A stretch of DNA of 64,000 nt from an uncultured Bacilli bacterium (GTDB lineage: Bacteria > Bacillota_I > Bacilli_A > RF39 > UBA660), in NCBI GenBank assembly GCA_934101625.1, contig CAKORV010000001.1, positions 2,121 through 66,120 of the forward strand, given 5' to 3'. The first letter of the stretch is position 1. Each line of letters starts with the position of its first letter. A model generated the notes under the pieces. It did not search any database. It saw only the letters and a list, made by a program, of their open reading frames with translations, and was not told the origin of the DNA. The position numbers were made by a program, and so were the translations under genes. This document shows, in pieces, positions 1 through 64,000 of this stretch.

Positions 1-721
1 TATCTGGTAAAAATCTATCTGTAATGTATCTATTAGATAGAGTTGCTGCGCTTATTAATGCTTTATCTTGAATTGTAACTCCATGATATATTTCAAATCT
101 TTCTTTTAAACCACGAAGTATTGTTATTGTGTCTTCAACAGTTGGTTCAGCGACTATTACTTTTTGAAATCTTCTTTCAAGTGCTCCATCTTTTTCAATG
201 TACATTCTGTATTCATTTAAAGTAGTAGCACCTATTACGTGTATTTCTCCACGCGCTAGCATAGGTTTTAGAATATTACCAGTGTCCATAGCACCATCCA
301 CAGCGCCTGTACCTACAATTAAATGAATTTCATCAATAAACATTATTAGATTTCCTTCACTTTTCTTTATTTCATCAAGTACTTTTTTTAGTCTTTCTTC
401 AAATTCTCCACGGTATTTAGCACCTGCGATTAAACTAGCCATGTTAAGTTCCCAAATTGTTTTATTTTTTAAACTTTCTGGAACATCTCCTTTTACTATT
501 CTTTCGGCAAGTCCTTCTACAATAGCTGTTTTACCTACACCTGGTTCTCCTATAAGAACAGGGTTGTTTTTTGTTTTTCTAGAAAGTATTCTAGTGATGT
601 TACGAATTTCTTCATCACGACCAATAATAGGATCAATTTTACGATTCTTAACATCTTCATTTATATTACGACCATATTTTTCTAAAACATTTTCGTTTTC
701 TTCATTATTCATATTAAACAT
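1..721 (-). CDS. clpB: ClpB-type Clp/Hsp100 chaperone ATPase, 5' part only (gene runs off the left edge). It starts directly at NBD1 with no Clp_N domain.
   Basis: Minus-strand translation from ATG 721-719: [81 protein letters not shown]...[11 protein letters not shown]...GATTLNEYR...[17 protein letters not shown] just upstream. Track ORF 441-767(+) is its antisense shadow. Confidence 0.85.
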
Positions 722-763
722 TTTAATTACCTCCTTTTTACATAGTGTATTATATCATAAAAA

Positions 764-790
764 TTAGCACTCGTCAATGGAGAGTGCTAA
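764..790. promoter_or_regulatory. CIRCE operator (HrcA site) upstream of clpB
   Basis: TTAGCACTC-GTCAATGGA-GAGTGCTAA is a perfect match to TTAGCACTC-N9-GAGTGCTAA. It overlaps the -35 of a minus-strand TTGACG(777-772)-17-TATAAT(754-749) promoter reading into clpB. Confidence 0.85.
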
Positions 791-808
791 TAAAATTAAC
801 TCTAATTT

Positions 809-837
809 TTGACAATTATATATATATTTGATATAAT
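809..837 (+). promoter_or_regulatory. sigma-A-type promoter for the 861-2263 genes
   Basis: TTGACA (809-814), 17-nt spacer, TATAAT (832-837). Confidence 0.55.
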
Positions 838-860
838 ACTTTTGCAAAGGATGATTATAG

Positions 861-1478
861 ATGAAAAAATATAAGCCTAAAAAATGGTTTACATATACAA
901 GATTATTTATTGTATTTATGATTATTTTTACTTTAGGAAGAACTACTAATGTTGTTTATAATGTGGTAAATTCTAAAGATGAGAATGAGAATAAAGCCTT
1001 AGAACATAAGGTTATTGCTGAAAATAAAGAAGATATTTATTATGAAGAAAATCCTGTTTTGACTAAGTATTTAAGTATACCTGAGAAAGGATTTGTTGTA
1101 AGTAATAATAATACTAAATATAGTTTAAGTACTGAAGATTTTAATTTACTTGTGGCTGTTGTATCTAGTGAAAGTAATAAGAAGTTAGATGATATTATGG
1201 CAGTTATGAGTGTTATTTTAAATAGATGTGATAGAAGCGGTAAGACTCCAGTTGAAGTTATTACTGCACCTGGGCAATTTTCTGGATATTTACAAGGATA
1301 TTATAGAAATTATTTAAATGCTGATAATACTTTAAAGAGTAATACAACTTTAGTTCAAGAAGTAGTTAATGATGCTTTAAATGGTGTTAGAAATAATAAA
1401 TATTATAGTTTTAGATCATGGAATAGTTATTATTATGGTGAAAACTATATAGTAGAATATGGAAATAGGTTTAATTAA
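861..1478 (+). CDS. SleB-like cell wall hydrolase domain protein (membrane-anchored)
   Basis: N-terminal TM. LLVAVVSSESNKKLDDIMAVMSVILNRCDRSGKTPVEVITAPGQFSGY resembles the Hydrolase_2 (SleB/CwlJ) core. Confidence 0.6.
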   Translation: MKKYKPKKWFTYTRLFIVFMIIFTLGRTTNVVYNVVNSKDENENKALEHKVIAENKEDIYYEENPVLTKYLSIPEKGFVVSNNNTKYSLSTEDFNLLVAVVSSESNKKLDDIMAVMSVILNRCDRSGKTPVEVITAPGQFSGYLQGYYRNYLNADNTLKSNTTLVQEVVNDALNGVRNNKYYSFRSWNSYYYGENYIVEYGNRFN

Positions 1479-2263
1479 TGGAAAAGTTTGAGTTTAAGAA
1501 AAGTCTAGGACAAAATTTTTTGATAGATAATAATATTAAGAGAAAAATAGTAGATTCTGCGTCAATTGATTCAGAATCTTTAATACTTGAAGTGGGACCT
1601 GGTAATGGTGCGATTACTAAGTTATTAGTTGAGAAAGATGTACCAGTTATTGCTTTTGAAATAGATACTAGGCTTAAAAGTGAACTTGATAAAATAAAAA
1701 GTGATAACCTTAAGGTTATTTATGGAGATTTTCTTAATGTTAATTTAGATGATGTATTAAAAAACTATAAGTATAGTAATATCCATTTAATAGCAAATCT
1801 TCCTTATTATATAACTACACCTATAATTAATAAAGTAATTAGTGAAGTATGCATAGATGAAATGATTATTATGGTTCAAAAAGAGGTTGGAGATAGATTT
1901 AAGGCTAAGCCGGGTACTAAGGATTATAATAGTTTGAGTGTTTTTTTACAATATTATTTTGATATAGAAAAAGTTGTTTTGGTTAGTAAAAATTCTTTTA
2001 TACCTAGGCCTAAGGTGGATAGTATTGTAGTTAAGTTTACTAGAAAGAAAGAATTATTATATGTTAAAGATGAAGAGATGTTTTTTAAATTTGTTAGAGA
2101 TTCTTTTAAACAAAAAAGAAAGAATTTAAGAAATAATTTAAGAGAATATGATCTTATTAAATTAGAAAATGCTTTAAAGAAAGTAAATAAAGATTTAACT
2201 TATCGTGCTGAACAAATGAGTTTAGAAGACTTTGTAAGTGTGTTTAATGAGTGCAATAAATAA
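1478..2263 (+). CDS. rsmA: 16S rRNA (adenine1518/1519-N6)-dimethyltransferase
   Basis: KSLGQNFLIDNNI..., SAM motif LEVGPGNGAIT, NLPYYITTPII. Confidence 0.9.
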   Translation: MEKFEFKKSLGQNFLIDNNIKRKIVDSASIDSESLILEVGPGNGAITKLLVEKDVPVIAFEIDTRLKSELDKIKSDNLKVIYGDFLNVNLDDVLKNYKYSNIHLIANLPYYITTPIINKVISEVCIDEMIIMVQKEVGDRFKAKPGTKDYNSLSVFLQYYFDIEKVVLVSKNSFIPRPKVDSIVVKFTRKKELLYVKDEEMFFKFVRDSFKQKRKNLRNNLREYDLIKLENALKKVNKDLTYRAEQMSLEDFVSVFNECNK

Positions 2264-2318
2264 TAAACTATATATTGGTTTATTTCTTTTAATGTGGTAT
2301 ACTTTTTATAGATAGGAT

Positions 2319-2984
2319 ATGGTTATTATGAAGAATGTATTATTTGGATTTTTATCAATTTTAAGTATTAGTTCTACTAACGATATAGTATATATGGTTA
2401 TAGAAGGTGTTATTTTGTTTATGGTTATACTTATAGTTTTAAAAAGAAGTAAGGAAACTATTTTGAAAGATGAAAATGATCCTAATAATAAAGATTCTCT
2501 TAGTAGAAGTGTTAGTACGGTACCTTTATATGAAGAATTAGACGAAGATAAAATAAAAAAGGTAGTACCTAACTATGATAAAAATGAATTTAATAATATG
2601 GTGTTTAATTTATATAAAGATATACAAATTTCTTTTATGAATGAAGATACTAAGAAAATTAGTGAATTAAGTACAGAAGATATATGTAAGATGTATTGTA
2701 CACAAATTAATATTTTAAAGGCAAAGAATCAAAAGAATAAAATAGAAGATATAGAATTAATAGAATCTAAAATTATTGGTGTAAATGATAATGAGGGTAT
2801 ACAAAGTGTAGAAGTATATTTAAATGTTAGGTGTTATGATTATGTAATTAAAGAAAGTAATCATGCGGTTGTTAAAGGGAGAAATAATAGAAAACTTAAT
2901 GTTACGTATATTTTAACATTAGTAAAAAAGTCAAACAAATTTGTTTTGAGTAAGAAACAAATTATTGGACAACATGTAGAGTAA
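2319..2984 (+). CDS. membrane protein with Tim44-like C-terminal domain
   Basis: N-terminal TM, then NEFNNMVFNLYKDIQISFMNEDTKKISELSTEDICKMY...IELIESKIIGV, the layout typical of bacterial Tim44-like proteins. Confidence 0.4.
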   Translation: MVIMKNVLFGFLSILSISSTNDIVYMVIEGVILFMVILIVLKRSKETILKDENDPNNKDSLSRSVSTVPLYEELDEDKIKKVVPNYDKNEFNNMVFNLYKDIQISFMNEDTKKISELSTEDICKMYCTQINILKAKNQKNKIEDIELIESKIIGVNDNEGIQSVEVYLNVRCYDYVIKESNHAVVKGRNNRKLNVTYILTLVKKSNKFVLSKKQIIGQHVE

Positions 2985-3041
2985 TTTTACTCTTTTTTTC
3001 ATATATTTTTTTAAATTTCATATTATTTGTTAGGGGGTAAT

Positions 3042-3827
3042 ATGATAAAAGAAGGAGATTTTGTTACTAGAAAAAGTTATAATAATGATATAGTTTTTGA
3101 AGTTATTTTAGTTGAAGGTAAAACTTGCTTACTTAAGGGTGTAGATGTTAGATTGAGTGCTGATGCTCCGATAAGTGATTTGGTTTTGTGTGATAGAAAT
3201 AAAATAAGTAATAAAGATGACTTTTGTCCAGAGATAGATTTTATAAGAAATATGGATAGGAGTGAGTTTTTTTATTTGCCTGGTAAAATATTACATATAG
3301 ATGGAGATAAGTCATATCTAGATAGATGTATGGAATTTTATAAAAAGAATAATGTTAAGGCTTATGGTAAATGTCTTAAAGAGGGTGATATGCCTGGAGA
3401 GATAGTTAAATATTTAAAGATGTATAATCCTGATATACTTATTATTACTGGGCATGATGCATATTTTAAAAAAAGAGATAAAGATACTAATAGTATGTAT
3501 AAGAATAGTGAAAATTTTTGTAAGGCAGTTATAGAAGCAAGAAAGTTTGAAAAGAGCAATGAGAAACTAATTATAATAGCGGGTGCTTGTCAAAGTAATT
3601 ATGAAGAATTAATTAGAAGTGGTGCGACATTTGCATCTAGTCCTAAAAAAATTAATATACATGCTTTAGATCCAGCGATTATAGCGGCACAGTTAAGTCT
3701 TTTGGATAAGAATACTGAGGTAGATTTAATAGATTTGCTATCAAAGACTAAGTATGGTAAAGATGGAATAGGTGGACTTAAGAGTAAAGGAACTATGTAT
3801 ATGGGTTACCCTAGAAATGAGGTGTAA
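3042..3827 (+). CDS. yabG: sporulation peptidase YabG
   Basis: DILIITGHDAY...IIIAGACQSNYEEL...IHALDP pattern of peptidase U57. Start moved to ATG 3042 behind an AGGGGG RBS (track ORF begins at TTG 3027). Confidence 0.8.
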   Translation: MIKEGDFVTRKSYNNDIVFEVILVEGKTCLLKGVDVRLSADAPISDLVLCDRNKISNKDDFCPEIDFIRNMDRSEFFYLPGKILHIDGDKSYLDRCMEFYKKNNVKAYGKCLKEGDMPGEIVKYLKMYNPDILIITGHDAYFKKRDKDTNSMYKNSENFCKAVIEARKFEKSNEKLIIIAGACQSNYEELIRSGATFASSPKKINIHALDPAIIAAQLSLLDKNTEVDLIDLLSKTKYGKDGIGGLKSKGTMYMGYPRNEV

Positions 3828-4044
3828 CTTGAATTTATATAAAGAAAAAACAAGAATAAAAAATTTATTAAATAAACAGGTTAGACTTAAGGTTAATATT
3901 GGTAGAAATAAATTTGAATATTATAATGGGGTTATTGAAGGTATGTATGATTCAGTGTTTACTGTGAGTGTTAATGGTATAATTAAAAGTTTTTCTTATG
4001 CTGATTTATTAACTAAAAATGTACTAATAAAAAAGAGTATTTAA
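3817..4044 (+). CDS. veg: Veg (DUF1021) protein
   Basis: VRLKVNIGRNKFEYYNGVIEGMYDSVFTVSVNG...SFSYADLLTKNVLI. Conserved position after yabG. Start uncertain (ATG 3817, overlaps the yabG stop). Confidence 0.75.
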   Translation: MRCNLNLYKEKTRIKNLLNKQVRLKVNIGRNKFEYYNGVIEGMYDSVFTVSVNGIIKSFSYADLLTKNVLIKKSI

Positions 4045-4096
4045 TGATAGGCATTAGCCTATTTTTTTGTTATAATTTATTTAGAAAGTAGGTTAT

Positions 4097-4987
4097 ATGA
4101 AGAATAGGTATGTTTATTGTGTTTTTGTATTAATATTTATTTTTGCTGTATTTTTTGGTATTTATAGATTTCAAAAAAATTATATATCTAATTTTAAAGA
4201 TAATAGAAATAACATGTTAAAAGTTTGTGATGAAAATGAAACATTAGAATGGTGTGATAAAGAATTAAAGGAATATAATAATTATAAAGATTGTTTAGGA
4301 AAAATAAATAAAGAATGTAAGTTAATAGTTAAAAGGTATGAAAAGTTTGGGTTAAATAGTTATGATACTTTTGATTATATTATGACAGATGAAATAATGG
4401 GAATGTTTCAAGTTGGTGTGACTCTTATTTTGTTTTTCTTTTTAAGTTTATATTATTCTAAATATTTAAATAATTTAACTATAAAAAATTATTTATGTAG
4501 GGAGAGCTATAATAAATATATTAAAGATGTTTATGTAGGTGGGGTTAAGTATAGTATACTTCTTGTTACATTCGTATTAATTTTCATGTTATATTCTTGT
4601 TTATATGCTGGTGATTTAAGCTTATTACTTGATAAAACTACTTTATTTAACTTGATATATTTGTTAATGCTAAGCATTTTTTATATGAATCTTACTTTTA
4701 TCTGTTCTGTTGGAAATAAAAACTTTGTTATTGGACTAGCTAAAACCATTTTAAGTTACTTTTTAGTTGTTTGTATATGTGAACAACCTAGAGTTATTTT
4801 TGATAAGTTTAAAAAAATTAAATCTTTTAATATAGTAGATCTTATTGTTAAAGAAAATATTAATACTTATTTAATTGGTGGAATTTTATTATTTATTATA
4901 AGTGGTTTGATTGCATATGTTTTGTTTAAAAATAAAGAGAGAATAATTAGTATGTTAGAAAAAGGAGATAATGAGTATGAAGATTAA
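4097..4987 (+). CDS. polytopic membrane protein with Cys-rich extracytoplasmic loop, likely ABC-associated
   Basis: Several hydrophobic spans. Overlaps the downstream ABC ATPase gene. Confidence 0.4.
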   Translation: MKNRYVYCVFVLIFIFAVFFGIYRFQKNYISNFKDNRNNMLKVCDENETLEWCDKELKEYNNYKDCLGKINKECKLIVKRYEKFGLNSYDTFDYIMTDEIMGMFQVGVTLILFFFLSLYYSKYLNNLTIKNYLCRESYNKYIKDVYVGGVKYSILLVTFVLIFMLYSCLYAGDLSLLLDKTTLFNLIYLLMLSIFYMNLTFICSVGNKNFVIGLAKTILSYFLVVCICEQPRVIFDKFKKIKSFNIVDLIVKENINTYLIGGILLFIISGLIAYVLFKNKERIISMLEKGDNEYED

Positions 4988-5606
4988 AGTTAATAATTTA
5001 AGTAAAAAGTTTAAAAGTAATATTATTTTTGAGAATGTGAATTTAGAATTTGAATCAGGTAAGATATATGGAATAGTTGGTCTTAATGGAAGTGGTAAAA
5101 GTGTGTTTTTAAAGATATTAACTGGACTTTATTATCCTACTAGTGGTGAAATATTATTTGATGGAGTTAATTATAATAAAAACAATATGTTTCCTAAAAG
5201 TTTAAGAGCATTAATAGAAAAACCTTCTTTTTTTCCGGATTTAAGTGCATTTGATAATCTAAAGTTGTTAGCGAATATTCAGAATAAAATATCTGATGAA
5301 GAAATAATAAATATATTAAAACTTGTTAATTTAGAAAATAATAATAAAAAATATTATCAATTTTCTTTAGGAATGAAACAAAAATTAGCTATAGCGAGTG
5401 TTTTAATGGAAGATGTTGATGTAATAATTTTAGATGAACCTTTTAATGCGATTGACGAAAAAACTGTTAATAAAATTAAAGATTATTTACTAAGTATAAA
5501 GAAAGATAAAATTATAATTTTGTGTTCACATTATAAAGAGGATTTGAAAGATTTAGAAATAAATGAACTATATAAATTTGAAAATGGAAGGGTAAATAAA
5601 TTATAA
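4977..5606 (+). CDS. ABC transporter ATP-binding protein
   Basis: Walker A GLNGSGKS, signature FSLGMKQKLAI, Walker B VIILDEP, H-loop CSH. ATG 4977 is better spaced from the GGAG RBS than ATG 4971. Confidence 0.85.
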   Translation: MKIKVNNLSKKFKSNIIFENVNLEFESGKIYGIVGLNGSGKSVFLKILTGLYYPTSGEILFDGVNYNKNNMFPKSLRALIEKPSFFPDLSAFDNLKLLANIQNKISDEEIINILKLVNLENNNKKYYQFSLGMKQKLAIASVLMEDVDVIILDEPFNAIDEKTVNKIKDYLLSIKKDKIIILCSHYKEDLKDLEINELYKFENGRVNKL

Positions 5607-6346
5607 TGAAAAGATTTTTTAGTGATGTAAAATATTTTATTATAACAAGATTATTTGTATTAACTTTATTTTTATCATTAACTTTATCTATATTTTTTCT
5701 ATATATTCCTAAATCTGATAATACTAATTTACTTAGAAACTACTTAATGAATTCATCTAATGTTGTATTTTCATTTTTAATGTTAGTGATGTGTCTTATT
5801 ATATCTAATAAGATATTTAATGAAATTAAGAGTAATGTTAATTATTTGGTTAGATTTAGTGATAGAGTTAGTGCTTATAGATATTTTTTAAAGATAATAA
5901 TATTCATTAATACTTTGATTATGCTTATTTGTTATGTTATTCCTTTTGTTTTATTGGTTATAGATGGTAGATTAACTTTTATACTTGGAGAATATTATAA
6001 GGGTATTAATTATTTGATTTATGTAATCTTTTACGTTATTAGAAATGTTTTTGTTATAAATGTTCTTATGTTAATTTATTTTGCTTTTAGATTATTATTT
6101 AATAGTAAGATTGCTTTAGGTTTATATTTATGCAATATAGTTAGTTTAGTGTTATTACCAATTAATAGTGGTTTAATTAACAATTTAAGTCAGTTTAAAT
6201 TACTTCCTAAGTATTATTTATATCCTATAAGATATTCATCATTTTTATTTGAAGCAAGTACATCTATTTTATATGTTTCTATATTATTTACAATTTACTT
6301 TGTTATATTAAATATTTATTCTAAAAAGAATAGCGATATTATTTAG
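5606..6346 (+). CDS. ABC-2-like membrane permease (hypothetical)
   Basis: About 6 hydrophobic spans. Start overlaps the stop of the ATPase gene. Confidence 0.45.
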   Translation: MKRFFSDVKYFIITRLFVLTLFLSLTLSIFFLYIPKSDNTNLLRNYLMNSSNVVFSFLMLVMCLIISNKIFNEIKSNVNYLVRFSDRVSAYRYFLKIIIFINTLIMLICYVIPFVLLVIDGRLTFILGEYYKGINYLIYVIFYVIRNVFVINVLMLIYFAFRLLFNSKIALGLYLCNIVSLVLLPINSGLINNLSQFKLLPKYYLYPIRYSSFLFEASTSILYVSILFTIYFVILNIYSKKNSDII

Positions 6347-6434
6347 TTTACATTTATTTGTAAACATTTTCTTTAATACTTGATTTCATAATAATCTCGT
6401 TTTATAATTATGTTAGAGTTACAAGGAGGATATT

Positions 6435-6713
6435 ATGAAGATAACTAACATTAGTATACGTAAGGTAGATAGAGAAGACTCACGTATGAAAGGTATTGCA
6501 TCTGTATTATTAGATGATGAATTTGCAGTACATGACATTAGAATTATAGAAGGGACTAAAGGTTTATTCATAGCAATGCCTAGTAGAAAAACTAGTACTG
6601 GTGGATTTAAAGATATAGCACATCCAATTAGTCAAGAAGTTCGTAGTATGTTTGAAAGAGAAATTCTTGATGCTTATGAAAAAGCTGAAGATACACCAAC
6701 TACAGAAGAATAA
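6435..6713 (+). CDS. spoVG: septation/sporulation regulator SpoVG
   Basis: MKITNISIRKVDREDSRMKGIASVLLDDEFAVHDIRIIEGTKGLFIAMPSRKT...FKDIAHPI. Confidence 0.9.
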   Translation: MKITNISIRKVDREDSRMKGIASVLLDDEFAVHDIRIIEGTKGLFIAMPSRKTSTGGFKDIAHPISQEVRSMFEREILDAYEKAEDTPTTEE

Positions 6714-6764
6714 GGTTCTAGTAATAGAATCTTTTTTTGTACATATAATTTTCTAGGTGATATT

Positions 6765-7058
6765 ATGGATACACATAGAGAATTAGAAAGTAATTTTAAT
6801 CATTCAATTCAAATAAATGAAAGAAAAAGTGCAGTTATAACTGGAGTTAAAAAGTTAGAAAATTTTGATAGTAAAGAGTTTTTTTTAGAAAGTGTTATGG
6901 GATATATTTTAATTAAAGGAGAAGGACTTGAACTTATTAAGTTGGATACTTTTCAGGGGACACTTTCTATTAAAGGAATAATAAATAGTTTTACTTATTT
7001 AGAAGCTGGAGGAAAGAAATCTAATAAAGAAAGTATGATTTCTAAATTGTTTAAATAA
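6765..7058 (+). CDS. yabP: sporulation protein YabP
   Basis: ERKSAVITGVKKLENFDSKEFFLESVMGYILIKGEGLELIKLD...GTLSIKG. Followed by yabQ as in Bacillus. Confidence 0.75.
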   Translation: MDTHRELESNFNHSIQINERKSAVITGVKKLENFDSKEFFLESVMGYILIKGEGLELIKLDTFQGTLSIKGIINSFTYLEAGGKKSNKESMISKLFK

Positions 7059-7348
7059 TGGATTTAAAGTTGCAAATTCTTTCTATACTTTTTTCTTTTG
7101 GTTATGGAATAATTTCTAGTTATTTATATAATCTTAATTATAATTTTATACATGATACTACTATACTTTATAAACTTGTTATTAACATACTTTTTTGTGT
7201 TAATTTGGGTTTAATATATTTTATATTGATTAAAGTTATTAACTATGGAGTTGTACACATTTATTTTGTATTCTCTTTTATAGTTGGTTTTGTTTTGTTT
7301 GTTAATAAGTATAAGTTTTTAAGAAACGTGTTTAAAGTTAAGAAATGA
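7058..7348 (+). CDS. yabQ: spore cortex biosynthesis membrane protein YabQ
   Basis: Small 3-TM protein translationally coupled to yabP. Confidence 0.6.
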   Translation: MDLKLQILSILFSFGYGIISSYLYNLNYNFIHDTTILYKLVINILFCVNLGLIYFILIKVINYGVVHIYFVFSFIVGFVLFVNKYKFLRNVFKVKK

Positions 7349-7395
7349 TTTAGGAAAGTGTGATAAAAAGTTTTGATTAGTAAAGACTAATTTTT

Positions 7396-7527
7396 ATGAT
7401 TGATATAATAATATCCTTAGGGAATAATGATATTTCAATTAGATTTTCTTTAAATAATTTAGGTAAGGATGGTAAGATTGTAAATATACCACTTTATTTT
7501 ATAGAATATATTGATAATATAATTTAA
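7396..7527 (+). pseudogene. possible 3'-terminal remnant of an AAA/DUF4143 ATPase gene
   Basis: 43-codon ORF ...ISIRFSLNNLGKDGKIVNIPLYFIEYI resembles the C-termini seen at 16224-16400(-) (YGIKLGNKNIGFNRKFYTFPYFMTFLL) and 17790-17890(+). Confidence 0.3.
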
Positions 7528-7548
7528 GATAATATTTTTAGTATTATT

Positions 7549-7621
7549 AATTGCATCATATTTGTTGCCAATTGCATCATTTTGTGATAAAATGGTGCAA
7601 ATGAAACGGAGTGATGCGATT
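7549..7621 (+). promoter_or_regulatory. fic promoter with three copies of an 11-bp operator-like motif
   Basis: AATTGCATCAT at 7549-7559 and 7570-7580 (21 bp apart). An inverted 9/11 copy (GTGATGCGATT) lies at 7611-7621, abutting the TTG start. TTGCCA(7565-7570)-17-TAAAAT(7588-7593) with an extended TG. Confidence 0.5.
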
Positions 7622-8673
7622 TGAGAAAATTTAATTTAATGGAAGAATATAATAGTGTTATAAATAACAACAATATTATTAAATTATTAAGTATAATTCA
7701 TGAATATAAAGGAAAACAGATATATTTATTAAATTCGAAGAAAGAAACCGTAGATACTTTATTAAAGGTTGCTAAAATTCAGAGTACTTTTTCATCTAAT
7801 AAAATTGAAGGTATTTCTACTACAGATAAAAGAATTAATGAAATAGTAATTCAGAAATTGGAACCTAAAAATAGAAATGAAGAGGAGATTGCAGGATATA
7901 GAGATGTACTGTCATTAATACATGAAAGTTATAATTATATTGATATTAATAAGAATACTATTTTACAATTACATAAAAAATTATACAAATATACAGGCTA
8001 TAATTATGGTGGAAAGTTTAAAAATTCACAAAATTATATTGAAGAAGTAAATGAAGATGGAACAAAGATAATAAGATTTACACCTTTATCTCCTATTGAA
8101 ACACCTTTAGCTATTGAAAATCTTTGTCAAAATTATGAAGAATTACTAAATGAAGAATTATGTGATTTGCTGGTATTAATACCTATATTTATATTTGATT
8201 TTGTATCTATACATCCATTTAATGATGGTAATGGAAGAATGAGTAGATTGCTTACTTTATTGTTATTATATAAAGCAGATTATATAGTTGGAAAATATAT
8301 TAGTATTGAAAGAATTATCGAAGAAACAAAAGAAAGTTATTATGATGTACTGAAAAAAAGTTCAGTGGACTGGCATTGTAATAAAAATGATTATTCTTAT
8401 TTTGTAGAGTATTATTTAGGAATAATATTAAAAGCTTATAAAGAATTTGATTCTAAAATAAATATTATCGGAAATAAAAAGATTGATTCTTATGCTAGAA
8501 TTATAGAAATATTTAAAGAAAATATCATTCCTTTGGATAAAGCTTTTATAATGAATAGTTGTCCTGATTTAAGTGAATCTACTGTTGAAAGAATATTAAG
8601 TAAGTTATTCAAAGAGAATAAAATTGTTAAAATATCTGGTGGAAGATATACAAAATACAAGTTAAATAACTAA
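7621..8673 (+). CDS. Fic family protein (AMPylase-type) with C-terminal winged-helix-like domain
   Basis: Fic motif HPFNDGNGRMSR. C-terminal ESTVERILSKLFKENKIVKISGGRYTKYKL looks like a wHTH. TTG start 9 nt after GGAG. Confidence 0.85.
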   Translation: MRKFNLMEEYNSVINNNNIIKLLSIIHEYKGKQIYLLNSKKETVDTLLKVAKIQSTFSSNKIEGISTTDKRINEIVIQKLEPKNRNEEEIAGYRDVLSLIHESYNYIDINKNTILQLHKKLYKYTGYNYGGKFKNSQNYIEEVNEDGTKIIRFTPLSPIETPLAIENLCQNYEELLNEELCDLLVLIPIFIFDFVSIHPFNDGNGRMSRLLTLLLLYKADYIVGKYISIERIIEETKESYYDVLKKSSVDWHCNKNDYSYFVEYYLGIILKAYKEFDSKINIIGNKKIDSYARIIEIFKENIIPLDKAFIMNSCPDLSESTVERILSKLFKENKIVKISGGRYTKYKLNN

Positions 8674-8845
8674 GATTTTTGATTAATAATTTGATTTCTA
8701 TTATGCAAAATCAAAAAAATGAAAAATGCGTTCTAGAGTGGTTTTGGTGTAACAATATTAATAAATATAAAATAACTAAATCTTTTTTCTTTCTATTTCA
8801 TATAATTTTGGTTATAATAGATATGAAAGGATTTGAAAATATAAT

Positions 8846-10657
8846 ATGTGTGGAATAGTAGGAATAGTAAGTAAAGATAAAAATAAAGATAAAATAATTA
8901 AAGATATGGCTAATAGAATTCAACATCGTGGGCCTGATGGAGATGGGTATTATGTTAATGAAAATGTAGCTTTAGGTCATAAAAGATTATCTATTATAGA
9001 TGTTGATAAGGGATCACAACCAATGTTTAGTAGTGATAAATCATTAGTTATAGTTTTTAATGGAGAAATATATAATTATAAAGAACTTAAGAAAGAATTA
9101 AAAGAATATAAATTTAATACTAATAGTGATACTGAAGTTATATTAAATGGATATTTAAAATGGGGTAAAGAAGTACCTAGTCATTTAAGAGGTATGTTTG
9201 CTTTTATGATATATGATATTAAAAATAATAGTTTATTTGGTGCTAGAGATTATTTTGGTATTAAACCTTTCTATTATTATAATGAAGATGATAATTTTAT
9301 GTTTGCATCTGAGATTAAGGCTTTTTTAGGTAATCCTAATTTTAAGAAAGAATTTAATGATAAGTTACTTTCTAGTTATTTAAGTTTTAGTTTTACTCCA
9401 ACTAGTGAGACATTCTTTAAAGGAGTTTATAATTTAAAACCAGGACATACTATTAGTTATGAAAATGGTAATTTAGATATTAAGAGATACTTTAATATGG
9501 AATTTAATACTATTAATAATAGTTATGATGATGCAGTTGATTCTATAGATAAAGTTATGAGAGATTCAGTTAAACATCATTTAGTTAGTGATGTGCCTGT
9601 TGGATCATTTTTAAGTAGTGGAGTAGATTCATCATATATAGTAAGTCTTGCTAAACCTAGTAATACTTATACAGTTGGTTATGAAAATAATAAATATGAT
9701 GAAACTAGTTATGCTAAGGATTTAACTAATAAGTTAGGTATTAAAAATACTAATAAAATAATAACTAAGAAAGATTATTTTGATGTTTTAGATAAAGTTA
9801 TATATCATATGGATGAACCAACAAGTGATCCTGCGGTTACTGCTTTATATTTTGTAGCTAATATAGCTAGTAAAGATTTAAAAGTAGTATTGAGTGGTGA
9901 AGGAGCAGATGAATTCTTTGGAGGTTATAATTATTATAGAGAAGAAGTTGATTTTGCTTGGTATAATAAGATTCCTTATTTTATGAGACATATGGTAAGT
10001 AAAGTACTTAGTGTTTTACCACCAATAAGAGGAGTTAATTTTCTTGTTAGAAGAGGTGAAAAACTAGAAAATAGTTATGTAGGTGTTTCTAAAATATGGA
10101 GTGAAAGAGAAATTAAGAAATTACTTAATAATAAAGATGGGTATAAGATTAAAGATATAACTAAAGATGTATTTAATGAATATAAAGATAAAAGTGATTT
10201 GATTAAAATGCAAGCAGTAGATATTAATTTTTGGTTAGTTAAAGATATATTACAAAAGGCTGATAGAATGACTATGGCTAATTCTGTTGAAGGTAGAGTA
10301 CCTTTTGTAGATAAAGAAGTATTTAAGATTGCTAGTGGATTACCAACTAATTATAAAGTAACTAAAGAAAATACTAAAGTAGCATTAAGAAGTGCTGCTC
10401 AGAAGGTAATACCAACTGAAGCATATAAAAAGAAAAAATTAGGTTTTCCAGTTCCTGTTAGAGAATGGATGAGAGATGAAGATATTTATTTAGATATAAA
10501 GAAAAGTTTCGAAAGTGATATAGCTAATAAATACTTTAATACTGAATATCTTAATAAATTATTGGAAGAACATAAAAATAAAACTAAAGATAATTATAGA
10601 AAAATATGGAATGTGTATGTATTTTTAAGATGGTATCATGTGTTTTTTGAAAGCTAA
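8846..10657 (+). CDS. asnB: asparagine synthase (glutamine-hydrolysing)
   Basis: MCGIVG N-terminal nucleophile, HRGPDG, SGGVDSS-like PP-loop (LSSGVDSS). Confidence 0.9.
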   Translation: MCGIVGIVSKDKNKDKIIKDMANRIQHRGPDGDGYYVNENVALGHKRLSIIDVDKGSQPMFSSDKSLVIVFNGEIYNYKELKKELKEYKFNTNSDTEVILNGYLKWGKEVPSHLRGMFAFMIYDIKNNSLFGARDYFGIKPFYYYNEDDNFMFASEIKAFLGNPNFKKEFNDKLLSSYLSFSFTPTSETFFKGVYNLKPGHTISYENGNLDIKRYFNMEFNTINNSYDDAVDSIDKVMRDSVKHHLVSDVPVGSFLSSGVDSSYIVSLAKPSNTYTVGYENNKYDETSYAKDLTNKLGIKNTNKIITKKDYFDVLDKVIYHMDEPTSDPAVTALYFVANIASKDLKVVLSGEGADEFFGGYNYYREEVDFAWYNKIPYFMRHMVSKVLSVLPPIRGVNFLVRRGEKLENSYVGVSKIWSEREIKKLLNNKDGYKIKDITKDVFNEYKDKSDLIKMQAVDINFWLVKDILQKADRMTMANSVEGRVPFVDKEVFKIASGLPTNYKVTKENTKVALRSAAQKVIPTEAYKKKKLGFPVPVREWMRDEDIYLDIKKSFESDIANKYFNTEYLNKLLEEHKNKTKDNYRKIWNVYVFLRWYHVFFES

Positions 10658-10712
10658 GTGCTTTCTTTTTTTTCTTTAATATGGTATTATCTTTGTGAAA
10701 GGGAGTGGTAAA

Positions 10713-12491
10713 ATGTCTTTAACAAGTTATTTATCACAAATATTAAATGAAGAAATTATTAAATGTGGATATGTAATACCAGGAGATATTAATAAATTAG
10801 TTACTATATCTGGTAGACCTGATTTATCTCAGTTTCAATCTAACTTTGCTATGCAAATAGCTAAAGAATATGGGAAAAATCCTAGAAATATTGCTTTAGA
10901 TGTAGTGGAGAGTTTAAAGGAAAATAAAATATTTTCTAAGATAAGTATAGATGGCCCTGGATTTTTAAATATAAATGTTAGTGATGAGTTTTTAGTTCAA
11001 TTTGTTACTAAAATATCTAATTTAGATAATTTTGGTGTTAGTAAAGAAGATAAGAAAAAGATAGTTCTTGATTATGGTGGTGCTAATGTGGCTAAGCCTT
11101 TACATGTTGGTCATTTAAGGAGTGCTATTATAGGAGAAGGATTAAAAAGATTAGCTAAATTATTAGGTGATGATGTAATTGGAGATGTTCATTTAGGTGA
11201 TTGGGGTAGACAAATGGGTATGGTTATTTCTGAAATAAAGATAATGCAACCTGATTTAGTGTATTTTGATCCTAATTATAATGGAGAATATCCAAGTGTT
11301 AGTCCTGTTTCAATAAGTGATTTAGAAGTTATTTATCCTAAGGCAAGTAGTGATGCTAAAAGTGATGAGAATAGGATGGAAGAAGCTAGGATTGCTACTA
11401 AGATATTACAAGATGAAAGTGAACCTTGTCATAAAGGATATTATGAACTTTGGAAGAAAATAGTTGAAGTAAGTGTAGATGATTTAAAAAAGATATATGA
11501 TAGATTAGATGTTCATTTTGATTTATGGAATGGGGAAAGTGATGCTGATAAGTATGTTTCTTCAGTACTTAAAATATTAGAAGATAAGAAGTTAACTAGA
11601 ATAAGTGAAGGAGCTCTTATAATGGATGTTAGTGAAGATAAAGATACTACTGAAATACCACCTTTAATTCTTAAAACATCTGCTGGATCTATTGGATATC
11701 ATACAACTGAGATTGCTACTATGTATGATAGAATGAATAAATATAATCCTGATGAAATATGGTATGTAGTAGATAAAAGACAGGCATTACATTTTACTCA
11801 GTGTTTTAGAGCTGCTTATAAATCATCTATAGTTCCTGAAAGTACTAAGTTAAGATATTTTGGATTTGGTACTATGAATGGTAAAGATGGTAAACCTTTT
11901 AAAACTAGAGATGGTGGAGTAATGAAATTAGTTAGTTTACTTGAATTAGTTAAAGATTATGAAAAAAATATATTAAGTAAGAATGAATATATGAGTGGTG
12001 AAGAAATAGAAAATATTTCTGATATAGTATCTCAAGGATGTATTAAGTATGCTGATGCTAGTTCTAATAGAGAAACAGATTATATATTTGATATAGAGAA
12101 GTTTACTAATGTAAATGGTAAAACTGGGGCTTATCAATTATATTCTAGTGTAAGACAAAATTCTATAATTAATAAAGCTAAAGATATGGGATATTCTATA
12201 GATGGAGATATTGTTAATCCTTCTAGTGAAGAAGAAAGAAGATTATTATTAAGTATAAGTAAAGTTAATGATGTATTAAGAAGTGCTTATAATAATAAAA
12301 ATCTAAATATAATTGCGGATTATTTATATGAAATAAATTCTTTGTTTAATAATTTTTATAATAGTTTTAGAATATTAACTGAAAGTGATGTTAATAAGAG
12401 AAATTCTTGGATTAAGTTAACTAGTGTTACTAAAAGACTTAATGATATGTTACTTAATATTTTGGTTATTAAAGTTCCTGAAAAAATATAA
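10713..12491 (+). CDS. argS: arginine--tRNA ligase
   Basis: HIGH-type motif PLHVGHLRS, class I ArgRS layout. ATG 10713 follows a GGGAG RBS (track ORF starts at GTG 10695). Confidence 0.9.
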   Translation: MSLTSYLSQILNEEIIKCGYVIPGDINKLVTISGRPDLSQFQSNFAMQIAKEYGKNPRNIALDVVESLKENKIFSKISIDGPGFLNINVSDEFLVQFVTKISNLDNFGVSKEDKKKIVLDYGGANVAKPLHVGHLRSAIIGEGLKRLAKLLGDDVIGDVHLGDWGRQMGMVISEIKIMQPDLVYFDPNYNGEYPSVSPVSISDLEVIYPKASSDAKSDENRMEEARIATKILQDESEPCHKGYYELWKKIVEVSVDDLKKIYDRLDVHFDLWNGESDADKYVSSVLKILEDKKLTRISEGALIMDVSEDKDTTEIPPLILKTSAGSIGYHTTEIATMYDRMNKYNPDEIWYVVDKRQALHFTQCFRAAYKSSIVPESTKLRYFGFGTMNGKDGKPFKTRDGGVMKLVSLLELVKDYEKNILSKNEYMSGEEIENISDIVSQGCIKYADASSNRETDYIFDIEKFTNVNGKTGAYQLYSSVRQNSIINKAKDMGYSIDGDIVNPSSEEERRLLLSISKVNDVLRSAYNNKNLNIIADYLYEINSLFNNFYNSFRILTESDVNKRNSWIKLTSVTKRLNDMLLNILVIKVPEKI

Positions 12492-12517
12492 AAAGTACGA
12501 TATAACGTACTTTTTTT
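12492..12517 (+). terminator. intrinsic terminator of argS
   Basis: AAAGTACG-ATATAA-CGTACTTT stem followed by a T-run. Confidence 0.75.
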
Positions 12518-12656
12518 GTATTTTCATACATTTTGTACGATGGAACGTACAAAATATAAAAATGATGTGTTATTTTTATTAATGGTAATTAATTCTTATA
12601 AGTGTAAAAGTTGAAATTTTGTATTTTTTATGGTATCATTTATGTAGGAGAAAGAT

Positions 12657-12944
12657 ATGAAACGAGTAACTAAGAAAGATAAGAGAAGATTAATTGTTTT
12701 AATGATTATTTTTATTCCATTACTTACATTGTTTTTAAGTAATATGTTTAGTTATTGGTCAAATATTTATAAAAATATTAAAGAAAAGAAAAAATTAGAT
12801 GAAGAGTATGCTCTTAAGTTAGAGAAAGAAGAATTACTAAAAAGTGAAATACAAAAATTACAAGATGAAGAGTATGTTGCTAGGTATGCTAGAGAGAAGT
12901 ATTTATATAGTAAAGAAGGAGAAATTATTATTAAGATAGATTAA
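12657..12944 (+). CDS. divIC: septum formation initiator (FtsB/DivIC family)
   Basis: N-terminal TM plus coiled coil, ...EEYVARYAREKYLYSKEGEII. Confidence 0.75.
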   Translation: MKRVTKKDKRRLIVLMIIFIPLLTLFLSNMFSYWSNIYKNIKEKKKLDEEYALKLEKEELLKSEIQKLQDEEYVARYAREKYLYSKEGEIIIKID

Positions 12945-13032
12945 CTATGATGATATAGTTAATCTTTTATATTGACAAACATATGTATTTGATATAGAAT
13001 GAATATATACAAGAAGAATGGAGAAATAAATT

Positions 13033-15114
13033 ATGTTTGATAAATTAAGTGAAAGACAAAAAGAAGCAGTAATGCATAAAGAAGGACCTTGTTTAGTTCT
13101 AGCAGGTGCTGGAAGTGGTAAGACAAGAGTTTTAACGGAAAGAATAGTTAATCTTATTAATAGTGGTGTTAGACCACAAAATATATTAGCTATTACATTT
13201 ACTAATAAGGCAGCTAGAGAAATGAGAGAAAGAGTATCTAGAAGTATAGGTAGTGATGCTGATAAAATATTTATTGGTACTTTTCATTCTTTTGGACTTA
13301 AAGTTTTAAGAGAGAATGCTAATGTGTTAGGATATACAAATAATATAACTATTTTAGATAGAGATGATGTTAATAGTTTGATTAAAAAATTTTTAAAAGA
13401 AATGAATTTAAGTAGCGAGAATTATCCTATTAAATATATACTTAATAAAATTAGTTTTGCTAAGAATGAAGGATTAAGTCCTGAAGAATATAGTAAGTTT
13501 ATGACTAGTCCATTAGATCAAGTAGTTATTAAAATATATAAGAAGTATGTTTCAATGTTAAAGAGAAATAATAGTGTAGATTTTGATGATTTATTAATAT
13601 TACCTGTTAAAATATTTAAGAAGAGTGATGAAGTATTAGATAAATATCAAGAACATTATCAATATATTTTAGTAGATGAGTATCAAGATACTAATATGGT
13701 TCAATATGAACTTTGTAAGTTACTTGCTAGTAAATATTTGAATTTATTTGTTGTAGGAGATATGGATCAATCAATTTATTCCTTTAGATTTGCTAATTAT
13801 ATGAATGTTATGAATTTTGAAAAAGATTATCCTATGGCTAAGACAGTTTTATTAGATGAGAATTATAGAAGCACTAATAATATTTTAAAAGCTGCGAATG
13901 ATGTTATTAAAAATAATAAAGAGAGAAAAGAAAAGAATTTATGGAGTAATAATGGTGATGGAGATAAGATTAAGTATATTAGATGTGAGAGTGAATTAGA
14001 AGAAGCTAGAACAGTTATTAATGAAGTTAGAAAGTTAATAAGTAATGGGGAAAAGCCTAAAGAAATAGCTGTTTTATATAGAACTAATGGACAGAGTCGT
14101 GTTATTGAAGAAGCTTTTTTGAAAGAAAATATTCCTTTTAGAATAGTAGGTAGTTATTTCTTCTATAATAGAAAAGAAATTAAAGATTTAATTGCGTATT
14201 TACATTTAATATATAATACTAATGATGATGTTAGTTTGGAAAGGGTTATTAATGTGCCTAAAAGAGGAATAGGACTTAAAACTTTGGAAAGACTTAGGAC
14301 GGAATCTAATATTAGTGATGTTTCTATGTTTGAAACTATTAGTAGTGGTAAAGAGTTAGAGTTTAAAAATTTAATATTAGATTTAAAAGAAGAGAGTAAG
14401 AATACTAATTTAAGTGGATTAGTTGATTTAATATTAGATAAAACTGGAATGAGAAGTGAGCTTGAAGAGAGTGATACTTTAGAAAGTCAAATAAGATTAG
14501 AGAACTTGGAGGAGTTTAAAAGTATTACTTTGTCTTTTGAAGAGAAGGGAATTTATAATTTAGAAGAGTTTTTAGAAAATATTAGTCTTGTTAGTGATAT
14601 GAGAGAATATAAAGAAGTAGAAGATGGTGTTAGTTTGATGACATTACATTCTGCGAAGGGGCTTGAATTCAATGATGTTTTCTTAGTTGGTTTAGAAGAA
14701 GGAATTTTTCCACATATGAGAAGTATGGAAAGTGAAAGTGAATTAGAAGAAGAAAGAAGATTGTGTTATGTTGGTATTACTAGGGCAAAAAAACATTTAT
14801 ATTTATTAAATACTAGACATAGAACATTATTTGGTAAATCAAGTAGTAATATTCCTAGTAGATTTATTGGAGAAATTAGTAGTGATTTAATAGAAAGTAA
14901 TATTGTTGAGAATAAAACTATTAAAACTGGAGAAATGTATGAAAGTGGTAGAAATGATGATTTAAATGTTGGAGATAGAGTGAGACATGAAAGATATGGG
15001 GATGGAGTTGTAGTTAAAATTGATGGTAGTCTTGCGACTATAGCATTTGGATTTAAAGATGGAATAAAGCAATTAGCTAAAAATCATAAGAGTTTAAAAA
15101 AAATTGAATTGTAG
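13033..15114 (+). CDS. pcrA: ATP-dependent DNA helicase PcrA (UvrD family)
   Basis: LVLAGAGSGKTRVLTERI, ILAITFTNKAAREM, ILVDEYQDTN, LMTLHSAKGLEF, CYVGITRAK. Confidence 0.92.
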   Translation: MFDKLSERQKEAVMHKEGPCLVLAGAGSGKTRVLTERIVNLINSGVRPQNILAITFTNKAAREMRERVSRSIGSDADKIFIGTFHSFGLKVLRENANVLGYTNNITILDRDDVNSLIKKFLKEMNLSSENYPIKYILNKISFAKNEGLSPEEYSKFMTSPLDQVVIKIYKKYVSMLKRNNSVDFDDLLILPVKIFKKSDEVLDKYQEHYQYILVDEYQDTNMVQYELCKLLASKYLNLFVVGDMDQSIYSFRFANYMNVMNFEKDYPMAKTVLLDENYRSTNNILKAANDVIKNNKERKEKNLWSNNGDGDKIKYIRCESELEEARTVINEVRKLISNGEKPKEIAVLYRTNGQSRVIEEAFLKENIPFRIVGSYFFYNRKEIKDLIAYLHLIYNTNDDVSLERVINVPKRGIGLKTLERLRTESNISDVSMFETISSGKELEFKNLILDLKEESKNTNLSGLVDLILDKTGMRSELEESDTLESQIRLENLEEFKSITLSFEEKGIYNLEEFLENISLVSDMREYKEVEDGVSLMTLHSAKGLEFNDVFLVGLEEGIFPHMRSMESESELEEERRLCYVGITRAKKHLYLLNTRHRTLFGKSSSNIPSRFIGEISSDLIESNIVENKTIKTGEMYESGRNDDLNVGDRVRHERYGDGVVVKIDGSLATIAFGFKDGIKQLAKNHKSLKKIEL

Positions 15115-15123
15115 GTGTATTGT

Positions 15124-16209
15124 ATGTATGATATAAAAAAATATGAAAAACTTATATATGGAGAAGAAGTTGTACCGGATATCATAACTGAAGAGTGGTT
15201 AAAATATGCTTTAAGAAATGAAAAATTTAAGCAATGGGGATTTGCTTTTAGTGATTTAAGTGGCAAAAAGTTTGTTGGAGAATTTAGTGATGAAATCGTT
15301 AGACAAGTGAATTATTCAACTGCAACAAAGTTTCCAGATAATCATCCTTTTAAGTTTAATAGTAATTACTTTAAGACAACTACAGATATTGAATTGTTAC
15401 ATAAAGAAGGACTAAAGGGTGATGGAATTAAAATTGCTGTAATTGATAATGGTTTTAAAGTTACTCCAGGTGAATTAGAAGGTAAGATTAAAAATTATTA
15501 TGAAAGTTATGGTTCAAGAGGAGAACATTTTCATGGTGAGGTTGTTTTGTCTTACTTAGTTGGAAAAAATATTGGTGTTGTTCCAAATGCTGAGATAGAT
15601 TTTTATGATATTAATCCGAATTATTATGAAGAACATCCAGAATTAGTTACATCTGATGCTAGAACATTTTTTGGACAATTAACATATTCAAAATTATTAG
15701 AAATATATAATAGAAACTTAAATGGAGAGGGTATTAGGATTGTTAATATTAGTAATGGATATGGTAAAGCGTTAGGAGAAAAATATGAACAACTAAAAAG
15801 TAAACTTAGAGAAACTGGTTGCGAAGTTATAGATTCAAACGAGTTTGCTAAAAACTTTACTGTAGTTAATATGGATTTAAACAATAGTCAATATTATTTA
15901 AGTGATTGGCAAAAATCAAATGTTGAACTTGCAAAAGAAAAGATAATGGTTCCATGTAGTGAAATGATACCTCTTTGGGGAAGTCAATCTGATTATATGT
16001 TTCACGGGAATAATACATTTAGTTGGGGAATACCAAAACTATGTGGAATTTATGCATTAGCTTTGGAAGTTGATCCGAAATTAACATTTGAAGAGTTTAC
16101 TAAAGTTGCTAAAGAAACGACTGTTAATGTTGATGGATTTAATGTTATAAATGCAAAGGCAATTATTGAGCAAATTTCTTTAAATTTAGATAGTGAAAGA
16201 TCATTATAA
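15124..16209 (+). CDS. intracellular subtilase (S8)-like peptidase
   Basis: No signal peptide. Candidate triad: D in IKIAVIDNGF, H in EHFHGEVV, N in ISNGYG, S in NTFSWGIPKLCGIYALA. ATG 15124 lies 6 nt after AGGTG (track ORF starts at GTG 15115). Confidence 0.5.
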   Translation: MYDIKKYEKLIYGEEVVPDIITEEWLKYALRNEKFKQWGFAFSDLSGKKFVGEFSDEIVRQVNYSTATKFPDNHPFKFNSNYFKTTTDIELLHKEGLKGDGIKIAVIDNGFKVTPGELEGKIKNYYESYGSRGEHFHGEVVLSYLVGKNIGVVPNAEIDFYDINPNYYEEHPELVTSDARTFFGQLTYSKLLEIYNRNLNGEGIRIVNISNGYGKALGEKYEQLKSKLRETGCEVIDSNEFAKNFTVVNMDLNNSQYYLSDWQKSNVELAKEKIMVPCSEMIPLWGSQSDYMFHGNNTFSWGIPKLCGIYALALEVDPKLTFEEFTKVAKETTVNVDGFNVINAKAIIEQISLNLDSERSL

Positions 16210-16223
16210 AAAACTAGCAGAGG

Positions 16224-16568
16224 CTAGTTTTTGTCTTTTAAAAATCTTTTTAATAGGAATGTCATAAAGTATGGGAATGTATAAAATTTTCTATTAAATC
16301 CTATGTTTTTATTTCCTAATTTTATACCATATTTTATTTCTTTAAATGTATTCCTTTCTATTAGTTTATTTAAACTTTTTGTACTATTGTCATTTGCTTT
16401 TACTTCAACTGGAATTAGTGAATCTGTACTTTTTATAGTAAAAAAATTACTTACACCAAATTCTATAAATTTCACCGTTATATTTACACCAAAATCTTTA
16501 CTTTTTACCTCACAAATTATACCTTTTAAAAAAAACACAGAATTTCTGTGTTTATAAACTTGGGCCAC
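16224..16568 (-). pseudogene. 3' remnant of an AAA/DUF4143 ATPase gene (ATPase domain missing)
   Basis: ...SLIPVEVKANDNSTKSLNKLI...YGIKLGNKNIGFNRKFYTFPYFMTFLL matches only the C-terminal (I)P(I/V)EVK block of DUF4143 proteins. The upstream part is replaced by the 16552-17388 gene. Confidence 0.5.
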
Positions 16569-17388
16569 CTTGCATATTGTCCTTTTGAATTATTATTTCT
16601 AACATACTAATTATTTGATTATCTTTATCTAATTTATTAATTAATTCTTGTTTTTCTTCATTTGTCATATTAGGATTATTTAGTATATCTTTTTTATATT
16701 GTTCAATTAAATCTCTATAATCATTTAGTTCTTTTTGATTAGTTACTTTTTTTTCTTTTAATTTTTCAATTTCTTCTGTTAAAGAGTTAACTTTTACTTT
16801 TTGTTTTTCTTTTTCAAATTTCATTGTTATTTCTTTAGTTTGTTCTTCAATTGATTTTGTTTCTAGTTTTTCTTGTAGGAATAGTTTTTCAAACTCTTTT
16901 AATTCAGGGTGTTTATTACAAATATCTTTAATGTGTGAAACTGTCTTGTTATAATCATCCGAATATTCATCAACATTAGCTGTTATTGTACTAAATGTTC
17001 TTATAATACTTTCTATGTCTTTTTCAAATAAATCTTGATGTCTTTCTTTGTATTCAGTTATATTATCAATTTTTAATAGGTTGTTTTTAGTTTGCTCTAA
17101 TTCTTTTAAGTTCATTATAACTTTAGCGCGAGTTTCAAATTTTTCTTTTAGCTCTTTCAAGTCTGGTTGAGCATTAATTAATTTATCTACTAGTTCATTA
17201 GCTTTAGTTATATCTGCATCATCAAGTGTACTAGCTTCCATTATAATTTCTTCATACATATTTGTTAAACCTTTTATTAAATCTTCATAGTCAGTGGGAC
17301 TATTGGATTTAAATTCATCTAAATCTCTTATTACTCTGATTTCATCAAGTATTTTTTCAAATTTTTCTAAATTACTTTCCATATACAT
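16552..17388 (-). CDS. acidic coiled-coil protein, function unknown
   Basis: AGGAGAG RBS before ATG 17388. 278 aa rich in E/K/L heptad-like sequence. No recognisable catalytic motif. Confidence 0.5.
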   Translation of the reverse strand: MYMESNLEKFEKILDEIRVIRDLDEFKSNSPTDYEDLIKGLTNMYEEIIMEASTLDDADITKANELVDKLINAQPDLKELKEKFETRAKVIMNLKELEQTKNNLLKIDNITEYKERHQDLFEKDIESIIRTFSTITANVDEYSDDYNKTVSHIKDICNKHPELKEFEKLFLQEKLETKSIEEQTKEITMKFEKEKQKVKVNSLTEEIEKLKEKKVTNQKELNDYRDLIEQYKKDILNNPNMTNEEKQELINKLDKDNQIISMLEIIIQKDNMQGGPSL

Positions 17389-17641
17389 CTCTCCTATTTT
17401 AAGTTTAACTAATTAATTTATCTTTATCAAGAAATTGTTGATAAATTGACACTTATTAACATTTTGCTTTGTTAAATGATATTAGTAATTTAAAAAGGTG
17501 TTTGGAAAAGGTTTAATTTATTAAATTATTATGAAAGATATTTAGAAATGCTTTATAATATTTATGTTTATGAAATAAGTATATGATGATTTAATAAAAT
17601 TAAAATAAAATTAATGAGCTTTGTATGTTAAATAATTTAAA

Positions 17642-17900
17642 AAAATTATATCTAGTGGATTACCTATATACTATTGGAAAAGTAAAGAAGAAGCTGAAGT
17701 TGGCTTTCTTGTTGAAATTGATTATGATAGTGTAATTCCAATAGAAGTAAAGCCTTCTGAAAATACTCAATCTAAATAAAAACTTATTATAACTTATATA
17801 AACCTAAGTATATGATTAGATTAAGTACATAAGATTTTGGATATAATCCTGAAACTAAATTGTTAAATACTAAAAATTTAAGTAAATATATAAAAAGAAT
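17642..17900 (+). pseudogene. decayed 3' remnant of a second AAA/DUF4143 ATPase gene
   Basis: ...YYWKSKEEAEVGFLVEIDYDSVIPIEVKPSENTQSK then a stop. Continues in another frame as YKPKYMIRLST*DFGYNPETKLLN. Frameshift plus in-frame stops. Confidence 0.55.
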
Positions 17901-17969
17901 TGTTAACTGTAGATATATAAAAAGTTTTGTTTACTAATAATTGCATTTTTTGTATAATATAAGTGGTGA

Positions 17970-20308
<2,339 letters not shown>

Positions 20309-20310
<2 letters not shown>

Positions 20311-20338
20311 GTGTTTCGTAAGAGATGCCTTTTTATTT
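20309..20338 (+). terminator. intrinsic terminator
   Basis: AGGTGTTTC-GTAA-GAGATGCCT (with G-U pairs) followed by TTTTTATTT. Confidence 0.55.
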
Positions 20339-20351
20339 ATGTTTTAGTTTC

Positions 20352-20397
20352 TTGACAAATCTAATGAAAAATGTTAAAATTTCATTAGGTTTGTCAA
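20352..20397 (+). promoter_or_regulatory. abiE promoter embedded in an 18-bp inverted repeat
   Basis: TTGACAAATCTAATGAAA (20352-20369) and TTTCATTAGGTTTGTCAA (20380-20397) match in 17/18 positions. TTGACA-17-TAAAAT (20375-20380). Confidence 0.7.
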
Positions 20398-20409
20398 GGA
20401 GGACTACTT

Positions 20410-21036
20410 ATGGAAAGAATAACAATAAAAGAATTTAAAGATCAAAGTAATATAGAAATTATTGAATCTATTATGAAAATAAACAATGGATATGTTACTT
20501 CAAAACAACTATCTAATCTCGGGATTCATAGAATGTATCTTAATATTATGAGGGAAAAAGGTATGGTGGAAAAAGTTGGAAGTGGAATTTATATTGACTC
20601 TAGTAAAATAGAGGATAATTATTTTGTTTTTGGTCTAGAACTTCCAAATATAGTTTACTCACATATGACAGCGCTTTATTTTCATGGGCTTTCTATTAAA
20701 GCACCAAATGATAAATACGATATAACAGTTCCTAATAATTATTTTAATTATAAAATTAGAAATCATAATGTTTTTTATGTTGATAGAGATTCTTATAAAA
20801 TTGGTCTTACTGAAGTAGAAACTCCTATGGGTAATAAAGTAAAAGTATATGATATAGAAAGGTGTATATGTGATATTATTAGATCTAAAAATAGAATGGA
20901 TTTAGAACATGTTAAATTTAGTATTAAAGAATATATTAAAAGAAAAGATAAAGACCTTATTAAATTATCTAAATATGCTGATAGTATGGGTATAAAAAAT
21001 GAAGTGATGAGTTTTTTGGAGATGTTTTATGAATAG
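20410..21036 (+). CDS. abiEi: AbiEi-family type IV antitoxin / transcriptional regulator
   Basis: N-terminal wHTH-like NNGYVTSKQLSNLGIHRMYLNIMREKGMVEKVGSGIYI. Overlaps the downstream AbiEii gene. Confidence 0.75.
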   Translation: MERITIKEFKDQSNIEIIESIMKINNGYVTSKQLSNLGIHRMYLNIMREKGMVEKVGSGIYIDSSKIEDNYFVFGLELPNIVYSHMTALYFHGLSIKAPNDKYDITVPNNYFNYKIRNHNVFYVDRDSYKIGLTEVETPMGNKVKVYDIERCICDIIRSKNRMDLEHVKFSIKEYIKRKDKDLIKLSKYADSMGIKNEVMSFLEMFYE

Positions 21037-21850
21037 TATGCAACTTAAAGATAAAATAAAGAATATTGCTAAAGAAAAAAATGTAGATTTTAATACTTTA
21101 CTTAGACTTTATATGTATGATAGATTTTTAGAAAGACTTTCTAAAAGTAAATATAGGGATAATTTTATTTTAAAGGGTGGATTTTATTTAAGTACTTTAT
21201 TTGGAATAGAAAATAGAGCAACTATGGATATTGATACTGCATTTAGAAATGCTAACTTTAATGAAAAAAATATTATAAAAATGATGAAAGAAATTATTTC
21301 AATTAAAATTGATGATGGTGCAAAATTAAATTATGTAGGAATAGCAACAATAAGAGATGAGGATGAATATGGTGGGTTTAGAGTAACTATAGAAGTTAAA
21401 TATGAAAATATAAGACAATCATTTCATATTGATATAGCTTCTGGGGACCCAATAACACCACGTGAAATAAAGTATAAATACGCACCAATATTAAGTAATT
21501 ATCATATAAATTTATATGCATATAATATTGAAACCGTTTTAGCAGAAAAGATAGAAACAATATTAAGTAGACTTGAACTAAATGGAAGAACTAGGGATTA
21601 TTATGATATTTATTTAATTTATACAAAGGAGTGGAAAAATCTTAATCTTAATCATTTTAAAAAATCAATTGAAAAAACATTTTTTAAGAGAAATTATATG
21701 GGTAATCCTAATGAAACTTTAGATATTATTAGAAATAGTGATGTGTTAAGAGAAAGGTGGGATAAATATCAAAGAACTTATTCTTATGCAAAAGATATTA
21801 AATTCGATAACATACTTGAGTGTTTAGAGATAATGATTAAACAAATTTAA
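21029..21850 (+). CDS. abiEii: AbiEii/AbiGii nucleotidyltransferase toxin
   Basis: DRFLERLSKSKYRDNFILKGGFYLS...RATMDIDT...HIDIASGD: DUF1814-type NTase motifs. Confidence 0.8.
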   Translation: MNSMQLKDKIKNIAKEKNVDFNTLLRLYMYDRFLERLSKSKYRDNFILKGGFYLSTLFGIENRATMDIDTAFRNANFNEKNIIKMMKEIISIKIDDGAKLNYVGIATIRDEDEYGGFRVTIEVKYENIRQSFHIDIASGDPITPREIKYKYAPILSNYHINLYAYNIETVLAEKIETILSRLELNGRTRDYYDIYLIYTKEWKNLNLNHFKKSIEKTFFKRNYMGNPNETLDIIRNSDVLRERWDKYQRTYSYAKDIKFDNILECLEIMIKQI

Positions 21851-21966
21851 TAGTAAGTTTTAGTTTAAGTTACAACGCTTAATATAAGAGTTATGTTTTT
21901 GTCTTCTGAATGTAAACTAGCAATTTAGAATAAACTATAGTATAATGTATTTGAGGAGTTGAAAGA

Positions 21967-22422
21967 ATGAAAAAAGTTATCAAAGAAAATAAAGTTTTAT
22001 TTGTACTTGCATTGATAGTAATAATATCATTGATACTTATGGGTGTAGGATTGATTAAATACTTTTATAGTACTAATGGAGATAAGTATGGTGATAGATT
22101 AACTGGAATAGAAAAACATAAATTAAAAAGTTCTTTAGCAAATGACATTAAAGCTTTATATGAAGGTGGGGTTCTAAATGTTAGTATAGATACTAAAGGT
22201 AAGATTGTCTATGTTATAATGGATGTTAGTGATGGAGTTAGTAAGGTTGATGCACAAAGTTATGCTGTTAAGGCATTAGATGTATTTAGTGATGATGAAA
22301 AATCTTTTTATGATATTCAATTCTTAATTACATGTAAAAATGCTAGTGAAGAAACTACTATTTATCCAATGGAAGGATATAAAAACTCTAGTAATACTCA
22401 GATAGTTTGGACAAATAATTAG
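21967..22422 (+). CDS. membrane-anchored extracytoplasmic protein, unknown function
   Basis: N-terminal TM. Tightly followed by the GGDEF-like receptor gene. Confidence 0.4.
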   Translation: MKKVIKENKVLFVLALIVIISLILMGVGLIKYFYSTNGDKYGDRLTGIEKHKLKSSLANDIKALYEGGVLNVSIDTKGKIVYVIMDVSDGVSKVDAQSYAVKALDVFSDDEKSFYDIQFLITCKNASEETTIYPMEGYKNSSNTQIVWTNN

Positions 22423-22430
22423 GTGATATA

Positions 22431-24431
22431 ATGAAAAAGAAAAATAGAAAGATATTAATAATAAGTGGACTTATTCTTCTTTTATTTATTATTGTTGTTG
22501 GTATATTAATTTATGTTAATAATAATAAAAATAATTTTTCATTTAGTGAAAAGAGTTGGATAAATCAAAATGCTAATAATGTTATAGATATAAGTATGGA
22601 AGGTAATTTGCCAATATTTAGTAATAATGGTGAAGGTGTATTCTATGATTATATTAAGAATTTAGAATCTAGTACTGGGTTAACTTTTAATGTAACTGTT
22701 AATAGTGAAGGTAATTATAATTTTAAAAATAAGAACGAGTTAAGTCCTAGTGATTTAGTATTTTATACAGATCATTATGTTTTGATTAGTACTAATTCTA
22801 ATATAGTTAAGAATTTTAGTGAAATTAGAAATCAAAATATAGGTGTTGTAAAAAATGATTTAAATTATATTAGTAATTATTTGAGTGATTATGGTTTAAA
22901 TTATAAAGAATATGAAACTTTTGATAATATTAAAAATGATATGGATAATTCTATTATTTATGCTATTATACCTATGGAAAAATATATGAATGAAATAGTT
23001 AATAATAAATACCATATAGTTAAACATATTGAAGGATTACATTCTCATTATGTTTTGAGTATGAAAGATGCTAATACGATGTTGGCTAATGTATTTACTA
23101 AATATTTTAATACTTGGGAAGATAGTTTAAATACTAGTAGAAATAAAAATCTATTGAAACTTTATTATGATGCTTATAGTATAAGTGATTTAGAGAAAGA
23201 AAGTATTATAGGTGATGATTTATTAGTAGGATACATATCTAATTTACCTTTTGAAGGCAAAATAAATAATAAGTTTAGTGGTATTACTAATGAGTATTTA
23301 AGATTATTTGCGGATATGACTGGAGCTAGTTATAAGTATATAGAGTATTCTAATATTGATAAATTAAATAATGCTTTAAGTGCTAAAAAAGTAGATTTTG
23401 TACTTAATTATTATAATGTAAGTAATAATAATTATACTAATAGTGTAAGTTTAGGAAATATTAATTATGTTGTTGTTACACATAAAGATAATTATATACC
23501 TGTTGATAGTATAAAAAGTGTTATCGATGATAATGTTAAAATGGTAAATAATACTAGCTTATATAGTTATATTAAGAATATGAATGTTAATATTGATACT
23601 TTTGATAATTATAAGTCTTTGTTAAAAAATATTAATAAAAATGATGTTTTAATATTAGAGAAAAGTGTATTTGATTATTATAAAAATGATGAATTAAAGA
23701 ATTATGTTGTTAAGTATATAGGTGAAACTGATGTACAAAGTGATTTCTTATTAAATAGTGATAATACTATATTAAATAATTTATTTAATTTTTATATTAG
23801 TACTTTGGGAAATAATTATGTTAATAATATGGCTATTAGTCATTCTATAGATGAAGCTAATACTAATGTTGTAATTAAATTTATTTTAAGTAATATTACT
23901 TATTTAATTGTTATAATAGTGGCAATAGTATTCTTTATGTTAAAGTTTAATAAGAAAATTAGAGTTACTAAAAAGATTAGAAAAGAAGATAAGATGATGT
24001 ATTTGGATGTAATGACTAATTTAAAAAATAGAAATTATTTGAATGATAATTTGAATTATTGGGAAAGTAATAAAGTTTATCCACAAGCTGTAGTAGTTGT
24101 TGATTTAAATAGTATTAGTGTTATTAATGATACTAAAGGTCATGAAGAAGGGGATAGACAAATTAAAAGTGCAGCAAATATATTAATTAGAACACAAAGA
24201 GAGAATAGTGAAATAATAAGAACAGATGGTAATGAATTTTTAATTTATTTAGTAGGTTATGAAGATAAGCAAGTTGTTACTTATGTTAATAAACTTATTA
24301 AAGAGTTTAAGAATTTACCTTATGAGTATGGGGCAAGTGTAGGTTATTATATGATAAATAGTGAAAGTACTACAATTGATGATGCTATAAATGAAGCATT
24401 AATCATGATGAGAAAAAATAAAGGAAATTAG
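22431..24431 (+). CDS. membrane receptor with a large extracytoplasmic (solute-binding-like) region and a degenerate GGDEF domain
   Basis: TM - about 450 aa outside - TM - DVMTNLKNRNYL...VVVDLNSISVINDTKGHEEGDRQIK...IIRTDGNEFLIYL. The GGDEF signature reads DGNEF (24225-24239). Confidence 0.75.
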   Translation: MKKKNRKILIISGLILLLFIIVVGILIYVNNNKNNFSFSEKSWINQNANNVIDISMEGNLPIFSNNGEGVFYDYIKNLESSTGLTFNVTVNSEGNYNFKNKNELSPSDLVFYTDHYVLISTNSNIVKNFSEIRNQNIGVVKNDLNYISNYLSDYGLNYKEYETFDNIKNDMDNSIIYAIIPMEKYMNEIVNNKYHIVKHIEGLHSHYVLSMKDANTMLANVFTKYFNTWEDSLNTSRNKNLLKLYYDAYSISDLEKESIIGDDLLVGYISNLPFEGKINNKFSGITNEYLRLFADMTGASYKYIEYSNIDKLNNALSAKKVDFVLNYYNVSNNNYTNSVSLGNINYVVVTHKDNYIPVDSIKSVIDDNVKMVNNTSLYSYIKNMNVNIDTFDNYKSLLKNINKNDVLILEKSVFDYYKNDELKNYVVKYIGETDVQSDFLLNSDNTILNNLFNFYISTLGNNYVNNMAISHSIDEANTNVVIKFILSNITYLIVIIVAIVFFMLKFNKKIRVTKKIRKEDKMMYLDVMTNLKNRNYLNDNLNYWESNKVYPQAVVVVDLNSISVINDTKGHEEGDRQIKSAANILIRTQRENSEIIRTDGNEFLIYLVGYEDKQVVTYVNKLIKEFKNLPYEYGASVGYYMINSESTTIDDAINEALIMMRKNKGN

Positions 24432-24433
24432 TT

Positions 24434-25312
24434 ATGTGGAAAAAGGTTAAAGATTTTGTTATAAATATTTATAATATTATGAATGAACCTGAAATGCTTA
24501 CACTTCCTAGTACCCTTGCTTATTACTTTGTTCTTGCGATAGTACCTATTATTTCGTTCTTACTTTTAATTGCAACTTCATTTAATTTATCTACAACGTT
24601 TATTACTCAATTTATTGAAGAAAATTTTAGTAAAGAAGTAATGACTGCGATTACACCTATGATAACAGGTTATAATTTTAATTTTGGTTTTGTTTTCTAT
24701 TTGTTAATGGCTTTCTTCATAGTAAGTAATGGTAGTGATTCAATTATAATAGCATCTAATATGGTGTTTAATATAGAAAATAAGAATTATTTTAAGAGAA
24801 GGATTAAGGCCTGTGTTATGACCGTTTTGTTATTCGTTTTATTTACTTTTATGTTAATAGTACCTATCTTTGGTGAACAGATATTAAATTTAGCTACGAT
24901 GGTAGGTTTTAATAATAGAATAATTGATGCATTAAAGATGTTATATCCAGTACTTAATTTACCTATTACAATAATAATTATGTATTTTTCAATAAAACTA
25001 ATTTATGTAATAGCACCTGATGAAAAAATTAAAAGTAAGTATGTTACTAAAGGCGCTATATTTACAACTAGTGTTTGGGTAATAGCAACTTTAATATATT
25101 CTTATTATATTAAAAATATAGCAACTTATAATTTATATTATGCTGGATTAAGTAATATAGTAATATTGATGGTTTGGTTTTATATTTTGGCTTTTGTGTT
25201 TGTTATGGGGTTAACTTTTAATTATCAAAACATTAATGAAAATATTGAAAAAACTAATAATATAAAATTAAAAGAGTTAGAAGAAAAAGTTAGAGAAAGT
25301 AGAAACAAATAG
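24434..25312 (+). CDS. YihY/BrkB family membrane protein
   Basis: LPSTLAYYFVLAIVPI..., 6 TM spans, typical size. Confidence 0.7.
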   Translation: MWKKVKDFVINIYNIMNEPEMLTLPSTLAYYFVLAIVPIISFLLLIATSFNLSTTFITQFIEENFSKEVMTAITPMITGYNFNFGFVFYLLMAFFIVSNGSDSIIIASNMVFNIENKNYFKRRIKACVMTVLLFVLFTFMLIVPIFGEQILNLATMVGFNNRIIDALKMLYPVLNLPITIIIMYFSIKLIYVIAPDEKIKSKYVTKGAIFTTSVWVIATLIYSYYIKNIATYNLYYAGLSNIVILMVWFYILAFVFVMGLTFNYQNINENIEKTNNIKLKELEEKVRESRNK

Positions 25313-25352
25313 TTTTTACTTTTTTTTCTATTTAAAATGTGTTATATTTATA

Positions 25353-26081
25353 ATGGAGAAGGGAATAGAAATAATGAAGAATTTATATGTTTATTCTGAA
25401 AAATTGGCTAAGAAAAATAAGGTTTTTATGTCTTTACCTAAGTATTTTTTTACATATTTAATTACTTTAATTATTTCTACTATAGTATTTCTTTTGTTTA
25501 AAAAAGTTATAAATATAGTTAATTTAAATAGTAATCTTTTTAGATGTATTGAAGGATTTGTTTTATTTGTAATTATTGTATTTGATTTTCTATATGTATT
25601 ATTTCCAAGTTCATTAAAATTTCATTCTAGATTAAAGGCTTATTATGTGGATAAAGATGATATATATTTAATTTCTATAAGTGATTTAGTACTTATTATG
25701 TTTGAAACCACTTTGTTTTTACCTAGAGTTCATAAAAATGATAAAGATAATAATTTGTTTAAAAAGATAAAATATTATATAGTTGGTATATTAACATCAT
25801 TTTTAATATTTAGTAAAATAAGAAAGAACATAAATAAAATGCAGGATAAAGAAGCAATTATGAAATTTGTAAAAGATCCTATTTTTTATAAGAGAAGTGC
25901 TAATGTATATAAGGTTATTGATGTTAATAGGGTGTCTAAATTAAAAAATAAGACAAGTATTAGAGTTAAATTAAAGAAATTAGATGATAATAAAGTATTT
26001 AATGATAATACTTTGGTTATATATAATGTTTATAATAATTATGATAATTTAATAAATAGTTTTAAAAATAAAGTAAAATAA
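25353..26081 (+). CDS. membrane protein, unknown function
   Basis: Hydrophobic N-terminal half, basic C-terminal half. Alternative start ATG 25374. Confidence 0.4.
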   Translation: MEKGIEIMKNLYVYSEKLAKKNKVFMSLPKYFFTYLITLIISTIVFLLFKKVINIVNLNSNLFRCIEGFVLFVIIVFDFLYVLFPSSLKFHSRLKAYYVDKDDIYLISISDLVLIMFETTLFLPRVHKNDKDNNLFKKIKYYIVGILTSFLIFSKIRKNINKMQDKEAIMKFVKDPIFYKRSANVYKVIDVNRVSKLKNKTSIRVKLKKLDDNKVFNDNTLVIYNVYNNYDNLINSFKNKVK

Positions 26082-26158
26082 ACAATAAATTGTTAAAATT
26101 ATTTGTTTATTTTTTTATTATGTGGTATTATTTAAAGTAGATAATAGGGAGTGTTAAT

Positions 26159-27916
26159 ATGGCTAAAAGAGAATTAGATGAAAAAACACAAATAATTGAA
26201 GAAGAAGGATTATATTTGGAAGAACCTGATAATAGTAAAAAGAAAAGGTTAATACTAATAATTATTATGTTAGTAATTTTATTGATTGTTTTGGTAAGTT
26301 ATGGAACTTATTCATGGTTGGATTGGTATCATAAAAGAATGATGATTAATATTGATATTAATCATGATGGAATATGTGATGTTAACTGTGATACCAATAA
26401 AGATGGAAAACCAGATTATAATGTAAGTCTAAAGAACTTTAAAAAGAGAAAGACACCTTTTTTTAATATAGATAAAGATGGAGATGGAAAACCTGATTTT
26501 AATCTTATTGATCAAGATACTAATGGAGATGGCAAGTGTGACTTAAATTGTGATATAGATAATGATGGTTGGCCTGAGACTAATTTAGACTTAGATGGTG
26601 ATGGAAAATGCGATTTAAATTGTGATACTAATGGTGATGGTAAGTGCGATTTAAATTGTGATACTGATAATGATCAAAAGTGTAATTATAATTGTGATAC
26701 TAATGGTGATGGAAAATGCGATTTAAATTGTGATACTAATGGAGATGGTAAGTGCGATTTAAATTGTGACACTAATGGAGATGGCAAGTGCGATTTAAAT
26801 TGTGACACTAATGGTGATGGCAAGTGCGATTTAAATTGTGATACTAATGGAGACGGAAAATGTGATTTAAACTGTGACACTAATGGAGATGGCAAGTGCG
26901 ATTTAAATTGTGATACTAATGGAGATGGAAAATGCGATTTGAATTGTGATACTAATGGAGATGGAAAATGCGATTTAAATTGTGATACTAACGGAGACGG
27001 AAAGTGTGACTTAAATTGCGATACTAACGGAGATGGCAAATGCGATTTGAATTGTGATACTAACGGAGATGGCAAGTGCGATTTAAACTGTGATACCAAT
27101 GGTGATGGAAAATGCGATTTGAATTGCGATACTAATGGAGATGGAAAATGCGATTTAAATTGCGATACTAATGGAGATGGAAAATGCGATTTAAATTGTG
27201 ATACTAACGGAGATGGCAAGTGTGATTTAAATTGCGATACTAACGGAGACGGAAAGTGTGATTTAAACTGTGATACCAATGGTGATGGCAAGTGCGATTT
27301 AAATTGTGATACTAACGGAGATGGCAAGTGCGATTTAAACTGTGATACTAATGGAGACGGAAAGTGTGACTTAAATTGCGATACTAACGGAGACGGAAAG
27401 TGTGATTTAAACTGTGATACTGATGGAGATGGTAAATGCGATAAAGAATGTGATACTGATGGTGATGGCAAATGTGATGTAAATTGTTCAAGTGCAGATA
27501 TAGATGATAAGGGAGAATATAGTATAACATTCTTAGATAAAAATAGTATGAATTATACTTCTATTAAACCAGGTTGGAGAGCATCTAAAACATTTACTGT
27601 AACTAATGATACTAATGCTACATTAAAATATGATATTTATTGGGATGAACTAATTAATGAATTTACTGAAACTAATAATTTATATTTTGGATTAATAAGA
27701 GATAGTAAAACAGTTATAGATATTTCGTCTAGTAGAGTTCCTTATCCAAATGGAAATAATAGAAGAGTACTTATGTTAAGTAATGTAGTTTTAAATCCAA
27801 AAGAAACACATACATATGAAATAACTTTATTATTTAAAGAGACTAATCAAAATCAAGATGTTGATAGAGGTAAAACATTTAGTGGTAAATTACAAATAGT
27901 TAATAAAGGAATGTAA
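26159..27916 (+). CDS. N-terminally anchored protein: DxDxDG/Cys-rich thrombospondin-type-3-like repeat stalk plus C-terminal TasA/camelysin-like module
   Basis: AGGGAG RBS. Cytoplasmic EEEGLYLEE, then a TM (LILIIIMLVILLIVLVSYGTYSWL). About 27 units of 12 aa (CDLNCDTNGDGK). C-terminal IKPGWRASKTFTVTN...KETNQNQDVDRGKTFSGKLQIV. Confidence 0.7.
   Translation: MAKRELDEKTQIIEEEGLYLEEPDNSKKKRLILIIIMLVILLIVLVSYGTYSWLDWYHKRMMINIDINHDGICDVNCDTNKDGKPDYNVSLKNFKKRKTPFFNIDKDGDGKPDFNLIDQDTNGDGKCDLNCDIDNDGWPETNLDLDGDGKCDLNCDTNGDGKCDLNCDTDNDQKCNYNCDTNGDGKCDLNCDTNGDGKCDLNCDTNGDGKCDLNCDTNGDGKCDLNCDTNGDGKCDLNCDTNGDGKCDLNCDTNGDGKCDLNCDTNGDGKCDLNCDTNGDGKCDLNCDTNGDGKCDLNCDTNGDGKCDLNCDTNGDGKCDLNCDTNGDGKCDLNCDTNGDGKCDLNCDTNGDGKCDLNCDTNGDGKCDLNCDTNGDGKCDLNCDTNGDGKCDLNCDTNGDGKCDLNCDTNGDGKCDLNCDTDGDGKCDKECDTDGDGKCDVNCSSADIDDKGEYSITFLDKNSMNYTSIKPGWRASKTFTVTNDTNATLKYDIYWDELINEFTETNNLYFGLIRDSKTVIDISSSRVPYPNGNNRRVLMLSNVVLNPKETHTYEITLLFKETNQNQDVDRGKTFSGKLQIVNKGM
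26585..27484 (+). repeat. in-frame 36-bp tandem repeat array (25 units; 20 core units at 26693-27412 encode identical CDTNGDGKCDLN)
   Basis: Unit starts at 26585+36n. DNA of the core units differs only at third codon positions. Confidence 0.95.
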
Positions 27917-27926
27917 GGGTGATATA

Positions 27927-29624
27927 ATGGCTAGTAATAAATTAAGTAAAGAAGAATTAAAAATCGTTGATGAAGATGGTTTATATTTTGAACAACATAA
28001 TGAAAAAAACAAAAAACAAAAGGTGTTGACCTATATAGTATTTATATTATTTATGATAGTTGTTGGAATAACTACATTTATAGTTGTTAATTATTTCTTA
28101 TCTAAAAGACAAACTTTGAATATTGATTTAGATGGAGATGGATGGGCAGATTTAAATATAGATACTGATGGAGATGGTATTTGCAATGTAAATTGTGATA
28201 CTAATAATGATAATAAACCTGATTATAATATAAGTTATAAAGGACTTAATTATGCGTATTTTAATTTAGATACTAATGGTGATAAAATTGCTGATAAAAA
28301 TTTAATTAATTTGGATACTAATAATGATGGAAAGTGTGATTTGAATTGTGATTTAGATAAAGATGGATTTCCTGAAATTAATTTAGATTTTGATGGTAAT
28401 GGTAAAGCAGATTTAAATATTGATTTAGATGGTGATGGAAAATGTGACATTAATTGTGATGTTATTGGAATTAAAGAGCCTAATTTAAATGTAGATATTG
28501 ATGGTGATAATAAGCCCGATGTTAATATTGATATTGATGGAGATAATAAACCTGATGTTAATATTGCTTATGGAAATGACTATAAAAAGGCAGTATTTAA
28601 TATAGATAAAGATGGAGATGGAAAAGAAGATTTTAATTTAATTAATCAAAAGCCTAAAAAAGCAACTGCTACTTGTGGTATAAATTGTGATAAAGATGGA
28701 GATAATATTCCTGATATTAATATTGATATGGATGGAGATGGAAGCCCAGATTTAAATTTAGCAACAATAGAAGATGGGATGGCATACTTAAATATTGATT
28801 TAGATGATGATGGAATTGCTGATATGAATGTTGATACAGATGGTGATTTGATGCCAAATATTAATGTTGATGTTGATGGAGATGGAAAGGCAGATACTAA
28901 TTTAGATGTTAATAAAGATGGAAAAGCAGATGTTAATGTAGATACTGATGGAGATTGGAAAGCAGATTTTAATTTATTAAATCAAGATACTAATAGTGAT
29001 GGTAAATGTGATTTAAATTGTGATAAAAATAAAGATAATTGGCCAGATTATAATATTGATTTAAATGGTGATGGTATTCCTAATATGAATATTTCACTTG
29101 TTAGTGAAAATAGTGGAGATGCAAATAGGTCTGCTAATAATGATGGTAAGATTGATACTAATGTAATTAATGAATATGTTTTATATGGAAGAGATGTTGT
29201 TAAAAATGTTGAAATATCTAATGGAGAAAGTAAACATTATGCATTATCATTAGTTGATAGTGGTAACAAATTAGATGTTAATAAATTAATTCCTGGCTGG
29301 AAGGATAGTAAAGCATTTACTATTAAAAATACATCTAATGAAGTTAGAACATATGAAGTTGGATTTACTGATATTATAAATGATTTTTCTTGGGAAAATA
29401 GATTATATTTTGGAGTTAAATTAAATGGACAAATTGTAATAGATCCAAATTTAGGAAGAGTTGGATATGCTGTAAATAATGGAGAAACATTTATGAAGAA
29501 TATGACTATTAATCCAGGTGAAACTCATTCTTATCAAATTGATTATGAATTTAAAAATACTGGTTCTATAAATGATAGTAATAAATTATTTTATGCTAGA
29601 CTTGATGTAGTTGTATTAAAGTAA
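27927..29624 (+). CDS. paralogous stalk protein: degenerate DxDxDG repeats plus C-terminal TasA/camelysin-like module
   Basis: DEDGLYFEQ then a TM. NIDLDGDGWADLNIDTDGDGICNVNCDTNND... throughout. C-terminal LIPGWKDSKAFTIKN...NPGETHSYQIDYEFKNTG...LFYARLDVV. Confidence 0.7.
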   Translation: MASNKLSKEELKIVDEDGLYFEQHNEKNKKQKVLTYIVFILFMIVVGITTFIVVNYFLSKRQTLNIDLDGDGWADLNIDTDGDGICNVNCDTNNDNKPDYNISYKGLNYAYFNLDTNGDKIADKNLINLDTNNDGKCDLNCDLDKDGFPEINLDFDGNGKADLNIDLDGDGKCDINCDVIGIKEPNLNVDIDGDNKPDVNIDIDGDNKPDVNIAYGNDYKKAVFNIDKDGDGKEDFNLINQKPKKATATCGINCDKDGDNIPDINIDMDGDGSPDLNLATIEDGMAYLNIDLDDDGIADMNVDTDGDLMPNINVDVDGDGKADTNLDVNKDGKADVNVDTDGDWKADFNLLNQDTNSDGKCDLNCDKNKDNWPDYNIDLNGDGIPNMNISLVSENSGDANRSANNDGKIDTNVINEYVLYGRDVVKNVEISNGESKHYALSLVDSGNKLDVNKLIPGWKDSKAFTIKNTSNEVRTYEVGFTDIINDFSWENRLYFGVKLNGQIVIDPNLGRVGYAVNNGETFMKNMTINPGETHSYQIDYEFKNTGSINDSNKLFYARLDVVVLK

Positions 29625-29650
29625 AACAGAAAGAAATTTCTGTTTTTTTT
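29625..29650 (+). terminator. intrinsic terminator after the two stalk genes
   Basis: AACAGAAA-GAAA-TTTCTGTT followed by TTTTTT. Confidence 0.8.
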
Positions 29651-29734
29651 GTCAAATTATGTCTATAAATTAAGTCGTGTTTTGTTTTATTTTGTAAAAT
29701 GTGAAATTTTTGAGAAAAATATTATTAAAATCTC

Positions 29735-29763
29735 TTGATTTATGTTAAAAAACTTGGTATTAT
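29735..29763 (+). promoter_or_regulatory. promoter of the 29790 gene
   Basis: TTGATT-17-TATTAT with an extended TG. Strong AAAGGAGG RBS follows. Confidence 0.5.
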
Positions 29764-29789
29764 TTTTATTGTAAAGGAGGTAAAGAACT

Positions 29790-30416
29790 ATGGGAGAAAA
29801 CAAAGGTCAAACTATTTTCTTATCAGTAATTGGTATTGCTACATTATTAGTTGCAATAATCGGAGCTACATTCGCTTATTTCACTAGTACTGCTGGTACT
29901 GGAACTGGTAATGTTGATTTAACTGCTAAGACAGTTGCAGGATTTACTGCTACTGCTGGAAGTATAACTAGTGATGAAACTATTTTACCTGGTTGGAGTA
30001 AATCTGCTGATATTTCAGTTGCTACAACTGATAAAACAGATGTACCTTATGACTATAGTTGTGTTCTTAGTGTAGATGCTACTACAACTTTAACTGATAT
30101 GTATGTTAGTGTTGCTGCTGCTGCAGCTGATGCTGCTCCTGCTGGAGATATCAAAGCTGGTACAAATACTGAATTACAAGCTGGTAAAGAAGTTGAATTA
30201 TTAGCTGGTACTGTTGGTAATACTACTGGTGCTGAAACTAAAGCTGCAACATACACTATTAAGTTCAAAGAAACTGGTGCTGCTCAAACTAACCAAGGTG
30301 CTAAGTTTAAAGCAACTGTAACTTGTAAATCTACATTATCTGGTGGTACTAATGGTGTATTCTATACTAATGATGCTAAAACTGGTACAACAACTAAACC
30401 AGATGCTCAATGGTAA
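29790..30416 (+). CDS. secreted TasA/camelysin-like protein with SipW-type signal peptide (candidate major subunit)
   Basis: MGENKGQTIFLSVIGIATLLVAIIGATFAYFTSTAG. ILPGWSKSADISV...KETGAAQTNQGAKFKATVTC. Ala/Thr/Gly-rich. Own promoter and terminator. Confidence 0.6.
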   Translation: MGENKGQTIFLSVIGIATLLVAIIGATFAYFTSTAGTGTGNVDLTAKTVAGFTATAGSITSDETILPGWSKSADISVATTDKTDVPYDYSCVLSVDATTTLTDMYVSVAAAAADAAPAGDIKAGTNTELQAGKEVELLAGTVGNTTGAETKAATYTIKFKETGAAQTNQGAKFKATVTCKSTLSGGTNGVFYTNDAKTGTTTKPDAQW

Positions 30417-30469
30417 TAGTTTAGATTAACATAGTTAATTTACTATAGAAGTAATAGTATTGAAAATAT

Positions 30470-30510
30470 AAACTCTGATTTATGATTAATTGAATTAGAG
30501 TTTTTATTTT
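30470..30510 (+). terminator. intrinsic terminator
   Basis: AAACTCTGATT...AATTAGAGTTT stem followed by TTATTTT. Confidence 0.55.
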
Positions 30511-30578
30511 GCATTTTTATATTGTGTTTTTTTGAAATAAATGGTATTATTTTAATAGATAAAGATAAGGGATAAGAT

Positions 30579-38860: not shown

Positions 38861-39688
38861 ATGGGAAAGGTTATATCACTAGTTAATCAAAAAGGTGGGG
38901 TAGGCAAAACAACAACAAGTATTAACTTAAGTAGTGCATTAGGACACTTAGGTAAAAAAGTATTACTCATAGATTTAGACCCTCAAAGCAACAGTACTAC
39001 TGGCTTAGGGCTTAATAAAGCAAATATTAGTAAAAGTATTTATGATGTAATTACTCATAGTTGTGATATTAAAGAAGCAATTATTAAAACAAAGTTTAAG
39101 AATCTTAGTATTATTCCTTCAATGATTTATTTGAGTGGGGCTGAGATTGAATTAATACAAATGGCTAGTAAAGAAAGTGATTTTATTATTGGAGATCAAT
39201 TAAAATTACAAATAGACAAAATTAGAGATAGATATGATTTTATTTTAATTGATTGTCCACCTGCGTTAGGTGTACTTACTACAAATGCTTTAGCGGCTAG
39301 TGATAGTGTATTAATTCCAGTTCAGTGTGAGTATTATTCACTTGAAGGAGTTACACAATTATTGAATACTATTTTACTTACTCAAAACAAGATTAATCCT
39401 AAACTTGATATAGAAGGTGTTTTATTAACAATGCTTGATGGAAGAACTTTAGTTGGATTAGAAGTAGTAGAAGATGTTAGAAAGTTCTTTAAAGAAAAAG
39501 TATTTAATACAATAATTCCTAGACTTGTTAGACTTGTAGAGGCACCAAGTCATGGGAAACCAATATTAGAATATGATCCAAGATGTAGAGGAGCGCTTGC
39601 TTATATAAATTTAGCAAAGGAAGTGATTGAGAGAAATGGAAACAAAGAGGAAAGCACTAGGGAAGGGTCTAGAGCAACTGTTCAGTAA
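38861..39688 (+). CDS. parA: chromosome partitioning ATPase ParA/Soj
   Basis: NQKGGVGKTTTSINLS, DLDPQSN, IDCPPALG. The C-terminal ~20 aa overlap parB. Confidence 0.9.
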   Translation: MGKVISLVNQKGGVGKTTTSINLSSALGHLGKKVLLIDLDPQSNSTTGLGLNKANISKSIYDVITHSCDIKEAIIKTKFKNLSIIPSMIYLSGAEIELIQMASKESDFIIGDQLKLQIDKIRDRYDFILIDCPPALGVLTTNALAASDSVLIPVQCEYYSLEGVTQLLNTILLTQNKINPKLDIEGVLLTMLDGRTLVGLEVVEDVRKFFKEKVFNTIIPRLVRLVEAPSHGKPILEYDPRCRGALAYINLAKEVIERNGNKEESTREGSRATVQ

Positions 39689-40523
39689 TGAGGCATTTAC
39701 TTTTGATGAATTAGAAAAGACAATAGTAGAAGATACTAAAAAGGAAGATGTAAAAGAGATTAATTTGGATGAATTAAGGAGTAATCCTTATCAGCCTAGA
39801 AAAGTTTTTGATGAAGAAAAGTTAAATGAACTTACTGATAGTATTAAAGAGTTTGGTATTTTTGAACCTATTATAGTTAAAAAAAGTATAAAAGGTTATG
39901 AAATAGTTGCGGGTGAAAGGAGAAGTTTAGCTGCTAAAAAGGCTGGACTAAAGACAGTACCTGCGATTGTTAGAGATTTTACTGATGATGAAATGATGAC
40001 AATAGCTTTGCTTGAAAATATTCAAAGGGAGAATTTGAATGTTATTGAAGAAGCTAATGCATATAAAAATATGTTAGAAACTATGAATTTAACACAAGAA
40101 GAACTTGCTAGAAAACTAGGTAAAAGTAGAAGTCATGTTACGAATATACTTGGAATATTAAAGTTACCTAGAAAAGTTCAGGATTTAGTTTTATCAAATA
40201 AAATAACTATGGGGCATGCAAGAGCACTTAGTAAGTTAAATGATGAAGCAGAAATATTTGATATGGCTAGTAGAATAGTTAATGAGAATATGAGTGTTAG
40301 AACTTTAGAAGATGAGATTAATAATAATGGACTTGAGAAAAAAGTTCCTATTAAGAAGACTATTGTTAAAGATAAAGGTCATATGATGGTACAAAATGTT
40401 ATGAGAGAAAAGATTGGTACTATGGTTAAAGTTAATAATAGAAATATAGTTATACCTTTTGATAATGATAGAGATTTAGAAAGAATATTAGAAATTTTAG
40501 ATATTAAAATTAATTTAGATTAG
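39636..40523 (+). CDS. parB: chromosome partitioning protein ParB/Spo0J
   Basis: METKRKALGKGLEQL, NPYQPRK, IVAGERR, HTH region LTQEELARKLGKSRSHVTN. ATG 39636 preferred over TTG 39627. Confidence 0.9.
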   Translation: METKRKALGKGLEQLFSNEAFTFDELEKTIVEDTKKEDVKEINLDELRSNPYQPRKVFDEEKLNELTDSIKEFGIFEPIIVKKSIKGYEIVAGERRSLAAKKAGLKTVPAIVRDFTDDEMMTIALLENIQRENLNVIEEANAYKNMLETMNLTQEELARKLGKSRSHVTNILGILKLPRKVQDLVLSNKITMGHARALSKLNDEAEIFDMASRIVNENMSVRTLEDEINNNGLEKKVPIKKTIVKDKGHMMVQNVMREKIGTMVKVNNRNIVIPFDNDRDLERILEILDIKINLD

Positions 40524-40531
40524 GTGATAAA

Positions 40532-40717
40532 ATGAAATATACACTAAATTCCAAAGTAATTATGAAGAAAGCACATCCTTGTGGTACTAATTTATGGGAA
40601 ATAGTAAGACTTGGAGTAGATATTAAATTAAAATGTGTTAATTGTGGAAGAACAATTATGATGGATAGATTAGAGTTTGAAAGAAAATTAAAGAAAGTGG
40701 TGGAAGATGAAAAATAA
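40532..40717 (+). CDS. DUF951 family small protein
   Basis: MKKAHPCGTNLWEIVRLGVDIKLKCVNCGR. Conserved position after parB in Firmicutes. Confidence 0.7.
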   Translation: MKYTLNSKVIMKKAHPCGTNLWEIVRLGVDIKLKCVNCGRTIMMDRLEFERKLKKVVEDEK

Positions 40718-42236
40718 GAAGTTTAGTCCTATATTTATATTTATTTTACTTACATTTATAGTACTTCTATTTAGTTTTGTCTTGTCTTTATTTAATTTTC
40801 AGGCTGAATATAGTACAGTTAATTCATATACTAATACTCTTCAAAATAATGTTATACAAGTTGAAAATATGTTAAGTGCTAAAGGAATAAAGTATATAAT
40901 TAGTAATACTGCTTCTAATTTTGTTAATTTTGCTCCTTTGAGTAGTTTGATTATTATATTAATAGGTATAGGGGTATTAGAAAAGAGTGGATTTGCTAAA
41001 ACATTTTTTACTATAATTACTCAAAGTTTTAGAAAAAATAGTATTACATTTACTTTAATACTTTTAAGTATTGTACTTAGTGCATTTGGTAATATAGGAT
41101 TTGTTTTATTACTTCCTATTGGAGCGATGTTGTTTAAGTATGGACATAGACATCCTTTTGGAGGGATAATAGCTAGTTTTGCTGGTATGAGTTTTGGTTA
41201 TGCCATTAATGTGTTTTTAAGTAGCATAGATACTAGTTTAATGAGTTTAACTTTAACAGCTAGTAAAGTTATTGATAAAGATTATTCTATTAATCAATTT
41301 TTTGGTTTATTTATAATGATAGTTGCTTTAATTAGTGCTGCGATTATTATGACCAGAGTTACTGAAAAAAAGATTATGCCTAAGTTAGGTAAGTATGAAT
41401 TTGATGAAATAGAAACATTAGATAAAATTAAATTTAGTAATAGAGAACTAAGAGGATTAGTTTTAAGTTTAGGTGCTGGTATTATTTATTCAATTATTAT
41501 TATTTGGATGATTATACCTGGATTACCATTAAGTGGTGGCCTTCTTGATAATAATGGTGTTTATTATATCGATAAGTTATTTGGAGAAGGATCATTATTT
41601 AGTCAAGGCTTTGTGTTTATAATTACTTTCTTATTTGTTATTATAGGACTTGTTTATGGTTTTGTAAGTAAAAATATTAAGAATAATAAAGAAGTAAGTG
41701 AATGCTTTAGTTATAGTTTAGATGGTATAGGTAGTATTTTAGTTCTTATATTTGTTGCTAGTATTTTTGTTAGTGTTTTAGAAAAAAGTAATATAGGACT
41801 TGTGTTAGTTGCGTTACTTACTAAGTTAATAGATGTGTTTAATTTTAGTGGATTAGGTTTAGTTATTTTATTATTTGTTATTTCTATAGTGGCTGGTTTA
41901 TTTTATACTGGACTTGTAAGTAAATGGCAAGTTATGAGTGGTACTGTAGTGCCTACTTTAATGAATGCTAGTATTAGTCCTGAATTTGCACAAATAGTAT
42001 ATACAGCAGGTAGTAGTTTATCTATGGCTTTTACACCGGTTATGATATATTATGTTATTTATATAGCATATTTGGAAAAGTATGATAAGAATGGACAAGT
42101 AAGTATGTTGAATTCATTTAGATATATGAAAGATTATGGATTAGTAATGATGATTATGTGGTTTATTTTAATAGTAGGATTTTATGTATCTGGGTTGCCT
42201 ATTGGTATAGGTGCTACACCTAATTTAACATTTTAG
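40707..42236 (+). CDS. AbgT family (p-aminobenzoyl-glutamate-type) transporter
   Basis: About 510 aa, polytopic. NFVNFAPLSSLIIILIGIGVLEKSGF and the C-terminal ...YVSGLPIGIGATPNL parallel E. coli AbgT. Confidence 0.7.
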   Translation: MKNKKFSPIFIFILLTFIVLLFSFVLSLFNFQAEYSTVNSYTNTLQNNVIQVENMLSAKGIKYIISNTASNFVNFAPLSSLIIILIGIGVLEKSGFAKTFFTIITQSFRKNSITFTLILLSIVLSAFGNIGFVLLLPIGAMLFKYGHRHPFGGIIASFAGMSFGYAINVFLSSIDTSLMSLTLTASKVIDKDYSINQFFGLFIMIVALISAAIIMTRVTEKKIMPKLGKYEFDEIETLDKIKFSNRELRGLVLSLGAGIIYSIIIIWMIIPGLPLSGGLLDNNGVYYIDKLFGEGSLFSQGFVFIITFLFVIIGLVYGFVSKNIKNNKEVSECFSYSLDGIGSILVLIFVASIFVSVLEKSNIGLVLVALLTKLIDVFNFSGLGLVILLFVISIVAGLFYTGLVSKWQVMSGTVVPTLMNASISPEFAQIVYTAGSSLSMAFTPVMIYYVIYIAYLEKYDKNGQVSMLNSFRYMKDYGLVMMIMWFILIVGFYVSGLPIGIGATPNLTF

Positions 42237-42251
42237 AATGGGGGAATTTAT

Positions 42252-43352
42252 ATGTCATTAAAAGCAGGTATTATAGGAATGCCTAATGTTGGAAAGAGTA
42301 CTCTTTTTAATGCAATTACAAAGAAAAATATTTTAGCAGCAAATTATCCTTTTGCGACTATTGATCCTAATTTAGGGACAGTAGTAGTACCAGATAAGAG
42401 ATTAGAAACTTTAGAAAATATGTATATGCCTGAGAGATGTATACCTACTCAGTATGAATTTACTGATATTGCAGGATTAGTTAAAGGCGCTAGTAATGGT
42501 GAAGGATTAGGTAATAAATTTTTAAGTCATATTAGAGAAGTTGATGCTGTTATACATGTAGTAAGATGTTTTAAAGATAAAGATGTTATACATGTTGAAG
42601 GTAGTGTTGATCCTATTAGAGATATAGAAATTATTAATTTAGAACTTGCTATTTCAGATTTAGAGATTATTAATTCTAGATTAGAAAGGATAACTAAAAA
42701 AGCACAGACTGCTAATGATAAATTACTTTTAAAAGAAGTAGATATATTAACTAGATGTAAAGATTATTTAATTACTGGTAAACCTTTAAGAGAATTAGAT
42801 TTAAGTGATGAAGAGAAAGAATTTATTAAAGCATTTAATTTTATTACATTGAAGCCTATGATTTATTTAGCTAATGTTAATGAAGTTGATTTAGTTAATG
42901 GTGGAAATGAGTATATTGATAAAGTTAATGAATATGCTAGTAAGGAAGGAATTAAAGTTATTCCTATGTGTGCTCAGATTGAAAGTGAGTTAGTAGAATT
43001 ACCTGATGATGAAAAGAAAGTATTTTTAAATGAATTAGGTATAGAAGAAAGTGGACTTGATATGTTAATTAAGACTACTTATGATATTTTAGGGCTAAGT
43101 ACATTCTTTACTGTTGGAAGTGATGAGGTTAGAGCTTGGACTTTTAAAAAAGGAATGAAGGCACCAGAGTGTGCAGGTATTATACATACTGATTTTCAAA
43201 GAGGATTTATTAAAGCAGAAGTTATGAGTTATGATGATTTAGTTAAATATGGTAGTGAACTTAAAGTTAAAGAAGCAGGTAAAGCAAGACTTGAAGGAAA
43301 AGATTATGTTATGCAAGATGGTGATATTTGCTTATTTAGGTTTAATGTTTAA
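42252..43352 (+). CDS. ychF: ribosome-binding ATPase YchF
   Basis: GIIGMPNVGKSTLFNA, DIAGLVKGAS, C-terminal TGS-like domain ...DGDICLFRFNV. Confidence 0.92.
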   Translation: MSLKAGIIGMPNVGKSTLFNAITKKNILAANYPFATIDPNLGTVVVPDKRLETLENMYMPERCIPTQYEFTDIAGLVKGASNGEGLGNKFLSHIREVDAVIHVVRCFKDKDVIHVEGSVDPIRDIEIINLELAISDLEIINSRLERITKKAQTANDKLLLKEVDILTRCKDYLITGKPLRELDLSDEEKEFIKAFNFITLKPMIYLANVNEVDLVNGGNEYIDKVNEYASKEGIKVIPMCAQIESELVELPDDEKKVFLNELGIEESGLDMLIKTTYDILGLSTFFTVGSDEVRAWTFKKGMKAPECAGIIHTDFQRGFIKAEVMSYDDLVKYGSELKVKEAGKARLEGKDYVMQDGDICLFRFNV

Positions 43353-43375
43353 TATATTAATAAGGAGGTGAAAGT

Positions 43376-44110
43376 ATGGAGAAATTTTGTACTATTTGTG
43401 GTAAGGAATTAGTTGATGGAAAATGTCCTTGTTGTGAAAAGGGAACTGATAAAAAAAGTGATTCAACTAATAATGAAACGAAGTTTTCTAATAATGGAGT
43501 TATCAATCGTGTTGCAATAAAAAATGAAGCTAAAAGATTGATTGAAAATAACTTATGGACTATTTGGAAGCCTAGTTTAATTGTTTCACTTATTAGTGGT
43601 ATCTTAGGAGCTTTAATTACAGCTTTATTTGGAGAAGGAACAGATGCGGGTACTATAATATCTGCGATTGCTAATGTATTCTTATTACCTATGAGTATTG
43701 GTTTAGTTCAATATGTTCTTAACTTTGTAAGAGGTAAAAGTTACGATATTAATGATTTATTTAGTTTCTATGATAAAAGATTTTTATTGATATTCTTAAC
43801 ATCATTTTTAGTAGGTTTATTTACTACATTATGGAGTTTATTATTAATTATACCTGGTATTATTGCTGCGTTGAGTTATTCTATGATTACTTATTTACTT
43901 GCTGATGGTAAGAAAGATGATGCAATGGAAGTAATAAAAGAAAGTAAGAGAATGATGAATGGTTATAAAATGGATTACTTTGTATTTGGATTAAGTTTTA
44001 TTGGATGGGCATTATTATGTACTTTGATAATTCCAATTATATATGTAATGCCTTATATTACAGTAAGTAATGCTCTATATTATGAAGAATTAAGAAAGAT
44101 TAAAGGATAA
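43376..44110 (+). CDS. DUF975-like membrane protein with N-terminal zinc ribbon
   Basis: CTICGKELVDGKCPCC, then a 4-5 TM domain with the repeat organisation typical of DUF975. Confidence 0.5.
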   Translation: MEKFCTICGKELVDGKCPCCEKGTDKKSDSTNNETKFSNNGVINRVAIKNEAKRLIENNLWTIWKPSLIVSLISGILGALITALFGEGTDAGTIISAIANVFLLPMSIGLVQYVLNFVRGKSYDINDLFSFYDKRFLLIFLTSFLVGLFTTLWSLLLIIPGIIAALSYSMITYLLADGKKDDAMEVIKESKRMMNGYKMDYFVFGLSFIGWALLCTLIIPIIYVMPYITVSNALYYEELRKIKG

Positions 44111-44174
44111 TGTTAATAACTTGAGTGTTGTTAACATTCTTTTTTTAGAGTAAAATTATATTTGAGGTGTAATT

Positions 44175-44822
44175 ATGAATTTAAAGGAATTTAAGGAATT
44201 ATGTATTATTACTAGAAATGAAATTGTATCTAGAAATAATTCTATGAATAGTAATTATATTTTAGTAGATAGAAAAGTAAGAGATTTAAAATCTAAGACA
44301 TTGGTGTTAACTAAAGAAATAGTATCTCTAGTTCTTGCTGTATCTTTAGTAGGTGGTAGTGCTACTTTTATTGGTGTTAATACTAAAAGAGAAAGACAAG
44401 ATAAATTAAATTGTGGAATTTATAGTGTAGAAGATTATAATAATAAGAGAAAAGTTGATTATTTTACTGCTTATTTTGGATATGTTTTGGCTTTATTAGT
44501 TCTTTATAGTGGATTAAGTTTTGTTAAAGGTAGTAGTGTTTTTAAAAGTTTTTTTAGTAAATTTAGAAGGAATGTTAAAGAATATAAAGAAGGTATTGTA
44601 AGTGGTTGTGAATTATTTGCAGATATGAGAGAAGATATTTCTTATTTAATGTTGTATTTGTGTCAGTATGAAGAATGTAAGAAGTGTTATGCTAATATAC
44701 TTAATGAATATCCTTATTTAGAAGGTGATGAGCTTATTAATAAAATAAGTGATGTTTTAGATAATTTGGATGTTGAATCTATAAGAAAAAATATTGATGT
44801 TAAGAAGAAAATTCTTGGATAA
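44175..44822 (+). CDS. membrane protein, unknown function
   Basis: Two hydrophobic spans. Cys-rich C-terminal part. Confidence 0.4.
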   Translation: MNLKEFKELCIITRNEIVSRNNSMNSNYILVDRKVRDLKSKTLVLTKEIVSLVLAVSLVGGSATFIGVNTKRERQDKLNCGIYSVEDYNNKRKVDYFTAYFGYVLALLVLYSGLSFVKGSSVFKSFFSKFRRNVKEYKEGIVSGCELFADMREDISYLMLYLCQYEECKKCYANILNEYPYLEGDELINKISDVLDNLDVESIRKNIDVKKKILG

Positions 44823-44865
44823 TTTTTGTATGGACTTTTTGTATTTTATTTGTTATAATACTGGG

Positions 44866-44926
44866 GAAAGAGCAGAAAATTGCTCCTTGCTTCTTAGGAA
44901 GCCATAGACCATAAGGAGGTGAAATA
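44866..44926 (+). promoter_or_regulatory. possible rpsF leader structure (S6:S18 autoregulatory type)
   Basis: Two hairpins: GAGCA-GAAAAT-TGCTC (44870-44885) and GCTTC-TTAG-GAAGC (44889-44902), between a TATAAT (44854-44859) and the RBS. Confidence 0.3.
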
Positions 44927-45214
44927 ATGAATAAATATGAAATAATGTTTATTGTTAGAGCTGATATTACTGAAGATGAAGTAAAGAATACTGTTAAATC
45001 ATTTGAAGATTTATTAACTAACGAAGGTGCTAAAATTTTAAATTCTAAAGATTTAGGACAAAAGAAATTAGCATATGAAATTAAGAAACAAGTTAGAGGT
45101 TATTATCATTTACTTAATGTTGAATGTGAAAGTAAAGCTGTTAAGGAATTTGATAGAAGAGCTTTAATAGACGAAAAAGTTATTAGACATTTAATAATTA
45201 AGGAGGAAAATTAG
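44927..45214 (+). CDS. rpsF: 30S ribosomal protein S6
   Basis: MNKYEIMFIVRADITEDE... Confidence 0.92.
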   Translation: MNKYEIMFIVRADITEDEVKNTVKSFEDLLTNEGAKILNSKDLGQKKLAYEIKKQVRGYYHLLNVECESKAVKEFDRRALIDEKVIRHLIIKEEN

Positions 45215-45215
45215 T

Positions 45216-45701
45216 ATGAATAAAGTAATGCTAGTAGGTAGGTTAACAAGGGATCCAGAAATGAGAACTTCTACATCTGGTATGCAAATTGCTTCATTTA
45301 GTTTAGCAGTTAATAGAAACTTTAGAAATAAAGAAGGAAATGTTGATGCTGACTTTATAAATGTTGTTGTGTTTGGTAAGCAAGCAGAAACTATTGGTAA
45401 GTATGTTACTAAGGGGCAACAACTAGGAGTTGAAGGAAGAATTCAAACTAGAAGTTATGATGCACAAGATGGAACTAAAAGATATGTTACTGAAGTTGTT
45501 GCAGACAATTTTGAATTTTTAAGTTCTAAAAATAGTGGTAGTGGTACTGCTAGTGCACCAGTTAATGCTTATGTTGATACTACAAGTTCATTTTATGTGG
45601 ATGAGCCAAGTAAAGACAATGGTGTAGATATTTCAGGTGAAGACCCATTTAAAAATTTTGGTAATGAAGTAGCTTTAAGCGATGATGATTTACCATTCTA
45701 A
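45216..45701 (+). CDS. ssb: single-stranded DNA-binding protein
   Basis: MNKVMLVGRLTRDPEMR..., acidic tail DDDLPF. Confidence 0.92.
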   Translation: MNKVMLVGRLTRDPEMRTSTSGMQIASFSLAVNRNFRNKEGNVDADFINVVVFGKQAETIGKYVTKGQQLGVEGRIQTRSYDAQDGTKRYVTEVVADNFEFLSSKNSGSGTASAPVNAYVDTTSSFYVDEPSKDNGVDISGEDPFKNFGNEVALSDDDLPF

Positions 45702-45718
45702 TTAAAAGGAGGCTAATA

Positions 45719-45934
45719 ATGAAAGAATTTTATCCTAGAAAAAAGAAAATATGTCAAATGTGCGCTGGTAAAAGTGTTAAATATAGTGATGTACCAATTA
45801 TAACTAAATATATTAATGAAAAAGGTAAAATTTTACCTAGAAGAATGACTGGTGCTTGTGCATTACATCAAAGACATATAGCTAGAGAAGTTAAAAGAGC
45901 TAGATTTATGGGACTTATTCCATTCGTAAAATAA
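45719..45934 (+). CDS. rpsR: 30S ribosomal protein S18
   Basis: Position after ssb. ...ILPRRMTGACALHQRHIAREVKRARFMGLIPF. Confidence 0.9.
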   Translation: MKEFYPRKKKICQMCAGKSVKYSDVPIITKYINEKGKILPRRMTGACALHQRHIAREVKRARFMGLIPFVK

Positions 45935-45938
45935 GTTA

Positions 45939-45969
45939 AACGAGAGATTATTTAATCTCTCGTTTTATT
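45939..45969. terminator. terminator hairpin at the convergence of rpsR and srtB
   Basis: 11-bp stem AACGAGAGATT-ATTT-AATCTCTCGTT. T-rich 3' flank on the + strand. Overlaps the srtB stop. Confidence 0.65.
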
Positions 45970-46778
45970 AGTTTTGCATGTACTACTGTTTTTTCATTAT
46001 CATTATAACATGTGGATAGTGTAAGTATATTATCATTTTCATTAATTGTTGTATTAAAATCATGTTCACTTCTATTTTTAACCATATTTAGAAAATTTAA
46101 GTAATCTTTATCTGAATTGAAACTTGTTTGTATGTAATCACTTGTATTAGGTATAATGTAAGTACTGAATACTTGCCATAAAGTGTTTTCTTTTTCTGTA
46201 GATATTTTTATAATATAATTATTAGTGTCGTTTAACCAACCATTTGACATTATTTTTTTTAATGTTCCAAACATTGTTTTATCTAATCTACTGTGTGCAT
46301 AAATTATAGTATTTCTATTATTGGTATCATTATTTCTATAGTCTAAAAATACCCATCCTGCATCATTATAACTTTTATTAAATGCATGTGTTAAATAGTA
46401 ACTATTATCATTTGTTTGTACGAATGGATAATTAATATTGGTACCATTTACTTGTATCCATCCAATAACATCTGAATTTGTTTGCTTTAATTCAGTAAAG
46501 TCTACATCTATTAAGTTCATTTTAATATAATCCCAATATGGATTAGATTTGGGTATATCTAAATCCTGGTTAATTATTTCTGTGTTTTCATTGTCTTGTG
46601 TTTCTTTTATTGTTGTAGAGTTTTCTATGTTATTAATTTGATTGTCTATATCTTTGTTATCTTTGTTCCACTTGACTATCTTTGTTAATGATATGGTTAA
46701 CATTGTTAAACAAATTAATATTAGTATTAAAATTATTATATTATTCCATTTAATTCTTCTTTTAACTATAGTTGCCAT
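45948..46778 (-). CDS. srtB: class B sortase
   Basis: N-terminal TM, NTIIYAHSRLDKTMFGTL, TLSTCY catalytic Cys motif. Confidence 0.75.
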   Translation of the reverse strand: MATIVKRRIKWNNIIILILILICLTMLTISLTKIVKWNKDNKDIDNQINNIENSTTIKETQDNENTEIINQDLDIPKSNPYWDYIKMNLIDVDFTELKQTNSDVIGWIQVNGTNINYPFVQTNDNSYYLTHAFNKSYNDAGWVFLDYRNNDTNNRNTIIYAHSRLDKTMFGTLKKIMSNGWLNDTNNYIIKISTEKENTLWQVFSTYIIPNTSDYIQTSFNSDKDYLNFLNMVKNRSEHDFNTTINENDNILTLSTCYNDNEKTVVHAKLIKREIK

Positions 46779-46849
46779 TGTTTCTCCTTTATATTATTAC
46801 ATTTATAATTATACTATAATTTATAATAAAAATAAAACGATTAGTTAGT

Positions 46850-47515
46850 CTAATCGTTATCTCTTGCAATACCTATTAATCTAAGTAATTGAAGTACACT
46901 TGCTAAAACACCTGCTACATAAGTTAATGCTGCGGCTGTTAACATTCTACTTGTTTCTTCATTATCTTTGGCATTGGTTAAATTTAATCTTTTTACTTCT
47001 GATTTAGCTCGATTTGATGCATTAAATTCAACTGGTAAAGTTACAATTTGAAATAGTATACCAAAGCCTGTGGCAAATATTCCTATCCAAACTAAATCCA
47101 TAATTTCTAATAAAAATCCAAATAATATTAAATAGTAAGAAAAACTTGAAATTATGTTAACTATTGGAAATAAGAAATGTCTGAATCTTAAAAAGAAATA
47201 ACCTTCTTTATCTTGTATAGCATGTCCTGTTTCATGAGCCGCTACTGCTAGAGAAGCAATACTATTACCGTGATAAATATCTCTAGATAATCTAATTACT
47301 TTTCTGTTTGGATCATAATGATCTGTTAAAGTACCATTTGTTTCTACAATTATTAAATCATTAAGTCCATTTTCATCTAATATTTGTCTTGCTACATCAT
47401 AGCCGGTTAAACCTTTGCTGTTTGAATGTCTCATAGTGCTTTTGTATGTACTCATTACATATATTTGAGCAAATAATGGTATTAAAACTATTAATGCTAT
47501 TAAAATTAAATCCAT
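46850..47515 (-). CDS. membrane zinc metallopeptidase (Zn_peptidase_2 / YugP-like)
   Basis: HETGHAIQD, about 220 aa, TM spans at both ends. Confidence 0.75.
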   Translation of the reverse strand: MDLILIALIVLIPLFAQIYVMSTYKSTMRHSNSKGLTGYDVARQILDENGLNDLIIVETNGTLTDHYDPNRKVIRLSRDIYHGNSIASLAVAAHETGHAIQDKEGYFFLRFRHFLFPIVNIISSFSYYLILFGFLLEIMDLVWIGIFATGFGILFQIVTLPVEFNASNRAKSEVKRLNLTNAKDNEETSRMLTAAALTYVAGVLASVLQLLRLIGIARDND

Positions 47516-47557
47516 TTTTCATCACCAGTATAATTATATCATATTTTTGTTGAATAT

Positions 47558-49504
47558 TCAACAAGTTGTAAGAGTATTATATAAATCTAGTGTATAGGTG
47601 TAGTCTGATTTTATTATTTTGTTATTGTTTATGAATCCTAATGAATTATTATTTTTTTGCTTACTTGGTATTATAAATATTGTATTAGAAAAGTTTATAG
47701 TATCATTATTAGATAAATTTAGTATACCTGTTTTAAGTATATTTTTTATTAGTGTTTTGATATTTAAACTACATGATTCATAGTTATCTAAATATATAAT
47801 AGAAATTGGGTATGTTTTAATAATTTCAAATGTAGTATTTTTATCTTCGTAACCTATATATCCTTGAGGACTACCTAATATTTTATTTATACTTGATGGT
47901 TCTTCATATTCGTTTAAATTAATAGATAAAAAGTTAATTTTTAATATATTAGATATATCTTTTATTATGTTAATATTACTATTATATAGTTCTATTGAAG
48001 TTGGGGTTGTGGTAGTTTTGGTTAAATGATTTTCTATGTATGTTAATAAATTCTTTGTATTTATATTATTGTATTTGTTAATTATTTTATTTTTTAAATT
48101 ATCTAGGGTTTTAGTGTTTTCTAATTCATATATTATAGTGTTTGTTTTACTTTCAAGTACTTTTTTTAGAGTAGATGTTGTTACTTTGTTTTGAGTTATT
48201 CTATTATTGAATGTACTAAGTTCATTATTACATTCCTTAATTTTTTCGTTAATTATGCTTGCCATTTTAAGATTGTTTTTAGAAAGGTATTCTATTTTTT
48301 TTGATTTTAATGTGACTAATTGTTTATTTAATTTAGTTAGTTTTGAGTTATCATTTATTTTAGTACATGCACATATTTCATCTAGTATATCTATACTTTT
48401 ATCTGGATTTTTTCTGTCAGTTATATATTTATCAGATAATTTAATTGTGAGATCTAGTATGTTTTCTGGTATTTTTACATTGTGATAGTTTTCATAATTC
48501 TTTTTTATTTTATGTAGTATTATTTTAGTTTCTTCATAGTTTGGTTCTTTTATTAATACTTTTTGAAATCTTCTTTCTAATGCTTTATCTTTTTCAATTG
48601 ATGATTTGTATTCATTTAAAGTGGTGGCACCTATTACTTTGATTTTGTTTCTTGCTAGGGCGGGTTTCATTATGTTAGATGCATCTATTGCACCTTCTGC
48701 TCCTCCAGCACCCATGATAGTGTGTATTTCATCTATAAATAGTATTATGTTAGGGTTCGATTCTAATTCATTTATTATTTTAGATAGTTTTTCTTCAAAT
48801 TCTCCACGATATTTAGTGCCTGCGATTACATTAAATAGATTTAAGTTAATTATTATTTTATTTTTTAATGTATTTGGTACATCTCCTAAAGTTATTCTTC
48901 TAGCAAGTTCTTCTACAATTGCTGTTTTACCAACTCCGGCTTCTCCGATTAATATAGGATTGTTTTTGTTTTTTCTTTCTAATATTTCTATTATTCTTTC
49001 TATTTCTAGATCTCTTCCAATAACTTTGTCTAATTCATTATTTTTAGCCTTATTGTTAAGATTTATGCCTAGTTCATTAAGTATGAGTGGAGTAGTATAT
49101 TTTTGTTCTTTATTGAGGCTATTAATTATGTTATCTATGTTTATATTTATTTTATATAGAATTTTGTATCCTTTAGATTTTTTATTTTTTAGTATACTTT
49201 TAAATAGTAGTGGTAAAGTTATTTCTTCTATTATAATGTCTTCATCAATTATTATGTTTTCTAATATATTTAGTATTTCTTTACTATATAGAATAGTTTC
49301 TTTATTTGATGTGCCTTCTTTTATTTCTTTTTTTATTGTTTCATATGTTATATTGTTATTTATTAGTAAGTCACTAAGTGTATTTTTAGTGCTAGTTAGA
49401 CTTAGTAGTAAGTGTGAAGAGTCAACATATTCATCTTTGTTTTTAAGTGCTTCTAGTTCACTTCTTTTTAGTATGCTTTTTACTTCTTCATTGTATTTAA
49501 TCAT
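47558..49504 (-). CDS. ClpC-like AAA+ protein with intact NBD1 and degenerate NBD2
   Basis: Clp_N-like SSHLLLSL. NBD1 has [43 protein letters not shown]. The C-terminal half keeps GSPQGYIGYED but has no GxxGxGKT and no hhhhDE Walker B (IIYLDNYES). ATG 49504 follows GGAGGTG (track ORF starts at 49516). Confidence 0.7.
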   Translation of the reverse strand: MIKYNEEVKSILKRSELEALKNKDEYVDSSHLLLSLTSTKNTLSDLLINNNITYETIKKEIKEGTSNKETILYSKEILNILENIIIDEDIIIEEITLPLLFKSILKNKKSKGYKILYKININIDNIINSLNKEQKYTTPLILNELGINLNNKAKNNELDKVIGRDLEIERIIEILERKNKNNPILIGEAGVGKTAIVEELARRITLGDVPNTLKNKIIINLNLFNVIAGTKYRGEFEEKLSKIINELESNPNIILFIDEIHTIMGAGGAEGAIDASNIMKPALARNKIKVIGATTLNEYKSSIEKDKALERRFQKVLIKEPNYEETKIILHKIKKNYENYHNVKIPENILDLTIKLSDKYITDRKNPDKSIDILDEICACTKINDNSKLTKLNKQLVTLKSKKIEYLSKNNLKMASIINEKIKECNNELSTFNNRITQNKVTTSTLKKVLESKTNTIIYELENTKTLDNLKNKIINKYNNINTKNLLTYIENHLTKTTTTPTSIELYNSNINIIKDISNILKINFLSINLNEYEEPSSINKILGSPQGYIGYEDKNTTFEIIKTYPISIIYLDNYESCSLNIKTLIKNILKTGILNLSNNDTINFSNTIFIIPSKQKNNNSLGFINNNKIIKSDYTYTLDLYNTLTTC

Positions 49505-49594
49505 AAACACCTCCATATATTCTATGTTATATTGGTGTGTTTTATAAATTTTTATGCAAAAAAAATCACTCGGGTTAGGAGTGATTAATTATTT

Positions 49595-51022
49595 TTATAT
49601 AAATACTACAACAGCGATTATTATTAATATTATAGCTAATAGTTCTAATACTAATTTCCAGCTTGTTTTTAGCCATTCTTTATATGATATTCCTAAGTAA
49701 CTTAATCCTAGTAACATCATTGTACTAGTAGGCGCTACAAAAGAAGTTAATCCATATATTGATTGTGTAATTATTGCTAGGCTGTTTGTAGTGTCTGCAT
49801 ATACACTACTTAATAGTGGTAATGTAGATTGAACTACATAAAGCATTTCTACATTGAATACAGTACTTAGAATAGTATCTATAGATATCATAAAGATATA
49901 AACTATTTGTCCAAATACACCACTTGTTTTAGATACAAGTGTTACTATCCAATCAGTAACTGTTACTATATAAGGATGGTAAGCTGATACTAATACCATT
50001 ACATAAGCAAATATTACTAATGCTGCTGGTTTTAACATACTTACAACACCTTTACCAAATGCTTTTAATCCACCATCTACTTTTAAATCATATACAAATG
50101 TTAATATGATTGATGCAATAAGTATCATAGCAGTAAATTCTGCATAATACCATTTACCTAAGTTAGTTAAACCATCAAATAGGTAACCTAATATTGCATG
50201 ATCTCCAATAGTGAATTCTACAGTTAATTTAGTATGTAAATCAACAAAGAATGAAGAGTCAAATACTGATTTCCAATCTGTGTAACCAAGAATTACTAAT
50301 ACTAGTAATAATCCCATTACTAAGAACATTGGCCAGCTTGCTTTTTTACTTTGTTTCTTTTCACCCATTAATGCAGTTAGTTCTTCTTCACTAATTTCAG
50401 ATTTATTTTTATTTTTAGTTGCATATTTTACTAGGAATGCTGTATAAATTACAAATGATAATACAAATAATGCAATTTTAGAAACTATTTCAGTTTGGAA
50501 AGTTGTTCCTGCGATTTGATTAATATATCCAGTAATATATACTCCATAAGTACTTCCTATTACACCAATTAAAGGTGAAATGAAAGTAGTTAGGAATGCA
50601 GTCATTTTGTTATATCCCATTAGTAAAATTATTCCTACTAATGCTGGTATAAATATGAATAACATTAAGTTTAGTCCAAATACACTACTTAATGCAGCTA
50701 GTATAAATGATATTAAAACTAAAAATACTATTTCTTTACCTTTCATAGATTTTGCAATTTTTTCTAATTTGTTTCTATATTTACCAGTTTCTGATAATAC
50801 ACCATATAAGCCACCAACTGCTAACATGAATAGAAGTGGTTGCAAGAAGAATTGTATTGCTAGGTAAGGGTATTCAACAATGTTGTAAAGTGAAACTCTT
50901 TTTAGTCCTAAACTTGTTACAGTTCCGCCACTTATGCTTGATGCTGGGATTATCCAACTTAGAACATAGAACACTAAAGCCATTATTGCAATAATTTTGA
51001 ACATTGTGTTCTTCTTTTTCAT
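49595..51022 (-). CDS. YfcC/DcuC-like polytopic transporter
   Basis: About 475 aa, more than 10 TM spans. ATG 51022 follows AGGAGG (the track ORF extension to 51127 lacks an RBS). Confidence 0.5.
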   Translation of the reverse strand: MKKKNTMFKIIAIMALVFYVLSWIIPASSISGGTVTSLGLKRVSLYNIVEYPYLAIQFFLQPLLFMLAVGGLYGVLSETGKYRNKLEKIAKSMKGKEIVFLVLISFILAALSSVFGLNLMLFIFIPALVGIILLMGYNKMTAFLTTFISPLIGVIGSTYGVYITGYINQIAGTTFQTEIVSKIALFVLSFVIYTAFLVKYATKNKNKSEISEEELTALMGEKKQSKKASWPMFLVMGLLLVLVILGYTDWKSVFDSSFFVDLHTKLTVEFTIGDHAILGYLFDGLTNLGKWYYAEFTAMILIASIILTFVYDLKVDGGLKAFGKGVVSMLKPAALVIFAYVMVLVSAYHPYIVTVTDWIVTLVSKTSGVFGQIVYIFMISIDTILSTVFNVEMLYVVQSTLPLLSSVYADTTNSLAIITQSIYGLTSFVAPTSTMMLLGLSYLGISYKEWLKTSWKLVLELLAIILIIIAVVVFI

Positions 51023-51151
51023 TTTTCTACCTCCTAGACTAATTATACAATAATTATGTAAAGTTTTACAAGAATTTATGTAATTTTCACAAAAATACCA
51101 TATAAAATAGTATAATGTTTGGAACAATTTAAAAAAATTAGAGGAAAAACT

Positions 51152-52621
51152 CTAATTTTCTGGTTTCATCATTGGGAATAATACTACATCTCTTACAGAT
51201 TCTTGGTTATAGATAAGCATCATTAGTCTATCTATTCCAAAGCCTAGCCCTGAGATAGGTGGCATTCCTTGTTCCATAGAACCTAGGAATCCTTCATCTA
51301 ATTCCATAGTTTCATCGTCACCTTGTTGTTTAGCTTTCATTTGACTTTCAAATGCTTCTCTTTGATCAAATGGATTAACTAATTCTGAATATGCTTTACA
51401 AAGTTCAGTACCTGCGGCAACTACTTGGAACATATCTGATGCTTTTGGATTAATGTCGTTTCTTCTTGTAAGTGGCATCATGATAGAAGGATAGTTATAT
51501 ATAATAGTAGGTTCCATTATATTTTCTCTAATTTTTCTTTTGTATACATAGTCTATTATTTGACTTACTGATTTGTAATCATTTAAATCTTGTAAAGTAA
51601 ATAAACCTTTTTCATTTATTTTTTCTTTTAATACCAATGGATCTTCTATGTCTAAGAATTCAAATCCTAATATTTTATTCATTTCTTCAATATAATTAAT
51701 TCTTGGCCATTTATCTTTTCCAAAATCTAATGTGTTTCCTTGATATTCAATTGTTGTTGTACCTACTAATTCTAGTAACATATTCTTTATAAAGTTTTTG
51801 TAGAATACAATTGTATCTTCAAAATTCCAATATGCAACATACCATTCAACTTGTGTGAATTCTTGTAAGTGTTGTGGATCCATACCTTCATTTCTGAAGC
51901 ATTTAGCTACTTCGTATACACGATCAAATCCACCTGATATACATTGTTTTAAATAAGTTTCTGGAGCGATTCTTAAATTACAATCTATATCTAATGCATT
52001 GTGATGAGTATAGAAAGGTTTTGCACTAGCGCCACATACTGCAGTTTGAATTATAGGTGTTTCAACTTCTAGGAATCCATTTTCATTTAGGTATTTATGT
52101 ATGAATGCATACATTTTACTTCTACCTAGAAATACTTTTCTACTTTCTTCATTTGTTATTAAGTCAACATATCTTTGTCTATATTTTAATTCTGTGTCTT
52201 GTAATCCATGGAATTTTTCTGGTAATGGTTTAAGCGCTTTACCTAAGAAAGTAAAGTTATGAACTTTTAGGGTTTTTTCTCCAGTTTGAGTTGTGAATAT
52301 TTCTCCTTCAGCACCTATAAAGTCTCCTGTATCAATTAATTTTTTCATGAAGTCATATTTTTCTTCACCTAAAGTGTCTACTTTGAATTCAAGTTGCATA
52401 CTTTCTTCAATATCTCTTATTTTAATGAAACTTAGTTTACCCATTTTTCTCATGAATACTATTCTTCCTGCGATTTTAACGTCTTGTGTTCCATCATTTA
52501 AAGTTTTAGCTTCTTTTAATGTGTGTGTTCTTTCATATTTTTCTGGATAAGGATTACAATATTCTTTAATATTATCTAGTTTTCCTCTCCTTACAATTTC
52601 TTGTTCTGTTAAATTTTCCAT
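51152..52621 (-). CDS. lysS: lysine--tRNA ligase (class II)
   Basis: OB-fold N-domain. Class II motifs FRNEGMD, ...GLGFGIDRLMML. Confidence 0.92.
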   Translation of the reverse strand: MENLTEQEIVRRGKLDNIKEYCNPYPEKYERTHTLKEAKTLNDGTQDVKIAGRIVFMRKMGKLSFIKIRDIEESMQLEFKVDTLGEEKYDFMKKLIDTGDFIGAEGEIFTTQTGEKTLKVHNFTFLGKALKPLPEKFHGLQDTELKYRQRYVDLITNEESRKVFLGRSKMYAFIHKYLNENGFLEVETPIIQTAVCGASAKPFYTHHNALDIDCNLRIAPETYLKQCISGGFDRVYEVAKCFRNEGMDPQHLQEFTQVEWYVAYWNFEDTIVFYKNFIKNMLLELVGTTTIEYQGNTLDFGKDKWPRINYIEEMNKILGFEFLDIEDPLVLKEKINEKGLFTLQDLNDYKSVSQIIDYVYKRKIRENIMEPTIIYNYPSIMMPLTRRNDINPKASDMFQVVAAGTELCKAYSELVNPFDQREAFESQMKAKQQGDDETMELDEGFLGSMEQGMPPISGLGFGIDRLMMLIYNQESVRDVVLFPMMKPEN

Positions 52622-52880
52622 TATTTTATTCCTCCTTCTTAATAAAAAAAGTTAATGACAAAAGGGCAAACTTTGCGTTCACTGTACCACCTTTCTTATC
52701 ATTAACTGACTCTTTCATTATAACGGTATTTAACCGGGCATAAGCCTCTCAAAGGTTTTATTCATATTATTCTTATATTAGTTTACACCAACCACTAATT
52801 CTCTATGATAAGGATTAATATTACTCGTCCTTCTCTTTGATTTCTATGGGTATTTTACTATATTAAAGTTGTTTTGTCAA
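52622..52880 (-). promoter_or_regulatory. T-box leader (Lys, AAA specifier) with promoter and terminator/antiterminator
   Basis: Minus strand: TTGACA(52880-52875)-17-TAAAAT. Stem I AGAGA...GAGTA, distal AGAGAATTAGTGGTTGGTG, specifier loop GAAUAAAAC closed by CAAAG/CUUUG. T-box AAAGGTGGTACAGTGAACG (52694-52676). Terminator GTTAATGATAAG...CTTTTGTCATTAAC plus T7. Confidence 0.8.
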
Positions 52881-53073
52881 TTGGGAGTGTGTTATAAAAC
52901 TAAATAGTTAAATGTATTATTGATTCCTAAATTAAGTATTACTTTTTTTGGAGAAAATGTGCCTGGTAATAGTATAATTGTTAAGATTATTACGGAAAAA
53001 GGACGAAAACGTCAAAAATCCGGAATGATGATTTTAATATTTTAATCTAAGTATTTCTAATCTTTTCTAGAAA

Positions 53074-54051
53074 TTATTTTACTAGTACATTTAATTCTTT
53101 TATGATATTCATAAATTCTTCTTCAGTTTTAGCTTGACATATTTTAGCTTTTATTTCTTTTGTACCTGGTATACCTTTTAAATACCATAGTGCATGGGTT
53201 CTTATTTCTAATAATGCATGTGTAGTGTTTGAATATTTTTTTAATAAATTGTAGTGTGTTTTTATCATTTCTATTTTTTCTGTGTTAGTTGGTTTTTGAA
53301 GTAGTTCATTAGTATCTAGATAGTGAACTATTTCTTTTATTATCCAAGGGTTTCCTAGGGTAGCACGTCCTACCATAATAGCATCACATCCAGTTTCGTC
53401 TAGCATTTGTTTTGCAAGTTCTGGAGTTGTTATATCTCCGTTACCTATTACTGGTATTTTAACAGATTGTTTAACTTCTTTAATTATATTCCAATTAGCA
53501 CTACCTGAATATCCTTGACTTCTAGTTCTAGCATGAATTGCAATGGCTGATGCACCAGCACTTTCTATTTTTTTTGCAACTTCTACAGCATTTATATGTT
53601 TATCATCCCATCCACTTCTGATTTTTACTGTTATTGGTGTGTTTGTATTATCAACAACAGCCTTTACTATTTCATATATTTTGTTAGGATCTTTTAGTAA
53701 TGCACTTCCTGCTTGACTTTTAATAGCAACTTTAGGTACAGGACAACCCATGTTAATATCTATTATATCTGGATGAAAGTTTTCTTCTATGTATTTTGCA
53801 GCTTCTACAAATGATTTTAAGTCACTTCCAAATATTTGAATACTTATTGGTCTTTCATTTTCATTAAAGTTAATTAAATCTATTGTTTTTTTTCCATTAT
53901 AAACTATACCCATTGTAGAAATCATTTCTGAATATATAAGACCGGCTCCCATTTCTTTTATTATTTGTCTATAACTTATATTAGAAACACCAGCCATAGG
54001 TGCAAAAACTACTTGATTTTTAATTTCTACATTACCAATTTTCCATTTCAT
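53074..54051 (-). CDS. dusB: tRNA-dihydrouridine synthase
   Basis: FAPMAGVSN, IDINMGCP, ITVKIRSGWD, HARTRSQ. Confidence 0.9.
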   Translation of the reverse strand: MKWKIGNVEIKNQVVFAPMAGVSNISYRQIIKEMGAGLIYSEMISTMGIVYNGKKTIDLINFNENERPISIQIFGSDLKSFVEAAKYIEENFHPDIIDINMGCPVPKVAIKSQAGSALLKDPNKIYEIVKAVVDNTNTPITVKIRSGWDDKHINAVEVAKKIESAGASAIAIHARTRSQGYSGSANWNIIKEVKQSVKIPVIGNGDITTPELAKQMLDETGCDAIMVGRATLGNPWIIKEIVHYLDTNELLQKPTNTEKIEMIKTHYNLLKKYSNTTHALLEIRTHALWYLKGIPGTKEIKAKICQAKTEEEFMNIIKELNVLVK

Positions 54052-54121
54052 TTTAAATCACCGTGTGTTAATTATATAATAAAGTTATATTTTAAACAAG
54101 AAAAAAACGAACTAAGTTCGT

Positions 54122-55234
54122 TTATCCTTCTATTTTTTTAAGTGTTAAAGTACAATTTAGATTTGCATTAATATTACTTATCATAACTATATTATTTGTT
54201 CCAATTATTTCTGGTATATAGTTTGCATTATCACATTTTGCTTCAGCTCCAGTATAACCATATCCTTCTTGTGGACTAATTCCAAATGATACTCTTCCGT
54301 TTGGTGTAGTTGTTTGTGGATTTTCTGATTGACTTAATAAAGTTCCATTTACAACTGTTAGATTAACACTATATTTTATTGATTTAAATTGAATTGTACA
54401 AACTGTATTGTTTGTTATTGCTGCTACTGTTAATACATTATTTGCATAAGTTGCTTTTTGATCATTAGTACAAGATACTATTGCATCTCCGTAATTTTCT
54501 GCAGGTGTTACATCAAATGTTACTGTTCCACCATAGTTTGCACTTTTAACTGATTCACTAACTGAACCATAAGTTGCTTTTACTTCAATACTATAGTCAT
54601 TAATTTTAAATGATATAGTGCATGTTGTATTTTTTGTTACATTTTTAACTGTTAATAAATTGTTTTCTTGATTAAATTCAGCAGTAGCATTATTGTCACA
54701 TTCTACTTTATCAAATTTATAACCTGCTGTTGGAGTTATTGTTATTGTACTATCTTCACCTAATTTGTTTTTTACAATTCCTTCTGGATTATCTATTGGT
54801 AATGTTCCATTAGTGACAGTAAATTTAACATCATGAATTAAATTTGTGAAATAAAGTCTACAAGTAGTATTTGCTGTTAAATCGGGAGTGAATTCCCAGT
54901 TTTCATCATTCCATTCACCTTTAACATTGTTTGTACAAGTATATTTTTCAAATTTAATTGTTGCGTCTTGTTTAGTTCCAGGCACACAAGTTGGATTTGT
55001 TACTAAGTCACATTCTATTATTTTTTCTTTACTTTCATCTATTTTATCTTTGTTAACTTCTTCACTATCTATGTAATATCTATAGGTAACTTCATAATTT
55101 TCAGGTTTTGTGTCATCTTTTGGTTTTTCAGTATTTTGATTCATATTTGCAAGAAGTCCAACTATACCTCCCGAAAGTGACAATATTATCATTATTATTA
55201 TAATTACTAAAACTCCATTTGATCTTTTTTTCAT
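54122..55234 (-). CDS. membrane-anchored surface protein with four ~70-aa Cys-bracketed beta-repeat modules
   Basis: N-terminal TM. Modules end in NTTCRLYF / NTTCTISFK / NTVCTIQFK / NLNCTLTLK and have internal (T/S)P..GY(K/G) motifs reminiscent of Listeria-Bacteroides/InlB-B type repeats. Confidence 0.45.
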   Translation of the reverse strand: MKKRSNGVLVIIIIMIILSLSGGIVGLLANMNQNTEKPKDDTKPENYEVTYRYYIDSEEVNKDKIDESKEKIIECDLVTNPTCVPGTKQDATIKFEKYTCTNNVKGEWNDENWEFTPDLTANTTCRLYFTNLIHDVKFTVTNGTLPIDNPEGIVKNKLGEDSTITITPTAGYKFDKVECDNNATAEFNQENNLLTVKNVTKNTTCTISFKINDYSIEVKATYGSVSESVKSANYGGTVTFDVTPAENYGDAIVSCTNDQKATYANNVLTVAAITNNTVCTIQFKSIKYSVNLTVVNGTLLSQSENPQTTTPNGRVSFGISPQEGYGYTGAEAKCDNANYIPEIIGTNNIVMISNINANLNCTLTLKKIEG

Positions 55235-55357
55235 TTATTATTCCTCCATTTTTTTATTCTTTTATCTATTTTTAATTTTATAATGATACTTTTAGTTTGT
55301 CAATATTAAAATTTTACGTTTTTCTTAGTAAATTTATGTTTTTTTATTCTTTTTTAT

Positions 55358-55386
55358 TTGACTTTTGGAGCTAGTTTATGTATAAT
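55358..55386 (+). promoter_or_regulatory. rplM-rpsI promoter
   Basis: TTGACT-17-TATAAT, followed by a ~75-nt leader. Confidence 0.6.
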
Positions 55387-55464
55387 GATACTCGGTACAT
55401 TTTTTAAGTTCTTGTGTTATTGATGTGGGAAGTCATATAATATAAGGATAAAGAAGGAGATATT

Positions 55465-55893
55465 ATGAAAACATTTATGTTAAGAAAAGAAGATGTTTCT
55501 ACTAAATGGTATCTTATAGATGCTGAAGGAGAAAATCTTGGTAGAGTTGCTACTAAAGCAGCACATATTTTAAGAGGTAAACATAAGGTTACTTATACAC
55601 CTCACATTAACTGCGGAGATGCAGTGGTTATTATTAATGCTGGTAAAGTTAATCTTACTGGTGATAAACTTGATAAGAAAGTTTATTACAACCATAGTGG
55701 TTTTCCAGGTGGTTTAAGAGAAAGAACTGCTAGAACAATGAAGAAAGATTATCCAGTTGAAATGGTTGAAAGAGCTGTTAAAGGAATGCTTCCTAAGAAT
55801 ACTTTAGGTAGAGATATGTTTAGAAACTTATATGTTTATGAAGGTTCTGAATATAAGCAAGTTGCTCAAAAACCAGAAAAGATAGAATTATAG
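55465..55893 (+). CDS. rplM: 50S ribosomal protein L13
   Basis: [28 protein letters not shown]. Confidence 0.95.
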
Positions 55894-55903
55894 GAGGAAG
55901 ACT

Positions 55904-56305
55904 ATGGCAAAGAAAGAAACAGTTTATACAGCTACTGGTAGAAGAAAAAGAGCGGTAGCACAAGTTACATTAAAAGCTGGTAATGGTAAGATTACTGTTA
56001 ATGGTGTTGATGTTAATGATTATTTACCTAATAAAATGTTAGTTATGGATTTAAAACAACCTTTAGAATTAACTGGTACAACTGATTCATATGATGTTGA
56101 TGTAGTAGTTAGAGGTGGAGGTTTTACTGGCCAAACTGGCGCTATTAGATTAGGTATTGCTAGAGCTTTAATGGAAGCAGATAGAGAAGGTTATAGACCA
56201 ACATTAAAAGGTGCTGGTATGGTAACTAGAGATGCTAGAATTAAAGAACGTAAGAAATATGGTCTTAAGAAAGCAAGACGTGCTCCACAATTTAGTAAGA
56301 GATAA
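55904..56305 (+). CDS. rpsI: 30S ribosomal protein S9
   Basis: ...[19 protein letters not shown]...[24 protein letters not shown]. Confidence 0.95.
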
Positions 56306-56425
56306 TATTTTAAAACTTCAAGAAATTTCTTGGAGTTTTTTTTTATATTAAAGTTAAAATATATGTGAAAATTGTAGTTAATATTAATAGATTGTGGTAA
56401 AATTTAATGTAGGTGACGAGGATTA

Positions 56426-57358
56426 ATGAATAATAAGGTGTTTAAAAATTTAGATGAACAAATTGAAATATTAAAAGATAAAGGATTAATTATAAATGAT
56501 ATTGAGAATACTAAAGAAGTGTTATTAAGAGAGAATTACTTTTTTATAATGGGATATAGACATTTATTTTTAAGACATGATAGTTCTAGAAAGTTTATAG
56601 ATGGTACTACTTTTGATGAATTATATAGTTTATTTGTGTTTGATAGAATGTTTAGAAATATTATATTTAAAAATATTCTTATTGTAGAAAATAACTATAA
56701 ATCAATATTTAGTTATACTTTGAGTAGAAACTATGGTTATAAAGAAAGAGATTATTTGAATGTTAAAAACTTTGATAATGATAAAAGTAGAAGTAGACAG
56801 ATAAATGATCTTATTAGAAAGGTTAAAAGACAATTTAGTGTTAATGGAAGACAACATGGTGCGACAAGTCACTATATTGATAATTATGGATATATACCTC
56901 TTTGGATAGGTGTTAAAGTTATAAGTTTTGGTTTGATGAGTGAGATGTTTAGTATTTTAAAACCTATGGATAAATCATCAATAGCAAGTGTTTATAAAAT
57001 TGAACCTGATGAAATGGAGATGTATTTACCAATACTTGCTAATTATAGAAATTTATGTGCACATGAAGATATTGTTTTTAATCATTTTACACAAAGAATT
57101 ATTCCGGATACTAAATATCATAGTATGTTACAGATTGATAAGACTAATAATGAGTATATTTATGGAAAAAATGATATATTTGCTTTGATTATTATATTAA
57201 AAAGATTATTAACTAAAGTTGATTTTAAAATGATGATGAATGAAATTAATTATGAATTTGATAGATTATGTGGAAAGTTACATGTTATTAAGATAGATGA
57301 TGTGATTAATGCTATGGGATTTCCACCAAATTATAAAGACATAATGTATATGGAATAG
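56426..57358 (+). CDS. Abi_2 (AbiD/AbiF-like) abortive infection family protein
   Basis: FKNLDEQIEILKDKGLIINDIENTKEVLLRENYFFIMGYRHLF...YRNLCAHED matches the family's N-terminal and CAH motifs. Confidence 0.7.
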   Translation: MNNKVFKNLDEQIEILKDKGLIINDIENTKEVLLRENYFFIMGYRHLFLRHDSSRKFIDGTTFDELYSLFVFDRMFRNIIFKNILIVENNYKSIFSYTLSRNYGYKERDYLNVKNFDNDKSRSRQINDLIRKVKRQFSVNGRQHGATSHYIDNYGYIPLWIGVKVISFGLMSEMFSILKPMDKSSIASVYKIEPDEMEMYLPILANYRNLCAHEDIVFNHFTQRIIPDTKYHSMLQIDKTNNEYIYGKNDIFALIIILKRLLTKVDFKMMMNEINYEFDRLCGKLHVIKIDDVINAMGFPPNYKDIMYME

Positions 57359-57369
57359 GAGTGGTTTTT

Positions 57370-64000: not shown

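Follow-up and report, generated by a model that had tools for sequence, protein, structure and literature searches.

Shuffled silent variants beneath an unchanging 12-residue repeat in a putative surface-protein stalk of an uncultured gut bacterium

How does a run of twenty repeat units keep a single peptide unchanged while its DNA varies at every codon? The question is raised by a gene in the stretch of 64,000 nucleotides analysed here (the window, in whose numbering all positions are given), which comes from an uncultured gut bacterium with a reduced genome and a GC content of 25%. Within an open reading frame of 585 aa, a core of 720 bp consists of 20 in-frame units of 36 bp, all of which translate to the 12-residue peptide CDTNGDGKCDLN. 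The gene and its surroundings are laid out as follows.

26159-27916, + strand: gene of P0001, a 585-aa stalk protein with a predicted membrane anchor (open reading frame and translation)
26246-26341, + strand: predicted signal-anchor/transmembrane (TM) helix, about residues 30-61, preceded by SKKKR (sequence and AF2 helix H25-61)
26345-26692, + strand: divergent putative calcium-loop units, some of Cys-pair and some of Pro/Ile type, including a consensus unit at 26621 (translation)
26657, + strand: start of the CDTDNDQKCNYN unit, the 5' edge of the core (translation)
26693-27412, + strand: core array, 20 x 36 bp, each unit encoding CDTNGDGKCDLN (window positions, unit-by-unit translation)
27125-27196, + strand: the sole adjacent pair of DNA-identical units, 27125 = 27161 (unit comparison)
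27413-27484, + strand: two variant units at the end of the array, CDTDGDGKCDKE and CDTDGDGKCDVN, which anchor it on the 3' side and are kept in all conspecific alleles
27485-27913, + strand: C-terminal TasA-like jelly-roll domain with a PGW..SK.F motif (Foldseek)
27927-29624, + strand: paralogue P0002, 565 aa, of the same architecture, with diverged units mostly of Pro/Ile type
28494-28565, + strand: two tandem DIDGDNKPDVNI units in P0002 with 3 synonymous differences (translation)
29790-31789, + strand: three small proteins of 208, 193 and 204 aa, homologous to the C-terminal domain (sequence)

The first-pass annotation of this DNA had described twenty 36-bp units with an identical peptide and silent differences only, and unit-by-unit translation confirmed this description. 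All 12 codons of the unit are polymorphic, at position 3 only, giving 12 polymorphic sites and 13 variant codons, all synonymous, and there are 0 replacements in the 240 codons of the core. The alleles are tgt/tgc, gat/gac, act/acc, aat/aac, gga/ggt and gat/gac at codons 1 to 6, and gga/ggc/ggt, aag/aaa, tgc/tgt, gat/gac, tta/ttg and aat/aac at codons 7 to 12. The 20 core units comprise 16 distinct DNA units with four identical pairs: the two that had been pointed out before (26765 = 26873 and 27125 = 27161) and two more (27053 = 27305 and 27233 = 27377). The adjacent pair 27125/27161 is the trace of a recent one-unit duplication. A 21st unit with the consensus peptide lies at 26621, with CDTDNDQKCNYN between it and the core. 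The small-scale counterpart reported for the paralogue was also found as described, the two DIDGDNKPDVNI units differing by ggt/gga, aag/aaa and ccc/cct. On the opposite strand, an open frame of 261 aa (26686-27471, - strand) with PSPLVSQFKSH[FL] repeats was rejected as a gene; it is open only across the array, because the array sequence is periodic.

All arrays considered here stem from short-read metagenome assemblies, in which only heterogeneous arrays are traversed and exact multi-unit duplications collapse, and the array, or the number and order of its units, might accordingly reflect collapsed copies, chimeric assembly paths or a mixture of strains. The genome is a MAG in 52 contigs, the orthologous arrays in the sister species G001 and in G003 end contigs, one conspecific array (L024) has an in-frame stop and another (L025) a 100-N gap plus a frameshift, and the longest exact repeat in the array, 50 nt, is just below a common maximum k of 55; a collapse of exact multi-unit duplications would itself be invisible. 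Against such an origin, an independent ENA contig (L021; MEGAHIT, k141) is identical over 7758 bp, the array and the entire 1758-bp gene included, and an assembly from another sample contains 19 units, the last 7 of which are colinear with the present array. The path through the array is unambiguous, because all k-mers of 55 nt or longer are unique, and assembly errors would not hit third codon positions alone. We therefore regard an artefact as very improbable, although 20 units may be a lower bound and the differences in copy number described below could partly be products of the assembler.

Under neutrality, 13 synonymous variants out of 13 would arise with a probability of 1.6e-10 (kappa 1) or 2e-7 (kappa 8). 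The core array has a pS of 0.70 and a pN of 0, as against a pS of 0.36 and a dN of 0.18 for the adjacent C-terminal domain between sister species. The purifying selection that had been proposed is thus upheld for the peptide, with 13 synonymous variants to 0 replacements. Its extension to every residue fares less well. On that reading all 12 residues are indispensable and 20 anciently diverged units have each resisted replacement independently, as the absence of replacements at saturated silent divergence would suggest; moreover, C1, D2, D6, C9 and N12 (positions 1, 2, 6, 9 and 12) never change even in the units of G001. However, the 37 units of the same sister species encode 15 peptides, in which replacements affect positions 3, 4, 5, 7, 8, 10 and 11 (7 of the 12), and in G003 units position 5 is K or N and position 8 is R. 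Variant units also occur in conspecific assemblies (G5D, C1S, a stop codon and a CETN unit), and Cys/Cys and Pro/Ile are interchangeable across the family. Free amino-acid variation among orthologues, which the first-pass annotation had named as evidence that would speak against it, was therefore found in part, in G001 and in the conspecific variant units. Fold constraints alone are insufficient to account for the exact consensus seen here, given that the sister species tolerates replacements at 7 of the 12 positions. In addition, the units draw by recombination on a single pool of variants and do not represent separate lineages; the 240 codons amount to pseudo-replication, because the units merely recombine the same 13 silent variants. 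The view that every residue is indispensable is largely contradicted by the orthologues, and we consider it improbable.

The evidence for a common pool comes from 71 units of five conspecific assemblies, which represent 45 distinct DNA units. The same closed set of 13 silent variant codons is used throughout, in 45 combinations, the 51 further conspecific units add no new silent variants, and all 13 variants are common to sister species G001. Within the core units, four gametes were found at 22 site pairs, with an Rm of at least 5 inside the 36-nt unit. Repeat number, for which a comparison across strains had been suggested, differs widely, with 5, 6, 19, 20 and at least 21 units in the conspecific assemblies and flanks that are 99.2-99.4% identical. 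The array of L022 equals that of L024 minus 14 units, and the junction falls at a 35-nt exact overlap. A hypermutation mechanism of the DGR type was considered and rejected: the variant set is closed, and colinear units are stable between strains, the last 7 units of G000 and L024 differing by 1 nt, which is close to the identity of the flanks. Changes within the array affect third positions only and involve both T/C and A/G.

Taken together, protein-level selection combined with the reshuffling of a small and old set of silent variants is probably what produces the array pattern. According to this explanation, replacement changes would be purged by purifying selection on the protein, a direction of selection that we infer, and the DNA differences would go back to 13 synonymous variants that form a small, old and closed set. 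Recombination within the array, unequal crossing-over and deletion at short homologies would shuffle these variants and change the copy number, and the 240 unreplaced codons would then reduce to 13 silent against 0 replacement variants. The absence of replacements may also be due in part to which units this strain happened to retain. The core would form the middle of a length-variable stalk, a putative spacer in a membrane-anchored surface protein that may keep the TasA-like domain away from the cell.

Selection and shuffling alone are nevertheless an incomplete explanation. Frequent neutral recombination should homogenise the DNA, yet 12 sites stay polymorphic, and the pS of 0.70 exceeds the 0.61 expected under random genome-typical codon choice. 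In every allele seen, even that of 5 units, and in the sister species, none of the 12 sites is monomorphic. We also observed that codons that are rare in the genome and end in G or C are enriched about 3-fold in the array (53 of 160 compared with 18.5 expected), a feature that is new to this analysis. The GC3 of the array is 0.275 (expected 0.103) and the heterozygosity summed over two-fold sites is 3.07 (expected 1.62), and the rare-codon excess is absent from the paralogue P0002, the remainder of the gene and highly expressed genes. Translational selection for rare codons was rejected as a cause: G/C-ending codons are avoided in EF-Tu, EF-G, DnaK, GAPDH and RpoBC, and these proxies for high expression use even fewer TGC, GGC, ACC and TTG codons. 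The explanation by selection and shuffling thus calls for an additional, array-specific force, which would keep rare G/C-ending codons at about three times expectation and every silent site polymorphic; the candidates are selection or a deletion sieve against DNA identity, and GC-biased gene conversion. The codon excess is explained equally well by GC-biased gene conversion as by selection against recombination.

The first candidate resembles the selection for reduced nucleotide identity that had been proposed alongside purifying selection, and may be described as natural codon scrambling. Here the silent heterogeneity itself would be maintained, either by selection at the level of the organism or by a sieve that deletes identical neighbouring units. 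Heterogeneity would be needed because slippage or recombination would lead to the collapse of a long array of homogeneous units, and two-fold sites can differ only through the avoided G/C-ending codon, which would therefore become over-represented. Consistent with this are the rare-codon excess and the raised two-fold-site heterozygosity, both involving codons that highly expressed genes and the diverged paralogue avoid, as well as the polymorphism of 12 out of 12 sites in every allele and in the sister species. The within-array pS is higher than the pS between species, the longest exact match is only 50 nt, and the GC3 excess is seen in no genus other than the one with long arrays. The same principle serves to stabilise engineered repeats (PMC4403262). 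The arrangement of the units, in contrast, speaks against optimisation. Units next to each other do not differ more than units far apart (4.32 differences at lag 1, 4.43 overall), with no negative autocorrelation between neighbouring core units, and a shuffle test gave no sign of a unit order tuned to minimise exact matches (P = 0.21), since 21% of random orders equal or better the native order on the longest match. Free allele shuffling would give 19.4 distinct units, more than the 16 observed, two neighbouring units are identical, and available silent options remain unused: ACA, which makes up 44% of genomic Thr codons, is found at codon 3 in 0 of 71 units, and Leu is never encoded by CTN. 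Nor did the heterogeneity prevent the loss of 14 units from the array through a 35-nt match, and short-read assembly favours heterogeneous arrays in any case. Of the proposed selection for reduced identity, the codon excess is thus in line with the idea and the order and loss of units are not. We hold it as a tentative possibility that a DNA-level force of this kind, whether acting as stalk-length stability or as a sieve, maintains the silent heterogeneity, and the same reserve applies to the proposal that it keeps the silent sites polymorphic beyond the age of the species by way of avoided codons.

GC-biased gene conversion would act through heteroduplexes between misaligned units, in which G/C-biased mismatch repair raises T-to-C and A-to-G silent variants and pushes them to intermediate frequency against an AT-biased mutation pressure, protein-level selection doing the remainder. 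The variants have the spectrum anticipated for such a process, with 11 of 13 alleles being G or C and 10 of 13 transitions, and the G/C-ending codon is taken wherever an alternative exists (ACC and not ACA, GGC at codon 7, TTG). Furthermore, the enrichment is limited to the recombining array and does not extend to the diverged paralogue or the remainder of the gene, recombination among units is directly evident, and unit order shows no optimisation. However, the G/C allele is fixed at no site in any allele, codon 5 (GGA/GGT) is without a G/C variant in this species, and the choice of a silent variant exists at four sites only, too few to test. Outside the genus with long arrays, to which the GC3 excess is confined, peptide-identical runs in other species of the family are also without it; a survey of 78 related loci for long peptide-identical runs revealed runs of 3-5 units only. 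As the cause of the heterogeneity, we judge biased conversion to be rather unlikely.

The protein that carries the array is predicted to begin in the cytoplasm and to cross the membrane with a single TM helix; about 31 units of twelve residues with the motif Dx[DN]x[DN]G follow, and a beta-sandwich forms the C-terminus. By the positive-inside rule, its predicted topology is N-in and stalk-out. In the AF2 model of a 405-aa allele, P0003 (mean pLDDT 84, repeat region ~90), a helix spans residues 25-61 and the C-terminus forms a beta domain, while the stalk contains no helices and places L11 and C1 in beta-bridges. From its motif spacing, D-x-[DN]-x-D-G-x-x-D, the 12-residue unit would be an EF-hand-like Dx[DN]xDG loop, presumably binding calcium; within the loop, D2, D6 and N12 never vary, and N4, G7 and D10 hardly do. 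Unlike in an EF-hand, no helices flank the loops of the array, and EF-hand_1 stayed below its threshold (21.6 bits compared with 25.4), aligning with loop positions 9-19 of 29 only, in 4 stretches. Dockerin_1 gave a trace of a match.

More than 40 extracytoplasmic cysteines had been expected for the stalk, and the count bears this out: P0001 contains 54 Cys as 27 CxxxC pairs, all of them C-terminal of the TM helix. We assessed pairing by covariation across the units of the family and found that the cysteines covary strictly as CxxxC pairs, which is likewise new here; both Cys are present in 145 cases, neither in 496, and 4 are mixed (Fisher P 1e-140). The arrangement C9(i)-x3-C1(i+1) suggests that each pair may tie a loop to the next unit by a putative disulfide. 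In other units of the family the Cys pair is replaced by a Pro/Ala...Ile/Val/Leu contact, and P0002 has 5 CxxxC pairs. A search of the genome for genes of the DsbA, DsbB, VKOR and DsbD families found none. Thrombospondin type 3 (TSP3) repeats are helix-free runs of calcium loops tied by cysteines. The array is similar to them in being a run of predicted calcium loops with cysteines and no helices, and differs in its strict 12-residue period with one CxxxC pair per unit junction. The Pfam models TSP_3 and TSP3_bac had no match at E <= 1 for whole proteins or E <= 10 for short segments, and thrombospondin is absent among the top 50 Foldseek hits.

For the C-terminal fold, Foldseek ranked the TasA fibre 8aur_A first (E 1.1e-4, probability 1.00) and a TasA-like archaeal bundling pilin, 7ueg, 4th; owing to the stalk, which formed part of the query, the TM-scores are low. 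The P0001 C-terminal domain has no match to Peptidase_M73 (PF12389), and the neighbouring 193-aa protein scores 15.9 bits with a threshold of 22.5 (E 0.012). Searched against the genome, this domain has 22 matches, among them the neighbouring 193-aa open reading frame. The three small neighbours are presumed fibre subunits, and two of the three begin with SipW-style signal peptides of the FAYF(T/S) type; P0001 itself has a signal-anchor without this motif. A SipW-type peptidase is encoded elsewhere in the genome, on C17 (TIGR02228, over the cut-off). The TasA-type fold recalls the TapA-SipW-TasA system of Bacillus subtilis, as the FAYF(T/S) neighbours and the genomic peptidase may also do, although the locus contains no sipW or tapA, and a role of P0001 as a TapA-style fibre anchor is plausible by this analogy. 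We know of no TasA-family protein that combines a calcium-loop stalk with an N-terminal membrane anchor. With Pfam and NCBIfam, nothing on the whole proteins exceeded threshold, Filamin, SGP and MSCRAMM being sub-threshold or compositional, and matches to circumsporozoite protein and filamin in a PDB sequence search were rejected as homologues because they are compositional only. A literature search on TasA, SipW and calcium-binding repeats in uncultured Bacilli found no description of this protein family.

The evolutionary pattern, judged by analogy, matches that of staphylococcal SD-repeat R-domains, a resemblance that would be functional and evolutionary and not one of homology. As in the MSCRAMM adhesins ClfA, Sdr and Fbl, the putative stalk of a Gram-positive surface protein is built from short coding repeats in tandem, strains differ in copy number (5 to at least 21 units here), and the variation in the stalk is mostly synonymous (13 synonymous and 0 replacement variants). 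The array differs in that its unit is a 12-residue, Cys-containing putative calcium loop and not an SD dipeptide, and P0001 is without an LPXTG anchor and would be held by its N-terminal TM helix. To our knowledge, neither a rare-codon excess nor a sharing of variants across species is known for SD repeats. The R-domain of Staphylococcus lugdunensis Fbl comprises 54 distinct 18-bp repeats and 13 hexapeptides, with a dN/dS of 0.045 and 9-52 copies (PMC6533592). The best score against the NCBIfam MSCRAMM models (ClfA, ClfB, SdrC, SdrD) was 97.3 bits, compared with 1150 for ClfA and cut-offs of 999-2500, and these matches are compositional and cover the Asp-rich repeat region only, which places P0001 outside this family.

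A long run of identical short peptides with variable copy number is also found in the circumsporozoite protein (CSP) of Plasmodium falciparum, which, unlike the array, is the antigen of a eukaryotic parasite under immune pressure and has a 4-residue unit, no calcium loop and no cysteines. Several synonymous 'repeat allotypes' encode its NANP units and are reshuffled by recombination within the gene. Between 17 and 48 NANP repeats occur per isolate (PMC6186114). In engineered codon scrambling, one repeated peptide is encoded by non-identical DNA to guard against deletion and recombination (PMC4403262, PMC13642069). This is a design practice and not a natural system, and the heterogeneity of the array is far from maximal.

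For short-read MAGs, the present results mean that such arrays are revealed only when they are heterogeneous, and counting repeat units as independent evidence overstates constraint. The covariation of CxxxC with Pro...Ile offers a testable structural rule for an undescribed family of putative calcium-loop stalks, and it prompts the question of how the cell manages 27 cysteine pairs with no recognisable Dsb system. Coding tandem repeats in bacterial surface proteins are usually treated as unstable, DNA-identical contingency loci. The array described here represents the opposite regime, in which a perfectly conserved peptide overlies a saturated, closed set of silent variants with an excess of avoided codons. 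If GC-biased gene conversion is the cause, the array would be a compact natural reporter of this process in a lineage of extreme AT content. If selection acts on the DNA heterogeneity itself, nature would have arrived at the solution of engineers who recode repetitive genes to make them stable, and the array would be one of the few clear examples of synonymous sites being selected for the stability of the genome.

The array lies in the stalk-protein gene P0001 and is accompanied by the following features:

26159-27916, + strand: open reading frame of the stalk-protein gene P0001, 585 aa
26686-27471, - strand: antisense open frame of 261 aa with PSPLVSQFKSH[FL] repeats, exactly covering the array
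27927-29624, + strand: paralogue P0002 with diverged units, the next gene after P0001
G000:C17:16144-16623 (L026): SipW-type (archaeal-type) signal peptidase, on another contig and not beside the TasA-like genes of the locus

Window positions 26693-27412 contain exactly 20 in-frame 36-bp units, every one encoding CDTNGDGKCDLN, and Tandem Repeats Finder places a 36-bp array of 24.8 copies at 26595-27487. All 12 codons are polymorphic, solely at position 3, and the 13 variant codons are synonymous without exception, giving 16 distinct DNA units that differ pairwise by a mean of 4.43 of 36 nt, independent of the spacing between them. Unit-by-unit translation bore out the first-pass annotation, which had described one peptide with synonymous differences only; the few DNA-identical pairs that it listed hold, although there are four in all, two beyond those named, and the two DIDGDNKPDVNI units of the paralogue differ at three silent sites, as described. 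The observation of a peptide-identical, silently varied array is real and robust. The antisense frame was rejected as a gene, being an artefact of periodicity that automated annotation could miscall. The sequence T_TTA_AA[TC] ends 15 of the 20 core units (last 7 nt of the unit, window 26722-27412) and occurs at 18 sites in the gene; it reads in register X_XXY_YYZ, which makes it a candidate -1 slippery heptamer, with a TGA stop within three codons in the -1 frame, and is abolished by the silent variants GAC and TTG.

The genome, G000, is a MAG of 1.1 Mb in 52 contigs (25.5% GC). An independent ENA contig (MEGAHIT, k141) matches without a difference over 7758 bp, a stretch that takes in all of P0001. 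The longest exact repeat in the core array is 50 nt and all k-mers of at least 55 nt are unique, therefore the assembly path through it is unambiguous. In addition, L024, a conspecific scaffold from another sample with 19 units, is colinear with the array in its final seven units bar 1 nt. Because of these three lines of support we took the array as real, with 20 units as a lower bound, since exact multi-unit duplications would collapse unseen. Short-read assembly passes heterogeneous arrays only, and contigs of two sister species terminate at the orthologous array.

The comparison of repeat number across strains that the first-pass annotation had proposed gave 5, 6, 19 and at least 21 units in four other conspecific assemblies (flanks 99.2-99.4% identical, flank dS 0.02-0.04), beside the 20 found here. 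Pooling yielded 71 conspecific units, 45 of them distinct as DNA, yet their silent variation is confined to the 13 variant codons of the core array. The four-gamete test identified 22 site pairs in the core array with all four allele combinations, requiring at least five recombination events inside the 36-nt unit. The 5-unit allele, polymorphic at 12 of 12 sites, equals the 19-unit allele less 14 internal units, with a 35-nt exact match at the junction. Together, the four-gamete pairs, the closed variant set, the copy-number changes and the deletion junction indicate that recombination and deletion among units alter the array, and that these units take their silent variants from one fixed pool. 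The 240 codons counted in the first-pass annotation reduce effectively to 13 silent versus 0 replacement variants.

Given the codons of CDTNGDGKCDLN, only 18-31% of random point mutations are silent, so that 13 of 13 silent variants are improbable by chance (P = 1.6e-10 at kappa 1, 2e-7 at kappa 8). In the sister species G001, 37 or more units encode 15 different peptides; its variant codons, 19 of them replacement and 16 silent, differ significantly in ratio from the 0:13 of the core array (Fisher P = 5e-4). These replacements fall at unit positions 3, 4, 5, 7, 8, 10 and 11, with none at 1, 2, 6, 9 and 12; in a second sister species, G003, position 5 is K, N or D and position 8 is R. Other assemblies of the species itself show the changes G5D and C1S, a TGA stop, and a CETN unit that is old, since it is present in G001 too. 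Because all of these carry replacements, the exact consensus reflects strong but not absolute selection, together with the chance of which units the allele retained. Purifying selection had been proposed for every residue: selection at the protein level stands, but its extension to every residue does not, and orthologues vary in part, with seven positions varying in G001 and five invariant. L024 (ERZ28614471 scaffold, 1471-1578) carries inside its array a GGA-to-TGA change that puts a stop in frame, and a unit with Cys replaced by Ser; gene callers consequently split the gene in two. Either the allele is pseudogenised or a mixture of strains was misassembled.

Within the array pS is 0.70, compared with 0.36 for the neighbouring C-terminal domain between the sister species and ~0.61 expected from random draws of genome codon usage, and 13 of 13 silent variants are common to G001. 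Genome-rare G/C-ending codons are enriched ~3-fold (GC3 0.275 versus 0.103 expected); at two-fold sites 53 of 160 codons are rare, against 18.5 expected and a maximum of 37 in 20,000 simulations. The excess is repeated in all conspecific alleles and G001 (GC3 0.28-0.31), whereas more distant species lack it in their short runs of identical peptide. Translational selection is excluded as the cause, because these codons are even scarcer in highly expressed proxies (EF-Tu, EF-G, DnaK, GAPDH, RpoB/C) and are not enriched in P0002 or the remainder of P0001. Something extra, beyond protein-level selection, acts on the silent sites of the array. One candidate force is directed against DNA identity, either as selection, which the first-pass annotation had also raised, or as a deletion sieve; it could keep units different and would fit polymorphism persisting at every site. 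However, neighbouring units differ no more than distant units do, their order is unremarkable (P = 0.21), distinct units are fewer than under free shuffling, abundant silent options such as ACA are unused, and a 35-nt match was still enough to lose 14 units. The other candidate is GC-biased gene conversion among the recombining units, which would raise G/C-ending codons; it fits G/C in 11 of 13 variant alleles and the use of ACC, GGC and TTG despite AT-ending alternatives, but no G/C allele is fixed at any site and informative sites are very few. Both candidates account for the codon excess equally well.

More than 40 cysteines had been anticipated in the stalk protein, and we counted 54, forming 27 CxxxC pairs. 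Across 61 family members, position 9 of a unit and position 1 of the following unit are both Cys at 145 junctions, neither at 496 (mostly Pro/Ala with Ile/Val/Leu) and mixed at 4 (Fisher P ~1e-140). It follows from this strict covariation that the CxxxC cysteines are a single structural element that staples consecutive loops, putatively by a disulfide, and can be swapped for a Pro...Ile contact. Although this exported protein alone carries the 27 pairs, a search of the genome (94% complete) found no DsbA-like, DSBA, DsbB, VKOR or DsbD_TM gene.

P0001 begins with an acidic segment that ends in SKKKR, followed by a single TM helix, a stalk of ~31 units of twelve residues (Dx[DN]x[DN]G) and a C-terminal domain of ~140 aa. 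The AlphaFold2 model of a 405-aa allele, built from an alignment of 63 sequences, gave a mean pLDDT of 84 (stalk ~90), with L11 and the C1 that follows it predicted to lie in beta-bridges in every unit. Its best structural match was the TasA fibre 8aur_A (E 1.1e-4, probability 1.00), and a TasA-like archaeal pilin ranked fourth. In Pfam and NCBIfam searches P0001 reached no family threshold; TSP_3 gave no match at all, the units matched the EF-hand loop below threshold only, and the protein belongs to none of the MSCRAMM, TSP_3, EF-hand and Peptidase_M73 models. By analogy, P0001 may work like a calcium-loop spacer bearing a TasA-like domain. Three small proteins encoded 3' of P0002 are homologues of this domain, two with FAYF(T/S) SipW-type signal peptides. 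The domain has 22 matches in G000, spread over many contigs and mostly at the C-termini of 450-620-aa open frames, 28 in G001 and 19 in G003, a large paralogous surface family for so small a genome.

An Ala/Thr/Gly-rich TasA-like gene (window 29790-30416) is ~27% diverged from its counterpart in the conspecific assembly L023 (6126-6737; ~164 mismatches per 600 nt) between flanks ~99% identical, with products of 203 aa in one assembly and 208 aa in the other; this gene, putatively for the major fibre subunit, seems to be either hypervariable or replaced by recombination between strains. A second local burst of divergence from L023, 40 mismatches in 200 nt of the P0002 repeat region (window 28613-28813), suggests that P0002 units are also rearranged between strains.

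The array shares its evolutionary pattern with S. lugdunensis Fbl and the staphylococcal SD-repeat R-domains, and CSP NANP repeats behave similarly. In Fbl, 54 distinct 18-bp repeats encode 13 hexapeptides (dN/dS 0.045, 9-52 copies per strain; PMC6533592), a copy-number range for CSP NANP is reported in PMC6186114, and engineers achieve the same effect deliberately by synonymous recoding (PMC4403262). The stalk family is widespread among MAGs of uncultured gut Bacilli, 'Tenericutes' and Mycoplasmatota, both same-genus genomes being Hadza gut MAGs; our literature search found no paper on it, and it is undescribed. Altogether, the first-pass interpretation was partly right: protein-level selection is supported, and selection against DNA identity may also act. 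The repeats of this stalk family evolve in a way already known in kind; what makes them interesting is that avoided codons are in excess specifically in the array, together with long-lived polymorphism at every silent site.
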